Source of the DNA: Alphaproteobacteria bacterium
Lineage (GTDB): Bacteria > Pseudomonadota > Alphaproteobacteria > MPNO01
Direction of reading: 5' to 3'
Length of the DNA stretch: 64,000 bases
Assembly (NCBI GenBank): GCA_965248835.1
Contig: CBDFLJ010000002.1
Location: forward strand, 928,001 to 992,000
The notes under the pieces were generated by a model. That model worked only from the letters and a program-made list of their open reading frames with translations, had not been told where the DNA came from and did no database searches. This document shows positions 1-64,000 of this stretch, piece by piece. The stretch's first letter is position 1; every line of letters starts with the position of its first letter. Both the position numbers and the translations under genes were made by a program.

Positions 1-889
1 CGCGCAACGGGCCGTACGCCTTCTGAAGCTTCGCCCAGCTCTGGTGCACGACCCGGTAGGCGAGTTCGACTTGACGACCCGGTAGGTCGAGTTCGTTGGA
101 GACCGTCGGGCCGGCGGTGAAATAGGTGTCGATCGACAGCATGGCGAGCGGCTCGGTGACATAGGGGTAGCGCTTGGCGGGCTTGGCCTGGTGCGGCGCC
201 ATGCCCGGCTTGCCGAGGATGTATTCGTCGGTCCCGCGCGGGCCGAGCGGCAGGAAGCGGATCCCGCCGGGTATTGTCGCGTGCGCCTTCCGGACCTGTG
301 GCATGCCCATGCCGACGACCGCGGCATCGGCCCGGCCCTCGACGACCATGTTCACGCTGCTGACGATGCCGCCGGACTTCAAGGCGATCACGTCCCCGAC
401 CGAGATCGAACCCGACCCGAGAAAGTGCCGGGTGATGATCCCCATCGAGACGATGGTCTTGATGTCGGTGATCACGCGCTTGCCGCGCAGATCGGCGAGA
501 GACTTGATACCCGAGTCGCCGCGCACCAGCGCGCCTTCAGGGATGATCCACACCCGCGCGAGCACCCGGACATTGTCGAGCTTCTTCCTGAACGGCGCTT
601 GGCCGCGCACCGCCGCGGCGGTATCCATCGAGTTGTTGAGCCCCATGGTGATCTCGCCGTTATCGATCAGCGGCAGATAGACCGAGGAGCCGGCATGGGG
701 CTGCGCGGTCGATCGGATCTTGAGGTTCTGCTGAATGTGTTTGGCAAAGCCGCTGGCCAGCAGGAAGAACACCGAGCCCTGCCGGTTGGAGCCGATGGTG
801 ATCCGCTTGATGTCGGCTTGCGCAGCGCCGGCGCACATCAAAGCCAGCCCGGCCGCGGCCAGGGGCACCATTCCGATGCGTTTGATCAT
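1..889 (-). CDS. TAXI-family TRAP transporter solute-binding protein (3' end runs off the window)
   Basis: Not in the ORF track; translated manually from ATG 889: MIKRIGMVPLAAAGLALMCAGAAQA (signal peptide), then ITIGSNRQGSVFFLLASGFA, AQPHAGSSVYLPLIDNGEITMG and DSGIKSLADLRGKRV, typical of TAXI receptors. Confidence 0.8.
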   Translation of the reverse strand, partial: MIKRIGMVPLAAAGLALMCAGAAQADIKRITIGSNRQGSVFFLLASGFAKHIQQNLKIRSTAQPHAGSSVYLPLIDNGEITMGLNNSMDTAAAVRGQAPFRKKLDNVRVLARVWIIPEGALVRGDSGIKSLADLRGKRVITDIKTIVSMGIITRHFLGSGSISVGDVIALKSGGIVSSVNMVVEGRADAAVVGMGMPQVRKAHATIPGGIRFLPLGPRGTDEYILGKPGMAPHQAKPAKRYPYVTEPLAMLSIDTYFTAGPTVSNELDLPGRQVELAYRVVHQSWAKLQKAYGPLR

Positions 890-988
890 GCTTCGAGCCT
901 CCCTTCTTCCGTGCGCCATTTCTGGCTAGCCTTGGCCCGCGTTTGGACGTGCTGAGTCACGTGAAGTCAACGAGGGATGGGCGGTACC

Positions 989-1750
989 ATGACGGGACGA
1001 CTGGACGGGAAGGCGGCCTTGGTGACGGGCGGCGCCGGGGGTATCGGATCGGCGACGGCGCGCCTGTTTCAGGCTGAGGGCGCACGGGTCGCGATCCTCG
1101 ATCGCGATCCGGACAGGCTGGCTCAGGCGCGGGACGACATCGGCGGCGAAGTGCTGGCGATCGTCGCCGACATCGCCAAAGAGGCCGAAGCCGAGCGCGC
1201 GATTGCCGAAGCGCTGTCCCGCCTGGGCGGGCTGTCGGTCCTGGTCAACAACGCCGGGGTGCGCGAATACGGACCGCTGGCCGAGGCCGACGCCGAGTCC
1301 TGGCGGCGTATCATCGCCGTCAACCTGATGGGCACGGCCTATTGCACCAAGGCTGCATTGCCGGCGCTGCGGGCGGCCGAGGGCGCGGCCATCGTCAACG
1401 TCTCCTCGGCGCACGCGATCGTGCCGCGCCGCGGCATGGGCCAGTACGATGCGACCAAGGCCGCGATCGTCTCGATGACCCAAACGCTCGCCTGGGAGGA
1501 GGCCGCATCCGGCATCCGGGTGAACGCGGTCTGCCCCGGCGGGGTGCTGACGTCCTATCACATCGGGCGCTACGCGGCGCAGGGCGTAGAAGGCCAGGCG
1601 CTCAGGGACCTGCAAAAGGATGCGAGCCTGATGGGCCGCTGGGCCGAGCTGGAGGAGATCGCCTATCCGATCCTCTGGCTCGCCTCCGAGGAGGCCTCGT
1701 TCATCACCGGCACCGCGATCATGGTCGACGGCGGCAAGCTGGTGAATTGA
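989..1750 (+). CDS. Short-chain dehydrogenase/reductase (SDR)
   Basis: TGGAGGIG, NNAG, YDATK (YxxxK) and IRVNAVCPG motifs. Start could be 977 or 989. Confidence 0.92.
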   Translation: MTGRLDGKAALVTGGAGGIGSATARLFQAEGARVAILDRDPDRLAQARDDIGGEVLAIVADIAKEAEAERAIAEALSRLGGLSVLVNNAGVREYGPLAEADAESWRRIIAVNLMGTAYCTKAALPALRAAEGAAIVNVSSAHAIVPRRGMGQYDATKAAIVSMTQTLAWEEAASGIRVNAVCPGGVLTSYHIGRYAAQGVEGQALRDLQKDASLMGRWAELEEIAYPILWLASEEASFITGTAIMVDGGKLVN

Positions 1751-1754
1751 GCCT

Positions 1755-2870
1755 TCACACCGGGAAGGCGAGCGCGTCCTTCGGGATGGCGGTCCGCTTG
1801 CCCCCGCGCTGGGCTAGGAAGGCAGCCTTGATCTGGCGGCGGAGCTTGACCGTCTCCTGATCGACGTTGAACAGGAACTCGTTCTTGCGCGCGTCGACCA
1901 GGCTGCCCTGGGCGGCGGCGATGACCGCGTCCTCGGCGGAGACCTGGCGGGCGCGAGGCTGGGCGACCTCGTGGAAGAACCTTGTCAACCGCTCTCGCTC
2001 GGCCGGGTCTTTCGCCCGGAAGCTCGCGAAGCGGGTCACCAGCGTGCGCTCGGCGTCGATCGGTATCTGCCAGACCCGGACGATATAGGGATCGAGCTCC
2101 GATCTGGGCTGGATCGGGTTGGTCGAAAGACACGGCAGCACGAACCGGTCGCCCTTGACGTCGGCGAAATGTCCCTGACCGATCGGATTGCCCGCTGCAT
2201 CGGTCGCCACCGCGCGGATACCGTAAGAGGTGTCGAGGATCTTGACCCGCCGCTCGGCCAGCGGGGCGACGGCCTCGCCGTCCGCGGCGGCGACCGACTG
2301 CGATCCGGCATGAAGGGTGACCGAGTGATAGGCATCCTGGCCGTCGAGCGTCAGCAGCCAGTTCGCCTGCCAGATCTCGGTCGGGAAGCGGAACCAGATG
2401 AAGTTCCGCTCATCCAGCAACTCTTCGGGGACCTCGTCTTCCAGCGGCGGCGGCGGAAATTTCTCGGCGTCGCCGATATAGACCCAGATGTAGCCGCCGA
2501 GCTCCTCGGCCCGGAAGGCGCGGACCGCGATCTCCTCGCGCAGCCGGCTGTCCTCGGGCTCCCACGGGATCAGCGCGCAACGCCCGTCGCCGTCGAACCG
2601 GATGCCGTGGAACAGGCACTGCAGCCTGCCGTCAAGCACCCGGCCGATGGCAAGCTCGGCGTTGCGGTGCGGGCAACGGCCATGGACCGCGCAGACCTTC
2701 CCGGCCGCGTCGCGCCACAGCGCCAGCTCCTCGCCCAGCAAAGCAACGCCGATCGGCTCATCGCGCCCCAGCGCGTCCGAATGGGCGATCGGATACCAGT
2801 AGTTGCGCAGCCCGACCTCCAGCCCCTCCGGCACATCCGGGACGATCTCCTTGATCTCGGCTTTGCTCAC
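1755..2870 (-). CDS. Rieske non-heme iron oxygenase, alpha subunit (VanA/phthalate-type group)
   Basis: GLRNYWYP; Rieske ligands CPH...CLFHG; mononuclear Fe motif DAYHSVTLH; C-terminal AEDAVI. GTG start at 2870 with GGAG upstream. Confidence 0.9.
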   Translation of the reverse strand: MSKAEIKEIVPDVPEGLEVGLRNYWYPIAHSDALGRDEPIGVALLGEELALWRDAAGKVCAVHGRCPHRNAELAIGRVLDGRLQCLFHGIRFDGDGRCALIPWEPEDSRLREEIAVRAFRAEELGGYIWVYIGDAEKFPPPPLEDEVPEELLDERNFIWFRFPTEIWQANWLLTLDGQDAYHSVTLHAGSQSVAAADGEAVAPLAERRVKILDTSYGIRAVATDAAGNPIGQGHFADVKGDRFVLPCLSTNPIQPRSELDPYIVRVWQIPIDAERTLVTRFASFRAKDPAERERLTRFFHEVAQPRARQVSAEDAVIAAAQGSLVDARKNEFLFNVDQETVKLRRQIKAAFLAQRGGKRTAIPKDALAFPV

Positions 2871-2956
2871 TTGCCAGGCCCTCCAGCCGGGTCGCAACGC
2901 GGCACCTGAAGCGCTATCGTCGTCCAAACGCCCTGCATCGGCAAGCGGACGGGGAC

Positions 2957-3877
2957 TTGGGCACGAACCTCGATATCATCATCGTCGGCGGCGGCATCGC
3001 CGGGCTGACGGCGGGGCTGCAGTCGGCGCGGCTCGGGCTGTCCTGTCTGGTGCTTACCGGCGAGATGCCCGGCGGCCATCTGCTGAGCATCGGCCGGATC
3101 GATGGCTATCCGGGATTTTCCGACGGCGTTGCGGGCTACGATTTGTGCCCGGGGATCCAACTCGAGGCCGCGGACTGCGGCGCGGCCTTCGCCGCGGCCT
3201 CGCTCGAGACCTTGGAGGTCGGCGCGAACGGGGTCGTCGTCTCCACCGGACGGGACAGCTATGCCGCCCAGGCTGTGATTCTCGCCACCGGGACGCGATT
3301 CAGGACGCTCGGCGTCCCGGGCGAGGACCGGCTGCGCGGCAAGGGTGTCAGCCAGTGCGCAAGCTGTGATGCGCCGTTGCTGCGCGACCGTGTGGTCGCG
3401 GTCGTCGGCGGCGGCGACTCGGCCCTGCAGGAGGCGCTGACGCTCGCCGAGTTTGCCGAGCGCGTGGTGATCGTTCATCGCGGCGCTGCCCTCGGCGGGC
3501 AGCAGGCCTACCGCGCGCGCATCGCGGCTCACCCGAAGATCGAGGTGCGGCTCGGCACCGCCGTGGAGGAGATTCGCGGCGAGGAGGCGGTCGGCGCCAT
3601 CACACTCACCGATGGCGATCTGGAGGTCGCCGGGGTGTTCATATACATTGGCCTTGAGCCGAATACCGGCCCTCTGCGCGGCCTCGTCGGGCTCGACGAG
3701 GCGGGGCACATCCCGACCGGCGTCTCGATGGCCACCGGTCTCAAGGGGGTTTTCGCGGCCGGGACGGTGCGGGCCGGGGCGGCCGGACGGGCGGCGGCCG
3801 CGGCAGGCGATGGCGCGGCCGCTGCGATTGCTGCCGCGCGGTATCTGAAGAGCGGCGTTTGGGAGGATCTCGAATGA
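2957..3877 (+). CDS. Thioredoxin-reductase-like FAD/NAD(P)H disulfide oxidoreductase
   Basis: GGGIAG, VILATG, GVSQCASCD (CxxC), VVGGGDSALQEA and GVFAAG motifs. Its stop overlaps the next ATG (ATGA). Confidence 0.88.
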   Translation: MGTNLDIIIVGGGIAGLTAGLQSARLGLSCLVLTGEMPGGHLLSIGRIDGYPGFSDGVAGYDLCPGIQLEAADCGAAFAAASLETLEVGANGVVVSTGRDSYAAQAVILATGTRFRTLGVPGEDRLRGKGVSQCASCDAPLLRDRVVAVVGGGDSALQEALTLAEFAERVVIVHRGAALGGQQAYRARIAAHPKIEVRLGTAVEEIRGEEAVGAITLTDGDLEVAGVFIYIGLEPNTGPLRGLVGLDEAGHIPTGVSMATGLKGVFAAGTVRAGAAGRAAAAAGDGAAAAIAAARYLKSGVWEDLE

Positions 3878-5508
3878 GCGAACGGCTTGCGGTTCACGAC
3901 CCGCGCGGCAACCCGCCGAGCGTCACCGGCACCCGGCTCGCCCCCAGGCTGGAGAGCCTCGACGGCAAGGTGATCTACCTGGTCGACTGCCTGTTCGACA
4001 ATTCGGACACCTTCATGCGCGAGCTCAAGGACTGGTTCGGCGGCCACCTGCCGGCTGTCGAGACCCGGATCATCAAGCCGCGCGAGAGCTGGGTCGACGA
4101 TCCCGACATGCGCAATCGGATCGAGAACGACGGCGATGGGGCGATCCTCGGGGTCGGGTTGTGAAGCACCTGTAGCCCGACGGTCGTCGGGCTGGCATTG
4201 GATCTGGAGCGGGCCGGCGTCCCGACGGTTCCGGTCCACACACATGTTTTCGACCGGCTGGCGAAGTCGGTCGCGCTGGCCAACGGCATGCCGACCGCGC
4301 GCCAGGCGTTCGTGCCCCAGCCCGTGGTCGACCGAACGTCGGCCCAGCTCCGGGCCTATATCGAAGGGGCCGATCCGGTTTCCGGGCGCCCGTTCGTGCG
4401 CGAGGTGATCGAGGGGCTGACCCGCCCGCTCGACACGGCCGACCTCAAGGGCGTGTCGTTCGAGCGCAGCACGCCACGGTTGATCGAGCCCGACACCGAG
4501 GACAAGCTGCAGTCCTTGTTCGTCCAGGACCATTGGACGGACAATCTGCCGATCGTCCTGCCGACCGAGGCGCGGGTGGCCGCGATGCTCGAAGGGACCA
4601 GCCATGCCGCCGATGAGGTCGTCGGCACGCTGCGGCCGACCGCCTATCGCGAGGCCTGGGAGTTCACCGTCGAGAAGGCCGCGGTCAACGCGGTCATGGC
4701 CGGTGCCAGGCCGGAATACCTGCCGGTCATCCTGGCGCTGCTCGCCAGCGGCCAGACGGCGCGGTCCTCCAGCACCAACTCGTTCGCGGTCATTTCGGTG
4801 GTCAACGGCCCGATCCGTGCCGCGCTCGGCATGAACGACGGGATCGGCGCGATGGGCCCCTACAACCATGCCAACGCGACCATCGGGCGGGCCTACAATC
4901 TGGCTTCGATCAACCTCCAGGGCGGCTCGGTGCCGGGCGACACCTACATGGGCTCGCTCGGCAACTGGTACAATTATTCCGCCACCTTCGCCGAGGCCGA
5001 GGAACGCAGCCCGTGGGCGCCGTTCCACGTCCAGCAGGGGTTCGCGCCCGGCGACAGCACCGCCAGCGTCTTCTTCGGCGGCTGGTACACCCATGCCGGC
5101 TACGGCCCGCGCGAGACGTGGCAGGAAAATTTCAGACGCTCGCTGGCCGGCTGCGAGCACCATTTCCCGCCGCTGTTCGTCATCGATCCGATCTGCGCGC
5201 GCGGGCTGGTCGATCTCGGTTTCGACACCAAGGAGAAGCTGATCGACTGGCTGTCCGACAACGCCCGGCTGCCGGCCCGCGAGTATTGGGACAACCAGTG
5301 GGTCCAGACACTGGTCCACCCGCTGGCGGTCGCGGGCATCGAGCCTTTCGCAGGCAGGCTCGCCGCGGCTCCGGACGAGGCGATCCGGATTTTCGAGCCG
5401 TCCGACATCCATGTCGTCGTCGCCGGCGGCGAGACCCAGGGCGCCTGGAAAATGATCGCCGGGCGCTACGGCCCCAACGCGACGGTGTCGGTCGACGCCT
5501 GGCGCTGA
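3874..5508 (+). CDS. Probable selenoprotein, UGSC-like family (Sec at codon 97, UxxC motif), about 544 aa
   Basis: ORFs 3859..4164 and 4198..5508 are in the same frame, separated only by TGA 4162-4164. Read-through gives GAILGVGL-U-STCSPTVVGLALDLERAGVPTV. A SECIS-like hairpin follows. Confidence 0.85.
4171..4197 (+). promoter_or_regulatory. Putative bacterial SECIS element
   Basis: Perfect 8-bp stem AGCCCGAC/GTCGGGCT (4174-4181/4186-4193) with apical loop GGTC beginning 18 nt after the TGA; extendable by TGT/GGCA with a bulge. Confidence 0.8.
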
Positions 5509-5554
5509 GCCGCGCACAGATTCGGGCGCGATGGCCATGGCCGTCGCGCGGCGG

Positions 5555-6631
5555 TCATTGCGCGGCTTCGTCCTCGTGCGCGGCCAGGGCGGCGACTTGA
5601 GCTTCGGCCTTATCGGCCATCAGCTTGCGCACGCGGGTCAGCCCGACATCGTGGTCGTAGAGGTGTTCGCGGGAATCGGCGTCCGGATCGATGGATTCCG
5701 CGACCAGCCGGTCCTGCTCCAGCACGTCCCAGTGCCGCGCTTCCAGCCGGTTCCTGTAAAGAAAGCGCCAGACGTCGCGCTGCCAGCCCGAAACCTTTCG
5801 GTGGCGCCAGAAGAAGCAGGCCGAACTTCCCTCGTCGATCGGGGTGATGTGGAAGACGATGCCGAAATTACCGCCCGGCCCGCCGGTGTCGGGGTAAGGG
5901 ATCTCCAGGCAGACGGCCTGGAAGTCGCGGTCGTACCACTCCGACCAGTCGAAGTTGAGGTCGCGCTGGCCCTTCTTCTCGAAGACGAAGCCGGTCGCGG
6001 TCTTGCGCATGCGGAAGGAAGCCTGATCCGCACCTTCGGCCATGGAATGGGAGACCCGGTGCAGGAATGCGCCGTGCATCGGGTCCATGTTGTTGTCGAT
6101 GATGTAGCGGTAGGGGCAGCGCCATTCGGCGTAGCACAGGAAGACGCCATATTCCTCGCTGCTCAGCCTCTCGGGCGGGGTGAACGGCGCGGGGTTCGCA
6201 TGGAGCGCATCGCCGTACCAGGCGAAGATCGCCCCGCGGTGCTCGATCGCCGGGTAGGTGCGGACGGCGCGGCAGCCGATCAGATCGGAGCCGGGCTGGC
6301 CGGGCAGCGCGGCCACAATGCCGTCGCCGGTGATCTCCGCGCCGTGATAGAGGCAGGTCAGCCGGTCGCCGTCATGGCGGGCGATCGACAGCGGCGCGCC
6401 GCGGTGGGGACAGCGGTCGTCCTGAAGATGGACCGCGCCCGCGTCGTCGCGCCACAGCACCAGCTTGCGGTCCCAGCGCCGCAGCGCGACCGGCCGTGCG
6501 CCCACCCGAGCCGAAGGGCAGATGCCGTACCAGCGGTTCCGGAGCCCGGTCGCCAGCAGCGTCCTCGCGTCCTCGCTCGCCCGGTGAAGCGGGTTAGCCG
6601 TCGCCGCCGCCCAGCCGGCGCATCTCCGCAC
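5555..6631 (-). CDS. Rieske non-heme iron oxygenase, alpha subunit
   Basis: GLRNRWYG; CPHRG...CLYHG; NNMDPMHGAFLH; VLEQDR. Start uncertain: in-frame GTG at 6631 with GAGG upstream, or ACG at 6601. The longer 7165 ORF overlaps the upstream gene. Confidence 0.88.
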   Translation of the reverse strand: MRRCAGWAAATANPLHRASEDARTLLATGLRNRWYGICPSARVGARPVALRRWDRKLVLWRDDAGAVHLQDDRCPHRGAPLSIARHDGDRLTCLYHGAEITGDGIVAALPGQPGSDLIGCRAVRTYPAIEHRGAIFAWYGDALHANPAPFTPPERLSSEEYGVFLCYAEWRCPYRYIIDNNMDPMHGAFLHRVSHSMAEGADQASFRMRKTATGFVFEKKGQRDLNFDWSEWYDRDFQAVCLEIPYPDTGGPGGNFGIVFHITPIDEGSSACFFWRHRKVSGWQRDVWRFLYRNRLEARHWDVLEQDRLVAESIDPDADSREHLYDHDVGLTRVRKLMADKAEAQVAALAAHEDEAAQ

Positions 6632-7214
6632 CGAAGCTCGCCTCGGTCCACGGCTTGCCGTCCGGCGCCGCGATGCCGAGCGCGTTGAGCCCGGCGGCGA
6701 TTTCCGCCAGATCCTGGACGCCGCGCCGGAACAGCTCCTCCAGCGCATCGCCCAGCCGGTTCTCGGCCTCGTCCGGCTCTCCGGCACCGGATTGCCGGGG
6801 CTCCAGGGAGAGCCCGTTGTGGGGCAGGCGCGGGTGATCGCCGCCGCCGGCTCGGCTGTTGACCGGCCCGTCGGGGTCGGCCCAGGCCGTGCCGCGGGCC
6901 TTCGCTTCGCGGGCCAGGCGTTCGCGCACGCCGATGAAATCGTAGCTCGGATAGGTCTCGGTGCGGAAAACGCCCCAGGCCGATCGCTCCAGCTCGACGT
7001 TGACCGCCTGCAGCCTGGAGGGCGGCAGGCGTAGGGTGAGGATCTGGCCGACTCCCATGACCACGTTCCACGACACGATCTCGACGCCTTCGGGCGGGAA
7101 GCGCCCCCACCAGTCGCGCTCGTCGAGCTTGGCCTGAAACTCCTCCAGGCGCTGCGACTGGTCATGGCGCAGGAAGACGGTGAGCAGGATCTCCTCGCCC
7201 TTGATATCGTCCAT
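6594..7214 (-). CDS. Two-domain hypothetical protein: N-terminal alpha/beta domain plus C-terminal recombinase-like HTH domain seen next to Rieske oxygenases
   Basis: N-part LLTVFLRHDQS...FPPEGVEIVSW; C-part ENRLGDALEELF..G..DL...AAGLNA.G...PDG.PWT..SF.AEM.RLG. Overlaps the Rieske gene start. Confidence 0.65.
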   Translation of the reverse strand: MDDIKGEEILLTVFLRHDQSQRLEEFQAKLDERDWWGRFPPEGVEIVSWNVVMGVGQILTLRLPPSRLQAVNVELERSAWGVFRTETYPSYDFIGVRERLAREAKARGTAWADPDGPVNSRAGGGDHPRLPHNGLSLEPRQSGAGEPDEAENRLGDALEELFRRGVQDLAEIAAGLNALGIAAPDGKPWTEASFGAEMRRLGGGDG

Positions 7215-7412
7215 CAACGGTCTCCCGATTTCTCGTGCGCCAGCTTCGCACAGTCCGGCGTCTCGAGCAGCGGCCTCGTGTCCAGGCGTCGGCGCACGCC
7301 GCAGAACCGCCGGACCCGGCCATCCTCTTTCATACAGCGGTGAAGTACGCGAAGCGGTCCGGTTTCGCCGTCAAGACCGGCGGCCGGCGCTGTCCACCGA
7401 CCGGGCGGCGGT

Positions 7413-7442
7413 TTGACAAGCCCACCGCAGGGCTTGCATGCT
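7413..7442 (+). promoter_or_regulatory. Candidate sigma70 promoter with a palindromic operator in the spacer
   Basis: TTGACA (7413-7418), 18-nt spacer, CATGCT. Inverted repeat CAAGCCC-n6-GGGCTTG at 7417-7436. Lies 30 nt upstream of the ABC operon start. Confidence 0.45.
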
Positions 7443-7471
7443 CGCTTTCCAATAAAGCAAGGGAGAGGACG

Positions 7472-8551
7472 ATGAGGTTCAGCGGACGACGAGCGCCGGC
7501 TCTTCTGGGCGCCGCGCTGGCGGCGGCGATTGCGGTTCCGGCCGCGGCCGAGACCGTCAAGGTCGGGATGCCGATACCGGTCACGCTCACCGATCTCGGC
7601 TATTACGCGTTCGGCGAGGAACTCGGGTTTTTCAAAGAAGGCGATATCGATCTCAGGATCATCGTCTTCAAGGGCTCGGGCAAGATGGTGCCGCAGGTCG
7701 CGACCAAGAAGCTCGACATCGGCTGGGCTCTGCCCGGTGCGCTGTTCAAGACTTACCAGCCGGGGCGCACCCGGCTGCCGGTGGTCTATTTCTACAACAT
7801 CATGCCGACCTGGACGCTGCAGCTCTCGGTGCTGGCGTCTTCGAACATCAAGACGGTCGCCGACCTCAAGGGCAGGAAAATCGGCATCGGCGCGCTGACA
7901 TGGGGCACGATTCCGATGCTGAAGGCGCGGCTCAAGGACGCCGGGCTCACGGTGGGCGAGAATGTCGAGCTCGCCGCGGTCGGCATCCTGGGCTCCGGGT
8001 TCCTCGCGCTCAAGCGCGGCCGGATCGATGCGCTCGACTACAACAACACCTGGCAGGACCTGCTGGAGCTGTCGGGCACCAAGATCCGGCGCCTGCCGAT
8101 CAAGGAGAAGTTCCATAACCTGTTCACCAACGGGTTCATGGCCCACCGCGAGACGCTGGCTCCCAAGCGCGACATGCTGGTGCGGTTTGCCCGCGGTATG
8201 GCCAAATCCTCGATCGCTTGCCAGGAGAACCCGGCCGCCTGCGTGAAGGCATTCTGGCGCAAGCACCCGAACATGAAGCCCAAGGGCGATGAGGCCAAGA
8301 CGCTGCCGGCCTCGGTCAAGATGGTCAACAACCGGCTGGCGCTGATGAACGTCGGGCCCAAGGACATGGTCGGCAAGATGGGCCACTGGCCGCGCAAGTC
8401 GTTCGAGCACTACGTCAACGCGTATTATGAGAGCGGCTGGATAACGACCCGCGATATCGAGATCGACAAGATGTACACCAACGAGATGATCGCCGACATC
8501 AACGGCTTCGACGAGGGCGACGTCAGGGCGAAGGCGCGCGCGGCGAACTGA
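7472..8551 (+). CDS. ABC transporter substrate-binding protein (NMT1/THI5/SsuA/TauA-like)
   Basis: GGGAGAGG RBS, signal peptide ending AAA-ET, ELGFFKEGDID and IKTVADLKGRKIG motifs. Confidence 0.88.
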   Translation: MRFSGRRAPALLGAALAAAIAVPAAAETVKVGMPIPVTLTDLGYYAFGEELGFFKEGDIDLRIIVFKGSGKMVPQVATKKLDIGWALPGALFKTYQPGRTRLPVVYFYNIMPTWTLQLSVLASSNIKTVADLKGRKIGIGALTWGTIPMLKARLKDAGLTVGENVELAAVGILGSGFLALKRGRIDALDYNNTWQDLLELSGTKIRRLPIKEKFHNLFTNGFMAHRETLAPKRDMLVRFARGMAKSSIACQENPAACVKAFWRKHPNMKPKGDEAKTLPASVKMVNNRLALMNVGPKDMVGKMGHWPRKSFEHYVNAYYESGWITTRDIEIDKMYTNEMIADINGFDEGDVRAKARAAN

Positions 8552-9361
8552 ATGGCAGCGACCGGAACCGGAGTGGCCGCCGCCGCGTCGACCGCGGAGT
8601 CCGCTCCGGTCCTGGCTGCCGAGGGCCTGTCGCTGGTCTATCAGACCCGCCGCGGAACGATCACCGCGCTTGAGGCGCTCGACTTGGCGATCGGCCGGGG
8701 CGAGTTCTTTTCTTTGATCGGGCCGTCGGGTTGCGGCAAATCGAGCCTCCTCAAGGTCGCCGCCGGACTGCTGCCCCAGACCACCGGCACGATCACGCTC
8801 GACGGCATCGCGGTGACCGGGCCGCGGCGCGAGGTGGGCGTGGTCTTCCAGCGCCCGACGCTGCTGCCCTGGAAGACGGTCACCCAAAATGTGCTGCTGC
8901 CGGCCGAGACGCTGCAGCTCGACATGGCTGGCGCCAAGAGCCGTGCGGACGAGCTGCTCAGGCTGGTCGGTCTCGGGGAGTTCGCCGACAACTATCCGAA
9001 CGAGCTTTCCGGCGGTATGCAGCAGCGCGTCGGCATCGCCCGGGCGCTGATCCACGACCCGGCGGTGCTGCTGATGGACGAGCCGTTCGCCGCCCTCGAC
9101 GCCCTGACCCGCGAGCACATGATGATGGAGCTCCAGGACATCTGGCTGTCGACCGGCAAGTCGGTCCTGTTCATCACCCACTCGATCCCCGAGGCGGTGT
9201 TCCTGTCCGACCGGGTCGCGGTGATGTCGCAGCGCCCCGGCCGGATCATCCGCGAGCACGTCGTCGAGATAGCGCGCGCGCGCGATCTGGCGACGATGGT
9301 CGATCCGCAATTCAACCAGACCTGCAACGAGCTTCGCGCCGAGCTCACGGTCGATCTGTAG
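8552..9361 (+). CDS. ABC transporter ATP-binding protein (nitrate/sulfonate type)
   Basis: Walker A GPSGCGKS, signature LSGGMQQR, Walker B LLMDEPF, H-loop FITH. Confidence 0.95.
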   Translation: MAATGTGVAAAASTAESAPVLAAEGLSLVYQTRRGTITALEALDLAIGRGEFFSLIGPSGCGKSSLLKVAAGLLPQTTGTITLDGIAVTGPRREVGVVFQRPTLLPWKTVTQNVLLPAETLQLDMAGAKSRADELLRLVGLGEFADNYPNELSGGMQQRVGIARALIHDPAVLLMDEPFAALDALTREHMMMELQDIWLSTGKSVLFITHSIPEAVFLSDRVAVMSQRPGRIIREHVVEIARARDLATMVDPQFNQTCNELRAELTVDL

Positions 9362-9379
9362 CACGTTCGGGAGGCTGGC

Positions 9380-10168
9380 ATGCCTGACAGGTTCAGGACA
9401 GCGCTTTATCCGCTGATCACGGTCGCGGTCATCGTCGTCGCCTGGGAGCTCGCGATCCGCGAATTCGCGATCGAGGACTATATCCTGCCGCACCCGTGGC
9501 TGGTGGTGACCTCGATCGTCGACGGGTTCCGCCAGGGCGGCTTCATGGCGCATTTCTGGGCGACCGCCGAGGCGACGGTGCTGGGTTATGTCCTGGGCTG
9601 CGGGCTCGCGTTCCTGATCGGCGTCGCCGTGGCCGAATCGGTGACCTTCGACAAGTTCGTCTACCCTTGCGTGGTGGCGTTGCAGTCGATGCCCAAGGTC
9701 GCGCTGGCGCCGCTGATCCTGGTCTGGTTCGGCCACGAGATTGAATCGCGGATCATCATGGTCGGGCTGATCTGCTTCTTCCCGATGTTCGTCAACACCG
9801 TCGTGGGCATCCGCCAGACCGACCCGGAGCTGATCGATCTGTGCAAGGCGTTCTCGGCCTCGCGGCGTTACGTGTTCTTCAACGCCAAGCTGCCTTCGGC
9901 GGCGACCGAGATCTTCGCCGGCCTCCAGATCGGCGTGGTGCTGGCGTTGATCGGCGCGGTGGTGGCCGAGTTCGTCGCCTCCGAGCGCGGGATCGGCCAC
10001 ATGATCGATTCGGCCGCGGTCAGCCTGACGGTCTCCAACATGTTCGCCGGCGTCATCATCCTCGCGGTCATGGGCGTGGTCGGCACTGCGGTGGTGCGCG
10101 CCCTGCAGCGTCGCGTCGTCTTCTGGGAGGGCGGTTCGGCGCGGGTCAACTTGGAGCAGGCCTCATGA
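9380..10168 (+). CDS. ABC transporter permease (nitrate/sulfonate type)
   Basis: Multiple transmembrane segments; PKVALAPL, FFP and GAVVAEF motifs. Confidence 0.92.
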   Translation: MPDRFRTALYPLITVAVIVVAWELAIREFAIEDYILPHPWLVVTSIVDGFRQGGFMAHFWATAEATVLGYVLGCGLAFLIGVAVAESVTFDKFVYPCVVALQSMPKVALAPLILVWFGHEIESRIIMVGLICFFPMFVNTVVGIRQTDPELIDLCKAFSASRRYVFFNAKLPSAATEIFAGLQIGVVLALIGAVVAEFVASERGIGHMIDSAAVSLTVSNMFAGVIILAVMGVVGTAVVRALQRRVVFWEGGSARVNLEQAS

Positions 10169-11592
10169 GCGAGCCCGATCTCTGCTATCTCGGCGGCGCC
10201 GAGGCCGCGCGACGGATCGCCGCCGGCGCGCTGTCCCCGGTGGCGCTGGTCGAGGCGATCCTGGCCCGGATCGATGCCGTGCAGCCGGCGCTGAACCCTT
10301 TCACGATCGTCTGCGCCGAGCAGGCGCGCGAGGCCGCGCACGCGGCCGAGGCGGCGCTGGAGCGCGGCGAAGCCACCGGCCCGCTCCACGGCGTGCCCTA
10401 TACGGCCAAGGACATGATCAATGTCGCCGGCCTGCGGATCACCTTCGGCTCGCCGATGTTCGAGGACAACGTGGCCGACGCCGATACCGTGGTCATCGCG
10501 CGGCTCAGACAGGCCGGCGCGATCCTGATCGGCATTACCAACATGGCCGAGTGCGGCCACAAGGGAACCAACGACAACCCGGTCTGGGGGATGACCCGAA
10601 ACCCGTGGAACCCCGAAACCACCCCCGGCGGCTCGTCCGGCGGGGCTGCGACGGCGCTTGCGACCGGCTGCGGCGCGCTGGCGCTTGGCACCGACCGTGC
10701 CGGGTCGGTCCGGATCCCCGCCGGCGCAACCGGCGTCCTGGGGCTCAAGCCCACGCTTGGCGTCTTCCCCTGTCCGGAGACGCCGGACCTGTTCGACACC
10801 ACGACCGTGATCGGCCCGATGGCGCGGTCGGTCGAGGACATCGCGCTGCTGATGAGCGTCTGCGGCGGACCCGACTCGCGCGATCCCTGGTCGCACGGCG
10901 CGGCCAGGAAGGACTACGCCGCCGCGCCGCGCGGCGACATGAAAGGCGTGCGCATCGCCTGGGCGCCGCTGGTCGGCAACGCGGCCATCGACCACGAGAC
11001 GCGGGCGATCTGCGAGGAAGCGGTCGAGGCCTTCCGCCGGCTCGGCGCCGAGGTCCGCGAGATCGACATCGACCTGTCGGCGGCGGTGGACATTCTCTAC
11101 GCCCTGGTCGGGGCGCTGGCACACGCGGCCTACGGCGAGAAGATGGACAGGTTCGGCGAGCGCATCGATCCCTCGCTGCGGCAGGGCATCGCGATGGGCG
11201 GTGCGCTGAGCGCGACGGACCTGGAAAAGGCGCTGTTCGGCCGAGCCGAGCTGTTCCGCAGGATCGAGGCGGTGCTGGCCGAAAACGACCTGCTGGTCAC
11301 GCCCACCCTGACCCGGCCGGCGATCGCCGCCGACCACTTCGCGTTCGACCCGGTGGTGATCAACGGACGACCGCACCGCTCGCCGCGCCATGATTGGTAT
11401 CCCTACACCCATCCGTTCAACCACACCGGACACCCGGCATTGGCTCTGCCGGCGGGCTGGACCGAAGACGGCATGCCGGTGGGGCTGCAGATCGTCGGCC
11501 CCTGGCATTGCGAAGACCGGCTGATCGCCGCCGGCGCCGAGCTCGAAGCCGCGCGGCCCTGGTCGGGGCGCCGTCCGCCCCTGCCGTCCTGA
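10165..11592 (+). CDS. Amidase-signature family amidase
   Basis: GPLHGVPYTAKD, TPGGSSGG and GTDRAGSVRIPA supply the Lys-cisSer-Ser triad. ATGA overlap with the permease. Confidence 0.92.
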   Translation: MSEPDLCYLGGAEAARRIAAGALSPVALVEAILARIDAVQPALNPFTIVCAEQAREAAHAAEAALERGEATGPLHGVPYTAKDMINVAGLRITFGSPMFEDNVADADTVVIARLRQAGAILIGITNMAECGHKGTNDNPVWGMTRNPWNPETTPGGSSGGAATALATGCGALALGTDRAGSVRIPAGATGVLGLKPTLGVFPCPETPDLFDTTTVIGPMARSVEDIALLMSVCGGPDSRDPWSHGAARKDYAAAPRGDMKGVRIAWAPLVGNAAIDHETRAICEEAVEAFRRLGAEVREIDIDLSAAVDILYALVGALAHAAYGEKMDRFGERIDPSLRQGIAMGGALSATDLEKALFGRAELFRRIEAVLAENDLLVTPTLTRPAIAADHFAFDPVVINGRPHRSPRHDWYPYTHPFNHTGHPALALPAGWTEDGMPVGLQIVGPWHCEDRLIAAGAELEAARPWSGRRPPLPS

Positions 11593-11595
11593 CTC

Positions 11596-13197
11596 TCAGG
11601 CGGCCTTGATCATGTCGGAGGCCTTCTCGGCGATCATGATCGTCGGCGCGTTGGTGTTGCCGCCGGTGATCGTCGGCATCACCGAGGCATCGACGACGCG
11701 CAGGCCTTCGATGCCGCGCACCCGCAGCTCCGGGTCGACCACCGAGTCCTCGTCCGCACCCATGCGGCAGGTGCCGATCGGGTGGAAGATGGTGTGCGCG
11801 TTCTCGCGCACCCAGTCCGACAGCACCTCGCCGTCGTCGATTTCGGGCCCGGGCATCCTCTCGGTCCCGCGATAGCGATCGAACGCCGGCGCATACATCA
11901 GCCGGCGCGCCTCCTGGAAGCCGCGCACCAGGGTGTCGAGGTCCTCGGACTCGGCGAAGAAGCACGGGTCGATCCGCGGCCGGTCCACCGGATCGGCCGA
12001 TTTCAGGGTTATCTCGCCGCGGCTCTTGGGGCGCAGCAGGGTCGCGCTGACCGAGAATCCGTGGCCCCAGCCGAACAACCTTCCATCCTTGCCCCGCTGG
12101 CCCGGCACGAAGCCGATCTGGATGTCGGGCCGCGGCGCGGTGGGGTCGGTCCGCACAAAACCGCCGCTTTCGATCAGGTTGGAGGTCCAGAAGCCGCGCC
12201 GGGAGACCGCGTAGCGAAGCACGCTCCAGGCCATCCACGGCATCGCGCGCGCGGACAGCCCATAGGGCACCAGGCTCGGGCTTTCGAACTCGACCCGCGC
12301 GGAGATGTGGTCCTGAAGGTTCTTGCCGACCGCGGGCAGCGCATGGGCAAGCGGGATCCCCAGCTCCGACAGCGCAGCGCCGTCGCCGATGCCGGACAGC
12401 ATCATGAGTTGAGGGGAGGCGATGGCGCCGCCTGACAGGATGACCTCCCGCCGGGCGCCGATCGATTCACCCTGCGCGCCGTTGGCGAGTGCGACGCCGA
12501 CGGCGCGGCGGCCTTCGAGCATGACGCGGGCGACCTGGCGACCGGTCTTGACCTCCAGGTTCGGCCGGCCCTTCGCCGGGGTCAGGAACGCGGCGGCGGC
12601 CGAGCACCGCCGGCCGTCCCGCTGTGTGACCTGGAAGACGCCGAACCCTTCCTGGTCGGCGCCGTTGAAGTCCTCATTGCGGCTGTATTGCAGGCTTTCG
12701 GCGGCTTCCACCAACGTCTCGCCCAGCGGGTTCGGACGGTCGACATAGGTCACGTTGAGCGGGCCGCCCTGGCCGTGCAACGCGCTGGCGCCATAAGTCT
12801 CGTTGTGCTCGGACTTCAGGAAATAGGGAAGCACGTCATCCCAGCCCCAGCCGGACAGCCCGGCCGCCTCCCATTCGTCATAGTCGCCGCGGTGGCCCCG
12901 GATATAGACCATGCCGTTGATCGAGCTCGACCCGCCAAGCGAGCGCCCGCGCGGGATATAGACCGCGGCCCCGTTCATCTGCTTCTGCGGCTCGGTCTCG
13001 AAGCGCCAGTTGAGCGTCTTGTGGCGCATCAGGGCGAACAGTGCGGCCGGAATATGGATCAGCGGGCTACGGTCCGGCGGGCCGGCCTCGATCAGGCAGA
13101 CGCTGGTTGCCGGGTCCTCGCTCAGCCGGCTGGCCAGCACGCATCCGGCCGAGCCGCCGCCCACGATGACGTAATCGAAATGTTCGCCGTTGCCCAT
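11596..13197 (-). CDS. GMC oxidoreductase (choline-dehydrogenase-like)
   Basis: DYVIVGGGSAG, GGSSSINGMVYIRG, VGKNLQDH, FHPIGTCRMG and GNTNAP motifs. Confidence 0.93.
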   Translation of the reverse strand: MGNGEHFDYVIVGGGSAGCVLASRLSEDPATSVCLIEAGPPDRSPLIHIPAALFALMRHKTLNWRFETEPQKQMNGAAVYIPRGRSLGGSSSINGMVYIRGHRGDYDEWEAAGLSGWGWDDVLPYFLKSEHNETYGASALHGQGGPLNVTYVDRPNPLGETLVEAAESLQYSRNEDFNGADQEGFGVFQVTQRDGRRCSAAAAFLTPAKGRPNLEVKTGRQVARVMLEGRRAVGVALANGAQGESIGARREVILSGGAIASPQLMMLSGIGDGAALSELGIPLAHALPAVGKNLQDHISARVEFESPSLVPYGLSARAMPWMAWSVLRYAVSRRGFWTSNLIESGGFVRTDPTAPRPDIQIGFVPGQRGKDGRLFGWGHGFSVSATLLRPKSRGEITLKSADPVDRPRIDPCFFAESEDLDTLVRGFQEARRLMYAPAFDRYRGTERMPGPEIDDGEVLSDWVRENAHTIFHPIGTCRMGADEDSVVDPELRVRGIEGLRVVDASVMPTITGGNTNAPTIMIAEKASDMIKAA

Positions 13198-13341
13198 GGA
13201 TTGATCCGTCCGACGTTTTGCTTCGCCCGGTGATCACTCTATCGCATCGTCGCGCCGGAGGAAGCCGGTGCCATCCCCTCCCTGGTACGTTGGGGGGTCC
13301 TGAACTAACATCGACGGAGAATCAATTTTGGAGCCTGGGGA

Positions 13342-15312
13342 ATGATCTTTCCGCGCCTGTTTTCGACCGCACGGGTCGGCGGCATCGAAATCCGCAACCG
13401 GCTTCTGATGCCGCCCATGCACACCAACCTCGGTGATCCCGACGACGGGATCTCCGAGGCCGGGATCGATTTCTACGTCGCCCGAGCGCGCGGCGGCTTC
13501 GGCATGGTCGGGGTCGGCATCATCGATTCCTTCCAGTTCGGCCATGCCAGCCCCGGCGAGTTCGTCCTGCACAACGACCGCCACGTGAAGGTCCATGCCC
13601 GCCTGGTCGCGCAGCTCAAGGCCGAAGGTGCGTTCGCCTACGCCCAGATCGGCCTGCGCCGCATCTGGCCGCTGCACGAGATGCGGCGCAGGCCGAAGCT
13701 GTCGGAGTTTCCCGGCCACGAGATCGAGATCTGGGTCGCGGCCGTCATCGATACCGCCAAGCGGGCGATGGAGGCGGGCTACGACGCGATCGATCTGCTG
13801 GGCAACGGCGGCGGGGCGATCAGCATCTTCATGTCCCAGGTCTTCAACGACCGCGACGACGACTGGGGCGGCGACGAGGAACGCAGGCTCGCCTTCCCGA
13901 CCGCGATCGTGCGCGGCATCCGCGAACAGGTCAGCCGCGAGGTGCCGATCTTCTTCCGGCTGCACGGCGCGGAGTTCCTCTCCGGCGGCTACGGCCTGGA
14001 CGGGGCGGTCCGCAATGCCCAGCACCTGGCGTCCGAAGGGGTCGGGCTGTTCAACGTCGCTGCGGGCGGGCATGCCACCACCGTGCCCAACCTCACCCCC
14101 GACGTGCCGGAATCCGGCTTCGCATTCCTGTCGCACGCGCTCAAGCGGGCCGGGGTGCCGGCGCTGGTCGCCGCCTCGACCCGGATCAGCGAGCCATTCG
14201 CCGCCGAGGAGATCCTGCGCAAGGGATGGGCTGATTTCATCTCGCTGGCCCGCCCGGCGCTTGCCGATCCCGATTGGCCGAACAAGGCCCAGGCCGGCGA
14301 TTGGCAGGACATCAGGCTTTGCATCGCCTGCAACGAGTGCCTGGATCTGTCGACCGTGCGCGAGGAGACGGTGCGCTGCCTGGTCAACCCGCGGGCCGGA
14401 CGGCATCGCGAGCTCGCCGCGGTGGCGCCGGCCGAGGCGCGCAAGAAGGTCGTCGTCATCGGCGGCGGCTGCGTCGGGCTCCAGGCCGCCATCACCGCGG
14501 CCGAACGCGGCCACGAGGTGCACCTCTACGAGAAGCGGCCCTATCTCGGGGGCAAATGGCTGATTTCCTATGCGCCGCCCGGCCGCGAGCCGTTGCAGGC
14601 GTTCCTGGTCTGGCTGGTCGGCCAGGCCAAGCGCGCCGGGGTGCAAATCCATCTCGGCGTGACCGCGACGCCCGCGTTGCTGAGCGCGGCGGAACCCGAC
14701 GAGATCATTGCCACCATCGGCGCCGCCCCGGTCCTTCCCGACATCCCGGGGATCGATCTACCCCATGTCGTGACCGGCGAAGAGGTGCTGATGGGCCAGG
14801 TCGATCTCGGCCGCAACGTGGTCGTCGCCGGCGGCGGCGGGGCGGGGGTCGAGGTCGCCCATTTCATCGCCACGCTGCATCGGCTGGACCGCAACCTGAT
14901 CTCCCACCTGGAGGCCTTCGACGGCTACACCGCGGTCAAGGACCAGGTCGAGGCGGGCCGGCGCAACGTGACCCTCCTGGGACGCAACCGGCGGATGGGG
15001 GCCGGGCTCGGTCCGGCCACCCGCTGGGTGCTGGTCCACGAGCTGACCAATGACGGGATCGAGGTGATGGCCGGTCACGCGCTGAGCGCGATCGGGCCCA
15101 ACGCGGTGATCGCGACCGCCATGGAGGACGGCACCGAGAAAGAGATCGAGGCCGACAGCGTGGTGATCTGCGCCGGATATAAGACCGATCCGGCCGAGCT
15201 CGAGCTGCTGCGGACCGCCGCCCCGAGCCTGCACGCGTTGGGCGACGTCAAGTCGGTCGGTCACGCAATCACCGGCATTGCAGAGGCGTACGACCTGGCG
15301 CTGCGGATCTGA
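13342..15312 (+). CDS. Multidomain flavin oxidoreductase, OYE/FadH(BaiCD)-like, with 4Fe-4S cluster and FAD domain
   Basis: TIM-barrel motifs (NRLLMPPM, ARARGG, RDDDWGG, ARPALADP), CIACNEC...C cluster, and two Rossmann motifs. Confidence 0.88.
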   Translation: MIFPRLFSTARVGGIEIRNRLLMPPMHTNLGDPDDGISEAGIDFYVARARGGFGMVGVGIIDSFQFGHASPGEFVLHNDRHVKVHARLVAQLKAEGAFAYAQIGLRRIWPLHEMRRRPKLSEFPGHEIEIWVAAVIDTAKRAMEAGYDAIDLLGNGGGAISIFMSQVFNDRDDDWGGDEERRLAFPTAIVRGIREQVSREVPIFFRLHGAEFLSGGYGLDGAVRNAQHLASEGVGLFNVAAGGHATTVPNLTPDVPESGFAFLSHALKRAGVPALVAASTRISEPFAAEEILRKGWADFISLARPALADPDWPNKAQAGDWQDIRLCIACNECLDLSTVREETVRCLVNPRAGRHRELAAVAPAEARKKVVVIGGGCVGLQAAITAAERGHEVHLYEKRPYLGGKWLISYAPPGREPLQAFLVWLVGQAKRAGVQIHLGVTATPALLSAAEPDEIIATIGAAPVLPDIPGIDLPHVVTGEEVLMGQVDLGRNVVVAGGGGAGVEVAHFIATLHRLDRNLISHLEAFDGYTAVKDQVEAGRRNVTLLGRNRRMGAGLGPATRWVLVHELTNDGIEVMAGHALSAIGPNAVIATAMEDGTEKEIEADSVVICAGYKTDPAELELLRTAAPSLHALGDVKSVGHAITGIAEAYDLALRI

Positions 15313-15323
15313 GAGCCGGACGC

Positions 15324-16961
15324 ATGACGGCGATTCCGGAAACACGCGCGGCCGCGCGCCGCCGCTGGGTCGCCGATCTGGCCGCGCGCGACGACAATCC
15401 GACATTCGCCGACGCCTGCGACCGCAACGCCGAGGAACTGCCCGACCGGACCGCGCTGATCGACCGCAGCGCACGGCTTAGCTGGGGCGCGGTCAGGCAG
15501 GTCTCGGACCGTCTCGCCCAAGCGCTGCTGGAGCGCGGGCTGATGCGCCCCGACGTGGCGCTCCTCCATCTCGGGAACTGCGTCGAGCAGTTCCTGATCC
15601 GGCTGGCCTGCGAGAAGGCCGGTGTGCGGGTGATCCTGACCACAACCGCCTTCCGCGAGACCGAGCTGGTCTCGATCATCGAGCGCGCCAAGCCGGCGAT
15701 CGCCTTCGTCTCAGCGCGGCTCGCCGGGCGCGGGCACTACGACGTTCTCCGCCGGGCGCTGGAAGAGCGCGGCATCGCCCTCGGCTTCGTTCTGGTGGGC
15801 GGCGAAAATGTGGCTTGGGGCGAGACCTACGAAGCGTTGCTCGCATCGGCCGCCGCCGAACCCAGCGCGGGCCTTCTTGCACGGACCCGCTTCGGCTGGG
15901 GGGAGCGGTTCTATTTCACCACCACCAGCGGCTCGACCAGCGCGCCCAAGATTGCCGATACGATCTTCGGCCATCGGCTCTGGCTGTCCCTCAAGCATGC
16001 AGCAGGAGTCGGTCTGGCGGTCGGCGAGCGTCTAGCCGCGCTGCCGCCGATGACCTCGGGGACCTCCGATTCGCTGGTCCAGCACGCCGCGCCCTATTTC
16101 GCCGCGCCGGTCGTGCTCGAGTCCCGGTTCGCGGCCGTGGAGACCGCCCGCTTGCTGGTCGACGAAGAGGTCGCCGTCGCGACCGCGGTGCCGACGATGC
16201 TCGCCCGCCTGCTGGCGAGCGGCGCCGTCGAGCGCCTGGCCGATGCGCCGCTTCGCTGTTTTGCGACCTACGCTGACGCGATCGGCTACGACCTCGCCGC
16301 CGCGGTCGAGGAGCGCGGCCGATGCGCCGTCGTGCGCTGTTACGGCACGATGGATTTCGGCGGCATCTCGATGTCGACGCTGGATGATGACCGCGCGGCG
16401 CGCATCCGCACGGTCGGCAAGCCGTTTGCCGAGAACGACGTCCGCATCATCGACGCCGACGGCAACGAGACCGCCTCGGGCGTCGAGGGCGAGATCGTGA
16501 TGCGGCCGAGCCGGCTGGTGATGGGCGGCGGCTATTACCGCGACCTGGAGAAGTCACGCGCGGCCTGGGCCGGGGATTTCTATCGCCTGGGCGATTTCGG
16601 TCATTTCGATGAGGACGGCAACATCGTGCTCGCCGGCCGCGGCGAGGAATTGATCATCCGCGGCGGGCAGAACATCGTACCGGCCGAAGTGGAGGCGCTG
16701 ATGATCTCCCACCCCGATGTGATCGAGGTCGCGGTCGTCGGTCTGCCGGACGAGGAGATGGGCCAACGGGTCTGCGCCTGCGTAGTCTTGGAGAACGGCG
16801 CATCGCTGGCGCTCGAGGACGTGCGCCGTCATTTCGACGCGCTCGGCATCGCCCGCTTCAAATGCCCCGAACGCATCGCGCAATTCGACGCATTCCCGAT
16901 GGCCATGTCGGGGATGAAAATCGACCGCCGCCGGCTGGTCGACCTGGTCGGGCAGGGATAG
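15324..16961 (+). CDS. Acyl-CoA synthetase / AMP-ligase (ANL superfamily)
   Basis: TTSGSTSAPK P-loop, YGTMD, YRLGD, GR...LIIRGGQNI and terminal GMKID. Confidence 0.87.
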   Translation: MTAIPETRAAARRRWVADLAARDDNPTFADACDRNAEELPDRTALIDRSARLSWGAVRQVSDRLAQALLERGLMRPDVALLHLGNCVEQFLIRLACEKAGVRVILTTTAFRETELVSIIERAKPAIAFVSARLAGRGHYDVLRRALEERGIALGFVLVGGENVAWGETYEALLASAAAEPSAGLLARTRFGWGERFYFTTTSGSTSAPKIADTIFGHRLWLSLKHAAGVGLAVGERLAALPPMTSGTSDSLVQHAAPYFAAPVVLESRFAAVETARLLVDEEVAVATAVPTMLARLLASGAVERLADAPLRCFATYADAIGYDLAAAVEERGRCAVVRCYGTMDFGGISMSTLDDDRAARIRTVGKPFAENDVRIIDADGNETASGVEGEIVMRPSRLVMGGGYYRDLEKSRAAWAGDFYRLGDFGHFDEDGNIVLAGRGEELIIRGGQNIVPAEVEALMISHPDVIEVAVVGLPDEEMGQRVCACVVLENGASLALEDVRRHFDALGIARFKCPERIAQFDAFPMAMSGMKIDRRRLVDLVGQG

Positions 16962-16992
16962 CCCCGCCGGTATCAAGGAGGCTAAGCCAAGC

Positions 16993-17835
16993 ATGACCAC
17001 TCCCGAAAATCCCGAGATCGGCGCGTGCATCGAGGCTGCCGGGATCCGCACCAACTGCCACGACGCCGGCGCGGGAGCGCCGGTCATGCTGCTCCACGGC
17101 TCCGGCCCCGGGGTGACGGCGTGGGCCAACTGGCGGCTGGTGCTGCCCAGGCTGGCGCCCGAATTCCGGGTCATCGCACCGGATATCGTGGGTTTCGGCT
17201 ACACCGACCGCCCGGCCGATGCGGTCTACGACATGGCCTACTGGACCCGCCATGCGGTCGGCGTCCTGGATGCGCTGGACATCCGGACATGCGATCTCAT
17301 TGGCAATTCCTTCGGCGGCGCGCTTGCGCTCTCGCTTGCGGTCAACCACCCCGACCGCGTCGGGCGCATGGTGCTGATGGGCGCGGCCGGCATCGACTTC
17401 GCGCTGACCCCGGGGCTGGATGCGGTCTGGGGCTACGAGCCCTCGCTCGAGGCGATGGGCGAGCTGGTCGGGATGTTCGCCTGGAACAACGATATCGTTA
17501 CCCAAGACCTCATCCGGCTGCGCTACGAGGCGAGCATCAGGCCCGGCTACCAGGACTCCTATGCCAGCATGTTCCCCGCCCCGCGCCAGCGCCATATCGA
17601 CGCGATGGCTCAGAGCGAGGACGCGCTGCGCGCGATCGGCCACCCGAGCCTGATCGTCCACGGCCGCGAAGACCGCATCATTCCGCTCGATGCGAGCATC
17701 AGGCTCAGCCGGCTGATCCCGCGTTCGGAACTCCACGTCTTCGGACAATGCGGGCATTGGACCCAGATCGAGCACAATGCGCGGTTTTGCCGCCTGGTGG
17801 CGGATTTCCTGTCCCACACCGCCGATCGGACCTGA
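16993..17835 (+). CDS. Meta-cleavage product (2-hydroxymuconic-semialdehyde-type) C-C hydrolase
   Basis: LLHGSGPG, WANW, GNSFGG, HGREDRII and CGHWTQIE motifs, typical of XylF/DmpD/TodF-like enzymes. Confidence 0.88.
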   Translation: MTTPENPEIGACIEAAGIRTNCHDAGAGAPVMLLHGSGPGVTAWANWRLVLPRLAPEFRVIAPDIVGFGYTDRPADAVYDMAYWTRHAVGVLDALDIRTCDLIGNSFGGALALSLAVNHPDRVGRMVLMGAAGIDFALTPGLDAVWGYEPSLEAMGELVGMFAWNNDIVTQDLIRLRYEASIRPGYQDSYASMFPAPRQRHIDAMAQSEDALRAIGHPSLIVHGREDRIIPLDASIRLSRLIPRSELHVFGQCGHWTQIEHNARFCRLVADFLSHTADRT

Positions 17836-17853
17836 ATTTGGGAGGCAAAGACG

Positions 17854-18477
17854 ATGAAGATGCTGCACGATGTTGCGATTCCCGGCCGCGAAGGCGGCGC
17901 GTGGATCGTCCGCGAGGGCCAGCACATCAAGGTGACCGACGTCGATGGCGGATGCATCTGTGACTTCGTCAGCTTCAATGCGCACAAGCTGAAGGAGCGT
18001 TTCAGCCAGGCCCGCACCAAGTCCAACCAGGGCAAGATCCTGCTGTCGGTGGGCGACCATCTTTATACCCGCGACAACAACGTCCTGCTGACCATCACCG
18101 AGGACACCTACGGCGTCCACGACATGGAATACGGCATGTGCAGCGCCTGGGTGTACCAGAACATCGGCGGGGACTACGACAGCCTGGACGAGGGGTTCAA
18201 GATCGGCGGACCGCTCGGCTATCCAAGCTTCGGCTGTTACGAGGTGCTGCAGAAGGCGCTGGCGGACTACCCGATCGAGCCGGAGAACATCCCCGAGACG
18301 CTCAACCTGTTTCAGACGCTCGCCTTCGAGATGCCCGAGGGCAGGTTCCGCACCCGGGAGGGCGGCAGCAAGCCGGGCGACTATATCGATTTCGTCGCCC
18401 GGATGGACACGCTGTGCGCGGTCAGCGCCTGTCCCGCCGCCGGCCGGCCGCTCCGCATCCAGATCTACGAGCCCTGA
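17854..18477 (+). CDS. DUF1989 / urea-carboxylase-associated family protein
   Basis: DVDGG.ICDF, HDMEYGMC, GCYE, LNLF, SKPGDYIDF and VSACP motifs. Confidence 0.82.
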   Translation: MKMLHDVAIPGREGGAWIVREGQHIKVTDVDGGCICDFVSFNAHKLKERFSQARTKSNQGKILLSVGDHLYTRDNNVLLTITEDTYGVHDMEYGMCSAWVYQNIGGDYDSLDEGFKIGGPLGYPSFGCYEVLQKALADYPIEPENIPETLNLFQTLAFEMPEGRFRTREGGSKPGDYIDFVARMDTLCAVSACPAAGRPLRIQIYEP

Positions 18478-18479
18478 AG

Positions 18480-18518
18480 CACCGTCCGATCGGGCCGCGC
18501 TGCGCGGCCCCGACGGTG
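18480..18518. terminator. GC-rich hairpin between convergent genes (possible bidirectional terminator)
   Basis: Outer stem CACCGTC/GACGGTG and inner stem GGGCCGCG/CGCGGCCC. No U-tract. Confidence 0.4.
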
Positions 18519-18533
18519 ATGATCCTCGACATC

Positions 18534-19613
18534 TCAAGCCTCCGCGAGGTGGCCGTCGGGATGGGGCATCTCGTGGTAAATGCCAAGCGACTTCATGGCC
18601 GGGAAGTCGTGGATCGAGAACAGGACCGCGGGCTCACCGTTCGAATTACCATGCTCATGCCAGAACCAGGTCGGAACCACGAACAGGTCGCCCTCGGCCC
18701 AATCGAAGCGCTGATCCCCGACCATGCTATGGCCCTCTCCCTGGAAGACGTAATACACCGCGCAGCTGGTGTGCCGATGCGCCCGGGTCCGGACACCGGG
18801 CCTGATCATCTGAACGCAGCAGGTGAAGGTTGGATAGAGCGACTTGCCGGTCGCCGGATTGACGTATTCGAGGATCACATCGTCGAACGGGCTGACCTCG
18901 GTCTTGGCGAGGCGGCTGAGTGCCTCATAGGTCGACGCCCACCGGTAATGGATGAGCCCCACGCGGTTCGAGGTGCCGTCACTGTCCCACATCGGCTTCA
19001 GGCCGGCCGCGCTGTAGCGCTGCTCCGAGAGCCCTGCCGCCGAGCCCGATAACTGCTTCTCGGCCGACAATTCATAGCCGACATATTCACCCACGGTTTC
19101 GAGATAGCCCATCGCGTCGAGATACTGGACCAGCGGAAGGTCGAGCGCATCGAGCCACACGCCGGCCTCGTTGCCTTCGCCGCCATAGTCGTGCCACTCG
19201 CCGCCCGGCGTCACGATCAGGTCGCCGGGCTCCATGATGCACTTGTCGTTTTCGACCGTCGTGTAAGCGCCGCTCCCCTTGAGGAAAAATCGGATCGCGT
19301 TTGCCGTATGCCGATGCGGCACCGCGATTTCGTTGGGCAGAATCTGCTGGACCGAGACCGAGAGCGACTGGGTCGCGTATTTCCATCCCGGCGTTCCGGG
19401 GTTCGCAAGCCGCAGCATGCGCCGTTCGCCCAACGCCATGCTCGCCGCCTTTTCGGTCAATCGCTCAATCTCGGCCGCTTTCCAGTGATGCGCTTGAATG
19501 AGGTGTTTCTTCGGGCGGACGATCGGTTGCCCGGCCGAGCCCGGAAAGTCGAGCGCCGCGCCATACACCTCGGCGAGGAAATCGTCCTGCGTCGTCGTTT
19601 GCTGCTGCGCCAT
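18534..19613 (-). CDS. Gentisate 1,2-dioxygenase-like bicupin ring-cleavage dioxygenase
   Basis: ERRMLRLANPG, PHRHTANAIRF..G.GAYT, WHDYG, WLDALDLPL, and a second cupin HRHT...WHEH. Confidence 0.85.
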   Translation of the reverse strand: MAQQQTTTQDDFLAEVYGAALDFPGSAGQPIVRPKKHLIQAHHWKAAEIERLTEKAASMALGERRMLRLANPGTPGWKYATQSLSVSVQQILPNEIAVPHRHTANAIRFFLKGSGAYTTVENDKCIMEPGDLIVTPGGEWHDYGGEGNEAGVWLDALDLPLVQYLDAMGYLETVGEYVGYELSAEKQLSGSAAGLSEQRYSAAGLKPMWDSDGTSNRVGLIHYRWASTYEALSRLAKTEVSPFDDVILEYVNPATGKSLYPTFTCCVQMIRPGVRTRAHRHTSCAVYYVFQGEGHSMVGDQRFDWAEGDLFVVPTWFWHEHGNSNGEPAVLFSIHDFPAMKSLGIYHEMPHPDGHLAEA

Positions 19614-19880
19614 GTCCCGCTCCTCATGTTGCGCGATGGACGGGCCGGTCCCACACCGTCGCGGCGGGTGATATCGTTCGTCTTCGTGCCATCACATTAC
19701 AACCCCCGGAGTCTTGACGTAAACATGGACATGAACCAGTGTCGGCGCCCAATAATGTGGATCGGCGGCAAACCAGCCAGAAATCCCCAGGCGCGACCGG
19801 CACCCGGCGAGGCAGCGATCTAAACGCCCCAAGCCATGCGCGCCCGCGACCGACCGGCAATGCAATGCGAGGAGGCCCGC

Positions 19881-22280
19881 GTGGGACACAAGGACGGCAT
19901 CAAATATGCCCTCGGCCCGGCGGACGAGCAGGCGCATTGGCAGGAGGTCTATAACCGCCTGGTCGATCAGGCATTGAGCGAGGCCCATGGCGGCCCGCCC
20001 GACGTCAGTCAACGCGAAACCCGCTATGTCGGGGTGCCCACGCCGCGCAACGATGCGATCTACAAGGTACGGGGCCGTGCCGAGTATGTCGGCAATCTGT
20101 TGCCCGAGGGGGTGCTCCATGGCCGGTTCGTCCGGAGCGTCCACGCCCGCGCGCGCATCCTGAGGGTCGACGTATCGGCGGCCCGTTCGGCACCCGGCGT
20201 CGTCGACGTATTGACCGCCGATGACCTCGACCCCGCGCGTTCTCTGGTCGGCACCCTCCAACACGACACCCCCGTGCTGGCCAAGGAGGAAGTGCGCTAT
20301 GTCGGCGAACAGATCGTCGCGATCGCCGCCGAAACCGTGGAGCAGGCAGAAGCGGCGTGCGATCTGGTCGAGGTCGACTACGAGCCACTGACGCCGGTGC
20401 TGACGTTCGAGGACGCATTTGCACCAGACGCACCGCATGTCGACGCGGCCGGAAACAGCATTTGCGACTACAACATCGGCCGCGGCGACATCGAGGCCGG
20501 ATTCGCAGAGGCCGACGTCGTCGTCGAAGGAACGTTCAAGACCGAGCCGATCGACCATTGCTTCATGGAGGCGCAGGCTGGCATCGCGTTCGTCGATGAC
20601 GACGATGTCCTCACGCTCCTGTGCTGCACGCAATACCCCCACTACCATCAGGAGGAGCTGTCTCGCCTGACCGGCCTGCCGATGGAGAAGGTTCGGGTGA
20701 TCCAGACCATCACCGGCGGCGGCTTTGGCGGCAAGCTGGATGCGACGGTCGAATGCGCCGCCAGCCTGATGGCGTTGCGCAGCAAGCGTCCGGTCAAGAT
20801 GACGCTGTCGCGCGAAGAGGTGTTCGTCGCGACGACCAAACGGCACAAGTCCGAGATCCACCAGAAGCTGGGTGCGACCAAGGACGGCAAGATCACCGCG
20901 TGCGACGTTCGGATCCTGGCCGACGGCGGCGCCTACCGCTCCTACAGCGAGATCGTTGCCGGGCGGATGATGGTGCATGTGGGCATGCCGTATTGGGTCC
21001 CCAATTTGCGTGTCCATCTCACGACGGCGTTCACCAACCACGCGCCTTCGGGTGCAATGCGAAGTTTCGGCGTGGTGAAAGTCGCCTTTGCCAATGAATC
21101 GCTGATGAACGAGCTCGCGACCAGGCTCGGCATGAGCCCGATCGAAATTCGGCGGATCAACGGATTCGCCGACGGCTCCGAGACCAATACCGGCCAACTG
21201 TTGCAGGACGTCGGGTTGCACAAGACGTTCGATGCGATCGAACCGATCTACGAGGCACGCAAGCAGGAATTGGCCAAGGAGGCGGACCAGGGGCGCAAGG
21301 TCGGTCTCGGGATCGCCTCGCTGGCCTACGGCATCGGTTATACCGGCTATCCCAACCCCGCCGTCTTCACCATGACTGCGGCACCAGACGGGTCGCTCAC
21401 AGCCCATGTGGGGACGCCGGATTTCGGAACTGGCTCGGACACCGTGTTTGCGCAGATCATCGCCGAGACGACGGGGTTGTCGTTGTCACGAATCCAAATT
21501 CGAAGCGGTGACTCGAACACCTCGCAGGACGCCGGACCGACATCGGCCTCCCGCCTTACCTATTTCTGCGGCAATGCCGCTCATTTCTCCGGACAGGATT
21601 TCAAACGGAAGTTTGAGGCCGCGTTCGCGAGAAAAGTCGGCAGCTCCACCGACGATGTCGAGCTCAGGGACGATGGCGTCCGTCATCGCAACGAGCATAT
21701 CGGTTTCGATGAAGCCTGCGGGCTCCTCGGAGACGAGCTCGCCGAAATCGAGGGGTATGGCAAATTCGATCCCGAAGCCGGCGTCAATCTGGAAACCTTC
21801 AGGGGCAACCCTTATCCCACCTATACCTACGCCACCCACCTGGTCGAAGCCGAAATCGACGACGAGTTGGGCGCGGTCCATGTCCGGCGCTACTGGGCGG
21901 CCCACGACGTCGGCCGGGTCGTCAATCCGCCCGCGGCGGAAGGCCAGGTCGAGGGTGGCGTCGCGATGGGGCTCGGCATGGCGCTTTGGGAACGGGTGGC
22001 GCGCGAAGACGGCCAGACGCTCAATCCCAACTATCGCGACTATCTGCTGGCGGGGACACGGGACATCCCGCCGAAGATCGAGGCGATGTTCGTGACCAAC
22101 GAGGATCGAACCGGACCCTTCGGTGCAAAGGGGTTTGCCGAATCGACGCTGATCCCGGCACCGCCGGCGCTGGGGGCAGCAATCTATGACGCTATCGGCG
22201 TCCGGCCGAGGCAGCTGCCGATGGACAGCGAATACATCCACGCGCTGATCCGCGCGCGCGAGGGCGGAGGCGGATCATGA
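19881..22280 (+). CDS. Xanthine-dehydrogenase-family molybdopterin-binding subunit
   Basis: GAGGAGG RBS then GTG; HCFME, GGGFGGK, AMRSFG, GQVEGG and GPFGAKGFAE motifs. Confidence 0.92.
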   Translation: MGHKDGIKYALGPADEQAHWQEVYNRLVDQALSEAHGGPPDVSQRETRYVGVPTPRNDAIYKVRGRAEYVGNLLPEGVLHGRFVRSVHARARILRVDVSAARSAPGVVDVLTADDLDPARSLVGTLQHDTPVLAKEEVRYVGEQIVAIAAETVEQAEAACDLVEVDYEPLTPVLTFEDAFAPDAPHVDAAGNSICDYNIGRGDIEAGFAEADVVVEGTFKTEPIDHCFMEAQAGIAFVDDDDVLTLLCCTQYPHYHQEELSRLTGLPMEKVRVIQTITGGGFGGKLDATVECAASLMALRSKRPVKMTLSREEVFVATTKRHKSEIHQKLGATKDGKITACDVRILADGGAYRSYSEIVAGRMMVHVGMPYWVPNLRVHLTTAFTNHAPSGAMRSFGVVKVAFANESLMNELATRLGMSPIEIRRINGFADGSETNTGQLLQDVGLHKTFDAIEPIYEARKQELAKEADQGRKVGLGIASLAYGIGYTGYPNPAVFTMTAAPDGSLTAHVGTPDFGTGSDTVFAQIIAETTGLSLSRIQIRSGDSNTSQDAGPTSASRLTYFCGNAAHFSGQDFKRKFEAAFARKVGSSTDDVELRDDGVRHRNEHIGFDEACGLLGDELAEIEGYGKFDPEAGVNLETFRGNPYPTYTYATHLVEAEIDDELGAVHVRRYWAAHDVGRVVNPPAAEGQVEGGVAMGLGMALWERVAREDGQTLNPNYRDYLLAGTRDIPPKIEAMFVTNEDRTGPFGAKGFAESTLIPAPPALGAAIYDAIGVRPRQLPMDSEYIHALIRAREGGGGS

Positions 22281-23158
22281 CGGCAGCCTGTCACTACGCA
22301 CGGCCCCGATCGGTCGAGGAGGCCATCGAGTCGCTCCAGGCAAGCGGTGGCGAAGGGACCGTGATCGCAGGTGGCGTGGCGCTCGGCATCCTGATGAACG
22401 AACGGCTGGTGCGCCCGACCTGGCTGGTCGATATCGCGCGGATCGAGCGATTGCGCGCGCTGGATTTGACCGCGAACGGCGAGCTCCGGATCGGCGCCAC
22501 TGTGCCCAATACGGAGCTCGAGCGGTCGGCGACGGTCGCCCGGGATTTCCCGTTGCTCCATGAGATGTCCCACGAGATTGCCTGCGGCCGCGTGCGCAAC
22601 CGGGGGACCGTCGGGGGCAATATCTGCCTCGCCGATCCTCAGGGAGATCCGCCGGCAGCGATGCTGGCACTCGATGCGACCCTCAATGTCCGCGGTCCAA
22701 ACGGCGCTCGCGCCGTCCCGATCTCGGAATTCTTTCACGATCTCTATACGACGGCGCTCGGCGAGACGGACATCCTCGAAGAGATCATCGTCCCGCCGAT
22801 TCCGGCGAACGCCGGTTACGCCTATGGCAAATACGGCGCCCGTCGGGCGATGGACTACACCGCGACGATCAGCGCGGCGGTGACGATGGTCCGCGACAAC
22901 GGCGGCGTCAGCGACGTCCGGATCGGGATGGGCGGGGTCGGTACCACACCGGTCCGGCCCTATGGCGCCGAGGCGGCGCTCCGGGGTCAAACCCCCGATG
23001 CGGAGGTCCTTGCGGCCATGGCCGCGGCGCTCGCCGAAGAGCTTACGCCGCTCGACGACGTCATATACTCCGCCGATTACAAGCGCCATGTCGCGTCGGT
23101 CATTCTGCGGCGCACCGTCGAACGCGCCTACCGACGGGCTGGAGGTCAGGCGGGATGA
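22277..23158 (+). CDS. Xanthine-dehydrogenase-family FAD-binding subunit (CoxM-like)
   Basis: IAGG, LRIGA and RVRNRGTVGGN motifs. Confidence 0.92.
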   Translation: MTAACHYARPRSVEEAIESLQASGGEGTVIAGGVALGILMNERLVRPTWLVDIARIERLRALDLTANGELRIGATVPNTELERSATVARDFPLLHEMSHEIACGRVRNRGTVGGNICLADPQGDPPAAMLALDATLNVRGPNGARAVPISEFFHDLYTTALGETDILEEIIVPPIPANAGYAYGKYGARRAMDYTATISAAVTMVRDNGGVSDVRIGMGGVGTTPVRPYGAEAALRGQTPDAEVLAAMAAALAEELTPLDDVIYSADYKRHVASVILRRTVERAYRRAGGQAG

Positions 23159-23616
23159 CCATCGATATTACACTCACCGTCAACGGGACCGACTATCCGG
23201 TGACGGTCGCCCCGACCGAGATGCTCGTCAATGTGCTGCGCGACCGGCTTCGGCTTACGGGCACGCATCGCGACTGCTGCATGGGTGTTTGCGGTGCGTG
23301 CACGGTCCTGCTCGAAGGCCGACCGGTCAGCTCATGCATCCTGCTTGCGGTCCAGGCCGATGGCGCCGGGATTACGACGGTCGAGGGCCTCGAGCAGGAT
23401 GGCGAGCTTCACCCGCTCCAGCACGCGTTTCTGACCCATGGCGCGGTCCAATGCGGCTACTGCACGCCGGGCATGTTGATGACCGCGAAGGCATTGCTCG
23501 ACGAGAATCCCAACCCAAGCCGGGACGAGATCATCGATTGCTTGCGGGGGAACATTTGCCGCTGCACCGGGTACATGAAGATCATCGACGCGATCGAGTC
23601 CCTGGCGAAGGCGTGA
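23155..23616 (+). CDS. Xanthine-dehydrogenase-family 2x[2Fe-2S] subunit (CoxS-like)
   Basis: CCMGVCGACT, QCGYCTPG and NICRCTGY motifs. Confidence 0.95.
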   Translation: MTIDITLTVNGTDYPVTVAPTEMLVNVLRDRLRLTGTHRDCCMGVCGACTVLLEGRPVSSCILLAVQADGAGITTVEGLEQDGELHPLQHAFLTHGAVQCGYCTPGMLMTAKALLDENPNPSRDEIIDCLRGNICRCTGYMKIIDAIESLAKA

Positions 23617-23620
23617 GCGC

Positions 23621-24190
23621 GTGGAAGTCAAGAAGGAGCGGGGTATCTCATTAGCGGTACCGGTCGCCGCAGCGTGGGATTTCATAAAGGACGTCGAGGC
23701 GGCGGCGAGCTGCTTCCCGGGCGCCTCGATCACCGAACGGCTCGGCGACACCAAATTCAAAGGCAAGGTTCGCCTCAAGCTTGGTCCGGTGACGGCCGAC
23801 TTCGCCGGTGCGGTCGAGATCGTCGAGATCGACGCCGCCGGGCATCGGATCGTGGTCGCCGGGAGCGGCACCGACAGCATCAGTGCCTCGCGCGCATCGA
23901 TGGAGCTCCGTGCCGTTGTCGAGGACCGGGGCGATGCCGGCTCGGAGGTGGTCGGCCATACGACAGTCTCGGTGACCGGGAAGCTCGCGACGCTCGGCGG
24001 GAGGATGATGGATAGCGTGGCGGACCGGCTGCTCGATCAGTTCGCCGCATCGTTTACGGAAAAGGCGACCGCACACGCGGCAAGCACGCCACCCGCCGAA
24101 ACCGCGCCGGCACCGCCTGGAGAACTGAACGTCATCGCGCTGATGCTCGGCGCACTGTGGCACCGGATCAAGCGTCTGTTCGGCGGATAG
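23621..24190 (+). CDS. coxG: CoxG-like SRPBCC protein with C-terminal membrane anchor
   Basis: ASCFPGA, KLGPV.A.F.G, GKLATLG, an Ala/Pro linker and an amphipathic tail. Follows an L-M-S cluster. Confidence 0.78.
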   Translation: MEVKKERGISLAVPVAAAWDFIKDVEAAASCFPGASITERLGDTKFKGKVRLKLGPVTADFAGAVEIVEIDAAGHRIVVAGSGTDSISASRASMELRAVVEDRGDAGSEVVGHTTVSVTGKLATLGGRMMDSVADRLLDQFAASFTEKATAHAASTPPAETAPAPPGELNVIALMLGALWHRIKRLFGG

Positions 24191-24360
24191 GATTTCGGGC
24201 AGGGCACTGGCGCGCGCATCCGCAGGCCGCGGGTTTCCATTCCGGCAATGACCGTGCTTCTCAGCCCGGCGCCGGGATTGTCCCGCTTCACCGGTTCGCC
24301 CGGCGCACCATCTGCGGTCGTGTCACTTCCAGGACCTGGCCCGTAACGGATATCGACGCT

Positions 24361-25164
24361 TTACGCCATGCCTGTCGGTCCCGGGAACAGGCCGTGCCGC
24401 GTCAGAAACTCGATCATGAGGCGGTCGAACAGCCACGGCTGCTCGAGTTGGCAGGCATGGCCGGCCCCCGGAAGCACCTTCAACTCGCAATCCGGTATGC
24501 GCGCCTGAAGCGCGAACGCGCTCTGGTGGGCGGCGTCCTCGGTCCCGGTAAGGATTACCGTCGGACAGTCTATATTCTCATGATGACCCGCCGGCTCATC
24601 CTCCTGGAGGGCCCTGAACTGATGGAGAATGGTTTCGAGATCCGCGGCGTCGTTGCGTTCGGAAAATAGTTCGGCGAAGTAGTGTGCGAGCGGTGTCGCA
24701 CGAAATGCGGGGCTCATGTCTTCGAATGTATACGCCCAGCGGAAATCTATGCCGTTGGCGGTGTAGGACTCGATCCGCCGCGCTGCGAATTCCTTCCCGG
24801 GGATATACCCGGTGCCCGACAGGACGAGCGCCGCCGTCCGGTGCGGGCGATGATGGTACATGAACGGAACGATCGCCGATCCGACCGAACAGCCGACCAG
24901 GATTGCGGTCTCGTCGTGCAGCGCATCGTCGATCGCCTCCCAGCAAGCTTCAGCCATGTCCCCGGTGGTCAGGCCCGGGTCGGCTTTGGGCGAACGGCCA
25001 TAACCGGGGATATCGATGGCGATGCACCTGAACCAGGTCGAGAAATGCGCCATCTGAAAAATCCAACAGGACTGATCCATCGGGTTGGGATGGACAAAAG
25101 CGATGACCGGGCCGGTACGGCCCATCCGTTCGTAGTAGAGTGGCCCGTGAATGTGTTGCGCCAC
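24361..25164 (-). CDS. Alpha/beta fold hydrolase
   Basis: DIPGYGRS, GCSVG nucleophile elbow, GTED and AGHAC motifs. Confidence 0.88.
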   Translation of the reverse strand: MAQHIHGPLYYERMGRTGPVIAFVHPNPMDQSCWIFQMAHFSTWFRCIAIDIPGYGRSPKADPGLTTGDMAEACWEAIDDALHDETAILVGCSVGSAIVPFMYHHRPHRTAALVLSGTGYIPGKEFAARRIESYTANGIDFRWAYTFEDMSPAFRATPLAHYFAELFSERNDAADLETILHQFRALQEDEPAGHHENIDCPTVILTGTEDAAHQSAFALQARIPDCELKVLPGAGHACQLEQPWLFDRLMIEFLTRHGLFPGPTGMA

Positions 25165-25267
25165 GATTTCCCTCCGTCACCAAAGCCGACCGTTTGGAAA
25201 TAGAAACATCTCGACGTGTTACTTGAAGGCCTCCTCGAAGCCCGCCTGTCGAGACAACGGTCTCCAA

Positions 25268-25545
25268 GAGGCTGCCCCGAAATTTACGTTGGATAACAGT
25301 GCCTTGCGATGCGCCGTGTGAGGAGGCGTATATCGGCGATGAGGAGCCAGGCTTGTGCGGAAGCGATGGATGCTCTCAATCTCTTGCGAGTCTTCGGCAT
25401 CCGTCATAGCCCCGGACGCCGCCGCTTGCGGCGGTTTCCACGCTCTGGCTGTCGATCACGCCGGCGCTCGGGCGGGCCTCGCGCCCCTCAAGCTCCCGCG
25501 CCGCCATGACCAGATGGTGGTTGATGGTTTCCGGCAACCCGTTGG
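25268..25545 (-). mobile_element. IS5-family (IS1031-like) transposase relic, internally deleted
   Basis: GREARPSAGVIDSQSVETAASGGVRGYDG is joined directly to the C-terminal CRRLARD*...SAQAWLLIADIRLLTRRIAR. Candidate terminal sequence GAGGCTGCCCCGAAAT at 25268. Confidence 0.8.
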
Positions 25546-25556
25546 CTCGCCAAAAC

Positions 25557-26588
25557 TCAGTGCTTCTTAGAGACTTGCACCAGCAGGTCGTAGATCTGCT
25601 TGACCGCGGGTTTATTGGCGACCACGACCTCGCCGACAGTCGCAAGCTTGGCCATCATCTTACTGCGCTCGGATGCCGGGAAATCGACGATCTGCCCGCC
25701 GCCCTTGAGCCAGGCGCTGCGGAGCCCATTGTTGAAGGCGAGCGCCCAGGTATACATCTCGCCCTCGAGTGTTTTGGCTTCGTCGAGCATAACGGTGCGC
25801 AAATCCCTCGACAGCTTGTCCCACCATACCTTGCTCACGAAGGCCACACTGGGAAACACGGCTTCATGCGTCTCAGTCAGATATTTCCCGACGGTCCAGT
25901 ATTTGAACGGCACGAAGATCACCAAGGCCGCCTTGACGCCATCGATCGCACCGCGCTGCAGCGCGGGCAGTGCCTCCATCAACGGCAATGGTGTCGGCGC
26001 CGCGGCAAGGCGCTTGAGCGATAGCACTTCGATGTCGCTTGCGAGCACCCTGAGCTTCAAGCCGCGGAAGTCCTCGATCCGGCGGATCGGTCGGCTTCGC
26101 GTCACTACCGAAGCGTTGCTGGACGCCCAGATGCTGATGCCCAAGATCCCTTTGCGCTCGCCGAGCGGCAGGAAGACGTCGCGGAACGCCGGATCGGTTA
26201 TCGTTTGCTGGGCGTGCTCTTTGTCACGGAATAGGCCCGGGGTATCGGTGACCTGCCAGCGCGGCTCAACGCCTTTGACGAAACCCGGCGGGCCGACCCA
26301 CGACTCCACCGTACCGAGCTGCATACCCTCGATCTGGCGCGGGATCGCGCCGAGTTGGCTCGACGGGTACAGCTCGATCGAGATGGCGCCCTTGCCGCGT
26401 TTCTCGACGCGCTGCTTGAACAGCCTCATCCATTCGTTCTGATCGCCCCTCGGCGTCGCGGTGCCGATCTTCATGGTGAATTTCTGGGCCAAGGCCGGAG
26501 TCGCATACAACCCGCTGCAGGCGACCAAGGCGACCAGCCCTGCGTGACACGCCGCGCGCAGGCAGGATTCCAGGGGGTTTCCGTGCAT
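25557..26588 (-). CDS. dctP: TRAP transporter substrate-binding protein DctP
   Basis: Signal peptide ALA-Q; YPSSQLG, GLKLRV and ALQRGAIDG motifs. Confidence 0.9.
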   Translation of the reverse strand: MHGNPLESCLRAACHAGLVALVACSGLYATPALAQKFTMKIGTATPRGDQNEWMRLFKQRVEKRGKGAISIELYPSSQLGAIPRQIEGMQLGTVESWVGPPGFVKGVEPRWQVTDTPGLFRDKEHAQQTITDPAFRDVFLPLGERKGILGISIWASSNASVVTRSRPIRRIEDFRGLKLRVLASDIEVLSLKRLAAAPTPLPLMEALPALQRGAIDGVKAALVIFVPFKYWTVGKYLTETHEAVFPSVAFVSKVWWDKLSRDLRTVMLDEAKTLEGEMYTWALAFNNGLRSAWLKGGGQIVDFPASERSKMMAKLATVGEVVVANKPAVKQIYDLLVQVSKKH

Positions 26589-26718
26589 GATTTTCTCCTC
26601 GAAAGCGCCTGTTCTTCCTGTTCTTCGCACGGCGCATCGTTTTGCGTTGTCGATTATCGACAGGTCCCCCGGCGAAGTCGAGGGCCCGTGCCCGCGACCT
26701 GCGGGCCGCCGCCGGTGC

Positions 26719-28032
26719 TCACAGCAGCCCGAGCGCGAGCCACGGCACCGCGATCACCAGGACCAGCACCGCGAGCATGATCAGCATGAAGGGGAAGGCG
26801 CCGGCGAAGATGTCGCCGAGCGTGATGCGCTCGTCGTCCAACGTCGACTTGATCGCATAGACCACCAGGCCCAGCGGCGGGGTGACCGAGCCGGCTTCGG
26901 CGGCGATGATCGTGATGATGCCGAACCACACCAGATCGACCCCGAACCCGACCATGATCGGCGCCATGAACGGCAGCAGGATCAGCATGATCGAGAGCGC
27001 ATCGAGGATCGTCCCCATCAGCAGCACGACCACCACGTAGACCGCCAGGGTCTGGTAGAGCCCGAGCCCGAGCGCCGTCAGCCCCTCGACCGCCGATTCC
27101 GGAAGGCGGGTGAGGGTGAGAAGACGCGCATACATGCTGGCGGAGATGATCAGGAAGCCGATCGACGCGGTGGTGTGGCCGGTCTCGACCAGCACCCGCC
27201 ACAGCGTCCGCCAGCCCAGCCGGCGCCGCGCCAGCGCGAGCACCAGCGCGCACAGCGCGCCGAACGCCCCGGCGCCGGTCGGGGTGAACAGCCCGCCATA
27301 GAGACCGCCGAACACCGAAGCGACGATGAGGACGATCGGCAGGATCTTCCACAGCATGGCCAGGCCGGAGGCGGAACCGCCGTCATGCGCCCCCGGAGAG
27401 AGCGCCGCCCGGCCCATGAAGCCCGGGAAGTACCGGGCGATGACCACGATCGCCAGGGCGAAGGCAACCGCCAGCGTGATGCCGGGCAGGATGCCGGCGA
27501 TGAAGAGATGGCCGATCGACGTCTTGGTCAAGAGCCCGTAGAGAATGAGCAGCAGGCTCGGCGGGATCAGCATGCCGATGATCGAGCTGCCCGCGACGAT
27601 GCCGACAGCGAACCGGGGCCGGTAGCCGAAGCGCAGCATCTCGGGCACGGCGATCCTGGTGAAGATCGCCGCCGAGGCGATGCTGATCCCCATGATCGCC
27701 GCGAACACGGTGTTGGCGGCGACGGTGGCGATCCCGAGCCCGCCCTTGATGTGGCGGAAGACGCGGTTGGCGACGTCGAAGGCGTCCTTGCCGATCTCCG
27801 AGACGCCGATCAGCAGGCCCATCAGCACGAACAGCGGAACGGTGCCGTAGACGTAGTTGGCGATGGTCTCGTAGGAGGCGAGCGCGACCAGCTTGATCGC
27901 GAGGTTGAAATTCGTGATTGCGGCGATGGAAAAGAACGAAACCAGCGCCAGAACGAACGCCACATGCATGCCGGCGTAGATCAACAGGATCAGCGCCACC
28001 ACCGAGATCGCGGCTATCTCGGCGTGGCTCAG
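26719..28032 (-). CDS. dctM: TRAP transporter large permease DctM
   Basis: VPLFVLMG, HIKGGLG, GMLIPPS, GGLYGGLFTPT and TPPLG motifs. Likely CTG start overlapping the dctQ stop. Confidence 0.92.
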   Translation of the reverse strand: MSHAEIAAISVVALILLIYAGMHVAFVLALVSFFSIAAITNFNLAIKLVALASYETIANYVYGTVPLFVLMGLLIGVSEIGKDAFDVANRVFRHIKGGLGIATVAANTVFAAIMGISIASAAIFTRIAVPEMLRFGYRPRFAVGIVAGSSIIGMLIPPSLLLILYGLLTKTSIGHLFIAGILPGITLAVAFALAIVVIARYFPGFMGRAALSPGAHDGGSASGLAMLWKILPIVLIVASVFGGLYGGLFTPTGAGAFGALCALVLALARRRLGWRTLWRVLVETGHTTASIGFLIISASMYARLLTLTRLPESAVEGLTALGLGLYQTLAVYVVVVLLMGTILDALSIMLILLPFMAPIMVGFGVDLVWFGIITIIAAEAGSVTPPLGLVVYAIKSTLDDERITLGDIFAGAFPFMLIMLAVLVLVIAVPWLALGLL

Positions 28033-28613
28033 CGCGGGGCCTTTCGATCCTCGGGCGCGGTATCGTCGATGCCCCGGACGTCGCGCCATGCGAGCACCGC
28101 GAGCTGGATGACCGCCGCGGCGCTGCCGATCAGGATCATAAGGAGGAACGGCCAGGTGGCGAGCGCGAAATATTCGGCCGTTCCGAGATATTCTCCCTCC
28201 TCCCAGGCAAGCGTGAATTTGGGCCAGATCGCATAGAAGATGACGGCGAACAGGAACGCGCCGGCCAGGTGAAAGACCGCCTGAACCAACCCGCCCGCCA
28301 TCGGGTGCCGCCGCCTCAGGACGCCGAAGAGCGCGTCCGACCTTATGAAGGCCCCGTGGCGAAGCGAATGCGCGATCTGCAAGAAGACGATGCCGACGAT
28401 CGAGAGACTCACGATCTCGGTCGCCCCCTTGATCGGCATGCCGAACAGGGCTTGGCCGAAGATATCGCCGTTGATCAGCAGCATCAGACCGAAGATGCCC
28501 GCGGTGCCGATGCCGTTCAGAGCCGATGAAAGGAGATCGGTCGCGCCGGGAAGGCGGCGGGGGCCAACCTCCCGCCGCCCTTCCTCAGGCGCGGTTTCGC
28601 GCTCCTCGGCCAA
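28029..28613 (-). CDS. dctQ: TRAP transporter small permease DctQ
   Basis: Four transmembrane segments; PIKGATEIV and HGAFIRSD motifs; adjacent to dctM. Confidence 0.87.
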   Translation of the reverse strand: MAEERETAPEEGRREVGPRRLPGATDLLSSALNGIGTAGIFGLMLLINGDIFGQALFGMPIKGATEIVSLSIVGIVFLQIAHSLRHGAFIRSDALFGVLRRRHPMAGGLVQAVFHLAGAFLFAVIFYAIWPKFTLAWEEGEYLGTAEYFALATWPFLLMILIGSAAAVIQLAVLAWRDVRGIDDTAPEDRKAPR

Positions 28614-28667
28614 GGATTACACCATTATCCACTTGCGTGGGCCGGTGCCGCGCTCGCCGGCAAGGTT

Positions 28668-29744
28668 CTATTTCGACCAGTCGCGGATGATCTTGCCGCC
28701 GCGCTTGCGGACGCCGTCGATGTAGGCCGAGAGCACCTGCCTGCCGGGCAGGCCCTTGGCTTCGAGCGAGTCGGCCCATTGCCTGGCGACGTTGGGCATC
28801 TGCATGGCCCATTTGATCCGCTCGGCCTCGGCCATTGTCGAGACCTTCGCCCCGGCCTTGTCCATGGCACCGTAAATGTGGTTGCCGAGCCCGATCAGCG
28901 CGTCTGGATAGGCCTTGGCGTGGTCCTTGGCCGCCTCGCGGAAGGCCTCGCGCACCTCGCGCGGCAGGCCATCCCAGCGCTTCTTGTTGAAGCTGATGGT
29001 CGTTCCCCAGGCGGCGCCCAGATTGGCCTTCACCACGTAAGGGGCGGGCTCATAGAACTTGAAGGCGAAGGCGCCGGTCGGGAAGATGAGCTGAGCGTCG
29101 ATCATGCCCGATTTGAGCGCCTGGTAGCCCTCGGTGACCGGGTTGTGGACCGAGATCGCGCCGGTCCCCTTGAGCCAGGAGGCCAGGGGGCCGGCGAGGC
29201 CGAACTTCATCCCCTTGAGGTCCTCAACACCGCGGATCGGCGTCCGCGAGAAGATCTGGAAGCTGTTGATCATGGTGCCCGCGAGATAGATCTGGTTCTG
29301 CTTGTGCCAGCCTTCGTTGAGCTCGGGGATGTCGCGGTACATCTCGTCCTGCACCTCGCCCAGCACCCTGGGGTCGTAGCTCACGAAGGGCGCGACGTAG
29401 GTCACAATCGGCAGCGGCAGCTTGGCCTGCTCGAAGATGAACGGGACGAAGCCGATGTCGCCCAACCCGTCGGCCACCGCCTCGAGCGTGTTTTCCTCCT
29501 TGGCGATGGAGGCGCCGTAGGCGCGGGTCCAGCGGATCTTGTACTTGCCGCCGGCCTCCGCCAGGCGCTTCTCGACGCTCGGGACGAGGACGTCCTCGAA
29601 GACCTTGACGAAGATGATGAAGGGCGGAAACCCGGAAACGCTCGTCAGGTTGATCGTCTTCGCGGCATGTGCCGTGCCGGTGTGGATCGCCATCGCGACG
29701 ACGCCGGCGAGGCTGGGCAGCGTAAGCCAAAGAAGTCTTCGCAT
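28668..29744 (-). CDS. dctP: TRAP transporter substrate-binding protein (DctP-like, divergent subfamily)
   Basis: GGAGG RBS, signal peptide AHA-A; EAVADGLGDIG, EDLKGMKF, YQALKSGMID and WDGLP motifs. Confidence 0.87.
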   Translation of the reverse strand: MRRLLWLTLPSLAGVVAMAIHTGTAHAAKTINLTSVSGFPPFIIFVKVFEDVLVPSVEKRLAEAGGKYKIRWTRAYGASIAKEENTLEAVADGLGDIGFVPFIFEQAKLPLPIVTYVAPFVSYDPRVLGEVQDEMYRDIPELNEGWHKQNQIYLAGTMINSFQIFSRTPIRGVEDLKGMKFGLAGPLASWLKGTGAISVHNPVTEGYQALKSGMIDAQLIFPTGAFAFKFYEPAPYVVKANLGAAWGTTISFNKKRWDGLPREVREAFREAAKDHAKAYPDALIGLGNHIYGAMDKAGAKVSTMAEAERIKWAMQMPNVARQWADSLEAKGLPGRQVLSAYIDGVRKRGGKIIRDWSK

Positions 29745-30912
29745 CCTTGGTCCTCCCTGTCGACCTCCGCAGGCCTGTCGCCCATCGGAGCAATCGAACC
29801 ATACGCGAGGCCAGGCGAATTTGACAGGATAAGCTGCGCGCTGACCGGCCAGGCGAATACGGGCGGCGTCATGGGAGCGCTGCCCCCGCGGCCCGTTTTC
29901 CGATCTCTCCAAACGGGTTCACCGCGTGGGGAGTCCCCCCTCGCCGCAATGCCGGCCGCTCACGCCCTGCGACGCTGCGCTGTTACCTGCCGCTCCCTAC
30001 AGTGACGTTCGGGCGCCGCGCAACGGGCCGGTAACCGTTCCGCACATGCGCGGCGCGCGCTGCCGCTCTGTCTACTTATCGGTGGTACTAATCGAGGGGA
30101 GTGGACAGAAGGACGATGCGGACGCCGTTCGGCGGTAAGGGCTCACACCCGCCGCACCTCGGTGCAATCAGTGTCACGTCATCGACAGGTCTGCGTGCCG
30201 CTCCCCGCCCACCAGCATAAGGGTTTACCGGGTCGACCCGAGAGTACCCCTGCTCTCGCCCCGGTCCGGCTCCGAACCCGAGGATGCATTCGATGAGGTC
30301 GCTTCCCCGCTTCCCGTTGCGCCCGGAACGGACCTCGGCGCCGAATCCCGAGACTTCCGAGATCAGGCCATAGCGGACGGCACGTGGGATATCCAGGAGC
30401 GGATCTGGCTCCGTGGGCGTCCGGGTGCTACCGTAAAGGGCGAGCCCTTTCGGCGCTCGGGTGTGATTCTAGAATCGTCGGTCTGCGAATGGCCGAAACG
30501 ACCAGGGAGATACAGAGTGAGACGATCAATTTTCGCTGTCGCAGTGCTTGCGGCCGGTGCCACGGTTTCCTCGGGAGCGCTGGCACAGAAAACCTTCACG
30601 ATGAAGATCGGGATGCCGACGATCAACGACTCGAACCACTTCTCAGCCCTTTGGGTGAAGAAGGAGATCGAGGCCAAATCGAACGGGCGGATCCAGGTAA
30701 GGGTCTTCCCGGCCGGCCAGCTCGGCAAGATACCGCGTCAGATCGAAGGCATTCAGCTCGGCACACAGGAAGCAATCAACATCCCTCCCGGCTTTTTTGT
30801 CGGCATCGAACGCGCCTTTATGGTGACCGACGCACCCGGCCTCTTCGATGACATCAGCCACGCGCACAGGGCGGTGAACTATCCGCCGTTCCGCGAGAAG
30901 TTCGGAAAGCTA

Positions 30913-31980
30913 GAGCGTCCTTGGATTGAGTGGAATCAATTGGTGGATACCCATTCATGATGATGTGTGATTCCCTCTCACGACATCGATATGTTGTGGG
31001 AGGCGGACATGGCATGGCGACGCGGGCAGGCTTATTCGCAGGATCTGCGCGATCGTGTTCTCTCAGCGGTGGATGGTGGGCTGGGCGTCTATCGGGCGGC
31101 CGAGCTGTTCGATGTGAGCGTGTCCTACATCTACAAGGCGCTGGATCGTCGGCGCCGAACGGGCGAGAGCGGCGCGAACCCGAACCGGGGCCACCGCCGG
31201 CGCAAACTGTCGGCGGCGCAGGCGGTGGCACTGGCGGCGCATATCGCCGCACACCCGGACATCACCCTGGCGCGGTTGCAGGACTGGCTGGCGGCCGAGC
31301 ACGCGGTGCGGCTGAGTGACGGCGCGATCTGGCAGGCGGTCGACCGGCTCGGCCTGTCGTTCAAAAAAAACCCTGCGCGCCGCCGAGCACGATCGGCCCG
31401 ACATGGCCGCCCGGCGCCGGGCCTGGCGGGCGGCGCAGGGCTGGATCGACCCACGACGCCTGGTGTTCATTGATGAAAGCGGGGTGAACACCAAGATGAC
31501 CCGGCGCTACGGCCGCGCGCCGGTCGGCCGTCGTCTGCACGCCGCGGCCCCCTTCGGTCACTGGAAGACCATGACCTTCGTCGCCGCGCTGCGACAGCGC
31601 GGGCTGAGCGCGCCCTGGGTGCTTGACGGCGCCATGGACGGCGACGCCTTCAGAACCTACACCGCCGAGATCCTCGCCCCGACGCTCACGCCAGGCGACA
31701 TCGTGGTCATGGACAACCTGCCGGCCCACAAGGTCGCCGGCATCGCCGAGACCATCGCCGGACAACAGGCCCAGCTCTTCTATCTGCCGCCGTACTCGCC
31801 CGACATGAACCCGATCGAACTCGCCTTCTCAAAGCTCAAGACCGCACTCAGGGCCGAGCCGGCACGCACCATCGACACGCTCTGGCGGCGCATCGGCACC
31901 ATCCTTGATACCTTCACCCAAAGCGAATGCGCCAACTACTTCAATGCAACTGGTTATCAACTCTCAATATGAGAATGCAC
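30913..31980 (+). mobile_element. IS630-family insertion sequence, 1068 bp, TA target duplication
   Basis: TA at 30911-12 and 31981-82. Imperfect IRs GAGCGTCCTTGGATTGAG versus reverse complement GTGCATTCTCATATTGAG (12/18 match). Confidence 0.92.
31009..31972 (+). CDS. IS630 transposase encoded in two frames joined at an A8 run
   Basis: OrfA has the HTH start AYSQDLRDRV. OrfB has DDE motifs FIDESG, VMDNLPAHK and YLPPYSPDMNPIE. Frame change (+1) at TTC-AAAAAAAA-CC, 31360-31372. Confidence 0.9.
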
Positions 31981-32982
31981 TAGGCGAAAAGAAGGGCTTC
32001 GTCGCGGGGTATCTGTGGGCCTGCGGCAACACGTCGATCGCGACGCTCAAGCCCTTCAAGAAGCTCGACGACCTGAAGGGTCGAAAGATCCGAGTCCTCG
32101 CGACCCCGCTCGAACGCGCCTTCATCTCGAAACTGGGCGCGACGGGTGTGCCGATTGCATATACCGAGGTGCTTCCGGCGCTGCAGCAGCGGGTGATCGA
32201 CGGCGTGCGCAGCGCGGTCATCGTGATGTACCCGTCGAAGTTTCACACGGTCGCCAAGCATATCACGCTCACCGGCATGGCGCAGATCACCTGCGGCCAG
32301 TTCCTCAGTAATGTCTGGCTCCGGAAGCTGCCGAGTGATCTGCGTGACATCGTGTTCGAGGCCGGCCGGGGCGTCACGCCGCACGCCGGCAAATGGGGCG
32401 TTGATCTGACCAAAAAAGCGGAAGAGAACTGGGCCCGCGATGCCAACGCGTATCGCTTGTCCGAGGAAGACCAGAACAAACTTCGCCGTCTTGCCGCCCC
32501 GATTGCCGACGAGATCCTCGCTGACGATCCTAGGACAAAGGGAATGTATGCGCTTCTCAAGGAAGCGGTTGCGGCAACGCGTATGAAGTAGAGAATCATA
32601 AGGATAAGCGGGCGCCTCGTCTTCTATGGGGCGTCCGCACTCTTGAGGATATGCTTCCCCCTCACGCACTCGCCCATACGCCACCGCATAGGCCGATAGA
32701 TAAAATCACCGTCAGATCTCCGGTTCGAAACCCACGTGTGTATCGGGGCCGGTTTCCATGCGATCTTGGCCTTCCGCTTCGGTTGGAAGGCGAAAGATCT
32801 CGTGGGTGCGCCGAACCGCCGGTCAAACCCGCTCATGCCCAATTGAGCACCGATGCCGCCTCGCAACAGACCATAATTGTTTTCGCGAAGGTGTGACCGC
32901 TATCGGCGATCTTGGGCGTGGCGCGCGACTTCACGAAGGATGTATGTTGTGCCGCTTTTGCGTCGATGGAATGCGGCGGAGG

Positions 32983-33591
32983 TCACTGCAAACGGATCGA
33001 GTCGATCACCCGTTGCACTTCCTGGTGTGAACCGGTCATGTCGTCCTGCCGCGTACTAGCCCCTACGATAAAAAGAAGGTCGCCCTTGAGCACGAACCAC
33101 ATTTGTGATTTGGTCGGAAATTGCCTCCCCTCTTGGGTTTCGAGGGTGTAGTCGATAACGACATAAGCCGCAGGAAACCCCGAGAATTGCATGAGTTCGG
33201 GCCCCTCTACGGCATCCACTTTTCCAATCATTTTCGCAACGACAACAACCATGCTTTTGGCAACGGCCAATAGATTTCCCGGATTTACGCGACCTCCGGG
33301 TCGGGCGGTGATCTTCACAGAGGGATTAAGATCGTCGTATGGCTCGCGGTACTTGGAAATCATGAATATCGGCGCGCTGGAGAGTTTCAGCACGAGAGAT
33401 TGAAACTCTGCATCGGTCATCTTCGTTCGGGCGATATTGCTGCGATGCTGTTTGTCAGTGACAAAAAACCATGTGGCGGGTTTTTGAACCGACAGGCCCA
33501 ATGTTTTGTTTTCATATAATTCTTGTGCAGACGTAATGTTCGCCAATGCACAAGAAAAAATAATTGCCGCTGCCGCTGTAAAGACACGCAT
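32983..33591 (-). CDS. Secreted hypothetical protein (possibly PsbP/DcrB-like fold), lower GC
   Basis: GGGGAG RBS, signal peptide ending TSA-Q, GLSVQKPATW, C-terminal VIDSIRL. AT-richer codons than its neighbours. Confidence 0.7.
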   Translation of the reverse strand: MRVFTAAAAIIFSCALANITSAQELYENKTLGLSVQKPATWFFVTDKQHRSNIARTKMTDAEFQSLVLKLSSAPIFMISKYREPYDDLNPSVKITARPGGRVNPGNLLAVAKSMVVVVAKMIGKVDAVEGPELMQFSGFPAAYVVIDYTLETQEGRQFPTKSQMWFVLKGDLLFIVGASTRQDDMTGSHQEVQRVIDSIRLQ

Positions 33592-33640
33592 TGCATGCTC
33601 CCCATGGCTACGCCATCGAATATGCAAAATTACAGTCAAA

Positions 33641-34250
33641 CCGGGATCTCCCACGTGGAGCCCGCCCGGCCGTCGAGTGTGACTCGGACCGGCTCGACGC
33701 GCAAGCCAATCGGCGCCCGGCGAGCAACTGTGAGCTGACCGGATCGAAAGAACGCCAATATAGGGCGGCGACCGCAGGAAACGGCCCGCTCGTCCACGAT
33801 CTGGGTGCATTGATCCTGTCGTCGGCGTTGAGCAACGGTTTGCCGTCGGTCATGCCGGGGCCGGCGGCGGCCTGAGCCGGTCGATGCGGCGCAGGATGTC
33901 GGCCAACAGGTCTTTCGGAACGGCCACTTCGGCCATCAGGAAGACGATGTAGCGCCCATGGCGGACGATCTTCGCGCCGATCTTAACGCGCTTCTCGCGC
34001 AGCGTTTTCAACGACTACTGCTCGACGGCCTCCGGCAAGGCGAGCGTCTTCATGAAGTTTCCGAGGTTGTAGGCCAGAGCGTGGCGCTGAATCCGGACGG
34101 CGTTGTGGCGGAACCTGTGGCATGACACGCGCGTCCACCGGATCGCGTTCTTGCCTTCCTTGATCCATTGTTCGGCCGTTCGACCTTGGCGATGACGGGC
34201 CGGGGCCTGTTCCAGATTCCCGCCCGGTAGCTGAAGCTGCCGTAGTCCGC
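33641..34250 (-). mobile_element. IS1380-family transposase relic with right end
   Basis: SFSYRAGIWNRPRPVIAKVE [deletion] TAEQWIKEGKNAIRWTRVSC...ALAYNLGNF...EQ*SLKTLREK..KIGAKIVRHGRY. Stop at 33850; candidate IR CCGGGATCTCCCAC at 33641. Confidence 0.85.
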
Positions 34251-34251
34251 C

Positions 34252-34584
34252 TTACGCCACGGCCCTTTGCGGACACGCATCCGCGTTCATCAACACGTCG
34301 ATCCGGTCGGCGACGCGCTGCGCGGGCTCGCGAAGCTGCTCCACCGTCCAGTCGGCGGAATAGCCTTCGGTCACATCGCCAGGCCGGGCGTGGTTGACCA
34401 GCCGCTTGGTCAGCGGGCGCGGCAGCACCAGGTCGCGCTCGGCTACCGTAATGAAGCAATTGCGCAGCCCGTGGAACCAGAACTTCGCGCCCCCGGCTCT
34501 TGTGATCCGTGGATGGAGATGCTGAAGCTCTTCGACATGGCCCGAGCCTCCGAGCGGCGAGGCGATCCTGCCGGTGGAAGCCAT
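34252..34584 (-). pseudogene. Tyrosine recombinase/integrase C-terminal fragment
   Basis: FHGLRNCF (HxLR), LVNH and VTEGY (catalytic Tyr). N-terminal domains are absent. Confidence 0.82.
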
Positions 34585-34653
34585 AGTCGGCGGCGACGCC
34601 GATCAAATCGCGGTCACGAGCGAATGTCGGTCTCGACTATTACGAGCCCAGGC

Positions 34654-34900
34654 CTAAATCTGCCTTACGATCCGGCGTTCGGCGCGGTCGCGCCGGTCGT
34701 CGTAAAACGGTGCGTTGGAGTCGCGTTTCTCGCTGAACAGCACGCGCTGGGGGCTGAAACCGTACACCGTGAATGCGCGGTTGAATACCGAGGCGCGTAG
34801 GGTTGGTCTGCGGTCGCGGCGCGACGCGCCATCGGGCGTGAACGGGAACCACCCGCCTTCATATTTCGTCCAATACAGATCGCCGCCAATGCCGGCGTGA
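34654..34900 (-). pseudogene. C-terminal fragment of a DUF560/Slam-like outer-membrane beta-barrel
   Basis: RRDR..LRASVFNRAFTVYGFSPQ....EKRDSNAPFYD..R.RAE..IVRQ resembles the last strands of this family, apparently decayed. Confidence 0.55.
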
Positions 34901-35038
34901 GGCTCAGCGAGAGCGTGAAGTGGGGTCGGTTCAGGCCGTCTTTCCGCCGGGATTCGCGCCGATGTCCCGGCGCCCGCCGCCGTCCTGTCAGGCGCCGCGT
35001 GAACCGGTGCGCTGATCGAAGCGGGCGCCGAATTCACC

Positions 35039-37348
35039 TCAGCCTTCGGTGTCGGCTGCGATCAGCGCATCGAGCACGCGTTCGGGCGTCATCGGCAGGG
35101 TGCGCAGCCGGATACCGGCGGCGTTGGCGATCGCGTTGGCGATCGCGGGTGCGGCGCCGATCAGCGGCGGCTCGCCGACGCCCTTGGCGCCGAACGGCCC
35201 CGTCGGTTCGGGGTCCTCGACGATGATGGTGTGGATCTCGGCCGGCGCCTCGTGGACGCCGGGCACCTTGTAGTCCATCAGGCTCGGGTTGGCGAGCCGG
35301 TCGTCGTCCCAGACCATCTCCTCGCTGAGCGCATAGCCCAGCCCCTGGACGAACCCGCCCTCGATCTGCCCCTCGATCATCGCCGGGTTGATCGCCCTGC
35401 CGACATCGTGGGCCGACCATGCGCGCAGCACCCGGACCTGTCCGGTGACCTCGTCGATCTCGACCTCGGCGGCCTGGGCGCCGAAGGTGTAGACCCCGAG
35501 GTTGGAGAAGGCGAGGCCGTCGACCACCGCGCGTTTGGGATCCATCCGCTCGCCGTCGAACATCAGCGACTCGGCGCCGGTGATCGGCCCGCCGGCGAGG
35601 TAATGGCTGCGCCCGGCAATCGCGGCAAACGGCAGTTCCCTGCCGGGCACGCCCTTCAGCCGGACCGCGCCGCCCGGGGCGAGCTCCAGGTCGACGGCGG
35701 CGCATTCCATCATCTCGGCCGCGGCCGAGATGATCTTGTCCTTGACCTGGTTGGTCGCCGACAACACCGCCCTGCCGGCCATGTAGGTCACCCGGCTGGC
35801 CGCGGTCTTCCAGTTGTAGGGCGATGAGTCGGTGTCGGGGCTGGCAAACGAGACCTGCTCGATCGGCAGCTTCAGCGCCTCGGCGCAGATCTGGGCGAGG
35901 ACGGTGTCCGAGCCCTGGCCGATGTCGACGACCCCGGTGTTGACCGCGACCGAGCCGTCGGTCCGAAGCTCGACGTTGGCGCCGGTCGCGAGCAGCCCGC
36001 AGGGATGGGCAAAGGCGGCATAGCCCACGCCGCGGCACTTGCCCGCCGCGGGCTCGGCCCCGGCCTCGCCGACCGCATCGCCCAGCTTCTCCAGGCATTC
36101 GACCATCGCGCACGACGGCACGGTCTGGCCGCCGGCGAAGGTGTCGCCCGGCCGCATGGCGTTCTTGCGCCGCAGTTCAAGCGGGTCCATGCCGAGCTTG
36201 GCCGCGAGCTCGTCGAGCTGGCTTTCGCCAGCGAAGCTGATCTGCGGGTTGCCGAAACCGCGGAACGCGCCGGCGCGCAGCTTGTTGGTATAGACGCCCT
36301 CGGCGCGGCCCTTGAGATTGGGAATCCTGTACGGGCCGCGGCCGAATAGGGCGCAGATCGAGATCACGGCCGGGCTGTCATCGGCATAGGCGCCGCAATC
36401 CAGGACCGCTTCGTAGGCACGCGCGATGAGCGTTCCGTCCTTGCTGGCGCCGGTCTTCATGCGGATGCGCGCGGGATGGCGCGACCGCATATATTCGAAA
36501 TCCTCGGTGCGGCTGAGCACGATCTTGACCGGTTTTCCGGTCTTGAGCGCCAGCGCCGCGGCCAGCGGCTGGACGGTCGGGCTTCCCTTGCCGCCGAACC
36601 CCCCGCCGATGCGCGGCACCACGGCGCGGACCTTGGCCATCGGCACGCCGATCCATTCGGCGATGCGCTGCTGGGTGAGGTGGACCGACTGGCAGGCCGA
36701 CCACACCGTCACCCGGCCGCTGCGGTCCGGCTCGGCCAGCGCGCCGCACGGCTCCATATACATGTGATGCTGCGCCTGGGTCTGATAGACGCCCTCGACG
36801 ATTACCGCGCAGTCTGCCCAGGCGGCATCGGCATCGCCCTCGGCGATGTCGGCGCGCCAGAAGCGGTTGCCCTGCGCCGGACTGTCGACGGTCTTGAAAT
36901 ACTGGGCGAAGTCCTCATGCAGGATCGGCGCGCCGTCGGCCAGAGCCTGGTCGATGTCGAGGGCCGCCGGCAGCACTTCGTACGCCACCTCGATCAGGCG
37001 GACCGCCCGGCGCGCGGTCTCGATGTCGGAGGCCGCGACCGCGGCCACCGCCTCGCCGACATAGCGCACCTTGTCCTTGGCCAGCATGACCTCGTCCTTG
37101 ATGAACGAGCCGGTGCGCTTGAGCGGATAGTCCGCGCCGGTCAGCACCGCCTTGACGCCGGGAAGCGCCAGCGCCGCCGCGATGTCGTAGGAAAGGATCC
37201 GTGCATGCGCATGGGGGCTCGCCAGGACCGCGCCGTGGAGCATGCCGGGCCGCTGGAGGTCGTCGACGAACAGCGCCTCGCCGCGCGCCTTCTCCTCGCC
37301 GTCGCCGCGCGGGATGCTGCGCCCGACGGCCTGGACGGTCTCGTTCAT
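35039..37348 (-). CDS. Xanthine-dehydrogenase-family molybdopterin-binding subunit
   Basis: True start MNETVQAVG at 37348. QHHMYMEP, GGGFGGK, AGAFRGFGNPQ, GQIEGG and GPFGAKGVGEP motifs. Confidence 0.93.
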   Translation of the reverse strand: MNETVQAVGRSIPRGDGEEKARGEALFVDDLQRPGMLHGAVLASPHAHARILSYDIAAALALPGVKAVLTGADYPLKRTGSFIKDEVMLAKDKVRYVGEAVAAVAASDIETARRAVRLIEVAYEVLPAALDIDQALADGAPILHEDFAQYFKTVDSPAQGNRFWRADIAEGDADAAWADCAVIVEGVYQTQAQHHMYMEPCGALAEPDRSGRVTVWSACQSVHLTQQRIAEWIGVPMAKVRAVVPRIGGGFGGKGSPTVQPLAAALALKTGKPVKIVLSRTEDFEYMRSRHPARIRMKTGASKDGTLIARAYEAVLDCGAYADDSPAVISICALFGRGPYRIPNLKGRAEGVYTNKLRAGAFRGFGNPQISFAGESQLDELAAKLGMDPLELRRKNAMRPGDTFAGGQTVPSCAMVECLEKLGDAVGEAGAEPAAGKCRGVGYAAFAHPCGLLATGANVELRTDGSVAVNTGVVDIGQGSDTVLAQICAEALKLPIEQVSFASPDTDSSPYNWKTAASRVTYMAGRAVLSATNQVKDKIISAAAEMMECAAVDLELAPGGAVRLKGVPGRELPFAAIAGRSHYLAGGPITGAESLMFDGERMDPKRAVVDGLAFSNLGVYTFGAQAAEVEIDEVTGQVRVLRAWSAHDVGRAINPAMIEGQIEGGFVQGLGYALSEEMVWDDDRLANPSLMDYKVPGVHEAPAEIHTIIVEDPEPTGPFGAKGVGEPPLIGAAPAIANAIANAAGIRLRTLPMTPERVLDALIAADTEG

Positions 37349-37824
37349 GGTACGCTTCCCGCGGTGACGGCCGAGACGGCTTCGACGATCTTCGCATAGC
37401 CGGTGCAGCGGCACAGGTTGCCCGAAATCGCGTCGCGGATCTGATTGCGGCTCGGCCGCGCGTTCGATGCCAGCAGAGGGGTCAGCGCGACGATCATGCC
37501 CGGCGTGCAGAACCCGCATTGCAGCGCCGCACCGTCGACGAAGGCCTGCTGCAGCGGCGTCAGCGGCCCGTCGCCGGCCAGGCCTTCGACGGTGGTAATC
37601 GCGAGGTCGGTGGAATTCGCCCCGATCGCCAGGCACGCCCGGATCGGCTTGCCGTCGGCCAGCACCGTGCAGGCCCCGCACACACCCTGGTCGCAGCCCC
37701 GCTTGGCCCCGGTGAGCCCCATCGCGCCGCGCAGGATGTCGAGCAGCGTATCGCCGGGCCCGGCAAGGGCCGCGCGGTCCTCGCCGTTGATCCGAAGCCG
37801 AAGGGCGATCCTGTCCTGGTTCAT
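37345..37824 (-). CDS. Xanthine-dehydrogenase-family [2Fe-2S] subunit
   Basis: GCDQGVCGACT, QCGFCTPG and NLCRCTGY motifs. Confidence 0.95.
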   Translation of the reverse strand: MNQDRIALRLRINGEDRAALAGPGDTLLDILRGAMGLTGAKRGCDQGVCGACTVLADGKPIRACLAIGANSTDLAITTVEGLAGDGPLTPLQQAFVDGAALQCGFCTPGMIVALTPLLASNARPSRNQIRDAISGNLCRCTGYAKIVEAVSAVTAGSVP

Positions 37825-38699
37825 CGGCCGCGCCCCTCATGCAGCGATGCCAGCGCGCGCCGCAGCAAACGCGGGACGAGCCTGAGCCGGTAGGCAGCGC
37901 TCGCCCGCGTGTCGTCGAGGGGGTCGCACGCCGCCGCCAGTATTTCGCCCGCCGCGTCCGCGTCCGCGGCGCCGAGCCCGGTTCCGACCAGCATGTCCTC
38001 GGCCGCCGGCACACGCACCGGGACCGGCCCGGCGCTGCCGAGCGCCAGCCGGATCGATCTACATGCCGCGCCGTCGAACGCGGCGATCAGGGCGAGCGAC
38101 ACAACGGCGTAGTCGCCGTCGACGCGCGCGACCTTGTCGTAGACCGCCACCGCGTCGTCATCGCCCGGCGGCACATGCACCGCGGTGACGATCTCGCCCG
38201 GCATCAGTGCCGATTCCAAGTAATCGACGAAGAACCCATCGCTTTCGATCTGCCGCGTCCCGGCCGGGCCGGAGACCTCGACAACGGCATTCGCCGCGAC
38301 CAGGGCGGCCGGATAGTCGGCCGCCGGATCGGCATGGGAGATCGCGCCGCCGATGGTGCCCATGTTGCGGATCGCCGGATGGGCAATTGCCCCAGCGGCC
38401 TTGGCGAGAATCGCCTGGCCGGGCCGCATGCCAGCGAAGCCGGCCACCGCGCTGTGGGTCGCCATCGCCCCGATGACCAGCGTGCCATCGGCGCGCAGCG
38501 CGATGCGGTCCAGGCCGGGCAGCTTCTTGAGGCTCACCAATGACGACGGCTCGATCAACCCGGCGTTCATCATCGCAACCAGGGTCTGGCCGCCTGCCAG
38601 GCATCGCGCGCCGTCCTCGGACAGCAGCGCGTGCGCCTCGGCAAGCGTCTCAGGCTGGTGGAACCGCAAGCCCAACTCCGGTAATCCGGTCGTCATCAA
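37821..38699 (-). CDS. Xanthine-dehydrogenase-family FAD subunit
   Basis: LAGGQTL and IRNMGTIGGAISHADPAAD motifs. Confidence 0.93.
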   Translation of the reverse strand: MMTTGLPELGLRFHQPETLAEAHALLSEDGARCLAGGQTLVAMMNAGLIEPSSLVSLKKLPGLDRIALRADGTLVIGAMATHSAVAGFAGMRPGQAILAKAAGAIAHPAIRNMGTIGGAISHADPAADYPAALVAANAVVEVSGPAGTRQIESDGFFVDYLESALMPGEIVTAVHVPPGDDDAVAVYDKVARVDGDYAVVSLALIAAFDGAACRSIRLALGSAGPVPVRVPAAEDMLVGTGLGAADADAAGEILAAACDPLDDTRASAAYRLRLVPRLLRRALASLHEGRGR

Positions 38700-38720
38700 C
38701 CCGCACCGTGCGGCGGGTCG

Positions 38721-39116
38721 TCACGCAAGCTTGCTTGGCCGGAAGCCGGCCGGCGCCGACAGGATCAGGTGCTCGACCAGGTTCGGGTGGCGCACCGCGA
38801 GCCAGGCGCCGAGCCACCCGCCGAGCGAGCTGCCGACGACATCGGCCGCCCGTCCCGGCAGATCTTCGATGAAACGCGCCGTGAGATCGGCCAGCGCCGG
38901 CATCGAGTCGACGCCGTCCAGGACCGGCGTGCCGTCGAACCCGGGCACGATCGGCGCCCAGACCCGGAAACGCCGGGCCAACCGGCGCAGCGGCGCGGAG
39001 ACCCGCATACCGGCAGCGGGATGCAAATAGACCACGTCATGACCCGTGCCGGCCACGAAATACTCAACCCGTCCGGCCGGCAGGTCGATCGCATCGCGCA
39101 TGAACTCGGATGTCAT
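38721..39116 (-). pseudogene. Truncated alpha/beta hydrolase (N-terminal half only)
   Basis: YLHPAAG, PGFDG and GSSLGG are present. The ORF ends just after LILSAPAG at 131 aa, so the cap domain and catalytic Asp/His are missing. Confidence 0.75.
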
Positions 39117-39161
39117 CGTTGTCCTTTCGTGCGGCCCGGGAGAAGCGTGCGCGGCGCGATC

Positions 39162-40169
39162 TTAGCGCGCCGCGGCGGCGATCCCCAGCACCGGGGGCAG
39201 TCCCGACGCGATGCGGACAAAGCCTTCGCCGCCGTCCGCGCTCGCCCAGATGTCGCCGTCATGCAGGCCGACATAGATCGCCTCGGGATCGTCGCGGTCC
39301 CCGGCGACGGCGCGCGGTGCCGCCTCGAGGCGGTCGGGCAGCCCGCCGGTGAGCCGGTGCCATGATCTGCCGGCGTCCTCGCTGCGGTAGAACGCGGCCC
39401 CAGGTCCGCCCGCGCGCGACCAATGCGGCGGCGGCACCTCGGCCCCGGCGGTGTAGAGAACGGCCGGCCGGTCCGGGTGGACCGCGACATGAGTCAGGTA
39501 GCGGTTGGCGATGCCCGCATTGACGTCGGCGAAGCTCTCGCCGCCGTCCTCGCTGCGGAACAGGCCGTCGCCCGAGGTCGTGACGACCGCCATCGGGTTA
39601 TCCGGCAGCACGGTGACGGTGTGGGAGTCGAAGTCGGTGCCGTCCTTGAGGTTGTCCCAGCTCGCCCCGCCGTCGGTCGAGCGTATGAGCCAGCCCTCTT
39701 CGACCGCGCCGAAGATGACGTCCGGGTCGGACCGGCACAGCCCGAGCCCCCGGACATGAGGCACATAGGGCGGGCCGGGGAAGGTCCAGTCCTTACGGGT
39801 CGGCAGCTTGCGCAGTGTCTCGAGCTCCGTCCAGTGGTCCCCGCGGTCGTCCGACCTGAAAATGCAGGCCGGCTCGGTCCCGACATAAAGCGCGCCGGTC
39901 AGCGGATGCTGGGCGAGCGAGTAGGCGTGCTTGTAGACCAGGCCTTCGTTCTTCTCCGCCCAGCTGCGCCCGCCGTCTTCGCTGCGCCAGACCCCGCCGC
40001 GCTCGGTCGCTGCCCACACGCGCGCCGGATCGTCGCAATCGGCCAGGATCCAGCGGACACCGCCCTTGTCCTCGAGGCCGAGGGCGTGCGCCTCGCTCGC
40101 CGCCCCGTTCGATTGTGTGAGAAAAACGCCCCGACCGGTCGCGACATAGAGGCTCGTCCCGCCACCCAT
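39162..40169 (-). CDS. BNR/Asp-box repeat beta-propeller protein (cytoplasmic)
   Basis: Repeated S-x-D-x-G-x-x-W/F boxes (RSEDGGRSW, RSDDRGDHW, RSTDGGASW, RSEDGGESF, RSEDAGRSW, SADGGEGF). No signal peptide. Confidence 0.88.
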   Translation of the reverse strand: MGGGTSLYVATGRGVFLTQSNGAASEAHALGLEDKGGVRWILADCDDPARVWAATERGGVWRSEDGGRSWAEKNEGLVYKHAYSLAQHPLTGALYVGTEPACIFRSDDRGDHWTELETLRKLPTRKDWTFPGPPYVPHVRGLGLCRSDPDVIFGAVEEGWLIRSTDGGASWDNLKDGTDFDSHTVTVLPDNPMAVVTTSGDGLFRSEDGGESFADVNAGIANRYLTHVAVHPDRPAVLYTAGAEVPPPHWSRAGGPGAAFYRSEDAGRSWHRLTGGLPDRLEAAPRAVAGDRDDPEAIYVGLHDGDIWASADGGEGFVRIASGLPPVLGIAAAAR

Positions 40170-40287
40170 GATGCCGTCTCCTTGCCTCGCATGCGGTGTC
40201 TGAACGTATCACAGCGCCCCGCGCCCCGCCGCGTCAACCCGCCTTGGTGGTCGTTCCACCGCGAATTTCGTCGGCATATGATGCCGC

Positions 40288-41160
40288 ATGAGCCTCGCGC
40301 ATCGCGTTCGCAGCGTGCGCCTCGTCGGCAGCATCCCGCTGGAGAGCGCAGATGCGGTGTTCGATTTGGTGGGTTCCCGCCTCGGCGGGCTATGCGCCAG
40401 GATCCCCGACGGCGAGACCGGGGTTCGCCGCAACTGGATCGGCTGGCAGCTCGGCGTCTTTGCCCGGCAGGAGGCGCTGGAGCAGTCCGGAGAACGCGAA
40501 CGAGCCTACCAGCTCCATCCGCCGTTCGTGTTCAAGCCGGGTTTCGAAGCCGGCGATCTCGACTTCGGCGCGCTCGGCTTCAGCCGCGAGGCGATGCGGT
40601 CCTATGCCGTCTTCGCCGCCAGACAGCGGCGCGGAATCTTGCCGCCGGGCGCGCGGTTCCTGGTCGCTATCCCGACGCCTTTCGCTCCGGTCTATTCCTT
40701 CACCGGATACGCCATCCAGGAAGCGGTCTATCCGGTCTACGAAAGCGCGGTCCTCGCCGAGCTCGACCGAATCTGCGAGGCCATACCGCAGGAACGGCTC
40801 GCCATCCAATGGGATGTCGCGACCGAGATGAGCATCTTCGAAAACGTCTACAACGTGCCCTTCGAGGGCGCGTGGGACATCCTTATCGACCGGCTGGCCG
40901 CACTCGGAGACCGCGTGCCGGCGGGCGTGGAGATGGGGTACCACTTGTGCTACGGCAGCATGAACAACCGTCATTGGAAGGAGCCCGAGGATCTCCGGAT
41001 GTGCGTCACCGTCGCGAACGCGGTTGCCGCACGGCTTGCCCGGCCGATCCAGTTCCTGCACATGCCGGTGCCGGCGACGTCACCTTCGAGCCCGTCGGGC
41101 TCAGGCGGCTCGGCCAAGACATCGTCGTCTGGCGCAACGGCGAGGGCAAGGTCAACGTGA
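40288..41160 (+). pseudogene. MetE-like (cobalamin-independent methionine synthase fold) protein, C-terminally truncated
   Basis: LVGSIP, RIPDGETG.R..W, IQWDVATE and GYHLCYG motifs, then FLHMPVP followed by an abrupt Ser/Gly-rich out-of-family tail. Confidence 0.72.
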
Positions 41161-42050
41161 TCGCCGACCGCTGCCCGCACCGCGGCGCGCGCCTGTCGAA
41201 GGGTCGCGTCCTAGGCGGCGACATCGCTTGCCTCTATCACGGGCTCAGGCTGGACGGGAACGGCGTGATCACCGCGACCCCGCCGACCCCCGATTGCCCG
41301 TTCGTGGGCCGCAAGGCCGTGCGCAGCTATCCCTGCCGCGAGCTCCAGGGCGCGGTTTGGGCCTATTTCGGCGATCAAGATGACAAGGATCCGCCGGAGA
41401 TGATCCTGCCCGAGGAGTTCGCCTCAGAGGAATGGTCGTCCTTCCTTTTCAGCCAGGTCTGGGACTGCCCCTACCAGGCGGTGCTCGACAACCGGCTGGA
41501 TCCGATGCACGGCTCGTATCTGCATTCGGACAGCTACACCCTGGCTTACGGCAACAAGCAGGACCGGTTGCAGATCGCGCACACCGACAAGGGCTTCGTC
41601 GTCCGACGCGAGAACCAGATCGGCGTCAACATCGATCGGACCGAGCTGTTCCACCATCCGGACAACAACATCTGGATCCAGACCGAGATCCCGTATCCGG
41701 CCTCGGGCGGCGGCGGGTTTTTCCGGATCGGCGGGTTCGTGACGCCGATCGACCGGAAATCCTGCCTGTTCTGGGTGTTCCGCTCGCAGCGCTCGTCGGG
41801 CTGGCGCCGCGACCTGTGGCGGTTCCTCTACCGCAACCGGCTGGAACGGCGGCATCTCGACGTGCTCGACCAGGACCGCGAAATGCTGGAATCGATCCAC
41901 GACGACGCGCGCAACGACGAGTGGCTGCTCCAGACCGATGTCGGCATCACGCGCATGCGCCGCATCCTGCGACAGGTGGCCGAAAGCCAGTGCGCCGCCG
42001 CTGCCGCCGAAGCCGAAGCCGGTGGTCGAAGGATTCGCGGCTCGGGATGA
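41074..42050 (+). pseudogene. Rieske oxygenase alpha subunit lacking its N-terminus
   Basis: DVTFEPVGLRRLGQDIVVWR, CPHRG...CLYHG, DPMHGSYLH and LDQDR motifs. No GLRNxWY segment or native start. Paralog of 5555..6631. Confidence 0.8.
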
Positions 42051-42066
42051 GTGGGGAACCGCCGCG

Positions 42067-42903
42067 ATGACATTCGAAACGATAAAGTTCTCGCCGGCGC
42101 TCGGCGCGGAGATTCGCGGGATCGATCTGCGCCGGCCCCTGGATGCCGAAACCGTGGCCGCGCTGCGGGCAGCCTGGCTCGACCACCTGGTTCTGGTGTT
42201 CCGCGGCCAGGACCTCGACGAGGACGATCAGGCACGGTTCGCCGGTGCTTTCGGAACGCCCAGCGCGACCCAGAGACCCGACAAGCGCAGCGAGAAGCAC
42301 AACCCCGACCCGCGGATTCTGCTAATCACCAACATCCGCGAGGACGGCAAGCCGATCGGCTTTCTGCCGGACGGCGAACTGCAGTTCCACTCCGATTCGG
42401 CGTTTCTCGAACACCCGTTGATGGCGACCGTGCTCTACGCCGTCGCGATCCCGTCGCATGGCGGCAACACGCTGTTCGCCAACGCCTACATGGCCTTCGA
42501 GGCCTTGCCGCCGGCGCTGAAGCGCCGGCTGGACGGCCGAAAGGGGCACAACGTCTACGACTACACCACCCAGGTAAAGACCGGGAAGCTCGACCGAACC
42601 GGCTTGCCCCATGCCGTCCATCCGGTCATCCGCACCCACCCCGAGACCGGCGGCAAGGTCCTCTACGTCAACCGGCTGATGACCGAGGAGATCGACGGCA
42701 TGGCGCCCGAGGAAAGCACGGAGATCCTGGCCGCGCTGTTCGCGACCATCGAGCGCCCGGAATTCGTTTACGAGCACGTCTGGCGCCGTGGCGATCTGAT
42801 CATCTGGGACAACCGCTGCGTCCAGCACGCCCGGCGCGACTTCCCCGCCGACCAGACCCGCCTGATGCGCCGCATCGGCATCGCCGGCGATACGCCGCAT
42901 TGA
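42067..42903 (+). CDS. TauD/TfdA-family Fe(II)/2-oxoglutarate dioxygenase
   Basis: LGAEIRGIDL, FHSD (HxD), GGNTLFAN, HPVIRTHPETG and WDNRCVQHAR motifs. Confidence 0.93.
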   Translation: MTFETIKFSPALGAEIRGIDLRRPLDAETVAALRAAWLDHLVLVFRGQDLDEDDQARFAGAFGTPSATQRPDKRSEKHNPDPRILLITNIREDGKPIGFLPDGELQFHSDSAFLEHPLMATVLYAVAIPSHGGNTLFANAYMAFEALPPALKRRLDGRKGHNVYDYTTQVKTGKLDRTGLPHAVHPVIRTHPETGGKVLYVNRLMTEEIDGMAPEESTEILAALFATIERPEFVYEHVWRRGDLIIWDNRCVQHARRDFPADQTRLMRRIGIAGDTPH

Positions 42904-42910
42904 CGCGTGT

Positions 42911-44563
42911 TCAGGAGCCGTCGCCCGGCCCGGGCGGTGCGAGCCCGGCATTGACCTGCTCGGCGAGACGGCGCCGGTTGACCCGCATGGTCGGGCCGCG
43001 CGGAAAATCCGCGACCACCACCAGGCAGGCCGGGAACTTGTAGCGGGCGATTTCCCGGTCGCGGAGGAAGTCGACGATCTCCTCCAGCGTCACCTCGGCG
43101 CCCTGGCTGGGGATCACGCATAGGCAGGGAACCTCGCCCAGCGTCGGATCGGGGATGCCGATAACTGCGGTCTCGAGGATCTTGGGATGGTCGGCCAGGA
43201 TGTCTTCGAGCTCGAGCGGAAAGATATTGGCCCCGCCGCGGTTGATCATCTCCTTCATGCGCCCGATCAGCGTAACGTATCCGTGCGCGTCGATCGTCGC
43301 GATGTCGCCGGTCCGGAACCACCCGTCCGGACCCAGCGCGCCCCAGGCCTCCACCGTCCTCTCCGGGTCCCGGTAATAGCCCGAGCTGGTCGCGGCGCCG
43401 CGGACCAGCAATTCGCCCGGCGATCCCGGGGGCAGGGCGTCGCCCGCCGTATCGACGACCCGCACCTCGCCGCCCGGCACGACCTTGCCGACCGCCTCGC
43501 TGTGGCGGATCTGCGGCGGGTCCTCGACCGACATCTGGCCGAACGGACAAGCCTCCATCGCCCCGCCGGCCTTCACCAGGATGCACCCGAGCCGCTCTTC
43601 GGCCCGCTTGACGACCGCGGCCGGGATGCCGGCCGCGCCGGTGCGCACGATCCTGAGCGATCCGATGTCGTGGGCCTCGATCTCCGGCGAGTCGACCAGC
43701 CGGGCGACGATGGCCGGGGCGGTCATGACCGCCGTGATGCGCTCCCGCTCGATCAGGGAAAGCATGGTCTGCGGGCCGAAGCCGTCGCTCAGGACGAGCG
43801 CGGCGCCGCTGACAATCCAGGCGGCCCAGGCGTGGTAGCCGGGGCCGCCCGACAGGGGCGCGAAGCAGCCGATGGTGTCCCGGTGGTCCAGACGCATGCG
43901 CTCGGCCGCGCCGCGGCCCCACAGAAGCTCCTGCTGTTCGGGCCGCTCGACGAGCTTCGGCGTGCCGGTGCTGCCGCTGGTGACGACGAGCTTGGTGACC
44001 TCGAACGGCCCGAACCGCTTCTCGGCGGAAGGCTCCGGGCCGAGGGCGGCGTCCTCGAGCGCGATATGCACGCAGTCATCGGCATCGATCGTGGGCCCGA
44101 GGACGAGGATCTGCAATTCCGGCGCGCCCCGCCGGAGCGCCCTGGCGAGCCCCAGCGTATCGGTGTCGCGAAACCGTTCCGGCACCAGGATAGCGTCGGG
44201 CCGAAGGACCTCGATCACCGCTTCCAGCTCGCCGCGGCGCCATACCACTGGGACATAGACGCCCAGCAGCCCAACCCGCTTGAGCGCCAGGCGGACCAGG
44301 CAGCTTTCCGCGGTGTTATGGAGCTGGACGACCACCGGCGTGTCCCGTTCCAGGCCCAGCCGGTCGAGCTGGCGCGCCATGCTTGCCACCGCAGCGCGCG
44401 CCGCGGCCCATGTCAGCCGCCTGTGGGGGTCGACGAGCGCGACATCGTCCGGGCGCGCTTCGGCATGCCGATCCAGGATGTCGAGCGTCGTCTCATGCCG
44501 CCAGAACCCCTGCCGGACATAGGCTTCGATCATCTCGGGCGTGAAACGCGTGGGCTGGGACAT
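42911..44563 (-). CDS. AMP-ligase / acyl-CoA synthetase (ANL superfamily)
   Basis: TSGSTGTPK, WFRTGD and GRMKEMINRGG motifs. Start MSQPTRF at 44563. Confidence 0.88.
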   Translation of the reverse strand: MSQPTRFTPEMIEAYVRQGFWRHETTLDILDRHAEARPDDVALVDPHRRLTWAAARAAVASMARQLDRLGLERDTPVVVQLHNTAESCLVRLALKRVGLLGVYVPVVWRRGELEAVIEVLRPDAILVPERFRDTDTLGLARALRRGAPELQILVLGPTIDADDCVHIALEDAALGPEPSAEKRFGPFEVTKLVVTSGSTGTPKLVERPEQQELLWGRGAAERMRLDHRDTIGCFAPLSGGPGYHAWAAWIVSGAALVLSDGFGPQTMLSLIERERITAVMTAPAIVARLVDSPEIEAHDIGSLRIVRTGAAGIPAAVVKRAEERLGCILVKAGGAMEACPFGQMSVEDPPQIRHSEAVGKVVPGGEVRVVDTAGDALPPGSPGELLVRGAATSSGYYRDPERTVEAWGALGPDGWFRTGDIATIDAHGYVTLIGRMKEMINRGGANIFPLELEDILADHPKILETAVIGIPDPTLGEVPCLCVIPSQGAEVTLEEIVDFLRDREIARYKFPACLVVVADFPRGPTMRVNRRRLAEQVNAGLAPPGPGDGS

Positions 44564-44597
44564 CGGCGATACGCGGCGGCGCGGCGGCCTCAGCCGG

Positions 44598-44858
44598 TCA
44601 GATCCGCGGCTCGAAGTGGCATGTCCGCTCCAGCCGCCGCAACAGCGCCTGCCTTTCCTCTTCGGTGTAGCGGCGCGGCTGGACGAAGATGGCATCGACC
44701 GGGCAATCGAACTCGCACAGGAAACATCCCTGGCAGTCCTCGGCGTATTTGACCCGGGCCTTGCCGGCGTCCATGCGGATCACGTCGGTCGGGCAGGAGT
44801 CCACACAGGCGCCGCAGCCCGTGCACACCCTGTCGTCGATCCTGACCTCAACATGCAT
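44598..44858 (-). CDS. 2x[4Fe-4S] ferredoxin (AprB-like)
   Basis: CTGCGACVDSCP and CQGCFLCEFDCP motifs. Confidence 0.92.
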   Translation of the reverse strand: MHVEVRIDDRVCTGCGACVDSCPTDVIRMDAGKARVKYAEDCQGCFLCEFDCPVDAIFVQPRRYTEEERQALLRRLERTCHFEPRI

Positions 44859-44863
44859 CGCGG

Positions 44864-46579
44864 TCAGCTCCTGAAGAACGGATGCAGGACCTTGGTGCGA
44901 TCCGGTATCCGGTGATGCTCATCGGCCGGGATGGGTTCCTCGAACAGGTCGAGCGCGCCGTTCCCGCCGACCCGCGCGAAGGTGTATTTGAGCCAGTCCT
45001 GGTTATCCATATAGGGAAAGTCCTCGCGCAGCACGTTGCCGCGGCTCTCCGTCCGCCGCTGGACGACGTGCAGCGAGATCTCCATGCATTGCAGGAAATT
45101 GCCCATGCCGAGGACCTTCGCGAGGTCGTGCGGCTCCGACGCCTTCATGCCCGGGACCAGCCGGCGGCGGATGTCCTGGACCTTGGCGATGACGGTCTCG
45201 AGCCGTTCGGCGTTCAGGATCTCGGTGATGTCGGTCCCGTAGAGCCCTTCGAGCGCGTCCCTTGTGGTCGCGAAGCTCGTTCCCTCGGCGCGCGCCATCG
45301 GTTCCAGCGTGCGGTGCGCAAGCCGATCGACCTGCTCTTCCGGTGCCTGGATCTCCGCCGTCGCCTTGGCCGCTTCGCTCGCCGCGCGGCCGGCATACCA
45401 GCCGCCGACCGCGCAGAGGTTGAGCGCCTGGGCGAGACCCATGAACGCCCCGTCGGACGTGTTGCCCGCGGCATACAGGCCGGGGATCGTCGTCGCGCCG
45501 GTCTCGGCGACACGGATTCCGGCGCCGCCGAGCGTCCCGCTCTGGAACGGCAGCATGGTCACGAACGGCACCGGATCGCGGCTCGGGTCGTAGCCCGCCC
45601 GCTCATAGGTGTTGAGCACGATCGGGACGACCTGCTTGTAGAGCCTGAGGTCCTCCGGGCTGAGCCTTGTGGCGTCCTTGTAGATCGGCCCACGGCCGGC
45701 GCCGTATTCGCGGATCACCTCGCGGGCGAGACGGTAGCGGCGGATGCGGTCGCCGCCGGCGATCTCCTCGCCGTTGCCGTTGATGAAGCGGACGCCCAGC
45801 CCGGCCCCCATCTCCAGCCCCGGCGCGGAGAAGAACTCCGCCGGGATGACGCCCCAGCCGGCCAGGAACTCCATCTTGGAAAGCTGCGCCCCTGCGCGGT
45901 AGGCCGCGGCCACGCCATCGCCGGTGCAGTTGATGGGCATGCCGTGGAAGCCCGCGCCGGCCTTGGGATAGGGGATGTGCACCGGGCCGGTGCACAGGAT
46001 CGTCGTCTTGGCGCGGATGACGTGGAGCGCGCCTTCGATGACATCGAAACCGACCGCGCCGACCACCCGCCCGCCGGTCGGGTGCTGGCCGTCGGAGGTC
46101 AGCAGCTCGGTCACCATCACGCGGTTGATGACCTCGACTCCGCGGCGCAGAGTTTCGTTGCGCAGCGCCATCATGAACTGCGGGCCGCCCTCGGCCATCA
46201 TCGCATTGACCGGGAACAGCGGGCCGACGGCCATGTCGACCCGCTGGATCCTGCCCGCATCCTTGATCCACTTGACCCCCCACCGGTCCATCAGCTGGAG
46301 CAGTTCGCCGGTGACCTTGATGCCCTGGCGCAGCGCGGTGATGTTGACCATCGGGTTGGTATGGGCCTTCACCCACCGGTCGAGGTCGTCGCCTTCCATG
46401 TAGGCCTGGAAGACCCCCGATGCGACGGAGCTGGTGCCGCTCCGGCCGTAGAAGCCCTTGTCGACCAGCAGCACCCGGCCGCCCGCCTCGCTGGCCTTTA
46501 TGGCCGCGCAGGCGGCCGCGACGCCGCCGCCCACGACAAGGACGTCGGCAGCATGCTCATGCGCAGTGGGGATCGCCAA
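44864..46579 (-). CDS. FAD flavoprotein of the AprA/SdhA/NadB superfamily
   Basis: DVLVVGGG, DKG..GRSG, CTGDG...AYRAGA....MEF, TTIPGLYAAG and RTESRG...REDFP motifs. Confidence 0.87.
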   Translation of the reverse strand: MAIPTAHEHAADVLVVGGGVAAACAAIKASEAGGRVLLVDKGFYGRSGTSSVASGVFQAYMEGDDLDRWVKAHTNPMVNITALRQGIKVTGELLQLMDRWGVKWIKDAGRIQRVDMAVGPLFPVNAMMAEGGPQFMMALRNETLRRGVEVINRVMVTELLTSDGQHPTGGRVVGAVGFDVIEGALHVIRAKTTILCTGPVHIPYPKAGAGFHGMPINCTGDGVAAAYRAGAQLSKMEFLAGWGVIPAEFFSAPGLEMGAGLGVRFINGNGEEIAGGDRIRRYRLAREVIREYGAGRGPIYKDATRLSPEDLRLYKQVVPIVLNTYERAGYDPSRDPVPFVTMLPFQSGTLGGAGIRVAETGATTIPGLYAAGNTSDGAFMGLAQALNLCAVGGWYAGRAASEAAKATAEIQAPEEQVDRLAHRTLEPMARAEGTSFATTRDALEGLYGTDITEILNAERLETVIAKVQDIRRRLVPGMKASEPHDLAKVLGMGNFLQCMEISLHVVQRRTESRGNVLREDFPYMDNQDWLKYTFARVGGNGALDLFEEPIPADEHHRIPDRTKVLHPFFRS

Positions 46580-46846
46580 GCTTCCGTATCCTCGGTTAGG
46601 CCTTCGCGGCGAGGAGCCTATCCGGTTTGTGCAATCGATAACAGCCGCCCGCCCGCCGCCGCCCGCGCTTGCGCCGGATCGAGTCGGACAGTGGCGTCAA
46701 CCAGCCTTCCACGGAGACCAGATTGTAGAATATGCGTCAACAGATTTCCGATATTCAGGGGAGCGTTGAAGGAGATTTCGAAGTCCAGGAAAGACTGCCC
46801 GCCGGATAGGATGCTCATCCCGTTTTTTGCGGTGCGATCACGCATC

Positions 46847-47344
46847 TCATTTGACCGGTATTTCACTGCAATGGCTGTGCCCATGCTTACCCTGCACGAT
46901 CTCGCGGATCGTTTTGGCGGTTTTCGCCTGTTTGGGGAAACGCACCATGGTTTCGAACGCTGTCAGATCGATCCATTTGAAATCGACGTGCAAATCCGAC
47001 TCGACCGTGACGGCTTTACTTTCGAGCTGGCAGGCCGCGCTCGGAACGAGCATGACCGTATCGTAATGGGCATCGAAATAGGTATTCACCGAGTCCAGGG
47101 CAAAAACCCGCACCGGGCGTTGACCGGTCTTTTCTGTCGGCTGTCGGACAAAGGCTTCGCTGAATTTTTCGCCTTCCCATATTTTGCCGGACACCGGCTG
47201 CCAGACGTCCGGTAGAACGATGTCGGGACGTCGTTTCAGGAGCAGGAATTCCATATCGCCGTCTGGGGCGACAAAATACGGATAGACATCAACATACAAC
47301 AGACCCGCCAGCCTAAGTCGGGACAGAAATTGATCAATTGACAT
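46847..47344 (-). CDS. NUDIX hydrolase (NudB/NtpA-like) with a degenerate Nudix box
   Basis: GGAGG RBS; FLLLKR, WQPVSGKIWEGE...AFVRQPTEKTG and LHVDFKW motifs. Lower GC. Confidence 0.78.
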   Translation of the reverse strand: MSIDQFLSRLRLAGLLYVDVYPYFVAPDGDMEFLLLKRRPDIVLPDVWQPVSGKIWEGEKFSEAFVRQPTEKTGQRPVRVFALDSVNTYFDAHYDTVMLVPSAACQLESKAVTVESDLHVDFKWIDLTAFETMVRFPKQAKTAKTIREIVQGKHGHSHCSEIPVK

Positions 47345-47719
47345 GAATGACCTCCGTCTTCAACGTTTTCTGGGCAAACATACCGAGGAGTGACATCGGG
47401 ACATCACAAGATTCTCTCGGATGTCAGGAACGGCGGATTTGAAATCGTTGCATATCTGCAGTCTCCGAAACTTGTGGGGAATACGGCGCCTTCGGCGAAC
47501 TTGAAAGAGGATCCGTCCTCGAGACGAAACCGCACGCCGTCTTTCATGACGGATTGGACTTCCACGAATTGTTCGTCGACCTGCCCGAAGACGGGATCGT
47601 TGATTGTGAAGCGCACGCGGTCGCCGCGCTCAATGCACGCGCCGAGCCGTTCTCATTCCCTGGTTTCTCGGCGGCGGATTGCGGCGGCGGTCAAGAAGGA
47701 GATCGCCGACCGATCTGCG

Positions 47720-48100
47720 TTAGGGCAGCAGCGCTTTGTCCAGGAAGAAGAGCCCGGTCAGATAGGAGCGGACCGAGATCAGGCCGTTCGCGTTGTCGAC
47801 GACCTCGGAGTTGATCTGATCGCGCGCGAGCATCGTCCGGAGAACCGATGTCATGATCGCCGAATCGGCCTTCAACCCGGCGAGAAAGGCCGAAGCCTCG
47901 CCCCCGGCACCCGACAGCGCGTCGAGATCCTCGACGATGGCGGTCACGGCCGCTTCGAACTGGACCAGAAACGTCCTGATATGCGCCCCGTCGGCGCCGG
48001 CGCCTTCGTCGCTGCGGCCCTGGGCGGCATAGGCGAGCATGAACTCATAGGCTTCCTCGATCCTCTCGATATGCGCCCGGATGGCGTCCGGATCGCTCAT
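47720..48100 (-). CDS. Hypothetical helical protein, last gene of the periplasmic Mo-enzyme operon
   Basis: ATGA overlap with the cytochrome b gene; IERIEEAYEFMLAYAAQG...VDNAN...VRSYLTGLFFLD; codon usage matches the host. Confidence 0.75.
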   Translation of the reverse strand: MSDPDAIRAHIERIEEAYEFMLAYAAQGRSDEGAGADGAHIRTFLVQFEAAVTAIVEDLDALSGAGGEASAFLAGLKADSAIMTSVLRTMLARDQINSEVVDNANGLISVRSYLTGLFFLDKALLP

Positions 48101-48690
48101 GCGCCCGGCTCCGGCATGCGTCCGGAGTTCGCAGTTTCGCGGCCCAGCACCATGGCCGCAAGCAGCCGCCGATGCTCGGGCAAAAACGCGAAATAGACAT
48201 GCAGGATGAAGAAGAAGATCAATAGCATCGATGCAGCACCGTGACAGACATAGACCAGCCCCCAGTCCCCATCGGAGAGAATCGACGGATCGCGGCGCCA
48301 CAACGGCGTATCGATCTTGGCAAGCATGATGCCGCCGGTTACCACCAGGACCAGGACCACCGCCGCGACCGACCAGTGGTAGAGCTTCTGGTTGAGGTCG
48401 TATTTGGCCGCGCCGTCTTCGGGCTCCCTCTTGAAGACCGTTCGCATGTCATCGCCCGTCGGCATCATGGTTCGGACGCCGTGCACCCAGACCGCCCGGT
48501 AGAGGTGAAAGAGGATCGCCAGCGTCAGCAAGACACCGGACATCCAGTGGATCGGAACCCAGTTGAAGCGGACGCCGAGGATCGGCAGGAACGCGGTTCC
48601 CAGCAGGACGATCACCAGCACCGCCATCGTCCAGTGGAACAGACGGTCCGGCCATTTGTGCCGAATGTCTTCAGCCGCGCTTCCCGACAT
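48097..48690 (-). CDS. Di-heme cytochrome b (FdnI/HyaC-like) membrane subunit
   Basis: Four transmembrane helices with His ligands: RLFHW, PIHW, KYDLNQKLYHW, VCHG, ILHVY. Confidence 0.87.
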   Translation of the reverse strand: MSGSAAEDIRHKWPDRLFHWTMAVLVIVLLGTAFLPILGVRFNWVPIHWMSGVLLTLAILFHLYRAVWVHGVRTMMPTGDDMRTVFKREPEDGAAKYDLNQKLYHWSVAAVVLVLVVTGGIMLAKIDTPLWRRDPSILSDGDWGLVYVCHGAASMLLIFFFILHVYFAFLPEHRRLLAAMVLGRETANSGRMPEPGA

Positions 48691-48705
48691 GGTTGCGAAG
48701 GTTTC

Positions 48706-48852
48706 TCAACTCCGCCAAAAGGCCAGCCGCAGGAGTTGATGCACCATGATCCAGGCGATCGCCGCCGCGACCGGGAGCCAAAGCAGGTCCCAGGACATCC
48801 CGAGCAGCATCTCCTGGCCCCAGACGTTCTTCGAGAAGCGAAAGACCTCCAT
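48706..48852 (-). CDS. 48-aa single-TM small protein, in frame with the cytochrome b
   Basis: Not in the ORF track: MEVFRFSKNVWGQEMLLGMSWDLLWLPVAAAIAWIMVHQLLRLAFWRS*. Fills the gap in the operon. Confidence 0.7.
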   Translation of the reverse strand: MEVFRFSKNVWGQEMLLGMSWDLLWLPVAAAIAWIMVHQLLRLAFWRS

Positions 48853-48856
48853 TCAT

Positions 48857-49846
48857 TCAGGCGAGCGATCTGACGGCGCGCGCCGCCAAGCTCCCCATGA
48901 GCGGGATCTTGAAGTGGTTGTAGTTGAGCGCCTTCGCGCCGCGCGCGGCAACCCGTCGGGCCAGCGTTTCCAGCTCAGGCCCCGCCGTCTCGCCCTTCAT
49001 CAGGTCCTCGACCTCGCTCAACCGCCTTGGCGTGCATTGCACCCCGCCGCAGGCGATGCGCACATCGTTCACCTTGGCGCCCTCGGTCTTGGCCACCATG
49101 GCGATATTGACCAGGGCGAAGTCCCAGGTTTCGCGGTCGGCGACCTTCTCGAAATAGGACTTGGCGCCGGCCCATTTCTTGGGGATACGGACTTCCGTCA
49201 GGATGTCGCCCTTCTCGAGCGCCGTCATCCGGGTGATGTCGACCGCAGGCCCGATAAAGAACGCCTCGCTGGGCACCGTGCGCATCTTACCGTTGCGCGA
49301 GATCATCATTTCTGCTTCCAGCGCGACCAGGGCCGGCGCCGTGTCCGAGGGCGTCACCGCGACGCAGCGGGTGGCCTCGAACAGCGCATGCTCCCGGTTC
49401 ATCGCCGTCGGCGTGTTGGCGTAGCAGGTGTTGCCTCCGGCGCGGTAGCAGGGGAACCCGTCGCGGTAATAGGTGCAGCGGGTATCCTGGGAGACGTTGC
49501 CGCCGATGGTGCCGGCGTTGCGGATCTGCGGGCTCGCGACCTTGGCCGCGGCCTGGGTGAGGACCGGGAAGTTGTCCCGCAGCAGTGCGCTGTCCTCGAT
49601 TTCGGTCAGCGTGGTCGTCGCGCCGATTGAGACGTGATCGCCGCGGTCGCGGATTCCGTGCAGCTGCCCAAGTCCGCTGATGTCGATGACCGCCTGCGGC
49701 CGCTTATGCCGGTCCTTGAACCAGTCGAAGCTGTCCTTGCCGCCGGCGACGATCCAGGCGTCCTTGCCGTGCTCGTCCAGGAGTCGCGTCGCGTCCTCCA
49801 GGCTGGCGGGCGTATAGAGGTCGAACGCGTGCATGAAGTCAGTCAT
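48857..49846 (-). CDS. FAD subunit with 4Fe-4S insert (PaoB/YagS-like)
   Basis: VAGG, VASPQIRNAGTIGGN, RCTYYRDGFPCYRAGGNTC and C.AVTPSD motifs. Confidence 0.9.
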   Translation of the reverse strand: MTDFMHAFDLYTPASLEDATRLLDEHGKDAWIVAGGKDSFDWFKDRHKRPQAVIDISGLGQLHGIRDRGDHVSIGATTTLTEIEDSALLRDNFPVLTQAAAKVASPQIRNAGTIGGNVSQDTRCTYYRDGFPCYRAGGNTCYANTPTAMNREHALFEATRCVAVTPSDTAPALVALEAEMMISRNGKMRTVPSEAFFIGPAVDITRMTALEKGDILTEVRIPKKWAGAKSYFEKVADRETWDFALVNIAMVAKTEGAKVNDVRIACGGVQCTPRRLSEVEDLMKGETAGPELETLARRVAARGAKALNYNHFKIPLMGSLAARAVRSLA

Positions 49847-49868
49847 TGGTCTGCCTCCGTTCCGCCGG

Positions 49869-52283
49869 TCACTGGCAGTTGGTCTGCAACGGCTTGTGGG
49901 ATTGCGGCTGTTTCGCGAGCACGTTGATGATCATGTCCGCAACGACGGGCACCCGGTTGAACGTGTGACCGCCGAGCGCATCCGAGACCGCGCTCAGATA
50001 GGCCGATGATGCCGAGCCCTGAATGGGCTCGCCGACGCCCTTGGCGCCGACCGGGTTCTGGGGGTCATGCGCCCCTTCCACCGCGAGCGAGGCCATCTGC
50101 ACGGGTACGTCCAGATAGGTCGGCGGCTTCGACTGGTAGTAGCCCAGGGCGTTGGGCCGCCCATAGGCCGGGTCGTAGACATAACGCTCGGCCGCGGCGA
50201 GCCCGAACCCCATCACTGCGCCGCCGCGGATCTGAGCCTCCAGCCCTTGCGGGTGCAGCACCTGGCCGACATCGGCGACGCCGAGATAATCGATCACCTC
50301 GACCTTGCCGGTCTCCGGATCCAGCTCGATCTCGATGAAGGCCGCGGCGAGAGCGGGGACCACCCCATTCTTGGGGAGCTTGTCCTTGGCAACGCCGATC
50401 AATCCCGTACCCGCGATCATCCTGGCGGCCGCCTTGGTCAACCCCTTGAGCTCGGGGTCGACCTCATGGGCGGCGTATTTGCCGCCGAGCTCGATCGCCT
50501 TCTTTGCCGCCTGGGCGAAGGTGATCGATCCGGCGCCGTTCTTGGCGACCACGCGCTCGTTGTCGAGCTTGTAGTCGTCGGGCGCGCCGCCAAGCATCGC
50601 CGCGCCGATCTCCAACAGCTTCTGCTTGGCGTCCATCGCTGCGGCGTAGTTGGTCCGGGTCATCGTGAAAGAGGTGTTGGATCCGAACTGGCCGATATTG
50701 AACGGCATCGCCTTCAGGCTGCCGCCGCGTTCGATGACCGTGTTGTTCCAGTCATAGCCCAGCACCTCGGCCGCAACCCGCGAGGTGGCCGCGTAGGAAT
50801 AGGTGCCGAGATTGCCGACGCCGGTGTGGATATGGAGGATTCCATCCGGCGTGATACGGACCATGCCGTCCCAGCCGTTATACCCGGCGGCGTGATAGGC
50901 CTGGCCGATCCCGATCGCTCTGATCTTGCCGTCTTTCTGTTTGCCGGCCTGCTTGACCCGCTCGGCATAGCCGAACTTCTCGGCAGCCTGCTCCAGCCCT
51001 TCACGGAGATAGGCGCTGGTCAGGGGCGCACGCTTCGGGCCTATCTTGCCGTTAGGTCCGCCACCCGGCGCGTTCGCCAGGCGCAGCGCGAGTCGGTCGA
51101 TCCCCAGTTCACGCGCCCCCTTGTCGAGGAGCGGCTCCAGGATATTGGCGGTCTGGTTTTCTCCCGGGCCCCGCTGGGCACCCTTCGGCGGCGTGTTGGT
51201 GAGCACCGGTATGCCGCGGAACCGCATGGCCTCGGGCTGCAAAATGACCGAGGACGCCATGCCGAAGTTCTGGAAGTCCCAGAATCCGGCGGTCGAGCCG
51301 TTGTCCTGCACGACATAGCTGTCGAGCGCCAGCACGCGGCCGTCGGCGCCGAAGCCGATCTTGACCCAGCCCTGGAAGCCGGCGCGCGCGGAGCCGTTAT
51401 AGAACTCGTCGGCGCGGCTGATCCGCATCAGCACCGGGCGCCCGTTGAGCTTCTTCGACATCAGGGCGGGCAACGCCATCAGCGGATAGGAATAGGCCTT
51501 GCCGCCGAAGCCGCCGCCGCAGAACTCGCTGACCAGGTTGAGGTCCGTCGGCTTGATGCCGATATATTTGGCCAGGCTCGGCACGGCGAAGGACGAGGAC
51601 TGGGTCGAGCCCCAGACATGGCACTTGCCGTTCGCCCAATAGGCGGCGGCGGAGCGCGGCTCCATCGCGTGATGCGCGTTCGCCGCGCTGACGAAGGACT
51701 CCTCGACGACGACCTTGGCTTTGGCGAAACCGCCCTCGACATCGCCATAGGACCAATCCGCCGCCGGCTTGCCCATCGGCAGCTTGTCGTCGCCGGCACG
51801 GGCGAAGTCCTTGCCGGTCCACTTGATCTCTTGCAACTTGATGCCCTGGCGGTTGGCGACGTTGCCGCCGACATGGGCGTTCGGCCCGTCCGGCCGCAGG
51901 CTGTCCAGCGGATCGATGCAGAACGGCAGCGGTTCCACCACCACCTTCGCTGCCGCGATCGCGTCTTCGGCCTGTTGCTCGGTCATCGCCGCCACGGCGA
52001 GGATCGGCTGGCCCACGAACACCGGGTAATCGGTCAGGATCGCATGCCCGGCGTCCTTGGGCTGCTTGATCTCGCTCGCCACCAGCACGCCGACGACCCC
52101 TGGCATGCGCTTGATGCCGTCGACATCGATCGACTTGACCTTGCCGTGCGGCATTGGCGAGGGGAAGGTCTTGAGGAACACCATGCCGTCGGCACGGAAA
52201 TCCTCGGCGTATTTCGCAGCGCCGGTGACCTTGGCGTGAAGGTCCGGCGGGGTGAAGTTCTTGCCGATCAGCGAATAGGCCAT
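49869..52283 (-). CDS. Molybdopterin-binding subunit of an aldehyde-oxidoreductase/XDH-family enzyme
   Basis: KVTGAAKYA, HHAMEP, GGGFGGK, GAQRGPG, QIRGG and VGAKGVGEP motifs. Confidence 0.92.
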   Translation of the reverse strand: MAYSLIGKNFTPPDLHAKVTGAAKYAEDFRADGMVFLKTFPSPMPHGKVKSIDVDGIKRMPGVVGVLVASEIKQPKDAGHAILTDYPVFVGQPILAVAAMTEQQAEDAIAAAKVVVEPLPFCIDPLDSLRPDGPNAHVGGNVANRQGIKLQEIKWTGKDFARAGDDKLPMGKPAADWSYGDVEGGFAKAKVVVEESFVSAANAHHAMEPRSAAAYWANGKCHVWGSTQSSSFAVPSLAKYIGIKPTDLNLVSEFCGGGFGGKAYSYPLMALPALMSKKLNGRPVLMRISRADEFYNGSARAGFQGWVKIGFGADGRVLALDSYVVQDNGSTAGFWDFQNFGMASSVILQPEAMRFRGIPVLTNTPPKGAQRGPGENQTANILEPLLDKGARELGIDRLALRLANAPGGGPNGKIGPKRAPLTSAYLREGLEQAAEKFGYAERVKQAGKQKDGKIRAIGIGQAYHAAGYNGWDGMVRITPDGILHIHTGVGNLGTYSYAATSRVAAEVLGYDWNNTVIERGGSLKAMPFNIGQFGSNTSFTMTRTNYAAAMDAKQKLLEIGAAMLGGAPDDYKLDNERVVAKNGAGSITFAQAAKKAIELGGKYAAHEVDPELKGLTKAAARMIAGTGLIGVAKDKLPKNGVVPALAAAFIEIELDPETGKVEVIDYLGVADVGQVLHPQGLEAQIRGGAVMGFGLAAAERYVYDPAYGRPNALGYYQSKPPTYLDVPVQMASLAVEGAHDPQNPVGAKGVGEPIQGSASSAYLSAVSDALGGHTFNRVPVVADMIINVLAKQPQSHKPLQTNCQ

Positions 52284-52286
52284 GAT

Positions 52287-53015
52287 CTATGCCCTCCCAG
52301 CCGCGCGCATCACGCCGGCGAGGTAATGGTTGTAGGCGCCGCATCTGCACAGATTGCCCGACATCCCGCGACGGGCCTCTTCCGCCGTGGGTTTCGGGTT
52401 CTTTTTCAACAGCCCGACCGCCGCCATCACCTGGCCCGGCGTGCAGAAGCCGCATTGCGGCCCGAGCTCGTCGATGAACGCCTGCTGCACCGGGTGGAGC
52501 GTGCCGTCCGGTGCAGCGACGCCTTCGACGGTCGTGATCTTCTTGCCGCGGACCTGGTGGGCCAGCGTCGAGCAGGAATAGATCGGGATGTCGTCGGCCA
52601 GAACGGTGCAGGCGCCGCATTCGGCCCGATTGCAGCCGATCTTGGTGCCCGTCATGCCGAGACGGTAGCGGATCGTCTGGGCCAGCGTCTCGCTCGGCGG
52701 GACATCGACGCGGCGCGTCCTCCCGTTGATGTTGAGCGTGATCAGCCGCTCGACCCCGCGCACCGCCGCGCGCGCCTCGCCCGATTGCACCGTGAACATG
52801 TAGGCGGACGCCGAAACCGCGACCCCCGAACAGACGACGCCGCGCAGGAACGCACGGCGGCTGGTGCCGCTCGCCTGCCAATTCGCCGCGGGCAACTCAG
52901 CGAGATTGCCGGCGACTTCGGGGGTTGCCGGAATCCACGCGAAGTCGTCCGCCGGATCGGGCGGAAATTCGGGGGCTTCGAACGCCGCCGCCTCATCCTG
53001 ACGATTTTGGATCAT
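52287..53015 (-). CDS. Tat-exported [2Fe-2S] subunit (PaoA/YagT-like)
   Basis: SRRAFLRG twin-arginine motif plus hydrophobic stretch; GCNRAECGACT, QCGFCTPG and NLCRCGAY motifs. RBS GAGGGAG before ATG 53015. Confidence 0.9.
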   Translation of the reverse strand: MIQNRQDEAAAFEAPEFPPDPADDFAWIPATPEVAGNLAELPAANWQASGTSRRAFLRGVVCSGVAVSASAYMFTVQSGEARAAVRGVERLITLNINGRTRRVDVPPSETLAQTIRYRLGMTGTKIGCNRAECGACTVLADDIPIYSCSTLAHQVRGKKITTVEGVAAPDGTLHPVQQAFIDELGPQCGFCTPGQVMAAVGLLKKNPKPTAEEARRGMSGNLCRCGAYNHYLAGVMRAAGRA

Positions 53016-53396
53016 GACGTCTCCCTCATCGAAAACCCGTTGCCGACCGCTGCCGGGCTGCGGAATTATAAAAAGCGTACCCCGAACACCCTCATAGACC
53101 AAGGGAGATCGCGCTTATCTACAACCGGCTGTGGATAAAACGCGGCACCGCCACGCGCTGTGCCGGGCAGGCGATCACCGGCATCTTCCCGCCAAGAGCT
53201 GCAGACCGGGACCAGCAAGCTGCACGTGCCGCCCCGCCCCGCCTCGCCCGCCAGGTTTACGCCGGTTGCCGACTGTCATTTTTCCCCTGATGCGATTAGT
53301 TTCTTCCGGCGGCGCAACGCTTTTTCTTCAGTCCGGCGTGCAAATCCGTTGCTCTGGCCGACGCCTGGGCGGGCAAACGGCGGGATATCGAAAAGG

Positions 53397-54389
53397 ATGG
53401 CCAAGGGGCTCGGAATCCGATTCGACGGATTCGATCACATGTCGGATACGCTTGAGGTTGTCCGCGAGGCGGAGAAAGCAGGCGCAAACCAGATCTGGAT
53501 GGCGGAGCATATGGGCTATCGCGAGGCCGTTGTCGCCTGCATGGCTTACGCGATGTCGACCGAGGCTGCGACGGTGATTCCGACGGCGCTCAGCCCGTAC
53601 CTGTGGCACCCCACCCCCACGGCGATGTCGCTTGCGACGCTGGCTGATGTAGCGCCGGGTAGGGTCGGCGTCGCGGTCGGCGTGGGCAATCCGCTCTTTC
53701 TCGGCGAGTCGGGTATCGAGCCGGTCAAACCGGTGCGGGCCGTTCGTGAATTCGTCGAATGCCTGCGCGCGCTGTGGACCGGCGAAGCGGTGACCTATGA
53801 CGGGGAATTTTTCCGGCTTTCCGGAGCACGCATGACCTTCTCTCCGTCGCATCCGATTCCGATATATATCGCAGCAACCCGAGAACGGATGCTGCGGCTT
53901 ACCGGACGTATTGCCGACGGGGTGGTGCTGTCCGGTGGGCTGTCCGTCGCTCATATCAGATACAGTCTCGGGCAGATGGCCGACGGTGCGCGGGCGGCGG
54001 GCCGCGATCCGGCCGAACTCCGCAATGCCGCCTTTCTCTACTTCTCGGTTTCCGCGGACGGGCGAGAGGCCGTGGACTACCTGCGCGGACGGCTCGCCTT
54101 CCTGTTTCGCAATCACACGATGGCGGACAATATCCGCTCGTCCGGCCTTCCCATCGATCACGAAGCCATCATCGATGCCGTCGCAAGGCGTGACATGGCG
54201 TTGGCGAGGCGCCTCGTTCCCGACGACGCGGTGGACGCTTTTGCGGTCGGCGGCACACCGCGAAACTGTCGCGATCGGCTTGCCGCCTATCTCGATACCG
54301 ATGTCACGGAGCCGGTTATCCAGATCAGCGGCTCGCCGGAAAGCCGGGCACTCGCGCTTGAAATCCTCAGGGAATTTGCGGCCGCATGA
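53397..54389 (+). CDS. Luciferase-like (LLM) flavin-dependent oxidoreductase, Mer-like
   Basis: AEKAG...WMAEH, PGRVGVAVGVG, PIPIYIAA...MLRLTGRIADG motifs. Confidence 0.88.
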   Translation: MAKGLGIRFDGFDHMSDTLEVVREAEKAGANQIWMAEHMGYREAVVACMAYAMSTEAATVIPTALSPYLWHPTPTAMSLATLADVAPGRVGVAVGVGNPLFLGESGIEPVKPVRAVREFVECLRALWTGEAVTYDGEFFRLSGARMTFSPSHPIPIYIAATRERMLRLTGRIADGVVLSGGLSVAHIRYSLGQMADGARAAGRDPAELRNAAFLYFSVSADGREAVDYLRGRLAFLFRNHTMADNIRSSGLPIDHEAIIDAVARRDMALARRLVPDDAVDAFAVGGTPRNCRDRLAAYLDTDVTEPVIQISGSPESRALALEILREFAAA

Positions 54390-54406
54390 TGTCTGCCTGA
54401 AAGCCG

Positions 54407-56695
54407 ATGCGGACGTTCCAACCAGGCCGGCCGATACGGCGCAGCGAGGATCGTCGGCTGCTGACCGGCCGCGGCCGATTCCTCGATGACCGGACGTCGT
54501 CGGACACCGCGTATGGAGCGTTCGTGCGTTCACCGCACGCCCATGCCCGGATCTTGACCATCGACATGGCAGAAGCGCGCGCGGTGCCGGGCGTTCTCGC
54601 CGTCCTCACCGGGGAGGACTATGCGGCGGACGGGCTCGGCTTGCTGACATGCGGCGAACACGCGCTCAGGCGTGACGGATCGCCGATGAGGGTGCCGCCC
54701 CATCCTGCCTTGCCGATCGACCGCGTCCGCCATGTCGGCGAGGCCGTGGTCATGGTCATTGCCGAAACCGAGGCGATTGCCAGGGATGCCGCCGAACGCG
54801 TAAGGGTGGACTACGAACCGCTCGGCGCGATGACCGATACGGCGCGCGCCCACGCCCGCGATGCCCCGCTGGTCTGGGACGACTGTCCCGACAATGAAGC
54901 CTTCGTTGCCAGAGTTGGCGACCGGCATGCCTGCGACCGCGTAGAGGCGGAAGCGGCGTATCTTGTCGAACAACGGCTGGTCAACCAGCGCGTCGCCGCG
55001 AATTCGATGGAACCGCGCGGGGCCTTCGCATTTTTCGATGGCGATGTCGGCCGTTTCACGCTCTATGCCGGGGTTCACAGCCCCCATCTCCTGCGCGTGA
55101 CACTGGCGCGGGACATCTTCGGGCTTCCGCCGCGCTGTTTTCGCATTGTAACCGGCGACATCGGCGGCAGCTTCGGTATGCGCGGCGCAACCTATCCCGA
55201 GCTTGTCCTCGTGCTGTGGGCAGCACGCCGGCTGGCCCGGCCGGTCAAATGGATCGCGACCCGCAGCGAGGGCCTGATCAGCGACGACCACGGGCGCGAT
55301 GTGATCAGCGACGCCCGTCTGGCGCTTGACTCCGAAGGCCGCATTCTCGGTTTGCGTGCGGCGGTGACCGTCAATCTCGGTGCGTATCTTGCGGTCAAGG
55401 GGCCGCGTTCACCCTTGAACACACTGAGCCTGTTGTCCGGTGTCTACCGGATTCCGGTTTTCGATCTGGAAGCGGTCGGCGTGTACACCCATACCAACGC
55501 AACCTCTCCCTATCGCGGTGCCGGCGGTCCGGAAGCGGCTTATATCATCGAGCGGTTGCTCGACAAGGCTGCCCGAACGCTCCGGGTCGATCGCATCGCG
55601 TTGCGTCGACGAAACCTGATCGGCGAGCCCGCCATGCCCTACGATACCGGCCTCGGCTGGGTCTATGACAGCGGTGCCTTCGAACGGGCGATGGACATCG
55701 CGGTGCGGCAGGCCGACCTGGAAGGGTACGATATCCGCCGCGTCGCATCGCGCCGAATCGGACGCCTGCGCGGTGTCGGCATCTGCAACGCGATCGAACA
55801 GACAGCTCGTTCCGGCGCGGAGGAGGCGGCGATCCGGCTGGATCGCGATGGCGGCGTGACGGTTTGCGTCGGGACGGCGCCGCAAGGACAAGGTCATGAG
55901 ACCGTCTACCACCAACTCGTGAGCGCCGCACTGGGTCTCGATGTGGATGCGATACGCGTGCTGACAGGCGATACCGATGTGATTTCGACCGGCGGCGGTA
56001 CTTTCAATTCGCGCTCGCTCGTCTGCGGCGGTACGGCCGTGATATTGGCCGCTGAAGATTTAACCGACGCCGGCAGGGAGATTGCCGCCGAGATCCTCGA
56101 AGCGGCGAAGACCGATATCGCGTTTGCCGCGGGACGGTACGCGGTTGCCGGAACAGACCGGTCGGTGTCCTTGATCGACGTGGCGGCGAGAACAAGCGAA
56201 GGTCTCAACGGCGGGGCGCGCTACGCCCCGGACTCCGCGACGTTTCCCAACGGAACCCATGTATGCGAGGTCGAGATCGACCCGGAGACGGGCGAGGCCG
56301 CCATCGCGCGTTACGTCGCGGTCGATGATGTCGGCACGGTAATCAATCCGCTTCTGCTCGACGGGCAGATTCATGGCGGCGTGGCCCAGGGCATCGGGCA
56401 GGCACTATTCGAAAGAATCGTGTTCGATCGGGAGAACGGTCAGAATCTCACGGGCTCGTTCATGGATTACGCCATGCCGCGGGCCGACGATCTCTGTTTC
56501 GTCGAAACCGGATCCAGCCCCGTACCGACCGCCCTCAACCCTCTCGGAGCAAAGGGGGCGGGTGAGGCCGGGACGGTGGGCGCGCTGCCGGCGGTGATGT
56601 GTGCCATCGCCGATGCACTCGGCTCCGAGGAGGCCGAAGACCTCGACATGCCGGCGACACCGGAACGAATTTGGCGCATATTGAGCCGCGCCTGA
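54407..56695 (+). CDS. Stand-alone CoxL-like molybdopterin-binding subunit (not form I CO dehydrogenase)
   Basis: RSEDRRLLTGRG, GGSFG, active-site loop SPYRGAGGPE, GQIHGG and LGAKGAGE motifs. Confidence 0.9.
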   Translation: MRTFQPGRPIRRSEDRRLLTGRGRFLDDRTSSDTAYGAFVRSPHAHARILTIDMAEARAVPGVLAVLTGEDYAADGLGLLTCGEHALRRDGSPMRVPPHPALPIDRVRHVGEAVVMVIAETEAIARDAAERVRVDYEPLGAMTDTARAHARDAPLVWDDCPDNEAFVARVGDRHACDRVEAEAAYLVEQRLVNQRVAANSMEPRGAFAFFDGDVGRFTLYAGVHSPHLLRVTLARDIFGLPPRCFRIVTGDIGGSFGMRGATYPELVLVLWAARRLARPVKWIATRSEGLISDDHGRDVISDARLALDSEGRILGLRAAVTVNLGAYLAVKGPRSPLNTLSLLSGVYRIPVFDLEAVGVYTHTNATSPYRGAGGPEAAYIIERLLDKAARTLRVDRIALRRRNLIGEPAMPYDTGLGWVYDSGAFERAMDIAVRQADLEGYDIRRVASRRIGRLRGVGICNAIEQTARSGAEEAAIRLDRDGGVTVCVGTAPQGQGHETVYHQLVSAALGLDVDAIRVLTGDTDVISTGGGTFNSRSLVCGGTAVILAAEDLTDAGREIAAEILEAAKTDIAFAAGRYAVAGTDRSVSLIDVAARTSEGLNGGARYAPDSATFPNGTHVCEVEIDPETGEAAIARYVAVDDVGTVINPLLLDGQIHGGVAQGIGQALFERIVFDRENGQNLTGSFMDYAMPRADDLCFVETGSSPVPTALNPLGAKGAGEAGTVGALPAVMCAIADALGSEEAEDLDMPATPERIWRILSRA

Positions 56696-57000
56696 ATCAG
56701 CGGCGTCCCGGCCTTCGGCGTTCCGTCCACGTCTTTTCTCGAGAATTTTTACCGAGCCGGGCTGACGACCTGGCAAGCGGCGGAGAGCGGCGTCATCTCC
56801 CGCGCCTGTATCGAAAGCGAGCCCAACAAGTTGACCAGGAGCCCGCCGCTGCCTGACTCGCCCCGCCGCCACTGGCTTCACAAGTCCGGAGATCCGACGC
56901 ACCGTTCATCGACGCCGGGGCGCAGCGGTACTGCTATCTTATGCAGACTTTAGAGGTCAGGCGGTGTAGAGCCGAAGCCGGGGCGACTGATGGATGTCAC

Positions 57001-58242
57001 TCAAGCCGGTTGCCCCACCAACGCTTCGGCCTCTAGGCGCCCTGCGTCAAGCAGTTCCGCCCGGGCGCGGGCTTTCCAGTCGGCTCGCATCATGAAACCG
57101 GGCTCGGAGCGGCAACGCGCCTCGGAGACACTGAGGATTTCCTCGTCGGACAGCGAGAAGTCGAGCGGCCAAGCGCTGGGTGCCGGCGTGTACCAGACCG
57201 ATTCACGACTTAGCTCGATCGTGTTGCCCTCGGGATCGTCACAGTAAAGCGACAGCGAATTGCCATGATCAACGGGACGGTAACCGTCAACGTCAGGATG
57301 GGCATGCATGCGTTCATGAACACCGCGTAAGGCCGAGATCGACGGCACCCTGAAAGTGACCTGGTTGATGCTGCTCGGCACGTCCGCCGGGCGTCCGGCG
57401 ACAAGGACAATCTGAGCGATTTGATTGGGGTCGCGGGTGAGGTAGACGACCTCTGCCGCCGGCACCTCGCCGACCGCCGCTCGGCGACCGCGCCCTGTGA
57501 CGAGATAGCCCAATGCGCTTACATAGAAAGAGGTGAGGGCATCGAGATCGCTCGCTCGCATGCCGATACGGAACATAGCGACGCGCGGAAACGGCTCGGC
57601 GCGCTTTGTTTTGAAGTCATTGCGGAAAACCGCTGCGGCGCCGGCGGGTGGAGGGTCGATCGAGGGTGTCGCCTGTATCTGCAGCTTGCCGCTTGCCGCA
57701 AGTGCGGCCTCGGCCTCCGCTCGCCATTGGGAGCGGTGGCAGAAGCCGACGTGATCTTCGCACCGACTCCGCGTTGTCGCACGGATCGCTTCGTCGTCAG
57801 ACTGAAGATCGAGCGGCCAAGCCTGCGGTTGCGGTACGAACCAGCCGGTGTCGACGTCGATGCTCACTGGAATGCCTGTCGGATCCGTGAAACGGAGCGT
57901 CCAGGACACACCATGATCAACCGCGGTGATGCCGGTCATGTCCGGTTCCCTCGCCAGCAGCGACGCAATCCGCCTGAGCTCACCCAGACTGGGTGCCAGG
58001 AAGCCCACGTCGGCCACGGTCGTCGGGTGTGCCGGATCACGGCCGCTCACGGCCACGAGCTGGTGATGCTCGAACGGGCGGCGGGTCATGAAGCAGATCC
58101 GCTGTTCACTCAGCCCGCCATCGTCGCTGACGCCAAATCCGAACACGCGCGTCCAGAAGTCGACAGCGCGGTCGTAGGCATCGGTGTAATAACCGAAATG
58201 GCTGAACACCAGAGGTGCCGCGGTTGAGTCTTGAGACGTCAT
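57001..58242 (-). CDS. VOC/glyoxalase-family protein made of two tandem ~190-aa units
   Basis: Both halves share the pattern F/Y..V/ALG..V...G, GR, SL..LR, VDHG.S..L...DP.G, W..P.P.AWPLD...DE.I......RC....GF..R..W. Confidence 0.85.
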   Translation of the reverse strand: MTSQDSTAAPLVFSHFGYYTDAYDRAVDFWTRVFGFGVSDDGGLSEQRICFMTRRPFEHHQLVAVSGRDPAHPTTVADVGFLAPSLGELRRIASLLAREPDMTGITAVDHGVSWTLRFTDPTGIPVSIDVDTGWFVPQPQAWPLDLQSDDEAIRATTRSRCEDHVGFCHRSQWRAEAEAALAASGKLQIQATPSIDPPPAGAAAVFRNDFKTKRAEPFPRVAMFRIGMRASDLDALTSFYVSALGYLVTGRGRRAAVGEVPAAEVVYLTRDPNQIAQIVLVAGRPADVPSSINQVTFRVPSISALRGVHERMHAHPDVDGYRPVDHGNSLSLYCDDPEGNTIELSRESVWYTPAPSAWPLDFSLSDEEILSVSEARCRSEPGFMMRADWKARARAELLDAGRLEAEALVGQPA

Positions 58243-58753
58243 GATCTAAGCCTGCCCTCGTGGTTCCGTATGCTGTCATAGAGAATAATATCGGTTGGAA
58301 GCTCTTGACTATATATGCTTCGGATGAGGTGAGCATGGCGCCAATTCCTCCGATCCGCAAGCAGATTGCGCAAAGTAGCCGTGGGTTGGGACATCCAACA
58401 GATGGATATCAGGAGAGAGCCGCTCTGTGGATTTCCATGCCGAAAGTCGGGCGTCGCACGGTCTTGGCCGGATAGGCACCGAGTCGTTACGACCTGATGG
58501 CCAAGGGTCAGGTCATCAGATCTCCGGGAAATTCGGCACGCGGGTCGGCAGCGAAATTGCGGGCCGCCGCGCCCCTTCTTGACTCAACGAAATTCGACCC
58601 TGAACACCGTTCCTCGGCCCGCCCGGGCAACAAATTCGGGGATTCGTTGCACGCGACAGGGGCGCGCGGGATAATCCAACCCCTCGATGCAGGTTTGCCG
58701 TAACGAAGGCCTCATATTGCGATGGCCGGATACCATAGCTCCAAAGGTGTGAC

Positions 58754-59872
58754 ATGGCCGTCAATCGGATCGCTATCTTCGGTGCCGGTGGGGGCGGCTC
58801 ATCGGCGGCCGCGCATCTGACTACTCTAGGGTTCGAGATACGCCTCTACAGTCAGGATCAGCATGCCTTAGCGCCCCTCCGGAAAATCGGCGGCATCCAC
58901 TATACGGCACCTTTCGGCGACGGATTTGCGCCGTTGGCGCTGATCACCGACGATGCGGAAGCGGCAATGGACGGTGCGGAACTCGTGATGATCGTCAGCC
59001 CCGCTCACCTTCACGAGAAATGGATTTCTGCCGCCGCCCCGCACCTGACCGAGGATCAGGTTCTTTTCGTCTCGCCTGGCCATACGCTCCTGCTCATACC
59101 GCATGTGCTCCGGGAGCATGGTATTGCGCATCCCGTCTTCTGCGAGACCGCGACGCTGCCCTATCTTTGTCGCCGTATAGAACCGGCGAAATGCCGGATT
59201 TCACGGGTGTCGGATTTCATGGTGTTCGGCGGATTTCCCGGACGCGAGACGGAACGGCTTTACGAGGTCGTGAAAACCGTCTACCCGGCGGTGCAGCCTT
59301 TTTCCAATGTGCTCGAGACTGTATTCCCCTATGGCAACGCCATTCACCACCCCCCGGCCGTACTGTGTAATGCGGGTCGCATCGAGGCCACGGGCGGCGA
59401 CTTCCGCCACTATTACGACGGCATCACGCCGTCGGTCGGCCGGCTGATCGATGCCGTCGACCGCGAGCGAGTAGCCGTCGCCGACGCACTCAATGCGCGA
59501 ACCATGCCGTTTGTCGAGCTCTTCTGGCGCATGGGCTATACGACTGACGAAGCGGGTGCCTCCGGCCTTGCCTACGAGGCTTTCCACCAAAGCGAACCCG
59601 ACAGGTGGATCATGGCACCGACAAGCCTCGATCATCGCTACCTGCTCGAAGACGTACCCTACGGCCACCTGATCTATTCGGAACTAGGCCGCATCGCCGG
59701 CGTGTCAACGCCGACGATCGATCACATCATTCACCTGGCATCGGTGATCATGGAGCGGGATTTTCGTGCCGAGGGGTTGACCCTTGCCAAGATGGGACTC
59801 GGCGATATCACCCGCGACGCCTTTCTCGATCTGCTGGAGTACGGATTCGCCGACCGCGACGGCCCTGCGTGA
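58754..59872 (+). CDS. NAD/NADP octopine/nopaline (opine) dehydrogenase family protein
   Basis: IFGAGGGG, ETATLPY, NAIHHPP...NAGRIE, FRHYYDGITP and HRYLLEDVPYG motifs. Confidence 0.9.
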   Translation: MAVNRIAIFGAGGGGSSAAAHLTTLGFEIRLYSQDQHALAPLRKIGGIHYTAPFGDGFAPLALITDDAEAAMDGAELVMIVSPAHLHEKWISAAAPHLTEDQVLFVSPGHTLLLIPHVLREHGIAHPVFCETATLPYLCRRIEPAKCRISRVSDFMVFGGFPGRETERLYEVVKTVYPAVQPFSNVLETVFPYGNAIHHPPAVLCNAGRIEATGGDFRHYYDGITPSVGRLIDAVDRERVAVADALNARTMPFVELFWRMGYTTDEAGASGLAYEAFHQSEPDRWIMAPTSLDHRYLLEDVPYGHLIYSELGRIAGVSTPTIDHIIHLASVIMERDFRAEGLTLAKMGLGDITRDAFLDLLEYGFADRDGPA

Positions 59873-59874
59873 CG

Positions 59875-60080
59875 GTGTTTGCTGCCGGAGGACGTGGTCT
59901 CGGCGCGTGCGTTGCCAGCGCCGCCGCTGCGCGGCCACGTCCGAGGCGTGCATCGAAGGGTTCAGGCTTCATGCCGCCGGCCTCAAGAGCGCGGTCCTCT
60001 ACCACGTGCTCGGACCCGACTGCCTGGTCGCGGTCGATCTGATCGCCGAGCATGTGCGGCCTGCGCTCACCCCCTGGCGG
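59875..60080 (+). pseudogene. Probable C-terminal relic of an LLM oxidoreductase
   Basis: Frameshifted LLPEDVVSAR...TSEACIEGF...AAGLKSAVLYHVLGPD..AVDLIAEHVRPAL parallels the C-terminus of the LLM at 53397. Confidence 0.45.
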
Positions 60081-60125
60081 GCCGGCGACCGGCCGATCCG
60101 AGCGGTCCCACCCGAGCGCTTGCGA

Positions 60126-60731
60126 TTATGCGTCCCAGGCGGCTTGCAAGGCCGGGCGCGCCTCGAGCCGTTCGATATAGGCGGCGAGGTTCGGCTTGTC
60201 GGTCACGTCGATACCGAAGCGCGCAGCGGTGCAGCAGGAGTGCCCGGTCATGATGTCCGCGCCGCTGAACTCTCCGGCCAGGAACTCCCGCCCCTCGAGC
60301 TCGGCATCGACGATGCCCAACATTCTCGTGAGCAGCCGGGTGGCCCGGTCGACATTGACCTGGTTGCGGCGCTCTTCCGGCAGGAGAATGGTTTCCACGA
60401 CGATGGTGTTGATCGGCGGCATGATCATGCCCTCGGCGTAATGCAACCATTGCAGATAGGCCGCGAAGGCCGCCGAACCTACCTCAGGGACAAGCCGGCC
60501 GTTGCCGTATTTTTCGAGAACGTATTGAACGATCGCCCCTGATTCGAAGATCTTGACGTCCCCGTCTTCCAACACCGGTACCCGGCCGAGCGGGTGTACC
60601 GCGAGATACTCCGGTGCCCGCATGGCAGGCTCTCCCAGCTTGTAGCGTTCGAGTTCGTAGGGAATCTCCAGCTCGTTGAGCAGCCAGACGATGCGCACGG
60701 CGCGGGTGTTGGGGGCGTAGTAAATCTTCAT
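60126..60731 (-). CDS. Glutathione S-transferase
   Basis: YLAVHPLGRVPVLEDG, FESGAI and FLAGEFSGADI motifs. Confidence 0.93.
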   Translation of the reverse strand: MKIYYAPNTRAVRIVWLLNELEIPYELERYKLGEPAMRAPEYLAVHPLGRVPVLEDGDVKIFESGAIVQYVLEKYGNGRLVPEVGSAAFAAYLQWLHYAEGMIMPPINTIVVETILLPEERRNQVNVDRATRLLTRMLGIVDAELEGREFLAGEFSGADIMTGHSCCTAARFGIDVTDKPNLAAYIERLEARPALQAAWDA

Positions 60732-61220
60732 GGTTCTCGCTCACTCTTTTCGATGCACCGATCGCTTAGAGCCGGACAATCACGGCCTTGGGGTGCGCGT
60801 GTCCGCTCGGCTTTGACGGCATCCCATTTGATCGGGTGTCTATACGCGATCGGGCGGCATGCTGACGACCCAAATCCCTCGCCGACCTTGCGACCGGGTC
60901 CGATCGACCGCGCTCAGGCGTTCGGGCCACGATCTCGCAGGCGCGGTGGTTTCCGCGGCTCTTCCGCGTGTCGAGATCAGGCATCGGCCGACATTCGGAT
61001 TGGCGTTGCAGGACTCGGGTGAAACTCCGAACCTTACTATTCGGCGCAGCCACCGCCGTCTCGATCGCTGCGCCCGCCGCCGCCACCGGTCTTTGCATCT
61101 GTGATTCGGAGCCGCGCGAGGGCTCACCAGCGGGCATATTCGCACTGGTGATTCACGGCAATCACAGTTCGGTGCTACCTTCGCGCATCTTCACACCGAA
61201 CGCGCAGATGGATTCGTGGC

Positions 61221-62501
61221 ATGACAGCTAAGCCGGCGATTTCGCTCTGGGATGTGACAGCGGAAGAAGTGGATTTTGTACCATCCACACCATCTATGGA
61301 CGGCGACATCGAAACCGATGTGGCGATCGTAGGGGGTGGTTTCACGGGGTTGTCGACGGCGCTGCACGCGGCGGAGCGCGGGCTCGATTGCCATGTGTTG
61401 GAAGCCTGTCGGATCGGTCACGGCGGATCCGGCCGGAATGTCGGTTTGGTGAATGCCGGGCTATGGCTGCCGCCTCAGGATGTGCGTGCCCGCCTCGGCG
61501 ATAAACGCGGGTCGGCGCTGATCAAGGTGCTGGGGGAGGCGCCTGCTTATGTCATGTCGCTGATCGAACGCCACCAGATACGGTGTGAAGCGATGCGCAA
61601 GGGCACCATCCATGCCGCCCACTCGCCGCGCGGCTATGAGGATCTCGCACGCCGGGCGGAAGAGTGGCACCGGCTCGATGCACCCGTCGCGTTGCTGTCC
61701 CGCGCGGAGGCGTCGGCGAAGATCGGCAGCGAAGCGTTTTACGGTGGCCTCGAGGATCACCGCGCCGGCACGATCAATCCGATGGGCTATGTCCGGGGGC
61801 TGGCCCGGGCCGCACTCAGAGCCGGAGCCCGGATATCGATCGGCGTCACGGCGCGCCGCCTCCGCCGCGACAGCGGCCGGTGGATCGTCGATACGAACCG
61901 AGGCCGTGTTTCGGCGCGGGCGGTGGTGCTCGGGACCAACGCCTATACGGACGATCTATGGCCCGGGCTGAAAAAGACATTCACGATCATTCACTTCTTC
62001 CAGGTCGCGACCGTCCCCCTCGGTGATCGTGCGCGGTTTATCCTTCCCGAAGGGCAGGGCCTGTGGGACACCGGCCGGATCATGTTCTCCCTGCGACGGG
62101 ATGCGTTCGGGCGATTGATCGTCGGCTCGATGGGACAGGCGATCGGCGGCGAGAACGGGCTGTCGCAGCGGTGGGCGGCGCGCCGCATCAAGCGGCTTTT
62201 TGCCGCGCTCGGTGCCGTCGAATTCGAGAAAGCATGGCACGGACAGATCGCCATGACTCCCGACCATCTGCCGCGCATCCATCGTTTGGCGGACGGTCTT
62301 TACACACCCATCGGTTATAACGGCCGCGGTATTGCGCCAGGCACGATCTTTGGAAAGGCGATGGCCGAGCTGTTGTCCGACGGTCGGGAAGAAGATCTGC
62401 CGCTGCCCATCTCCGAGCCGAAACGGGTCGCGACGGCTCCGGTCGCGTCGCGCCTTTACCGTGCGGCGTTCACCGCCAATCAGATCGTCGGAGCGTTCTG
62501 A
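61221..62501 (+). CDS. FAD-dependent amine/amino-acid oxidase (DAO superfamily, PuuB/pipecolate-oxidase-like)
   Basis: DVAIVGGGFTGLS, GGSGRNVG, LGTNAY, WHG.IAMT and GYNGRGIAPG motifs. Confidence 0.9.
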   Translation: MTAKPAISLWDVTAEEVDFVPSTPSMDGDIETDVAIVGGGFTGLSTALHAAERGLDCHVLEACRIGHGGSGRNVGLVNAGLWLPPQDVRARLGDKRGSALIKVLGEAPAYVMSLIERHQIRCEAMRKGTIHAAHSPRGYEDLARRAEEWHRLDAPVALLSRAEASAKIGSEAFYGGLEDHRAGTINPMGYVRGLARAALRAGARISIGVTARRLRRDSGRWIVDTNRGRVSARAVVLGTNAYTDDLWPGLKKTFTIIHFFQVATVPLGDRARFILPEGQGLWDTGRIMFSLRRDAFGRLIVGSMGQAIGGENGLSQRWAARRIKRLFAALGAVEFEKAWHGQIAMTPDHLPRIHRLADGLYTPIGYNGRGIAPGTIFGKAMAELLSDGREEDLPLPISEPKRVATAPVASRLYRAAFTANQIVGAF

Positions 62502-62567
62502 AACACTGCCCACTTGGACGGGTCGGGGAATCGGAGACGCGCAACGAACCGAAAACGGGAGAAGCGG

Positions 62568-63320
62568 ATGACGGATCAAACCACGGCCCTGATCACCGGC
62601 GGTGCGCAGGGCATCGGTTATGCCTGTGCCGAAGCGATCGCGGAAAGCGGCGCCAGGATTGCCCTTGCGGACATCAACGCGACCGGAGTCAAGGCCGCCG
62701 CCGAGCGCCTGGGTGACAACACGGTCGCAATAGTTTGCGATATGGGCGACGCTGATCAGATCGAATCGATGTTCGATCGAATCGAAGTCGATCTCGGCCC
62801 GGTTTCGATACTCGTGAACTGCGCCGGAATCGCCGAGCCCAGTGATTTTCTCGAAACTTCCCTGGAGCAGTTCAAGTCGGTGATCGACGTCAATCTCGTC
62901 GGCACCTTTTTGGCGACACAGCGGGCGGCGAAATCGATGATTGCGGCCGGGATCAACGGATCCATCGTCAATATGTCATCGATCAACGCCCAGGTCGCGA
63001 TCCCTACGGTCGCAGCTTATTGCGCTTCGAAGGGCGGTGTTATGCAGCTCACCAAGTCGAGCGCCCTCGCTCTCGCCCCGTATGGCATCCGGGTCAATGC
63101 GGTCGGGCCAGGATCAATCGATACGGCAATGATGGCGGCTGTCAACGCCGATCCCGAAGCGATGAAGGTGGCGATGTCGCGGACACCGCTCAAACGCATG
63201 GGAAGCCCGCGCGAGATCGGCGATGTCGTTGCGTTTCTGGCAAGCGAAAAGGCGAGCTATATCACCGGCGAAACCGTCTACGTGGATGGCGGACGGCTCG
63301 GGCTGAACTACACCTGTTGA
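62568..63320 (+). CDS. Short-chain dehydrogenase/reductase
   Basis: TGGAQGIG, NCAG, YCASK and IRVNAVGPG motifs. Confidence 0.92.
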   Translation: MTDQTTALITGGAQGIGYACAEAIAESGARIALADINATGVKAAAERLGDNTVAIVCDMGDADQIESMFDRIEVDLGPVSILVNCAGIAEPSDFLETSLEQFKSVIDVNLVGTFLATQRAAKSMIAAGINGSIVNMSSINAQVAIPTVAAYCASKGGVMQLTKSSALALAPYGIRVNAVGPGSIDTAMMAAVNADPEAMKVAMSRTPLKRMGSPREIGDVVAFLASEKASYITGETVYVDGGRLGLNYTC

Positions 63321-63347
63321 TCGCACGCGGCGAGGAAGTGAAGCGTG

Positions 63348-64000
63348 ATGGCGCACCAGGGTCTGGAGAGATTGCCGTTCTTCAACGAAGCCGCAATCGC
63401 TGGCGTTCTGGAATGGGGACCGCTGATCGATGTTTTCGAACAAGCGATGATCTCGTTTTCCGCCGGCAGGGTGGCACAGCCGGTACGCCAGATTGTGCCG
63501 GTGCCGGGCCACGATGCGATTATCGCGGCGATGCCCGCTGTCGGCGATGCGATGGCAGTCAAGGTCGTTACCCTCTACCACGACAACGCCGGCACCGACT
63601 TTCCGACCCATCAGGCAGTGATCCTCGTGTTCGACAAGGATAACGGTGCGCCGGTTGCGGTCCTTGACGGCCGCCTGATCACTGAAATGAGGACGGCGGC
63701 GGGATCGGCTGCGGCGGCGCGCAAGCTTTCGGTTCCGGGGCCGGAGGTGGTTACCATCATGGGCAGCGGCGTTCAGGCGCGCGCCCACGCCAGTGCGTTG
63801 GCGACGGTCAGACCACTGGGCGAGCTCCGGCTCTGGGCCCGCACGGAGACAACCGGCCGTGCCGTTGCCGAGGAGATCGGCGCAGTTTTTTTCGGCGATG
63901 CCGAGCAGGCGGTGCGCGATGCCGACATCGTCGCTTGCACGACATCGGCCAAGACTCCCATCCTCAACGGGGACTGGCTGAAATCCGGCGTTTTCGTGAC
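63348..64000 (+). CDS. Ornithine cyclodeaminase/mu-crystallin (ketimine reductase) family protein, 3' end off the window
   Basis: Translated manually: QPVRQIVP, AAMPA, VKVVT, PTHQA, LDGRLITEMRTAAGSA, MGSGVQARAH and ADIVACTT. Confidence 0.9.
   Translation, partial: MAHQGLERLPFFNEAAIAGVLEWGPLIDVFEQAMISFSAGRVAQPVRQIVPVPGHDAIIAAMPAVGDAMAVKVVTLYHDNAGTDFPTHQAVILVFDKDNGAPVAVLDGRLITEMRTAAGSAAAARKLSVPGPEVVTIMGSGVQARAHASALATVRPLGELRLWARTETTGRAVAEEIGAVFFGDAEQAVRDADIVACTTSAKTPILNGDWLKSGVFV

Follow-up and report, generated by a model that had tools for sequence, protein, structure and literature searches.

A probable UGSC-family selenoprotein with a U-S-T-C motif and a fused Unknown_1 domain, encoded across two apparent reading frames next to a thioredoxin-reductase-like gene

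Two open reading frames follow each other in one frame near the start of the window, a 64,000-nucleotide stretch of alphaproteobacterial DNA, and the question is whether they are two genes or one gene in which a UGA codon is read as selenocysteine (Sec). Calling with genetic code table 11 yields 3859..4164 (101 aa) and 4198..5508 (436 aa). A single frame extends from ATG 3874 to the stop codon at 5506-5508, and its sole internal stop is TGA 4162-4164, as is evident from the sequence and from its translation with TGA as U. The claim of the earlier note that nothing but this TGA parts the two frames is thus confirmed, and the G-L-U-S-T-C that it expected on read-through is seen in the context G-V-G-L-U-S-T-C-S-P. 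We suggest that the best explanation overall, and a highly probable one, is a single 544-residue selenoprotein, in which a UGSC-family domain carrying U97 in a U-S-T-C motif is followed by an Unknown_1 domain of about 350 residues. The features of the reading frame are as follows.

3862..3867, plus strand: Shine-Dalgarno-like GGAGGA, 6 nt before ATG 3874, a putative ribosome-binding element
3874..5508, plus strand: whole predicted selenoprotein gene, 544 codons and a stop, with Sec as codon 97 (translation, tblastn matches)
4162..4164, plus strand: UGA, probably decoded as selenocysteine U97 (TGA at the aligned codon in 41/41 loci)
4171..4173, plus strand: Cys100 (TGT), putative resolving partner of the U-x-x-C (Cys in 41/41 loci, motif U-S-T/S-C)
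4174..4193, plus strand: SECIS-like hairpin, stem 4174-4181 / 4186-4193, apical loop GGUC 4182-4185 (folding, covariation)

Matches to residues 1-544 were found by tblastn in 41 loci. All 41 loci that cover the site have TGA at the codon of U97 and the motif U-S-T/S-C, and the TGA is kept down to 58% protein identity. The terminal stop codon is readable in 35 loci and is TGA in 24, TAG in 6 and TAA in 5. Both sides of the internal TGA are equally conserved, with a mean identity of 72% over residues 1-96 against 73% over the 100 residues past it. Inactivation of a Cys-type enzyme by mutation of a TGT or TGC codon to TGA would take a single step, Cys-type homologs are present, and three related loci look damaged (L039 and L044 with frame breaks downstream of the site, L062 without the N-terminal part), yet a pseudogene is next to impossible given an identical TGA in loci as distant as these, intact conservation on either side of it and a window gene free of further stops.

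Among homologs that lack Sec, the two closest full-length ones (P0123 and P0124, 54% and 49% identical) have C-S-T-C at the same place, so that codon 97 corresponds to TGA in the related loci and to Cys in the nearest non-Sec proteins. Among the 25 full-length non-Sec fused homologs, 8 have Cys at the U97 column and 6 a complete C-x-x-C; in 17 neither motif Cys is present, which suggests that the N-terminal domain is not always redox-active. Close relatives P0070 and P0087 bear the NCBI name 'UGSC family (seleno)protein'.

The hairpin directly downstream of the TGA lies inside the coding sequence. The earlier note had described an 8-bp perfect stem with a GG-led loop, starting 18 nt downstream; stem and loop are as described, and it is the loop that is reached at the 18th nucleotide, while the stem begins 9 nt past the TGA. 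The 39-nt stretch 4162-4200 has a minimum free energy of -17.1 kcal/mol (z = -2.35), and 6 of 200 shuffled sequences fold as well, so the stability alone is only moderately unusual in G+C-rich DNA. The hairpin is more than chance because it is conserved and covaries in the relatives. In 39 distinct sequences, pairing is seen in 92.3% of cells. Pair 18-27 links the third position of a Pro codon (CCN) to that of a Val codon (GTN), both of them synonymous, and occurs as all four Watson-Crick pairs with no mispair (GC 23, CG 11, UA 3, AU 2, unpaired 0), and the covariation score was reached by 0 of 500 shuffles. The first G of the loop is the same in 42/42 sequences, although it occupies a four-fold degenerate codon position; the second G and the U of the loop are equally invariant (42/42). 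The bacterial SECIS model, as given in the Fig. 2 legend of PMC13188914, describes this hairpin in all four of its published points: a loop of 3-9 nt on an upper stem of 4-16 bp (here 4 nt and 8 bp), G within the first two loop positions with the pattern G[G/U] (here GGUC), the UGA-to-loop spacing (here 17 nt, 4165-4181) and a minimum free energy of at most -7.5 kcal/mol (here the value of 4162-4200).

The genome also holds the machinery for Sec insertion. The tRNA-Sec (74.7 bits, anticodon TCA), selA (559 bits), selB (444 bits) and selD (309 bits) each score above their curated cut-offs, and selA, selB and tRNA-Sec form a cluster at C1:1178871-1184422.

Against this stands the reading in which the TGA is a true stop, leaving a 96-residue N-terminal fragment and a separate 436-residue protein that starts at TTG 4198. 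It is what table-11 calling puts out, and among the best 120 relatives most have database entries that are pieces of 406-438 aa. However, such a stop would cut a single Pfam domain mid-way, and the conserved S-T-C-S-P-T-V-V-G-L-A is encoded by the 33 nt that separate TTG 4198 from the TGA. TGA stands at the site in 41/41 loci, yet TAA or TAG serves as the terminal stop in 11 of 35 loci. Full-length homologs with Cys are known, and the covariation of the SECIS hairpin speaks in the same direction. Hence, we regard two separate proteins as very improbable. The earlier note had named beforehand what would speak against Sec (homologs with a residue other than Cys or consistently in two proteins, missing Sec machinery, a hairpin that is not conserved); all of these points were examined and none went against it. 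Comparative evidence identifies the predicted product as a selenoprotein with fused domains, and the gene appears to be a genuine Sec gene, which ordinary gene callers split in two.

The N-terminal part of the selenoprotein is a UGSC-family domain.

3892..4359, plus strand: UGSC-family domain, residues 7-162 (Pfam PF24696, 86 bits, profile positions 2-158)

On the read-through protein PF24696 scores 86 bits against a gathering cut-off of 25 and covers positions 2-158 of 172. The part ahead of the TGA aligns to profile positions 2-91 and the part behind it to 96-158, so the domain is contiguous over the TGA; in the genome search the match scores 82.1 bits with 1 TGA inside it. The U-x-x-C of the UGSC family is present as U97 and C100, and the eponymous U-G-S-C is absent from the fused protein, with U-S-T-C in its place. 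NCBIfam NF041046 gives 61.2 bits, under the equivalog cut-off of 125, which indicates that the gene product is not a canonical short UGSC protein. Like the family (PF24696, NF041046), the predicted protein has Sec at the U position, Cys three residues on and a SECIS directly downstream; it differs in its 544 residues and its U-S-T-C. The standalone UGSC copy of the same genome has about 177 residues and the motif U-G-S-C, and it belongs to a split form of the locus, in which the partner gene is followed by the canonical UGSC selenoprotein. By these sequence features the protein is placed in a divergent, fused U-S-T-C subgroup of the family. The earlier proposal of a 544-residue Sec protein with a U-S-T-C variant motif and a small domain fused to a large uncharacterised one is supported by Pfam, homologs, SECIS and Sec genes.

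The predicted model of the Sec domain consists of five beta-alpha units and is doubly wound, and its best structural matches are flavodoxin-like domains (Z 10.5-8.2 for the predicted model). When the full model was used in a VIA-align wide search, only the N-terminal domain was matched, by generic flavodoxin-like folds, and no thioredoxin or Grd/Prd chain was among the best 50 matches listed. A thioredoxin fold is suggested for UGSC in PMC2398784. The description of the site as thioredoxin-type applies only to the U-x-x-C motif.

The C-terminal part is the larger one.

4450..5505, plus strand: 'Unknown_1' or partner domain, residues 193-544, approximate boundary (Fig. S1A block of PMC2398784)

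Profile searches found no Pfam or NCBIfam family for it. Its block AVNAVMAGARPEYLPV...VVNGPIR fits the alignment that Fig. S1A of PMC2398784 gives for Unknown_1, and the signature AVNxVMAGxxPEYxPV...VNGP lies at residues 268-313 by comparison with that figure by eye. The domain is common to 4508 library proteins (E <= 0.001), and UGSC proteins usually have Unknown_1 as their genomic partner. The text and Fig. S1A of the same paper, by Zhang and Gladyshev, report UGSC proteins fused to Unknown_1 from ocean metagenomes in 2008 and highlight a Cys as conserved in Unknown_1. The Global Ocean Sampling (GOS) fusions shown there share with ours the order, UGSC domain and then Unknown_1, and the signature block. 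They are read fragments, whereas here the gene is complete and stands in a genome with its neighbours. They also have the Cys in M-A-G-C, whereas our protein (A278) and five close relatives (71-83% identical, alignment A3) have Ala; in alignment A1 the column of residue 278 is Cys in 11 and Ala in 13 of 25 homologs.

The AF2 model of the partner domain reaches a pLDDT of 95.6. Nothing under E 0.5 was found when solved structures were searched with the profile of alignment A3. Foldseek returned no match at E <= 0.001 for the full model against the PDB, the top entries, class I fumarate hydratase and RecJ among them, having TM <= 0.2. When the C-terminal domain was searched by itself, the best Foldseek match was again class I fumarate hydratase (E 3.6e-3, TM 0.18, rmsd 17 Å), which was rejected as no clear match. 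For the C-terminal domain alone the VIA-align wide search gave Z >= 8 in 0 of 48,161 chains, the best being an OmpA-like subdomain (Z 5.5, 75 residues), and all 30 feature matches in the ESM Atlas are clusters without a Pfam family. In a weak search of longer fused forms of the domain (4 proteins) none had a thioredoxin or thioredoxin reductase (TrxR) Pfam domain. The modelled partner domain thus appears to have no recognisable catalytic fold and no clear solved relative.

The gene directly upstream offers a possible source of electrons.

2957..3877, plus strand: TrxR-like flavoprotein gene, 306 aa, C-A-S-C (Pfam Pyr_redox_2, 118 bits; putative start TTG 2957)

The gene ends in a TGA (3875-3877) that overlaps with the start codon of the selenoprotein gene in an ATGA. 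The protein shares with the low-molecular-weight thioredoxin reductase (TIGR01292) the Pyr_redox_2 architecture and a C-A-S-C-D motif, and scores 264.6 bits against that NCBIfam model, whose equivalog cut-off is 343.45. The putative acceptor differs from that of the thioredoxin system, being a selenoprotein domain modelled with a flavodoxin-like fold and not a thioredoxin. In 20 of 41 related loci an ortholog of the flavoprotein gene, encoded on the same strand, is found directly upstream; these loci are labelled Alpha-, Beta- and Gammaproteobacteria and Planctomycetales. The overlap of the start codon and this upstream linkage suggest electron flow to the U-x-x-C. In the other 21 loci no such gene is adjacent: in 20 there is none within the fetched flanks, and in one (L037) it lies downstream. 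Some of these loci have flanking DUF1989 genes at the selenoprotein gene instead.

SelB and tRNA-Sec probably decode UGA 4162-4164, aided by the SECIS hairpin 4174-4193. For the action of the protein we propose the following mechanism. The translationally coupled TrxR-like flavoprotein would draw electrons from NAD(P)H through its C-A-S-C and would reduce the U97-C100 selenenylsulfide. The selenol/thiol pair would reduce or reductively cleave a substrate, which the partner domain would hold by its conserved polar residues D223, E267, R339, N364 and E374. The ATGA overlap, the C-A-S-C, the upstream linkage in 20/41 loci and the split form in the genome count for this mechanism. The 21/41 loci without an adjacent TrxR-like gene, the 17/25 homologs without a motif Cys, the NF041046 score under its cut-off, A278 and the want of a recognisable catalytic fold count against the best explanation. 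We infer the relay as a whole, from NAD(P)H over the flavoprotein and the U-x-x-C centre to the substrate on the partner domain, at slightly below an even chance. That UGSC domain, orphan-fold partner and flavoprotein make up one undescribed selenoenzyme, driven by NAD(P)H and acting on a small metabolite, is a shade more tentative.

A different use of the same residues is unlikely, though far less so than a true stop. Sec would still be inserted, and the U-x-x-C would be a catalytic nucleophile or a metal/chalcogen site that a general thioredoxin re-reduces, with no relay driven by the TrxR-like protein. As a nucleophile it might form a selenoether or selenoester with the substrate, as does protein B in the reductases for glycine/sarcosine/betaine and for D-proline. 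GrdB and PrdB are selenoproteins paired with a larger substrate-binding partner and receive electrons from the thioredoxin system. This possibility gains from the lack of a dedicated TrxR-like neighbour in about half of the related loci, and from the Rieske oxygenases, choline-dehydrogenase-subfamily GMC oxidoreductase, amidase and NitT/TauT-type ABC transporter encoded around the gene in the window, which suggest small-amine or amide catabolism. It loses by the poor conservation of these surroundings: of the neighbours queried, a set without the ORFs of the ABC transporter (7235-10168) and without the GMC oxidoreductase, hardly any besides the TrxR-like gene and an SDR (4/41) is conserved across the related loci, with matches in 0/41 for the Rieske, amidase and ORF 7214 genes and in 1/41 for a Rieske/VanA neighbour. 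Moreover, the GrdB Pfam family PF07355 has no match in this genome at E <= 0.001. Over 301 genomes of the phylum it gives 4 weak partial matches, none in the genome of the window. A sequence relation to GrdB/PrdB is thus not detectable in this genome, and no solved-structure relative of the partner domain was detected. For PrdB, Table 2 of PMC2398784 gives UxxC as the Sec motif.

PMC2398784 had already described the family, its fusion and its linkage to the partner, and the gain is confirmation and detail; the U-S-T-C fusion gene is a further member of a known family, and its novelty is low. UGSC, with 255 sequences in GOS, is among the most abundant selenoprotein families of aquatic metagenomes (Table 2 of that paper). 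The 2026 review PMC13188914 gives no known function for it in its passages on UGSC, and our literature search on UGSC brought up nothing in titles or abstract beginnings that pointed to work on the function or structure of these proteins.

The locus should be annotated as a single selenoprotein CDS that carries a translation exception at 4162-4164, instead of two ORFs. The locus is a compact testable unit, with a UGSC-partner fusion translationally coupled to a TrxR-like gene, and the presence of fused and split forms in one genome allows their direct comparison. If the suggested NAD(P)H-driven selenoenzyme is true, it would provide a catalytic domain fold without a solved relative and a function for an abundant environmental selenoprotein family.

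The frame that runs from 3874 to 5508 contains a single in-frame stop, a TGA, and mechanical ORF calling splits it into two same-frame pieces, 3859..4164 and 4198..5508. The earlier note had seen two ORFs in one frame parted by this TGA only, and sequence and translation bear it out. The features of the locus and of the same genome (contigs C1 and C2) are as follows.

2957-3877, + strand: thioredoxin reductase (TrxR)-like flavoprotein gene, Pyr_redox_2; TIGR01292 264.6 bits (cut-off 343); motif C-A-S-C-D
6 nt upstream of the selenoprotein ATG, + strand: GGAGGA (sequence)
ATG 3874 to stop 5506-5508, + strand: selenoprotein gene (sequence and translation)
4162-4164, + strand: internal TGA, codon 97, context G-V-G-L-U-S-T-C-S-P (sequence and translation)
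4174-4181 / 4186-4193, + strand: perfect 8-bp stem of a SECIS-like hairpin (sequence and folding)
4182-4185, + strand: apical loop GGTC (sequence and folding)
C1:494681-495598: selD, 309 bits
C1:1178871-1180211: selA, 559 bits
C1:1180244-1182127: selB, 444 bits
C1:1184331-1184422: tRNA-Sec, 74.7 bits; ARAGORN, tRNA-SeC with anticodon TCA
G000:C2:857829-859427, - strand: split UGSC arrangement (loci L064 and L065), same genome, outside the window

The Pfam UGSC family PF24696 matches the N-terminal part of the read-through protein at 86 bits (cut-off 25 bits) over profile positions 2-158. Scored on their own, the stretches upstream and downstream of the TGA match positions 2-91 and 96-158 respectively; therefore the TGA lies inside one domain, at the Sec position of the family. 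NCBIfam NF041046 (UGSC family (seleno)protein) matches at 61 bits, under its equivalog cut-off of 125. For residues ~193-544 the profile searches found no Pfam or NCBIfam family.

Forty-two loci in genome contigs encode a relative. The TGA is present at the aligned codon in all 41 loci covering the site, within the motif G-V/H-G-L/H-U-S-T/S-C, and protein identity to the window averages 72% before the TGA versus 73% in the 100 residues after it. Terminal stops are readable in 35 of these loci (TGA 24, TAG 6, TAA 5). In L039 and L044 the TGA is retained and the frame breaks downstream of it. The remaining locus, L062, is broken and lacks the N-terminal part: at 3300-5200 the start of a TrxR-like gene runs straight into selenoprotein residue ~158, with a frameshift later, and the copy is damaged or misassembled.

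The word-indexed protein search gave 7091 relatives among 8000 scored candidates. The best 120 of them are mostly 406-438 aa pieces corresponding to the part after the TGA, and NCBI names two of these 120 'UGSC family (seleno)protein'. An exhaustive search of cluster representatives gave 4508 proteins at E <= 0.001, from which 25 full-length non-Sec forms were aligned with the window protein. C-x-x-C occupies the motif in six of these, including the two closest, P0123 and P0124, which carry C-S-T-C (54% and 49% identity); two keep the first Cys alone. In the remaining 17 of 25, neither motif Cys is present (column of window residue 97), and therefore in many fused proteins the UGSC-like domain cannot have redox activity of this kind. 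Some relatives (P0199, P0216, P0218, P0246, P0251) are 709-1226 aa long and match the partner domain in two places, and P0251 joins the UGSC domain to copper amine oxidase N-terminal domains. A weak search of the longer forms of the partner domain showed no Trx/TrxR fusions.

The earlier note also described a perfect 8-bp hairpin with a GG-led loop, which is present, but its start at 18 nt downstream does not hold: 9 nt separate the TGA from the stem, and the 18th nucleotide past the TGA is the first of the loop, so that the distance fits the loop, not the stem. Taken alone, the hairpin is moderately unusual for G+C-rich DNA (z = -2.35; 6/200 shuffles fold equally well). We aligned 42 sequences (39 distinct) from the TGA to +44. 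Among the distinct sequences 92.3% of stem cells are paired, versus 24-53% with the 3' partners slid by 1-3 columns, and the observed covariation score was reached by 0/500 shuffles. The pair 4179/4188 couples the third positions of a Pro and a Val codon and is intact throughout, as G-C (23), C-G (11), U-A (3) or A-U (2); at 4176/4191 two sequences have U-A in place of C-G. All 42 sequences share the first loop G, which occupies the third position of a Thr (or Ala) codon. Five sequences (L040, L053, L054, L060, L061) have an A-C stem mismatch because of a Val-to-Ala change, and in L042, the most distant locus, the stem is rearranged. The bacterial SECIS model, as given in the Fig. 2 legend of PMC13188914, has a loop of 3-9 nt with a G among the first two loop positions, a stem of 4-16 bp, a spacing of 16-37 nt and an MFE below -7.5 kcal/mol. 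Hairpin 4174-4193 agrees with all four criteria of that legend: loop 4 nt with GG, stem 8 bp, spacing 17 nt, MFE -17.1 kcal/mol.

In the genome, tRNA-Sec, selA, selB and selD are all present, each exceeding its curated cut-off. A second tRNA-Sec model match, C2:114413-114497 (-), scores 47.1 bits against a gathering score of 47 and is probably another long-arm tRNA. The comparative evidence shows one gene with a predicted Sec at codon 97 and a SECIS within the coding sequence, and TGA 4162-4164 is almost certainly read as Sec. The PF24696 span, the conserved TGA, the hairpin covariation and the Sec machinery support what had been proposed from the sequence, one Sec enzyme with a redox domain fused to an uncharacterised domain.

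The whole-protein AlphaFold2 model (65-sequence alignment) is very confident, with pLDDT 96.0 and pTM 0.94. Its N-domain is predicted to consist of five beta-alpha units, with U97 between strand 89-95 and helix 100-113, and the best structural matches of the N-domain model are generic flavodoxin-like domains (receiver, B12-binding; Z 10.5-8.2). The C-domain modelled alone is also confident (pLDDT 95.6). Against solved structures its best VIA match has Z 5.5 over 75 residues, with 0/48,161 chains at Z >= 8; the best Foldseek match has E 3.6e-3 and TM 0.18, and a search of PDB chains with the sequence profile gives nothing under E 0.5. The predicted C-domain fold has no clear solved relative.

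The stop of the TrxR-like gene overlaps the selenoprotein ATG (ATGA). Twenty of 41 related loci have a TrxR-like ortholog (44-79% identity) as their immediate upstream neighbour in the same orientation, and the labels of these 20 span several phyla and classes; in L037 the ortholog lies downstream instead. In Defluviicoccus-labelled loci without this neighbour, DUF1989 genes (Pfam PF09347) flank the selenoprotein gene. They stand on both sides in L024 (3365-3949 and 5670-6302), and DUF1989 flanking is also seen in L027, L028, L029 and L030. The window neighbourhood (977-2927 and 5555-13197) looks like a catabolic island, with an SDR, two Rieske oxygenases (one with a VanA_C domain), an amidase, a NitT/TauT-type ABC transporter (7235-10168) and a GMC oxidoreductase of the choline-dehydrogenase subfamily. 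Among the neighbours queried, the SDR matches four related loci and Rieske/VanA one, while the Rieske, amidase and ORF 7214 neighbours have none.

The split copy on C2 reads SDR, then a 350-aa standalone C-terminal-domain paralog (38% identity to window residues 212-403), then a canonical UGSC selenoprotein of ~177 aa whose frame contains a TGA and whose motif is G-V-G-D-U-G-S-C. In this copy the partner comes first and UGSC second, opposite to the fusion, and both adjacency and fusion of UGSC and partner are present in the loci examined here. Even sampling of the class gave 201 genomes, among them that of the window; 23 of these carry relatives (E <= 1e-20), often more than one copy. Fusions with a single in-frame TGA are found as two close orthologs in genomes G025 and G089 (67-69% identity) and as more distant forms in G003, G050, G059 and G194.

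We suggest that the U97-C100 pair may cycle between selenol/thiol and selenenylsulfide, that the coupled TrxR-like flavoprotein would be its reductant and that the orphan-fold partner domain would bind substrate. This TrxR-to-UGSC-to-substrate relay is a tentative proposal, a little short of evenly balanced, and the TrxR-like gene link holds for about half of the related loci. A relation to the glycine/sarcosine/betaine and D-proline reductases (Grd/Prd) was not detectable with the GRDB profile (Pfam PF07355), which gives no match in the window's genome at E <= 0.001.

Zhang and Gladyshev (PMC2398784) count 'UGSC-containing' proteins among the major UxxC selenoprotein families, and for GOS they give 255 selenoproteins and 21 Cys homologs. 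The family still stands without a function in the 2022 and 2026 reviews (PMC9312934, PMC13188914), and no functional study of it was apparent from titles and abstract openings in the literature search. The domain aligned in the block of Fig. S1A of PMC2398784 (AVNGVMAGCRPEYMP...NGP) recurs at residues 268-313 of the fusion, although the Cys highlighted there is Ala in the window protein. The window protein is a new U-S-T-C subgroup member of a known selenoprotein family, whose fusion architecture was already reported.

Follow-up and report, generated by a model that had tools for sequence, protein, structure and literature searches.

Two overlapping genes in the window (the whole 64,000-nucleotide stretch of alphaproteobacterial DNA analyzed here) encode a flavoprotein of the thioredoxin reductase (TrxR) type and a long-form UGSC-family selenoprotein with a U-S-T-C redox motif (Table 1). 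On balance, we favor the view that these genes specify a self-contained two-protein redox system, in which the flavoprotein recycles the selenium-sulfur (Se-S) center of a reductase. Much of the layout had been described in an earlier sequence-only reading of this DNA, which pointed out a TrxR-like CASC gene overlapping the selenoprotein start via an ATGA, Rieske oxygenase genes on both sides of the pair, and no thioredoxin gene nearby. These descriptions are correct. The ATGA is present at 3874-3877, Pfam detects Rieske domains in both flanking genes (1755-2927 and ~5555-6688, each on the minus strand), and no match to the thioredoxin family PF00085 occurs within the window; on this contig, the closest one is ~378 kb away.

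Table 1. Features of the flavoprotein-selenoprotein locus, numbered from the first letter of the window
Feature	Position	Strand	Remarks
TrxR-like flavoprotein gene	2957..3877	+	306 aa, TTG start; divergent paralog of low-Mr thioredoxin reductase
Codons of C134-A-S-C137, redox-active	3356..3367	+	direct sequence reading
ATGA overlap	3874..3877	+	reductase stop TGA (3875-3877) on selenoprotein ATG (3874-3876)
Long-form UGSC-family selenoprotein gene	3874..5508	+	544 aa plus stop
N-terminal UGSC domain, residues 1 to ~165	3874..4368	+	alternating strand-helix; PF24696, AF2 model
Redox motif U97-S-T-C100	4162..4173	+	TGA 4162-4164 read as selenocysteine
SECIS-type hairpin AGCCCGAC-GGUC-GUCGGGCU	4174..4193	+	starts 10 nt past UGA; GGUC loop invariant
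C-terminal 'Unknown_1' / WTD-x-LP domain, residues ~196-544	4459..5505	+	AF2 model; block match to PMC2398784

A selenocysteine-containing member of the UGSC family

The selenoprotein frame contains a single internal TGA, in the context GVGL-U-STC, and is otherwise open. Its ATG is consistent with the aligned N termini of homologues. Of 84 full-length homologous copies from 72 loci, 83 have TGA at this position and one, a paralog, has Cys. Among 20 full-length relatives with gene calls, 5 have Cys at both motif positions. A hairpin follows the TGA. In the comparison of 76 sequences, pairing holds in 94.7% of cells and two pairs have undergone compensatory changes; the pair formed by columns 18-27 is GC in 51 sequences, CG in 22, UA in two and AU in one, and the covariation score was reached by none of 500 shuffles. 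The genome also encodes the machinery for selenocysteine (Sec), with selA (559 bits), selB (444 bits), selD (309) and tRNA-Sec (74.7) all scoring above their cut-offs and located on a contig other than that of the window. The conserved TGA, the SECIS hairpin and the Sec machinery together identify TGA 4162-4164 as a selenocysteine codon. A reading of 3874-5508 as two separate genes or as a pseudogene was rejected because both the TGA and the hairpin are conserved.

Bioinformatic analysis of the encoded protein places it in the UGSC family. PF24696 is matched at 86 bits over residues 7-162 (gathering cut-off 25) and by 52 of 60 aligned relatives, close relatives carry the NCBI label 'UGSC family (seleno)protein', and the U-x-x-C motif sits at the conserved loop-helix junction of the family, albeit with the letters USTC and not UGSC. 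In the AF2 model, where the N-terminal domain has a pLDDT of 94.3, GVGL-U-STC comes directly behind a strand and is followed by helix 100-113. The protein differs from typical members in its length, 544 residues as against ~150-175, and its score with the equivalog NF041046, which describes the short form, is 61.2 bits, below the curated cut-off of 125. A short UGSC gene of typical form is found elsewhere in the same genome (C2:857829-858332; PF24696, 153 bits).

Searches for other affinities returned little beyond the family itself. VIA-align matched residues 28-191 to CheY/flavodoxin/Rossmann-type chains with Z up to 10.5, which are generic matches, and a protein atlas search returned the protein's own family and nothing else. 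More than 7,400 relatives were found, and the best 120 listed all correspond to the open reading frame after the TGA (406-438 aa). A Pfam scan found no peroxiredoxin-type domain in the selenoprotein and, at E<=1 in 60 members, no match to GRDB (PF07355) or another reductase family. No thioredoxin fusion was seen among 30 representatives of the family.

Since the mid-2000s, UGSC-containing proteins have been listed as some of the most frequent selenoproteins in aquatic metagenomes, with 255 Sec sequences against 21 Cys homologues in the GOS data (PMC2398784). In the parts of that paper and of related ones that could be consulted, neither a function nor a reductase partner is given for UGSC, and a 2026 review still lists UGSC among the selenoproteins with largely uncharacterized functions (PMC13188914).

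A separate clade of TrxR-like flavoproteins and its genomic linkage

The flavoprotein shares with housekeeping TrxB a two-Rossmann FAD/NAD(P)H architecture and a CxxC in the pyridine nucleotide domain. It matches Pfam Pyr_redox_2 at 118 bits and its best solved relatives are thioredoxin reductases, e.g. 5uth and 2q7v at 286 bits. With the TrxB equivalog TIGR01292, however, it scores 264.6 bits, below the cut-off of 343.45, whereas the genome's canonical trxB, at a separate location, reaches 404.2 bits. After TIGR01292, the next NCBIfam matches of the flavoprotein are to AhpF families (TIGR03143, 186 bits, and TIGR03140, 151 bits), and of the 515 positions in the AhpF model only 212-511 align with it. 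In a quick tree, 46 linked reductases split from six canonical TrxBs (from this genome and five others), and the branch between the two groups has 100% SH-aLRT. The flavoprotein thus belongs to a clade of its own, separate from housekeeping TrxB.

Members of this clade keep the redox center but depart from TrxB in other motifs. Neither C134 nor C137 varies among 38 aligned members; the glycine motifs GGGIAG (FAD) and GGGDSA (NAD(P)H) are present in the window flavoprotein, and the CxxC and GGGDSA are kept in the clade. FAAGD is replaced by FAAGT and YRQA by aGRA, and comparison with the canonical TrxB of the genome bears out what the sequence-only reading had seen at these two places (VFAAGTVRAG vs VFAAGDVQDK, and AGRAAAAAG vs YRQAVTAAG). 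In TrxB, the HRRxxxR motif serves the 2'-phosphate of NADPH. Taking this motif as general background and the genome's own HRRDRLRA as the point of comparison, we found HRGAALGG in the window flavoprotein, a clade consensus of hRG.al.aQ, and IENGD at the same position in the reductase of locus L082. Judging from these residues, NADPH is doubtful as the electron source of the flavoprotein, because the Arg residues with which TrxB holds the 2'-phosphate are replaced. A further difference concerns the client, which has a thioredoxin fold for TrxB and would be, for the flavoprotein, the alternating strand-helix (α/β) UGSC domain.

The association of the two genes extends well beyond this genome. 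At 72 distinct loci, drawn from the best 80 of 422 relatives, a TrxR-like gene lies within 6 kb on the same strand in 48 cases (43 upstream and five downstream). For the upstream genes, the gap does not exceed ~141 nt in 38 of 43 cases, and at most loci the pair stands too close together for a thioredoxin gene to fit in between. By record labels, linked loci span Pseudomonadota (alpha, Burkholderiales and gamma), Acidobacteriota and Planctomycetota. Any other ORF cluster outside the span of the long UGSC gene is found at 15 loci at most, and the remaining neighbors vary by lineage. Across 44 loci, the identities of the two proteins to their window counterparts are only moderately correlated (Spearman 0.41). 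Among 300 evenly drawn Alphaproteobacteria, the reductase paralog occurs in three genomes and the selenoprotein in the identical three (both at E<=1e-60). No paper describing this reductase-selenoprotein pairing was found in a literature search. Rieske, SDR and solute-binding genes were also considered as conserved partners and rejected, since they occur at 6-7, 8 and 1 of the 72 loci, respectively.

The linkage is not obligatory. No TrxR-like gene flanks the selenoprotein gene at 24 of the 72 loci, 17 of them with 1 kb or more of sequence to either side. In four such genomes, carrying close relatives of the window's gene (G001-G004), the sole match genome-wide is a canonical TrxB, 36-38% identical, so the selenoprotein there must have another reductant. 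In genome G005, the neighbors of one paralog copy are an AhpD-like CxxC protein, a Rieske oxygenase and an LLM-type monooxygenase, with no long UGSC gene within 1.5 kb, so the flavoprotein is not confined to the selenoprotein as a partner. The sequence-only reading had spoken of a dedicated reductase-selenoprotein pair. The linkage at two-thirds of the loci, the separate clade and the co-occurrence in the same three of 300 genomes agree with it, but the unlinked loci show that the pairing is not a fixed one. Similarly, the gene-neighborhood survey of homolog pairs that it had suggested finds the two genes co-conserved at 48 of 72 loci, but also turns up four related genomes without the paralog.

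The C-terminal domain

About 350 of the 544 residues of the selenoprotein form a second domain, which the sequence-only reading had missed. It has no assigned name in Pfam, where a scan of 60 family members at E<=1 brought up no second family. PDB sequences searched with a profile of this domain likewise gave no matches at E<=1. The AF2 model is nevertheless confident (pLDDT 93.8). Structural comparisons of the domain alone stayed in the range expected by chance, whether in Foldseek, where the best match was a class I fumarate hydratase (E 8.9e-4, TM 0.22) and cyclic-amide-hydrolase ('Toblerone') entries followed at E ~1e-2, or in VIA-align, with a best Z of 5.8. The whole model gave weak Foldseek matches, again to class I fumarate hydratase (E ~3e-4, TM 0.15).

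The domain itself is not new. Both the UGSC family and a 'UGSC/Unknown_1' fusion were described in 2008 by Zhang & Gladyshev (PMC2398784), and our domain matches the AVNxVMAG..VNGP block of Unknown_1 in Fig. S1A of the same source, where a conserved Cys (MAGC) corresponds to Ala here (MAGA). The earlier claim that the reductase offers a 'first functional handle' on the family is thus overstated; Unknown_1, fused or adjacent, is a stronger functional handle than the reductase. A stand-alone Unknown_1 gene adjoins the short UGSC gene in this very genome (G000:C2, ~857-859 kb), and since the domains are fused here, encoded by neighboring genes elsewhere and reported as a fusion (PMC2398784), they may well act jointly. 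Invariant polar residues (T222, D223, E267, S300, S303, N311, N331, N334, R339, E374 and E376) suggest that the C-terminal domain is probably the substrate-binding or catalytic part. It does not always depend on a redox-active N-terminal domain, however, since 15 of the 20 gene-called full-length fused relatives are without both redox residues. As the C-terminal domain has no recognizable relative, the label 'reductase' derives from the U-x-x-C center and its partner.

A putative thioredoxin-independent relay and its alternatives

In the scheme that we favor, the flavoprotein, an FAD enzyme of the low-Mr TrxR type, would draw electrons from a pyridine nucleotide, with NADH, or either nucleotide, more likely than strictly NADPH. 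Its C134-A-S-C137 dithiol would then reduce the U97-x-x-C100 selenenylsulfide directly, by physical contact and without a thioredoxin, at the helix start of the N-terminal UGSC domain. The resulting selenol would attack a substrate presumably bound by the fused Unknown_1 domain, the proposed chemistry there being a reduction. A new cycle would start once C100 had resolved the intermediate, whether Se-substrate or Se-O, to Se-S. The NAD(P)H to FAD to CxxC to UxxC relay of the sequence-only reading agrees with this in its CASC and USTC centers and in the linkage of the genes, but not readily in NADPH, for which the relevant Arg residues are replaced. That the pair carries out reductive C-S, S-O or N-O cleavage, as was also suggested there, is pure speculation.

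The same relay could serve protection and not turnover of a dedicated substrate, i.e. AhpF/AhpC-like or Msr-like detoxification or repair of peroxides, sulfoxides or disulfides, in which the selenol itself meets the oxidant and the C-terminal domain is structural or regulatory. The AhpF families among the flavoprotein's matches, the paralog copy adjoining an AhpD-like CxxC protein and the widely varying neighborhood, which a stress function tied to no pathway would give, all fit such a role, as does the placing of UGSC among thiol-oxidoreductase-like selenoproteins in reviews (PMC13188914). We nonetheless consider it unlikely, given a large and strongly conserved C-terminal domain whose invariant polar residues form a pattern resembling a ligand pocket, the persistence of this domain in relatives without the redox residues, and the lack of a peroxiredoxin-type domain in the Pfam scan. 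Slightly less likely still is that the flavoprotein serves several clients as a general CxxC reductase, that the selenoprotein is reduced mainly by the housekeeping thioredoxin system, and that adjacency reflects co-transfer of a cassette. The four genomes with the selenoprotein and canonical TrxB only, the loci where the neighbor is missing and the G005 copy next to an AhpD-like protein would be explained in this way. A loose association of that kind accords poorly with the occurrence of the paralog in exactly those three of 300 Alphaproteobacteria that have the selenoprotein, the shared strand in 48 of 48 linked loci, the short upstream gaps and the 4-nt gene overlap seen here.

Two further explanations draw on neighboring genes. 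The pair might traffic selenium (or sulfur), reducing or carrying selenium species to supply selenophosphate synthetase without turning over an organic substrate, as could be read from a SelD-like AIRS cluster that is found at 8 of the 72 loci and that separates the reductase gene from the selenoprotein gene in L075, L085 and L088, and from the gene order in Hyphococcus aureus KCTC 62394 (L082), where the long UGSC gene and the TrxR-like gene are followed by selA and selB. Sec-machinery genes often adjoin an organism's main selenoprotein gene, so such adjacency is expected regardless; moreover, 64 of 72 loci are without a SelD-like neighbor and the Sec genes sit on another contig here, making this explanation improbable. 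The flavoprotein could, finally, serve the flanking Rieske oxygenases as their reductase component, with the selenoprotein unrelated to it. A Rieske gene is indeed divergently upstream of the flavoprotein gene in the window and in L046, L047, L053, L057 and L099, but Rieske homologues lie near the pair at only 6-7 of the 72 loci, all from Alphaproteobacteria and several from Xanthobacteraceae by record labels, whereas the flavoprotein accompanies the selenoprotein across phyla where the Rieske gene is absent. It also retains the invariant CxxC and has no ferredoxin or 2Fe-2S domain in the Pfam scan, and we regard such a role as very improbable. The tie to the oxygenases and to a 'catabolic island' drawn by the sequence-only reading is therefore not upheld, other neighbors being lineage-dependent as well; the Rieske oxygenases on either side belong to the local context and not to the redox system.

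The self-contained two-protein system that we favor resembles known ones in part. AhpF-AhpC likewise pairs a TrxR-like flavoprotein with one non-thioredoxin client encoded alongside, but AhpF has an N-terminal double thioredoxin-fold domain, absent from the 306-residue window flavoprotein, and AhpC is a peroxiredoxin, which the window client is not. The glycine and D-proline reductase systems (GrdA/GrdB, PrdB) have an operon-encoded TrxB-TrxA. By analogy, these may be similar in outline, with a U-x-x-C or C-x-x-U selenoprotein, a reductive step and an Se-S recycled by a co-encoded TrxR-type flavoprotein. They differ in that no GRDB match (60 members), pyruvoyl subunit or thioredoxin was found for the window system, and in their hosts, which are amino-acid-fermenting anaerobes as against, by record labels, aerobic soil and marine Proteobacteria and Acidobacteriota.

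With considerable reservation, we raise the broader possibility that UGSC plus Unknown_1 constitutes a new class of selenium-dependent reductase, with a fold absent among solved structures, fed directly by its own NADH-type TrxR paralog without thioredoxin and acting on a common small-molecule substrate, as an aerobic soil and marine counterpart of the clostridial glycine and proline reductases. If true, such a class would account for the abundance of UGSC, which ranks with the commonest selenoproteins of aquatic metagenomes. The C-terminal domain, with its confidently predicted fold and no clear solved relative, is a worthwhile structural target. With a co-inherited flavoprotein as its likely donor and an obligate second domain, fused here and adjacent elsewhere, the orphan UGSC becomes a system that could be rebuilt from purified components and used in substrate screens. 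The TrxR-like flavoprotein is likely the electron donor of the selenoprotein, which offers a concrete route to testing UGSC function.

The selenoprotein gene and its UGA codon

The sequence-only reading of this DNA had described a TrxR-like reductase gene overlapping the start of a selenoprotein gene, Rieske oxygenase genes on both sides of the pair and no thioredoxin gene nearby. All of this holds. Inspection of the sequence confirmed that the reductase stop codon and the selenoprotein ATG at 3874 overlap in an ATGA, Pfam found Rieske domains in both flanking genes, and a family search of the 64-kb window for thioredoxin (PF00085) gave no match. Past the second Rieske gene (window 7235-11592), there are ORFs whose translations resemble a solute-binding protein, an ABC ATPase, a permease and an amidase-like protein.

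Coordinates of the reductase and selenoprotein genes, their flanks and the split pair in the same genome
Feature	Location	Strand	Description
TrxR-like flavoprotein gene	window 2957-3877	+	306-residue ORF, TTG start
Selenoprotein gene	window 3874-5508	+	544 residues with U; sole interruption is the TGA at 4162-4164
Flanking Rieske-domain oxygenase gene 1	window 1755-2927	-	Pfam
Flanking Rieske-domain oxygenase gene 2	window about 5555-6688	-	Pfam
Stand-alone Unknown_1-type protein	L097 2047-3099	-	350 residues; GWSDGLPVVPPT..., AVNAVMAGC
Short UGSC selenoprotein	L097 1483-2013	-	176 residues, in-frame TGA; VGD-U-GSC; directly after the Unknown_1-type gene

The TGA interrupting the selenoprotein gene is a selenocysteine codon; read as U, it gives the motif GVGL-U97-S-T-C100. 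A sequence search of a large protein collection identified >7,400 relatives of the selenoprotein, and the best 120 listed, 406-438 residues long, align to just the final ~80% of its length. These correspond to the ORF after the TGA, and thus gene callers stop at the same site everywhere. For a survey of genomic loci, the best 80 hits out of 422 relatives were kept, yielding 72 loci. When read through, 83 of the 84 full-length copies in these loci have a single TGA at the U97 position, and the remaining copy, a paralog, has Cys. This paralog (L040 9608-11239, minus strand; GVGH-C-STC) is 54% identical and lies 2.3 kb from a Sec copy on the same Xanthobacteraceae contig. A hairpin, AGCCCGAC-GGUC-GUCGGGCU, starts 10 nt past the UGA. 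Its eight pairs are 94.7% paired over 76 distinct sequences, compared with 21-52% in a control with the partner shifted by 1-3 columns. Two synonymous third-codon positions make up one of the pairs, which occurs as GC (51), CG (22), UA (2) and AU (1); another occurs as AU (68) and GC (5), and the covariation score was reached by none of 500 shuffles. The genome encodes selA, selB and tRNA-Sec in a cluster and selD elsewhere, all scoring above family cut-offs. The selD match (G000:C1:494681-495598) sits within an 817-aa open frame and may be part of a fusion protein.

Fused and split forms of the UGSC family

Residues 7-162 of the selenoprotein match Pfam PF24696 'UGSC' (86 bits, cut-off 25), and score only 61 bits against the short-form equivalog NF041046, under its cut-off of 125. 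Residues from about 196 to 544 have no Pfam match, even at E<=1. UGSC-containing proteins form an established family of selenoproteins. The GOS study counts 255 sequences with Sec and 21 homologues with Cys, ranks the family among the major ones and guesses a Trx-like fold (PMC2398784). The same account already includes a fusion of UGSC with a conserved domain, Unknown_1, whose alignment in Figure S1 shows the block AVNxVMAGCxPEYxP...VNGP (PMC2398784). This block corresponds to AVNAVMAGARPEYLP...VNGP of the window selenoprotein. By its UGSC match and its Unknown_1 block, the window gene is a member of the long, fused form already in print. In their entries on the family, reviews of 2022 and 2026 list UGSC without a function (PMC9312934, PMC13188914).

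The same genome also has a split form (locus L097, G000:C2 about 856329-859832, genes near 857-859 kb), in which stand-alone Unknown_1-type and short UGSC genes are adjacent. No TrxR-like match was found near this pair, and upstream lies the apparent C-terminal end of an SDR-type ORF. Judging from the fusion of UGSC and Unknown_1 at one locus and their encoding by neighbouring genes at another, these domains evidently cooperate. Tandem genes were also seen, in which a single TrxR-like gene precedes two full-length copies of the long form, both with a TGA of their own (L037, L039, L042, L048, L050, L054, L056, L059, L062, L069 and others). Their hosts are mostly Acidobacteriota/Vicinamibacterales, L037 and L050 being Hyphomicrobiales/Xanthobacteraceae, and some of these loci have fragments of a third copy.

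An AlphaFold2 model of the selenoprotein, built from a 60-sequence alignment, is confident, with a pLDDT of 94.3 and a pTM of 0.92. In the modelled N-domain, strands and helices alternate, and U97 is predicted right after strand 89-95 and ahead of helix 100-113. In VIA-align, residues 28-191 resembled chains of the CheY, flavodoxin and Rossmann types (Z up to 10.5), with no thioredoxin-named entry among the 50 matches listed for the selenoprotein. For the C-domain, modelled alone with a pLDDT of 93.8, no clear solved relative was found by PDB sequence profile (0 hits at E<=1), Foldseek or VIA-align. The best Foldseek match was a class I fumarate hydratase (E 8.9e-4, TM 0.22) and the best VIA-align score was Z 5.8 over 48,161 chains, values that fall where these tools place common arrangements. 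Near-invariant polar residues of this domain (T222, D223, E267, S300, S303, N311, N331, N334, R339, E374, E376 and W381) point to a putative ligand pocket.

The linked reductase

Pfam places the flavoprotein with the pyridine-nucleotide disulfide oxidoreductases (Pyr_redox_2, 118 bits). Among NCBIfam models it scores highest on thioredoxin-disulfide reductase TIGR01292, with 264.6 bits, under the curated 343.45; a canonical trxB elsewhere in the genome scores 404 bits. A quick maximum-likelihood tree sets 46 linked reductases apart from six canonical TrxBs, the branch between them having 100% SH-aLRT. The clade retains the CxxC (C134 and C137 invariant) and the GGGDSA nucleotide motif. As noted from the window sequence, FAAGT replaces FAAGD and the usual RQA is missing, both across the linked clade, which has aGRA for YRQA and hRG.al.aQ for HRRDRLRA. 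The Arg residues of HRRDRLRA in TrxR hold the 2'-phosphate of NADPH. Since they are replaced, NADH or dual nucleotide specificity is plausible.

A homologue of the flavoprotein is encoded on the selenoprotein's strand, inside a 6-kb flank, in 48 of 72 loci (upstream in 43, downstream in 5), and 38 of the 43 upstream genes are at most about 141 nt from the first selenoprotein copy. According to record titles and the tree, the hosts are Alpha-, Beta- and Gammaproteobacteria, Acidobacteriota and one planctomycete. Clustering of every ORF of 100 aa or more across the 72 loci gave a reductase cluster in 48 of them, and three clusters in 29-35 loci were alternative-frame ORFs within the selenoprotein gene. 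The remaining clusters reached at most 15 loci: two unnamed (15 and 12), MFS (12), AMP-binding (9), and SDR, DUF1989, acyl-CoA dehydrogenase, SelD-like and TctC (8 each). In three marine Hyphomicrobiales-type loci (L075, L085 and L088), a SelD-like gene (AIRS, AIRS_C; L088 7541-8608) lies between the long UGSC gene and a downstream reductase. In cultured Hyphococcus aureus KCTC 62394, a candidate organism for experiments, the long UGSC gene, the TrxR-like gene, selA and selB lie on one strand (L082 5677-12008), and the reductase has IENGD where canonical TrxB has HRRDRLRA.

Homologues of the two flanking Rieske oxygenases occur in only six and seven of the 72 loci, and at the closest relative (L017) the sole oxygenase match is a 55-residue stretch similar to the second Rieske gene, directly 3' of the selenoprotein gene. 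The Rieske flanks are thus local context, and the earlier idea of a pair nested in a catabolic island is not borne out.

A proposed dedicated electron donor

The claim of a dedicated, co-conserved pair stands in part. Besides the 48 linked loci and the separate clade, in a sample of 300 genomes drawn evenly from the same class (E<=1e-60 for both proteins) the TrxR-like paralog occurs in three and the selenoprotein in the same three, which represents two independent events at most, since these genomes span two genera. However, 24 of the 72 loci have no reductase neighbour, 17 of them with 1 kb or more of sequence to either side, and these include L019-L025, whose selenoproteins are 83-84% identical to that of the window. 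Upstream of the gene in L019-L025, genes run divergently (e.g. L023 1005-5640, minus strand), with an acyl-CoA dehydrogenase and an AMP-binding ligase, and DUF1989 downstream (Pfam on cluster representatives); translations also suggest upstream aminopeptidase/NicX-like and alpha/beta-hydrolase-like ORFs. Of five genomes with such unlinked loci that were searched whole, four hold only canonical TrxB (36-38% identical). The fifth has a TrxR-like paralog (56% identical) that nests in the tree among Xanthobacteraceae copies that do precede the long UGSC gene. Around it (L099 1-3918) lie genes for a Rieske oxygenase (divergent), an AhpD-like protein with a CxxC (NGCGYC) and an LLM-type monooxygenase, and the surrounding 1.5 kb contains no long UGSC gene. 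Furthermore, of 20 gene-called relatives of the full-length fused form (31-54% identical), 15 lack both Cys and Sec in the U97/C100 columns (e.g. GGAT, MDTL or SSST in place of the motif), and the fused family therefore includes a large branch without redox residues. The unlinked loci, the TrxB-only genomes and these non-redox relatives count against an obligatory partnership.

A link between UGSC and a TrxR-type partner was not found in the texts returned by a full-text search of one paper library. Among the explanations weighed, the evidence best supports a dedicated-donor relay from the flavoprotein through U97-C100 to a substrate in the C-domain, and we lean, if only slightly, towards it. 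The data establish the gene anatomy, Sec decoding, the coupling of the two domains and both the linkage and the distinctness of the reductase, whereas protein contact, nucleotide, substrate and chemistry are inferred. The pair would work like AhpF/AhpC, but the flavoprotein is without the AhpF N-domain and there is no peroxiredoxin. It would also work like the clostridial TrxB-fed selenoprotein reductases, outside those families; no GRDB match was found in 60 members of the selenoprotein family (Pfam at E<=1). In the proposed relay, the FAD enzyme would draw electrons from a pyridine nucleotide and, through contact between the two proteins, pass them via C134/C137 straight to the U97-C100 selenenylsulfide. 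The resulting selenol would act on a substrate bound in the C-domain, after which C100 would resolve the intermediate.
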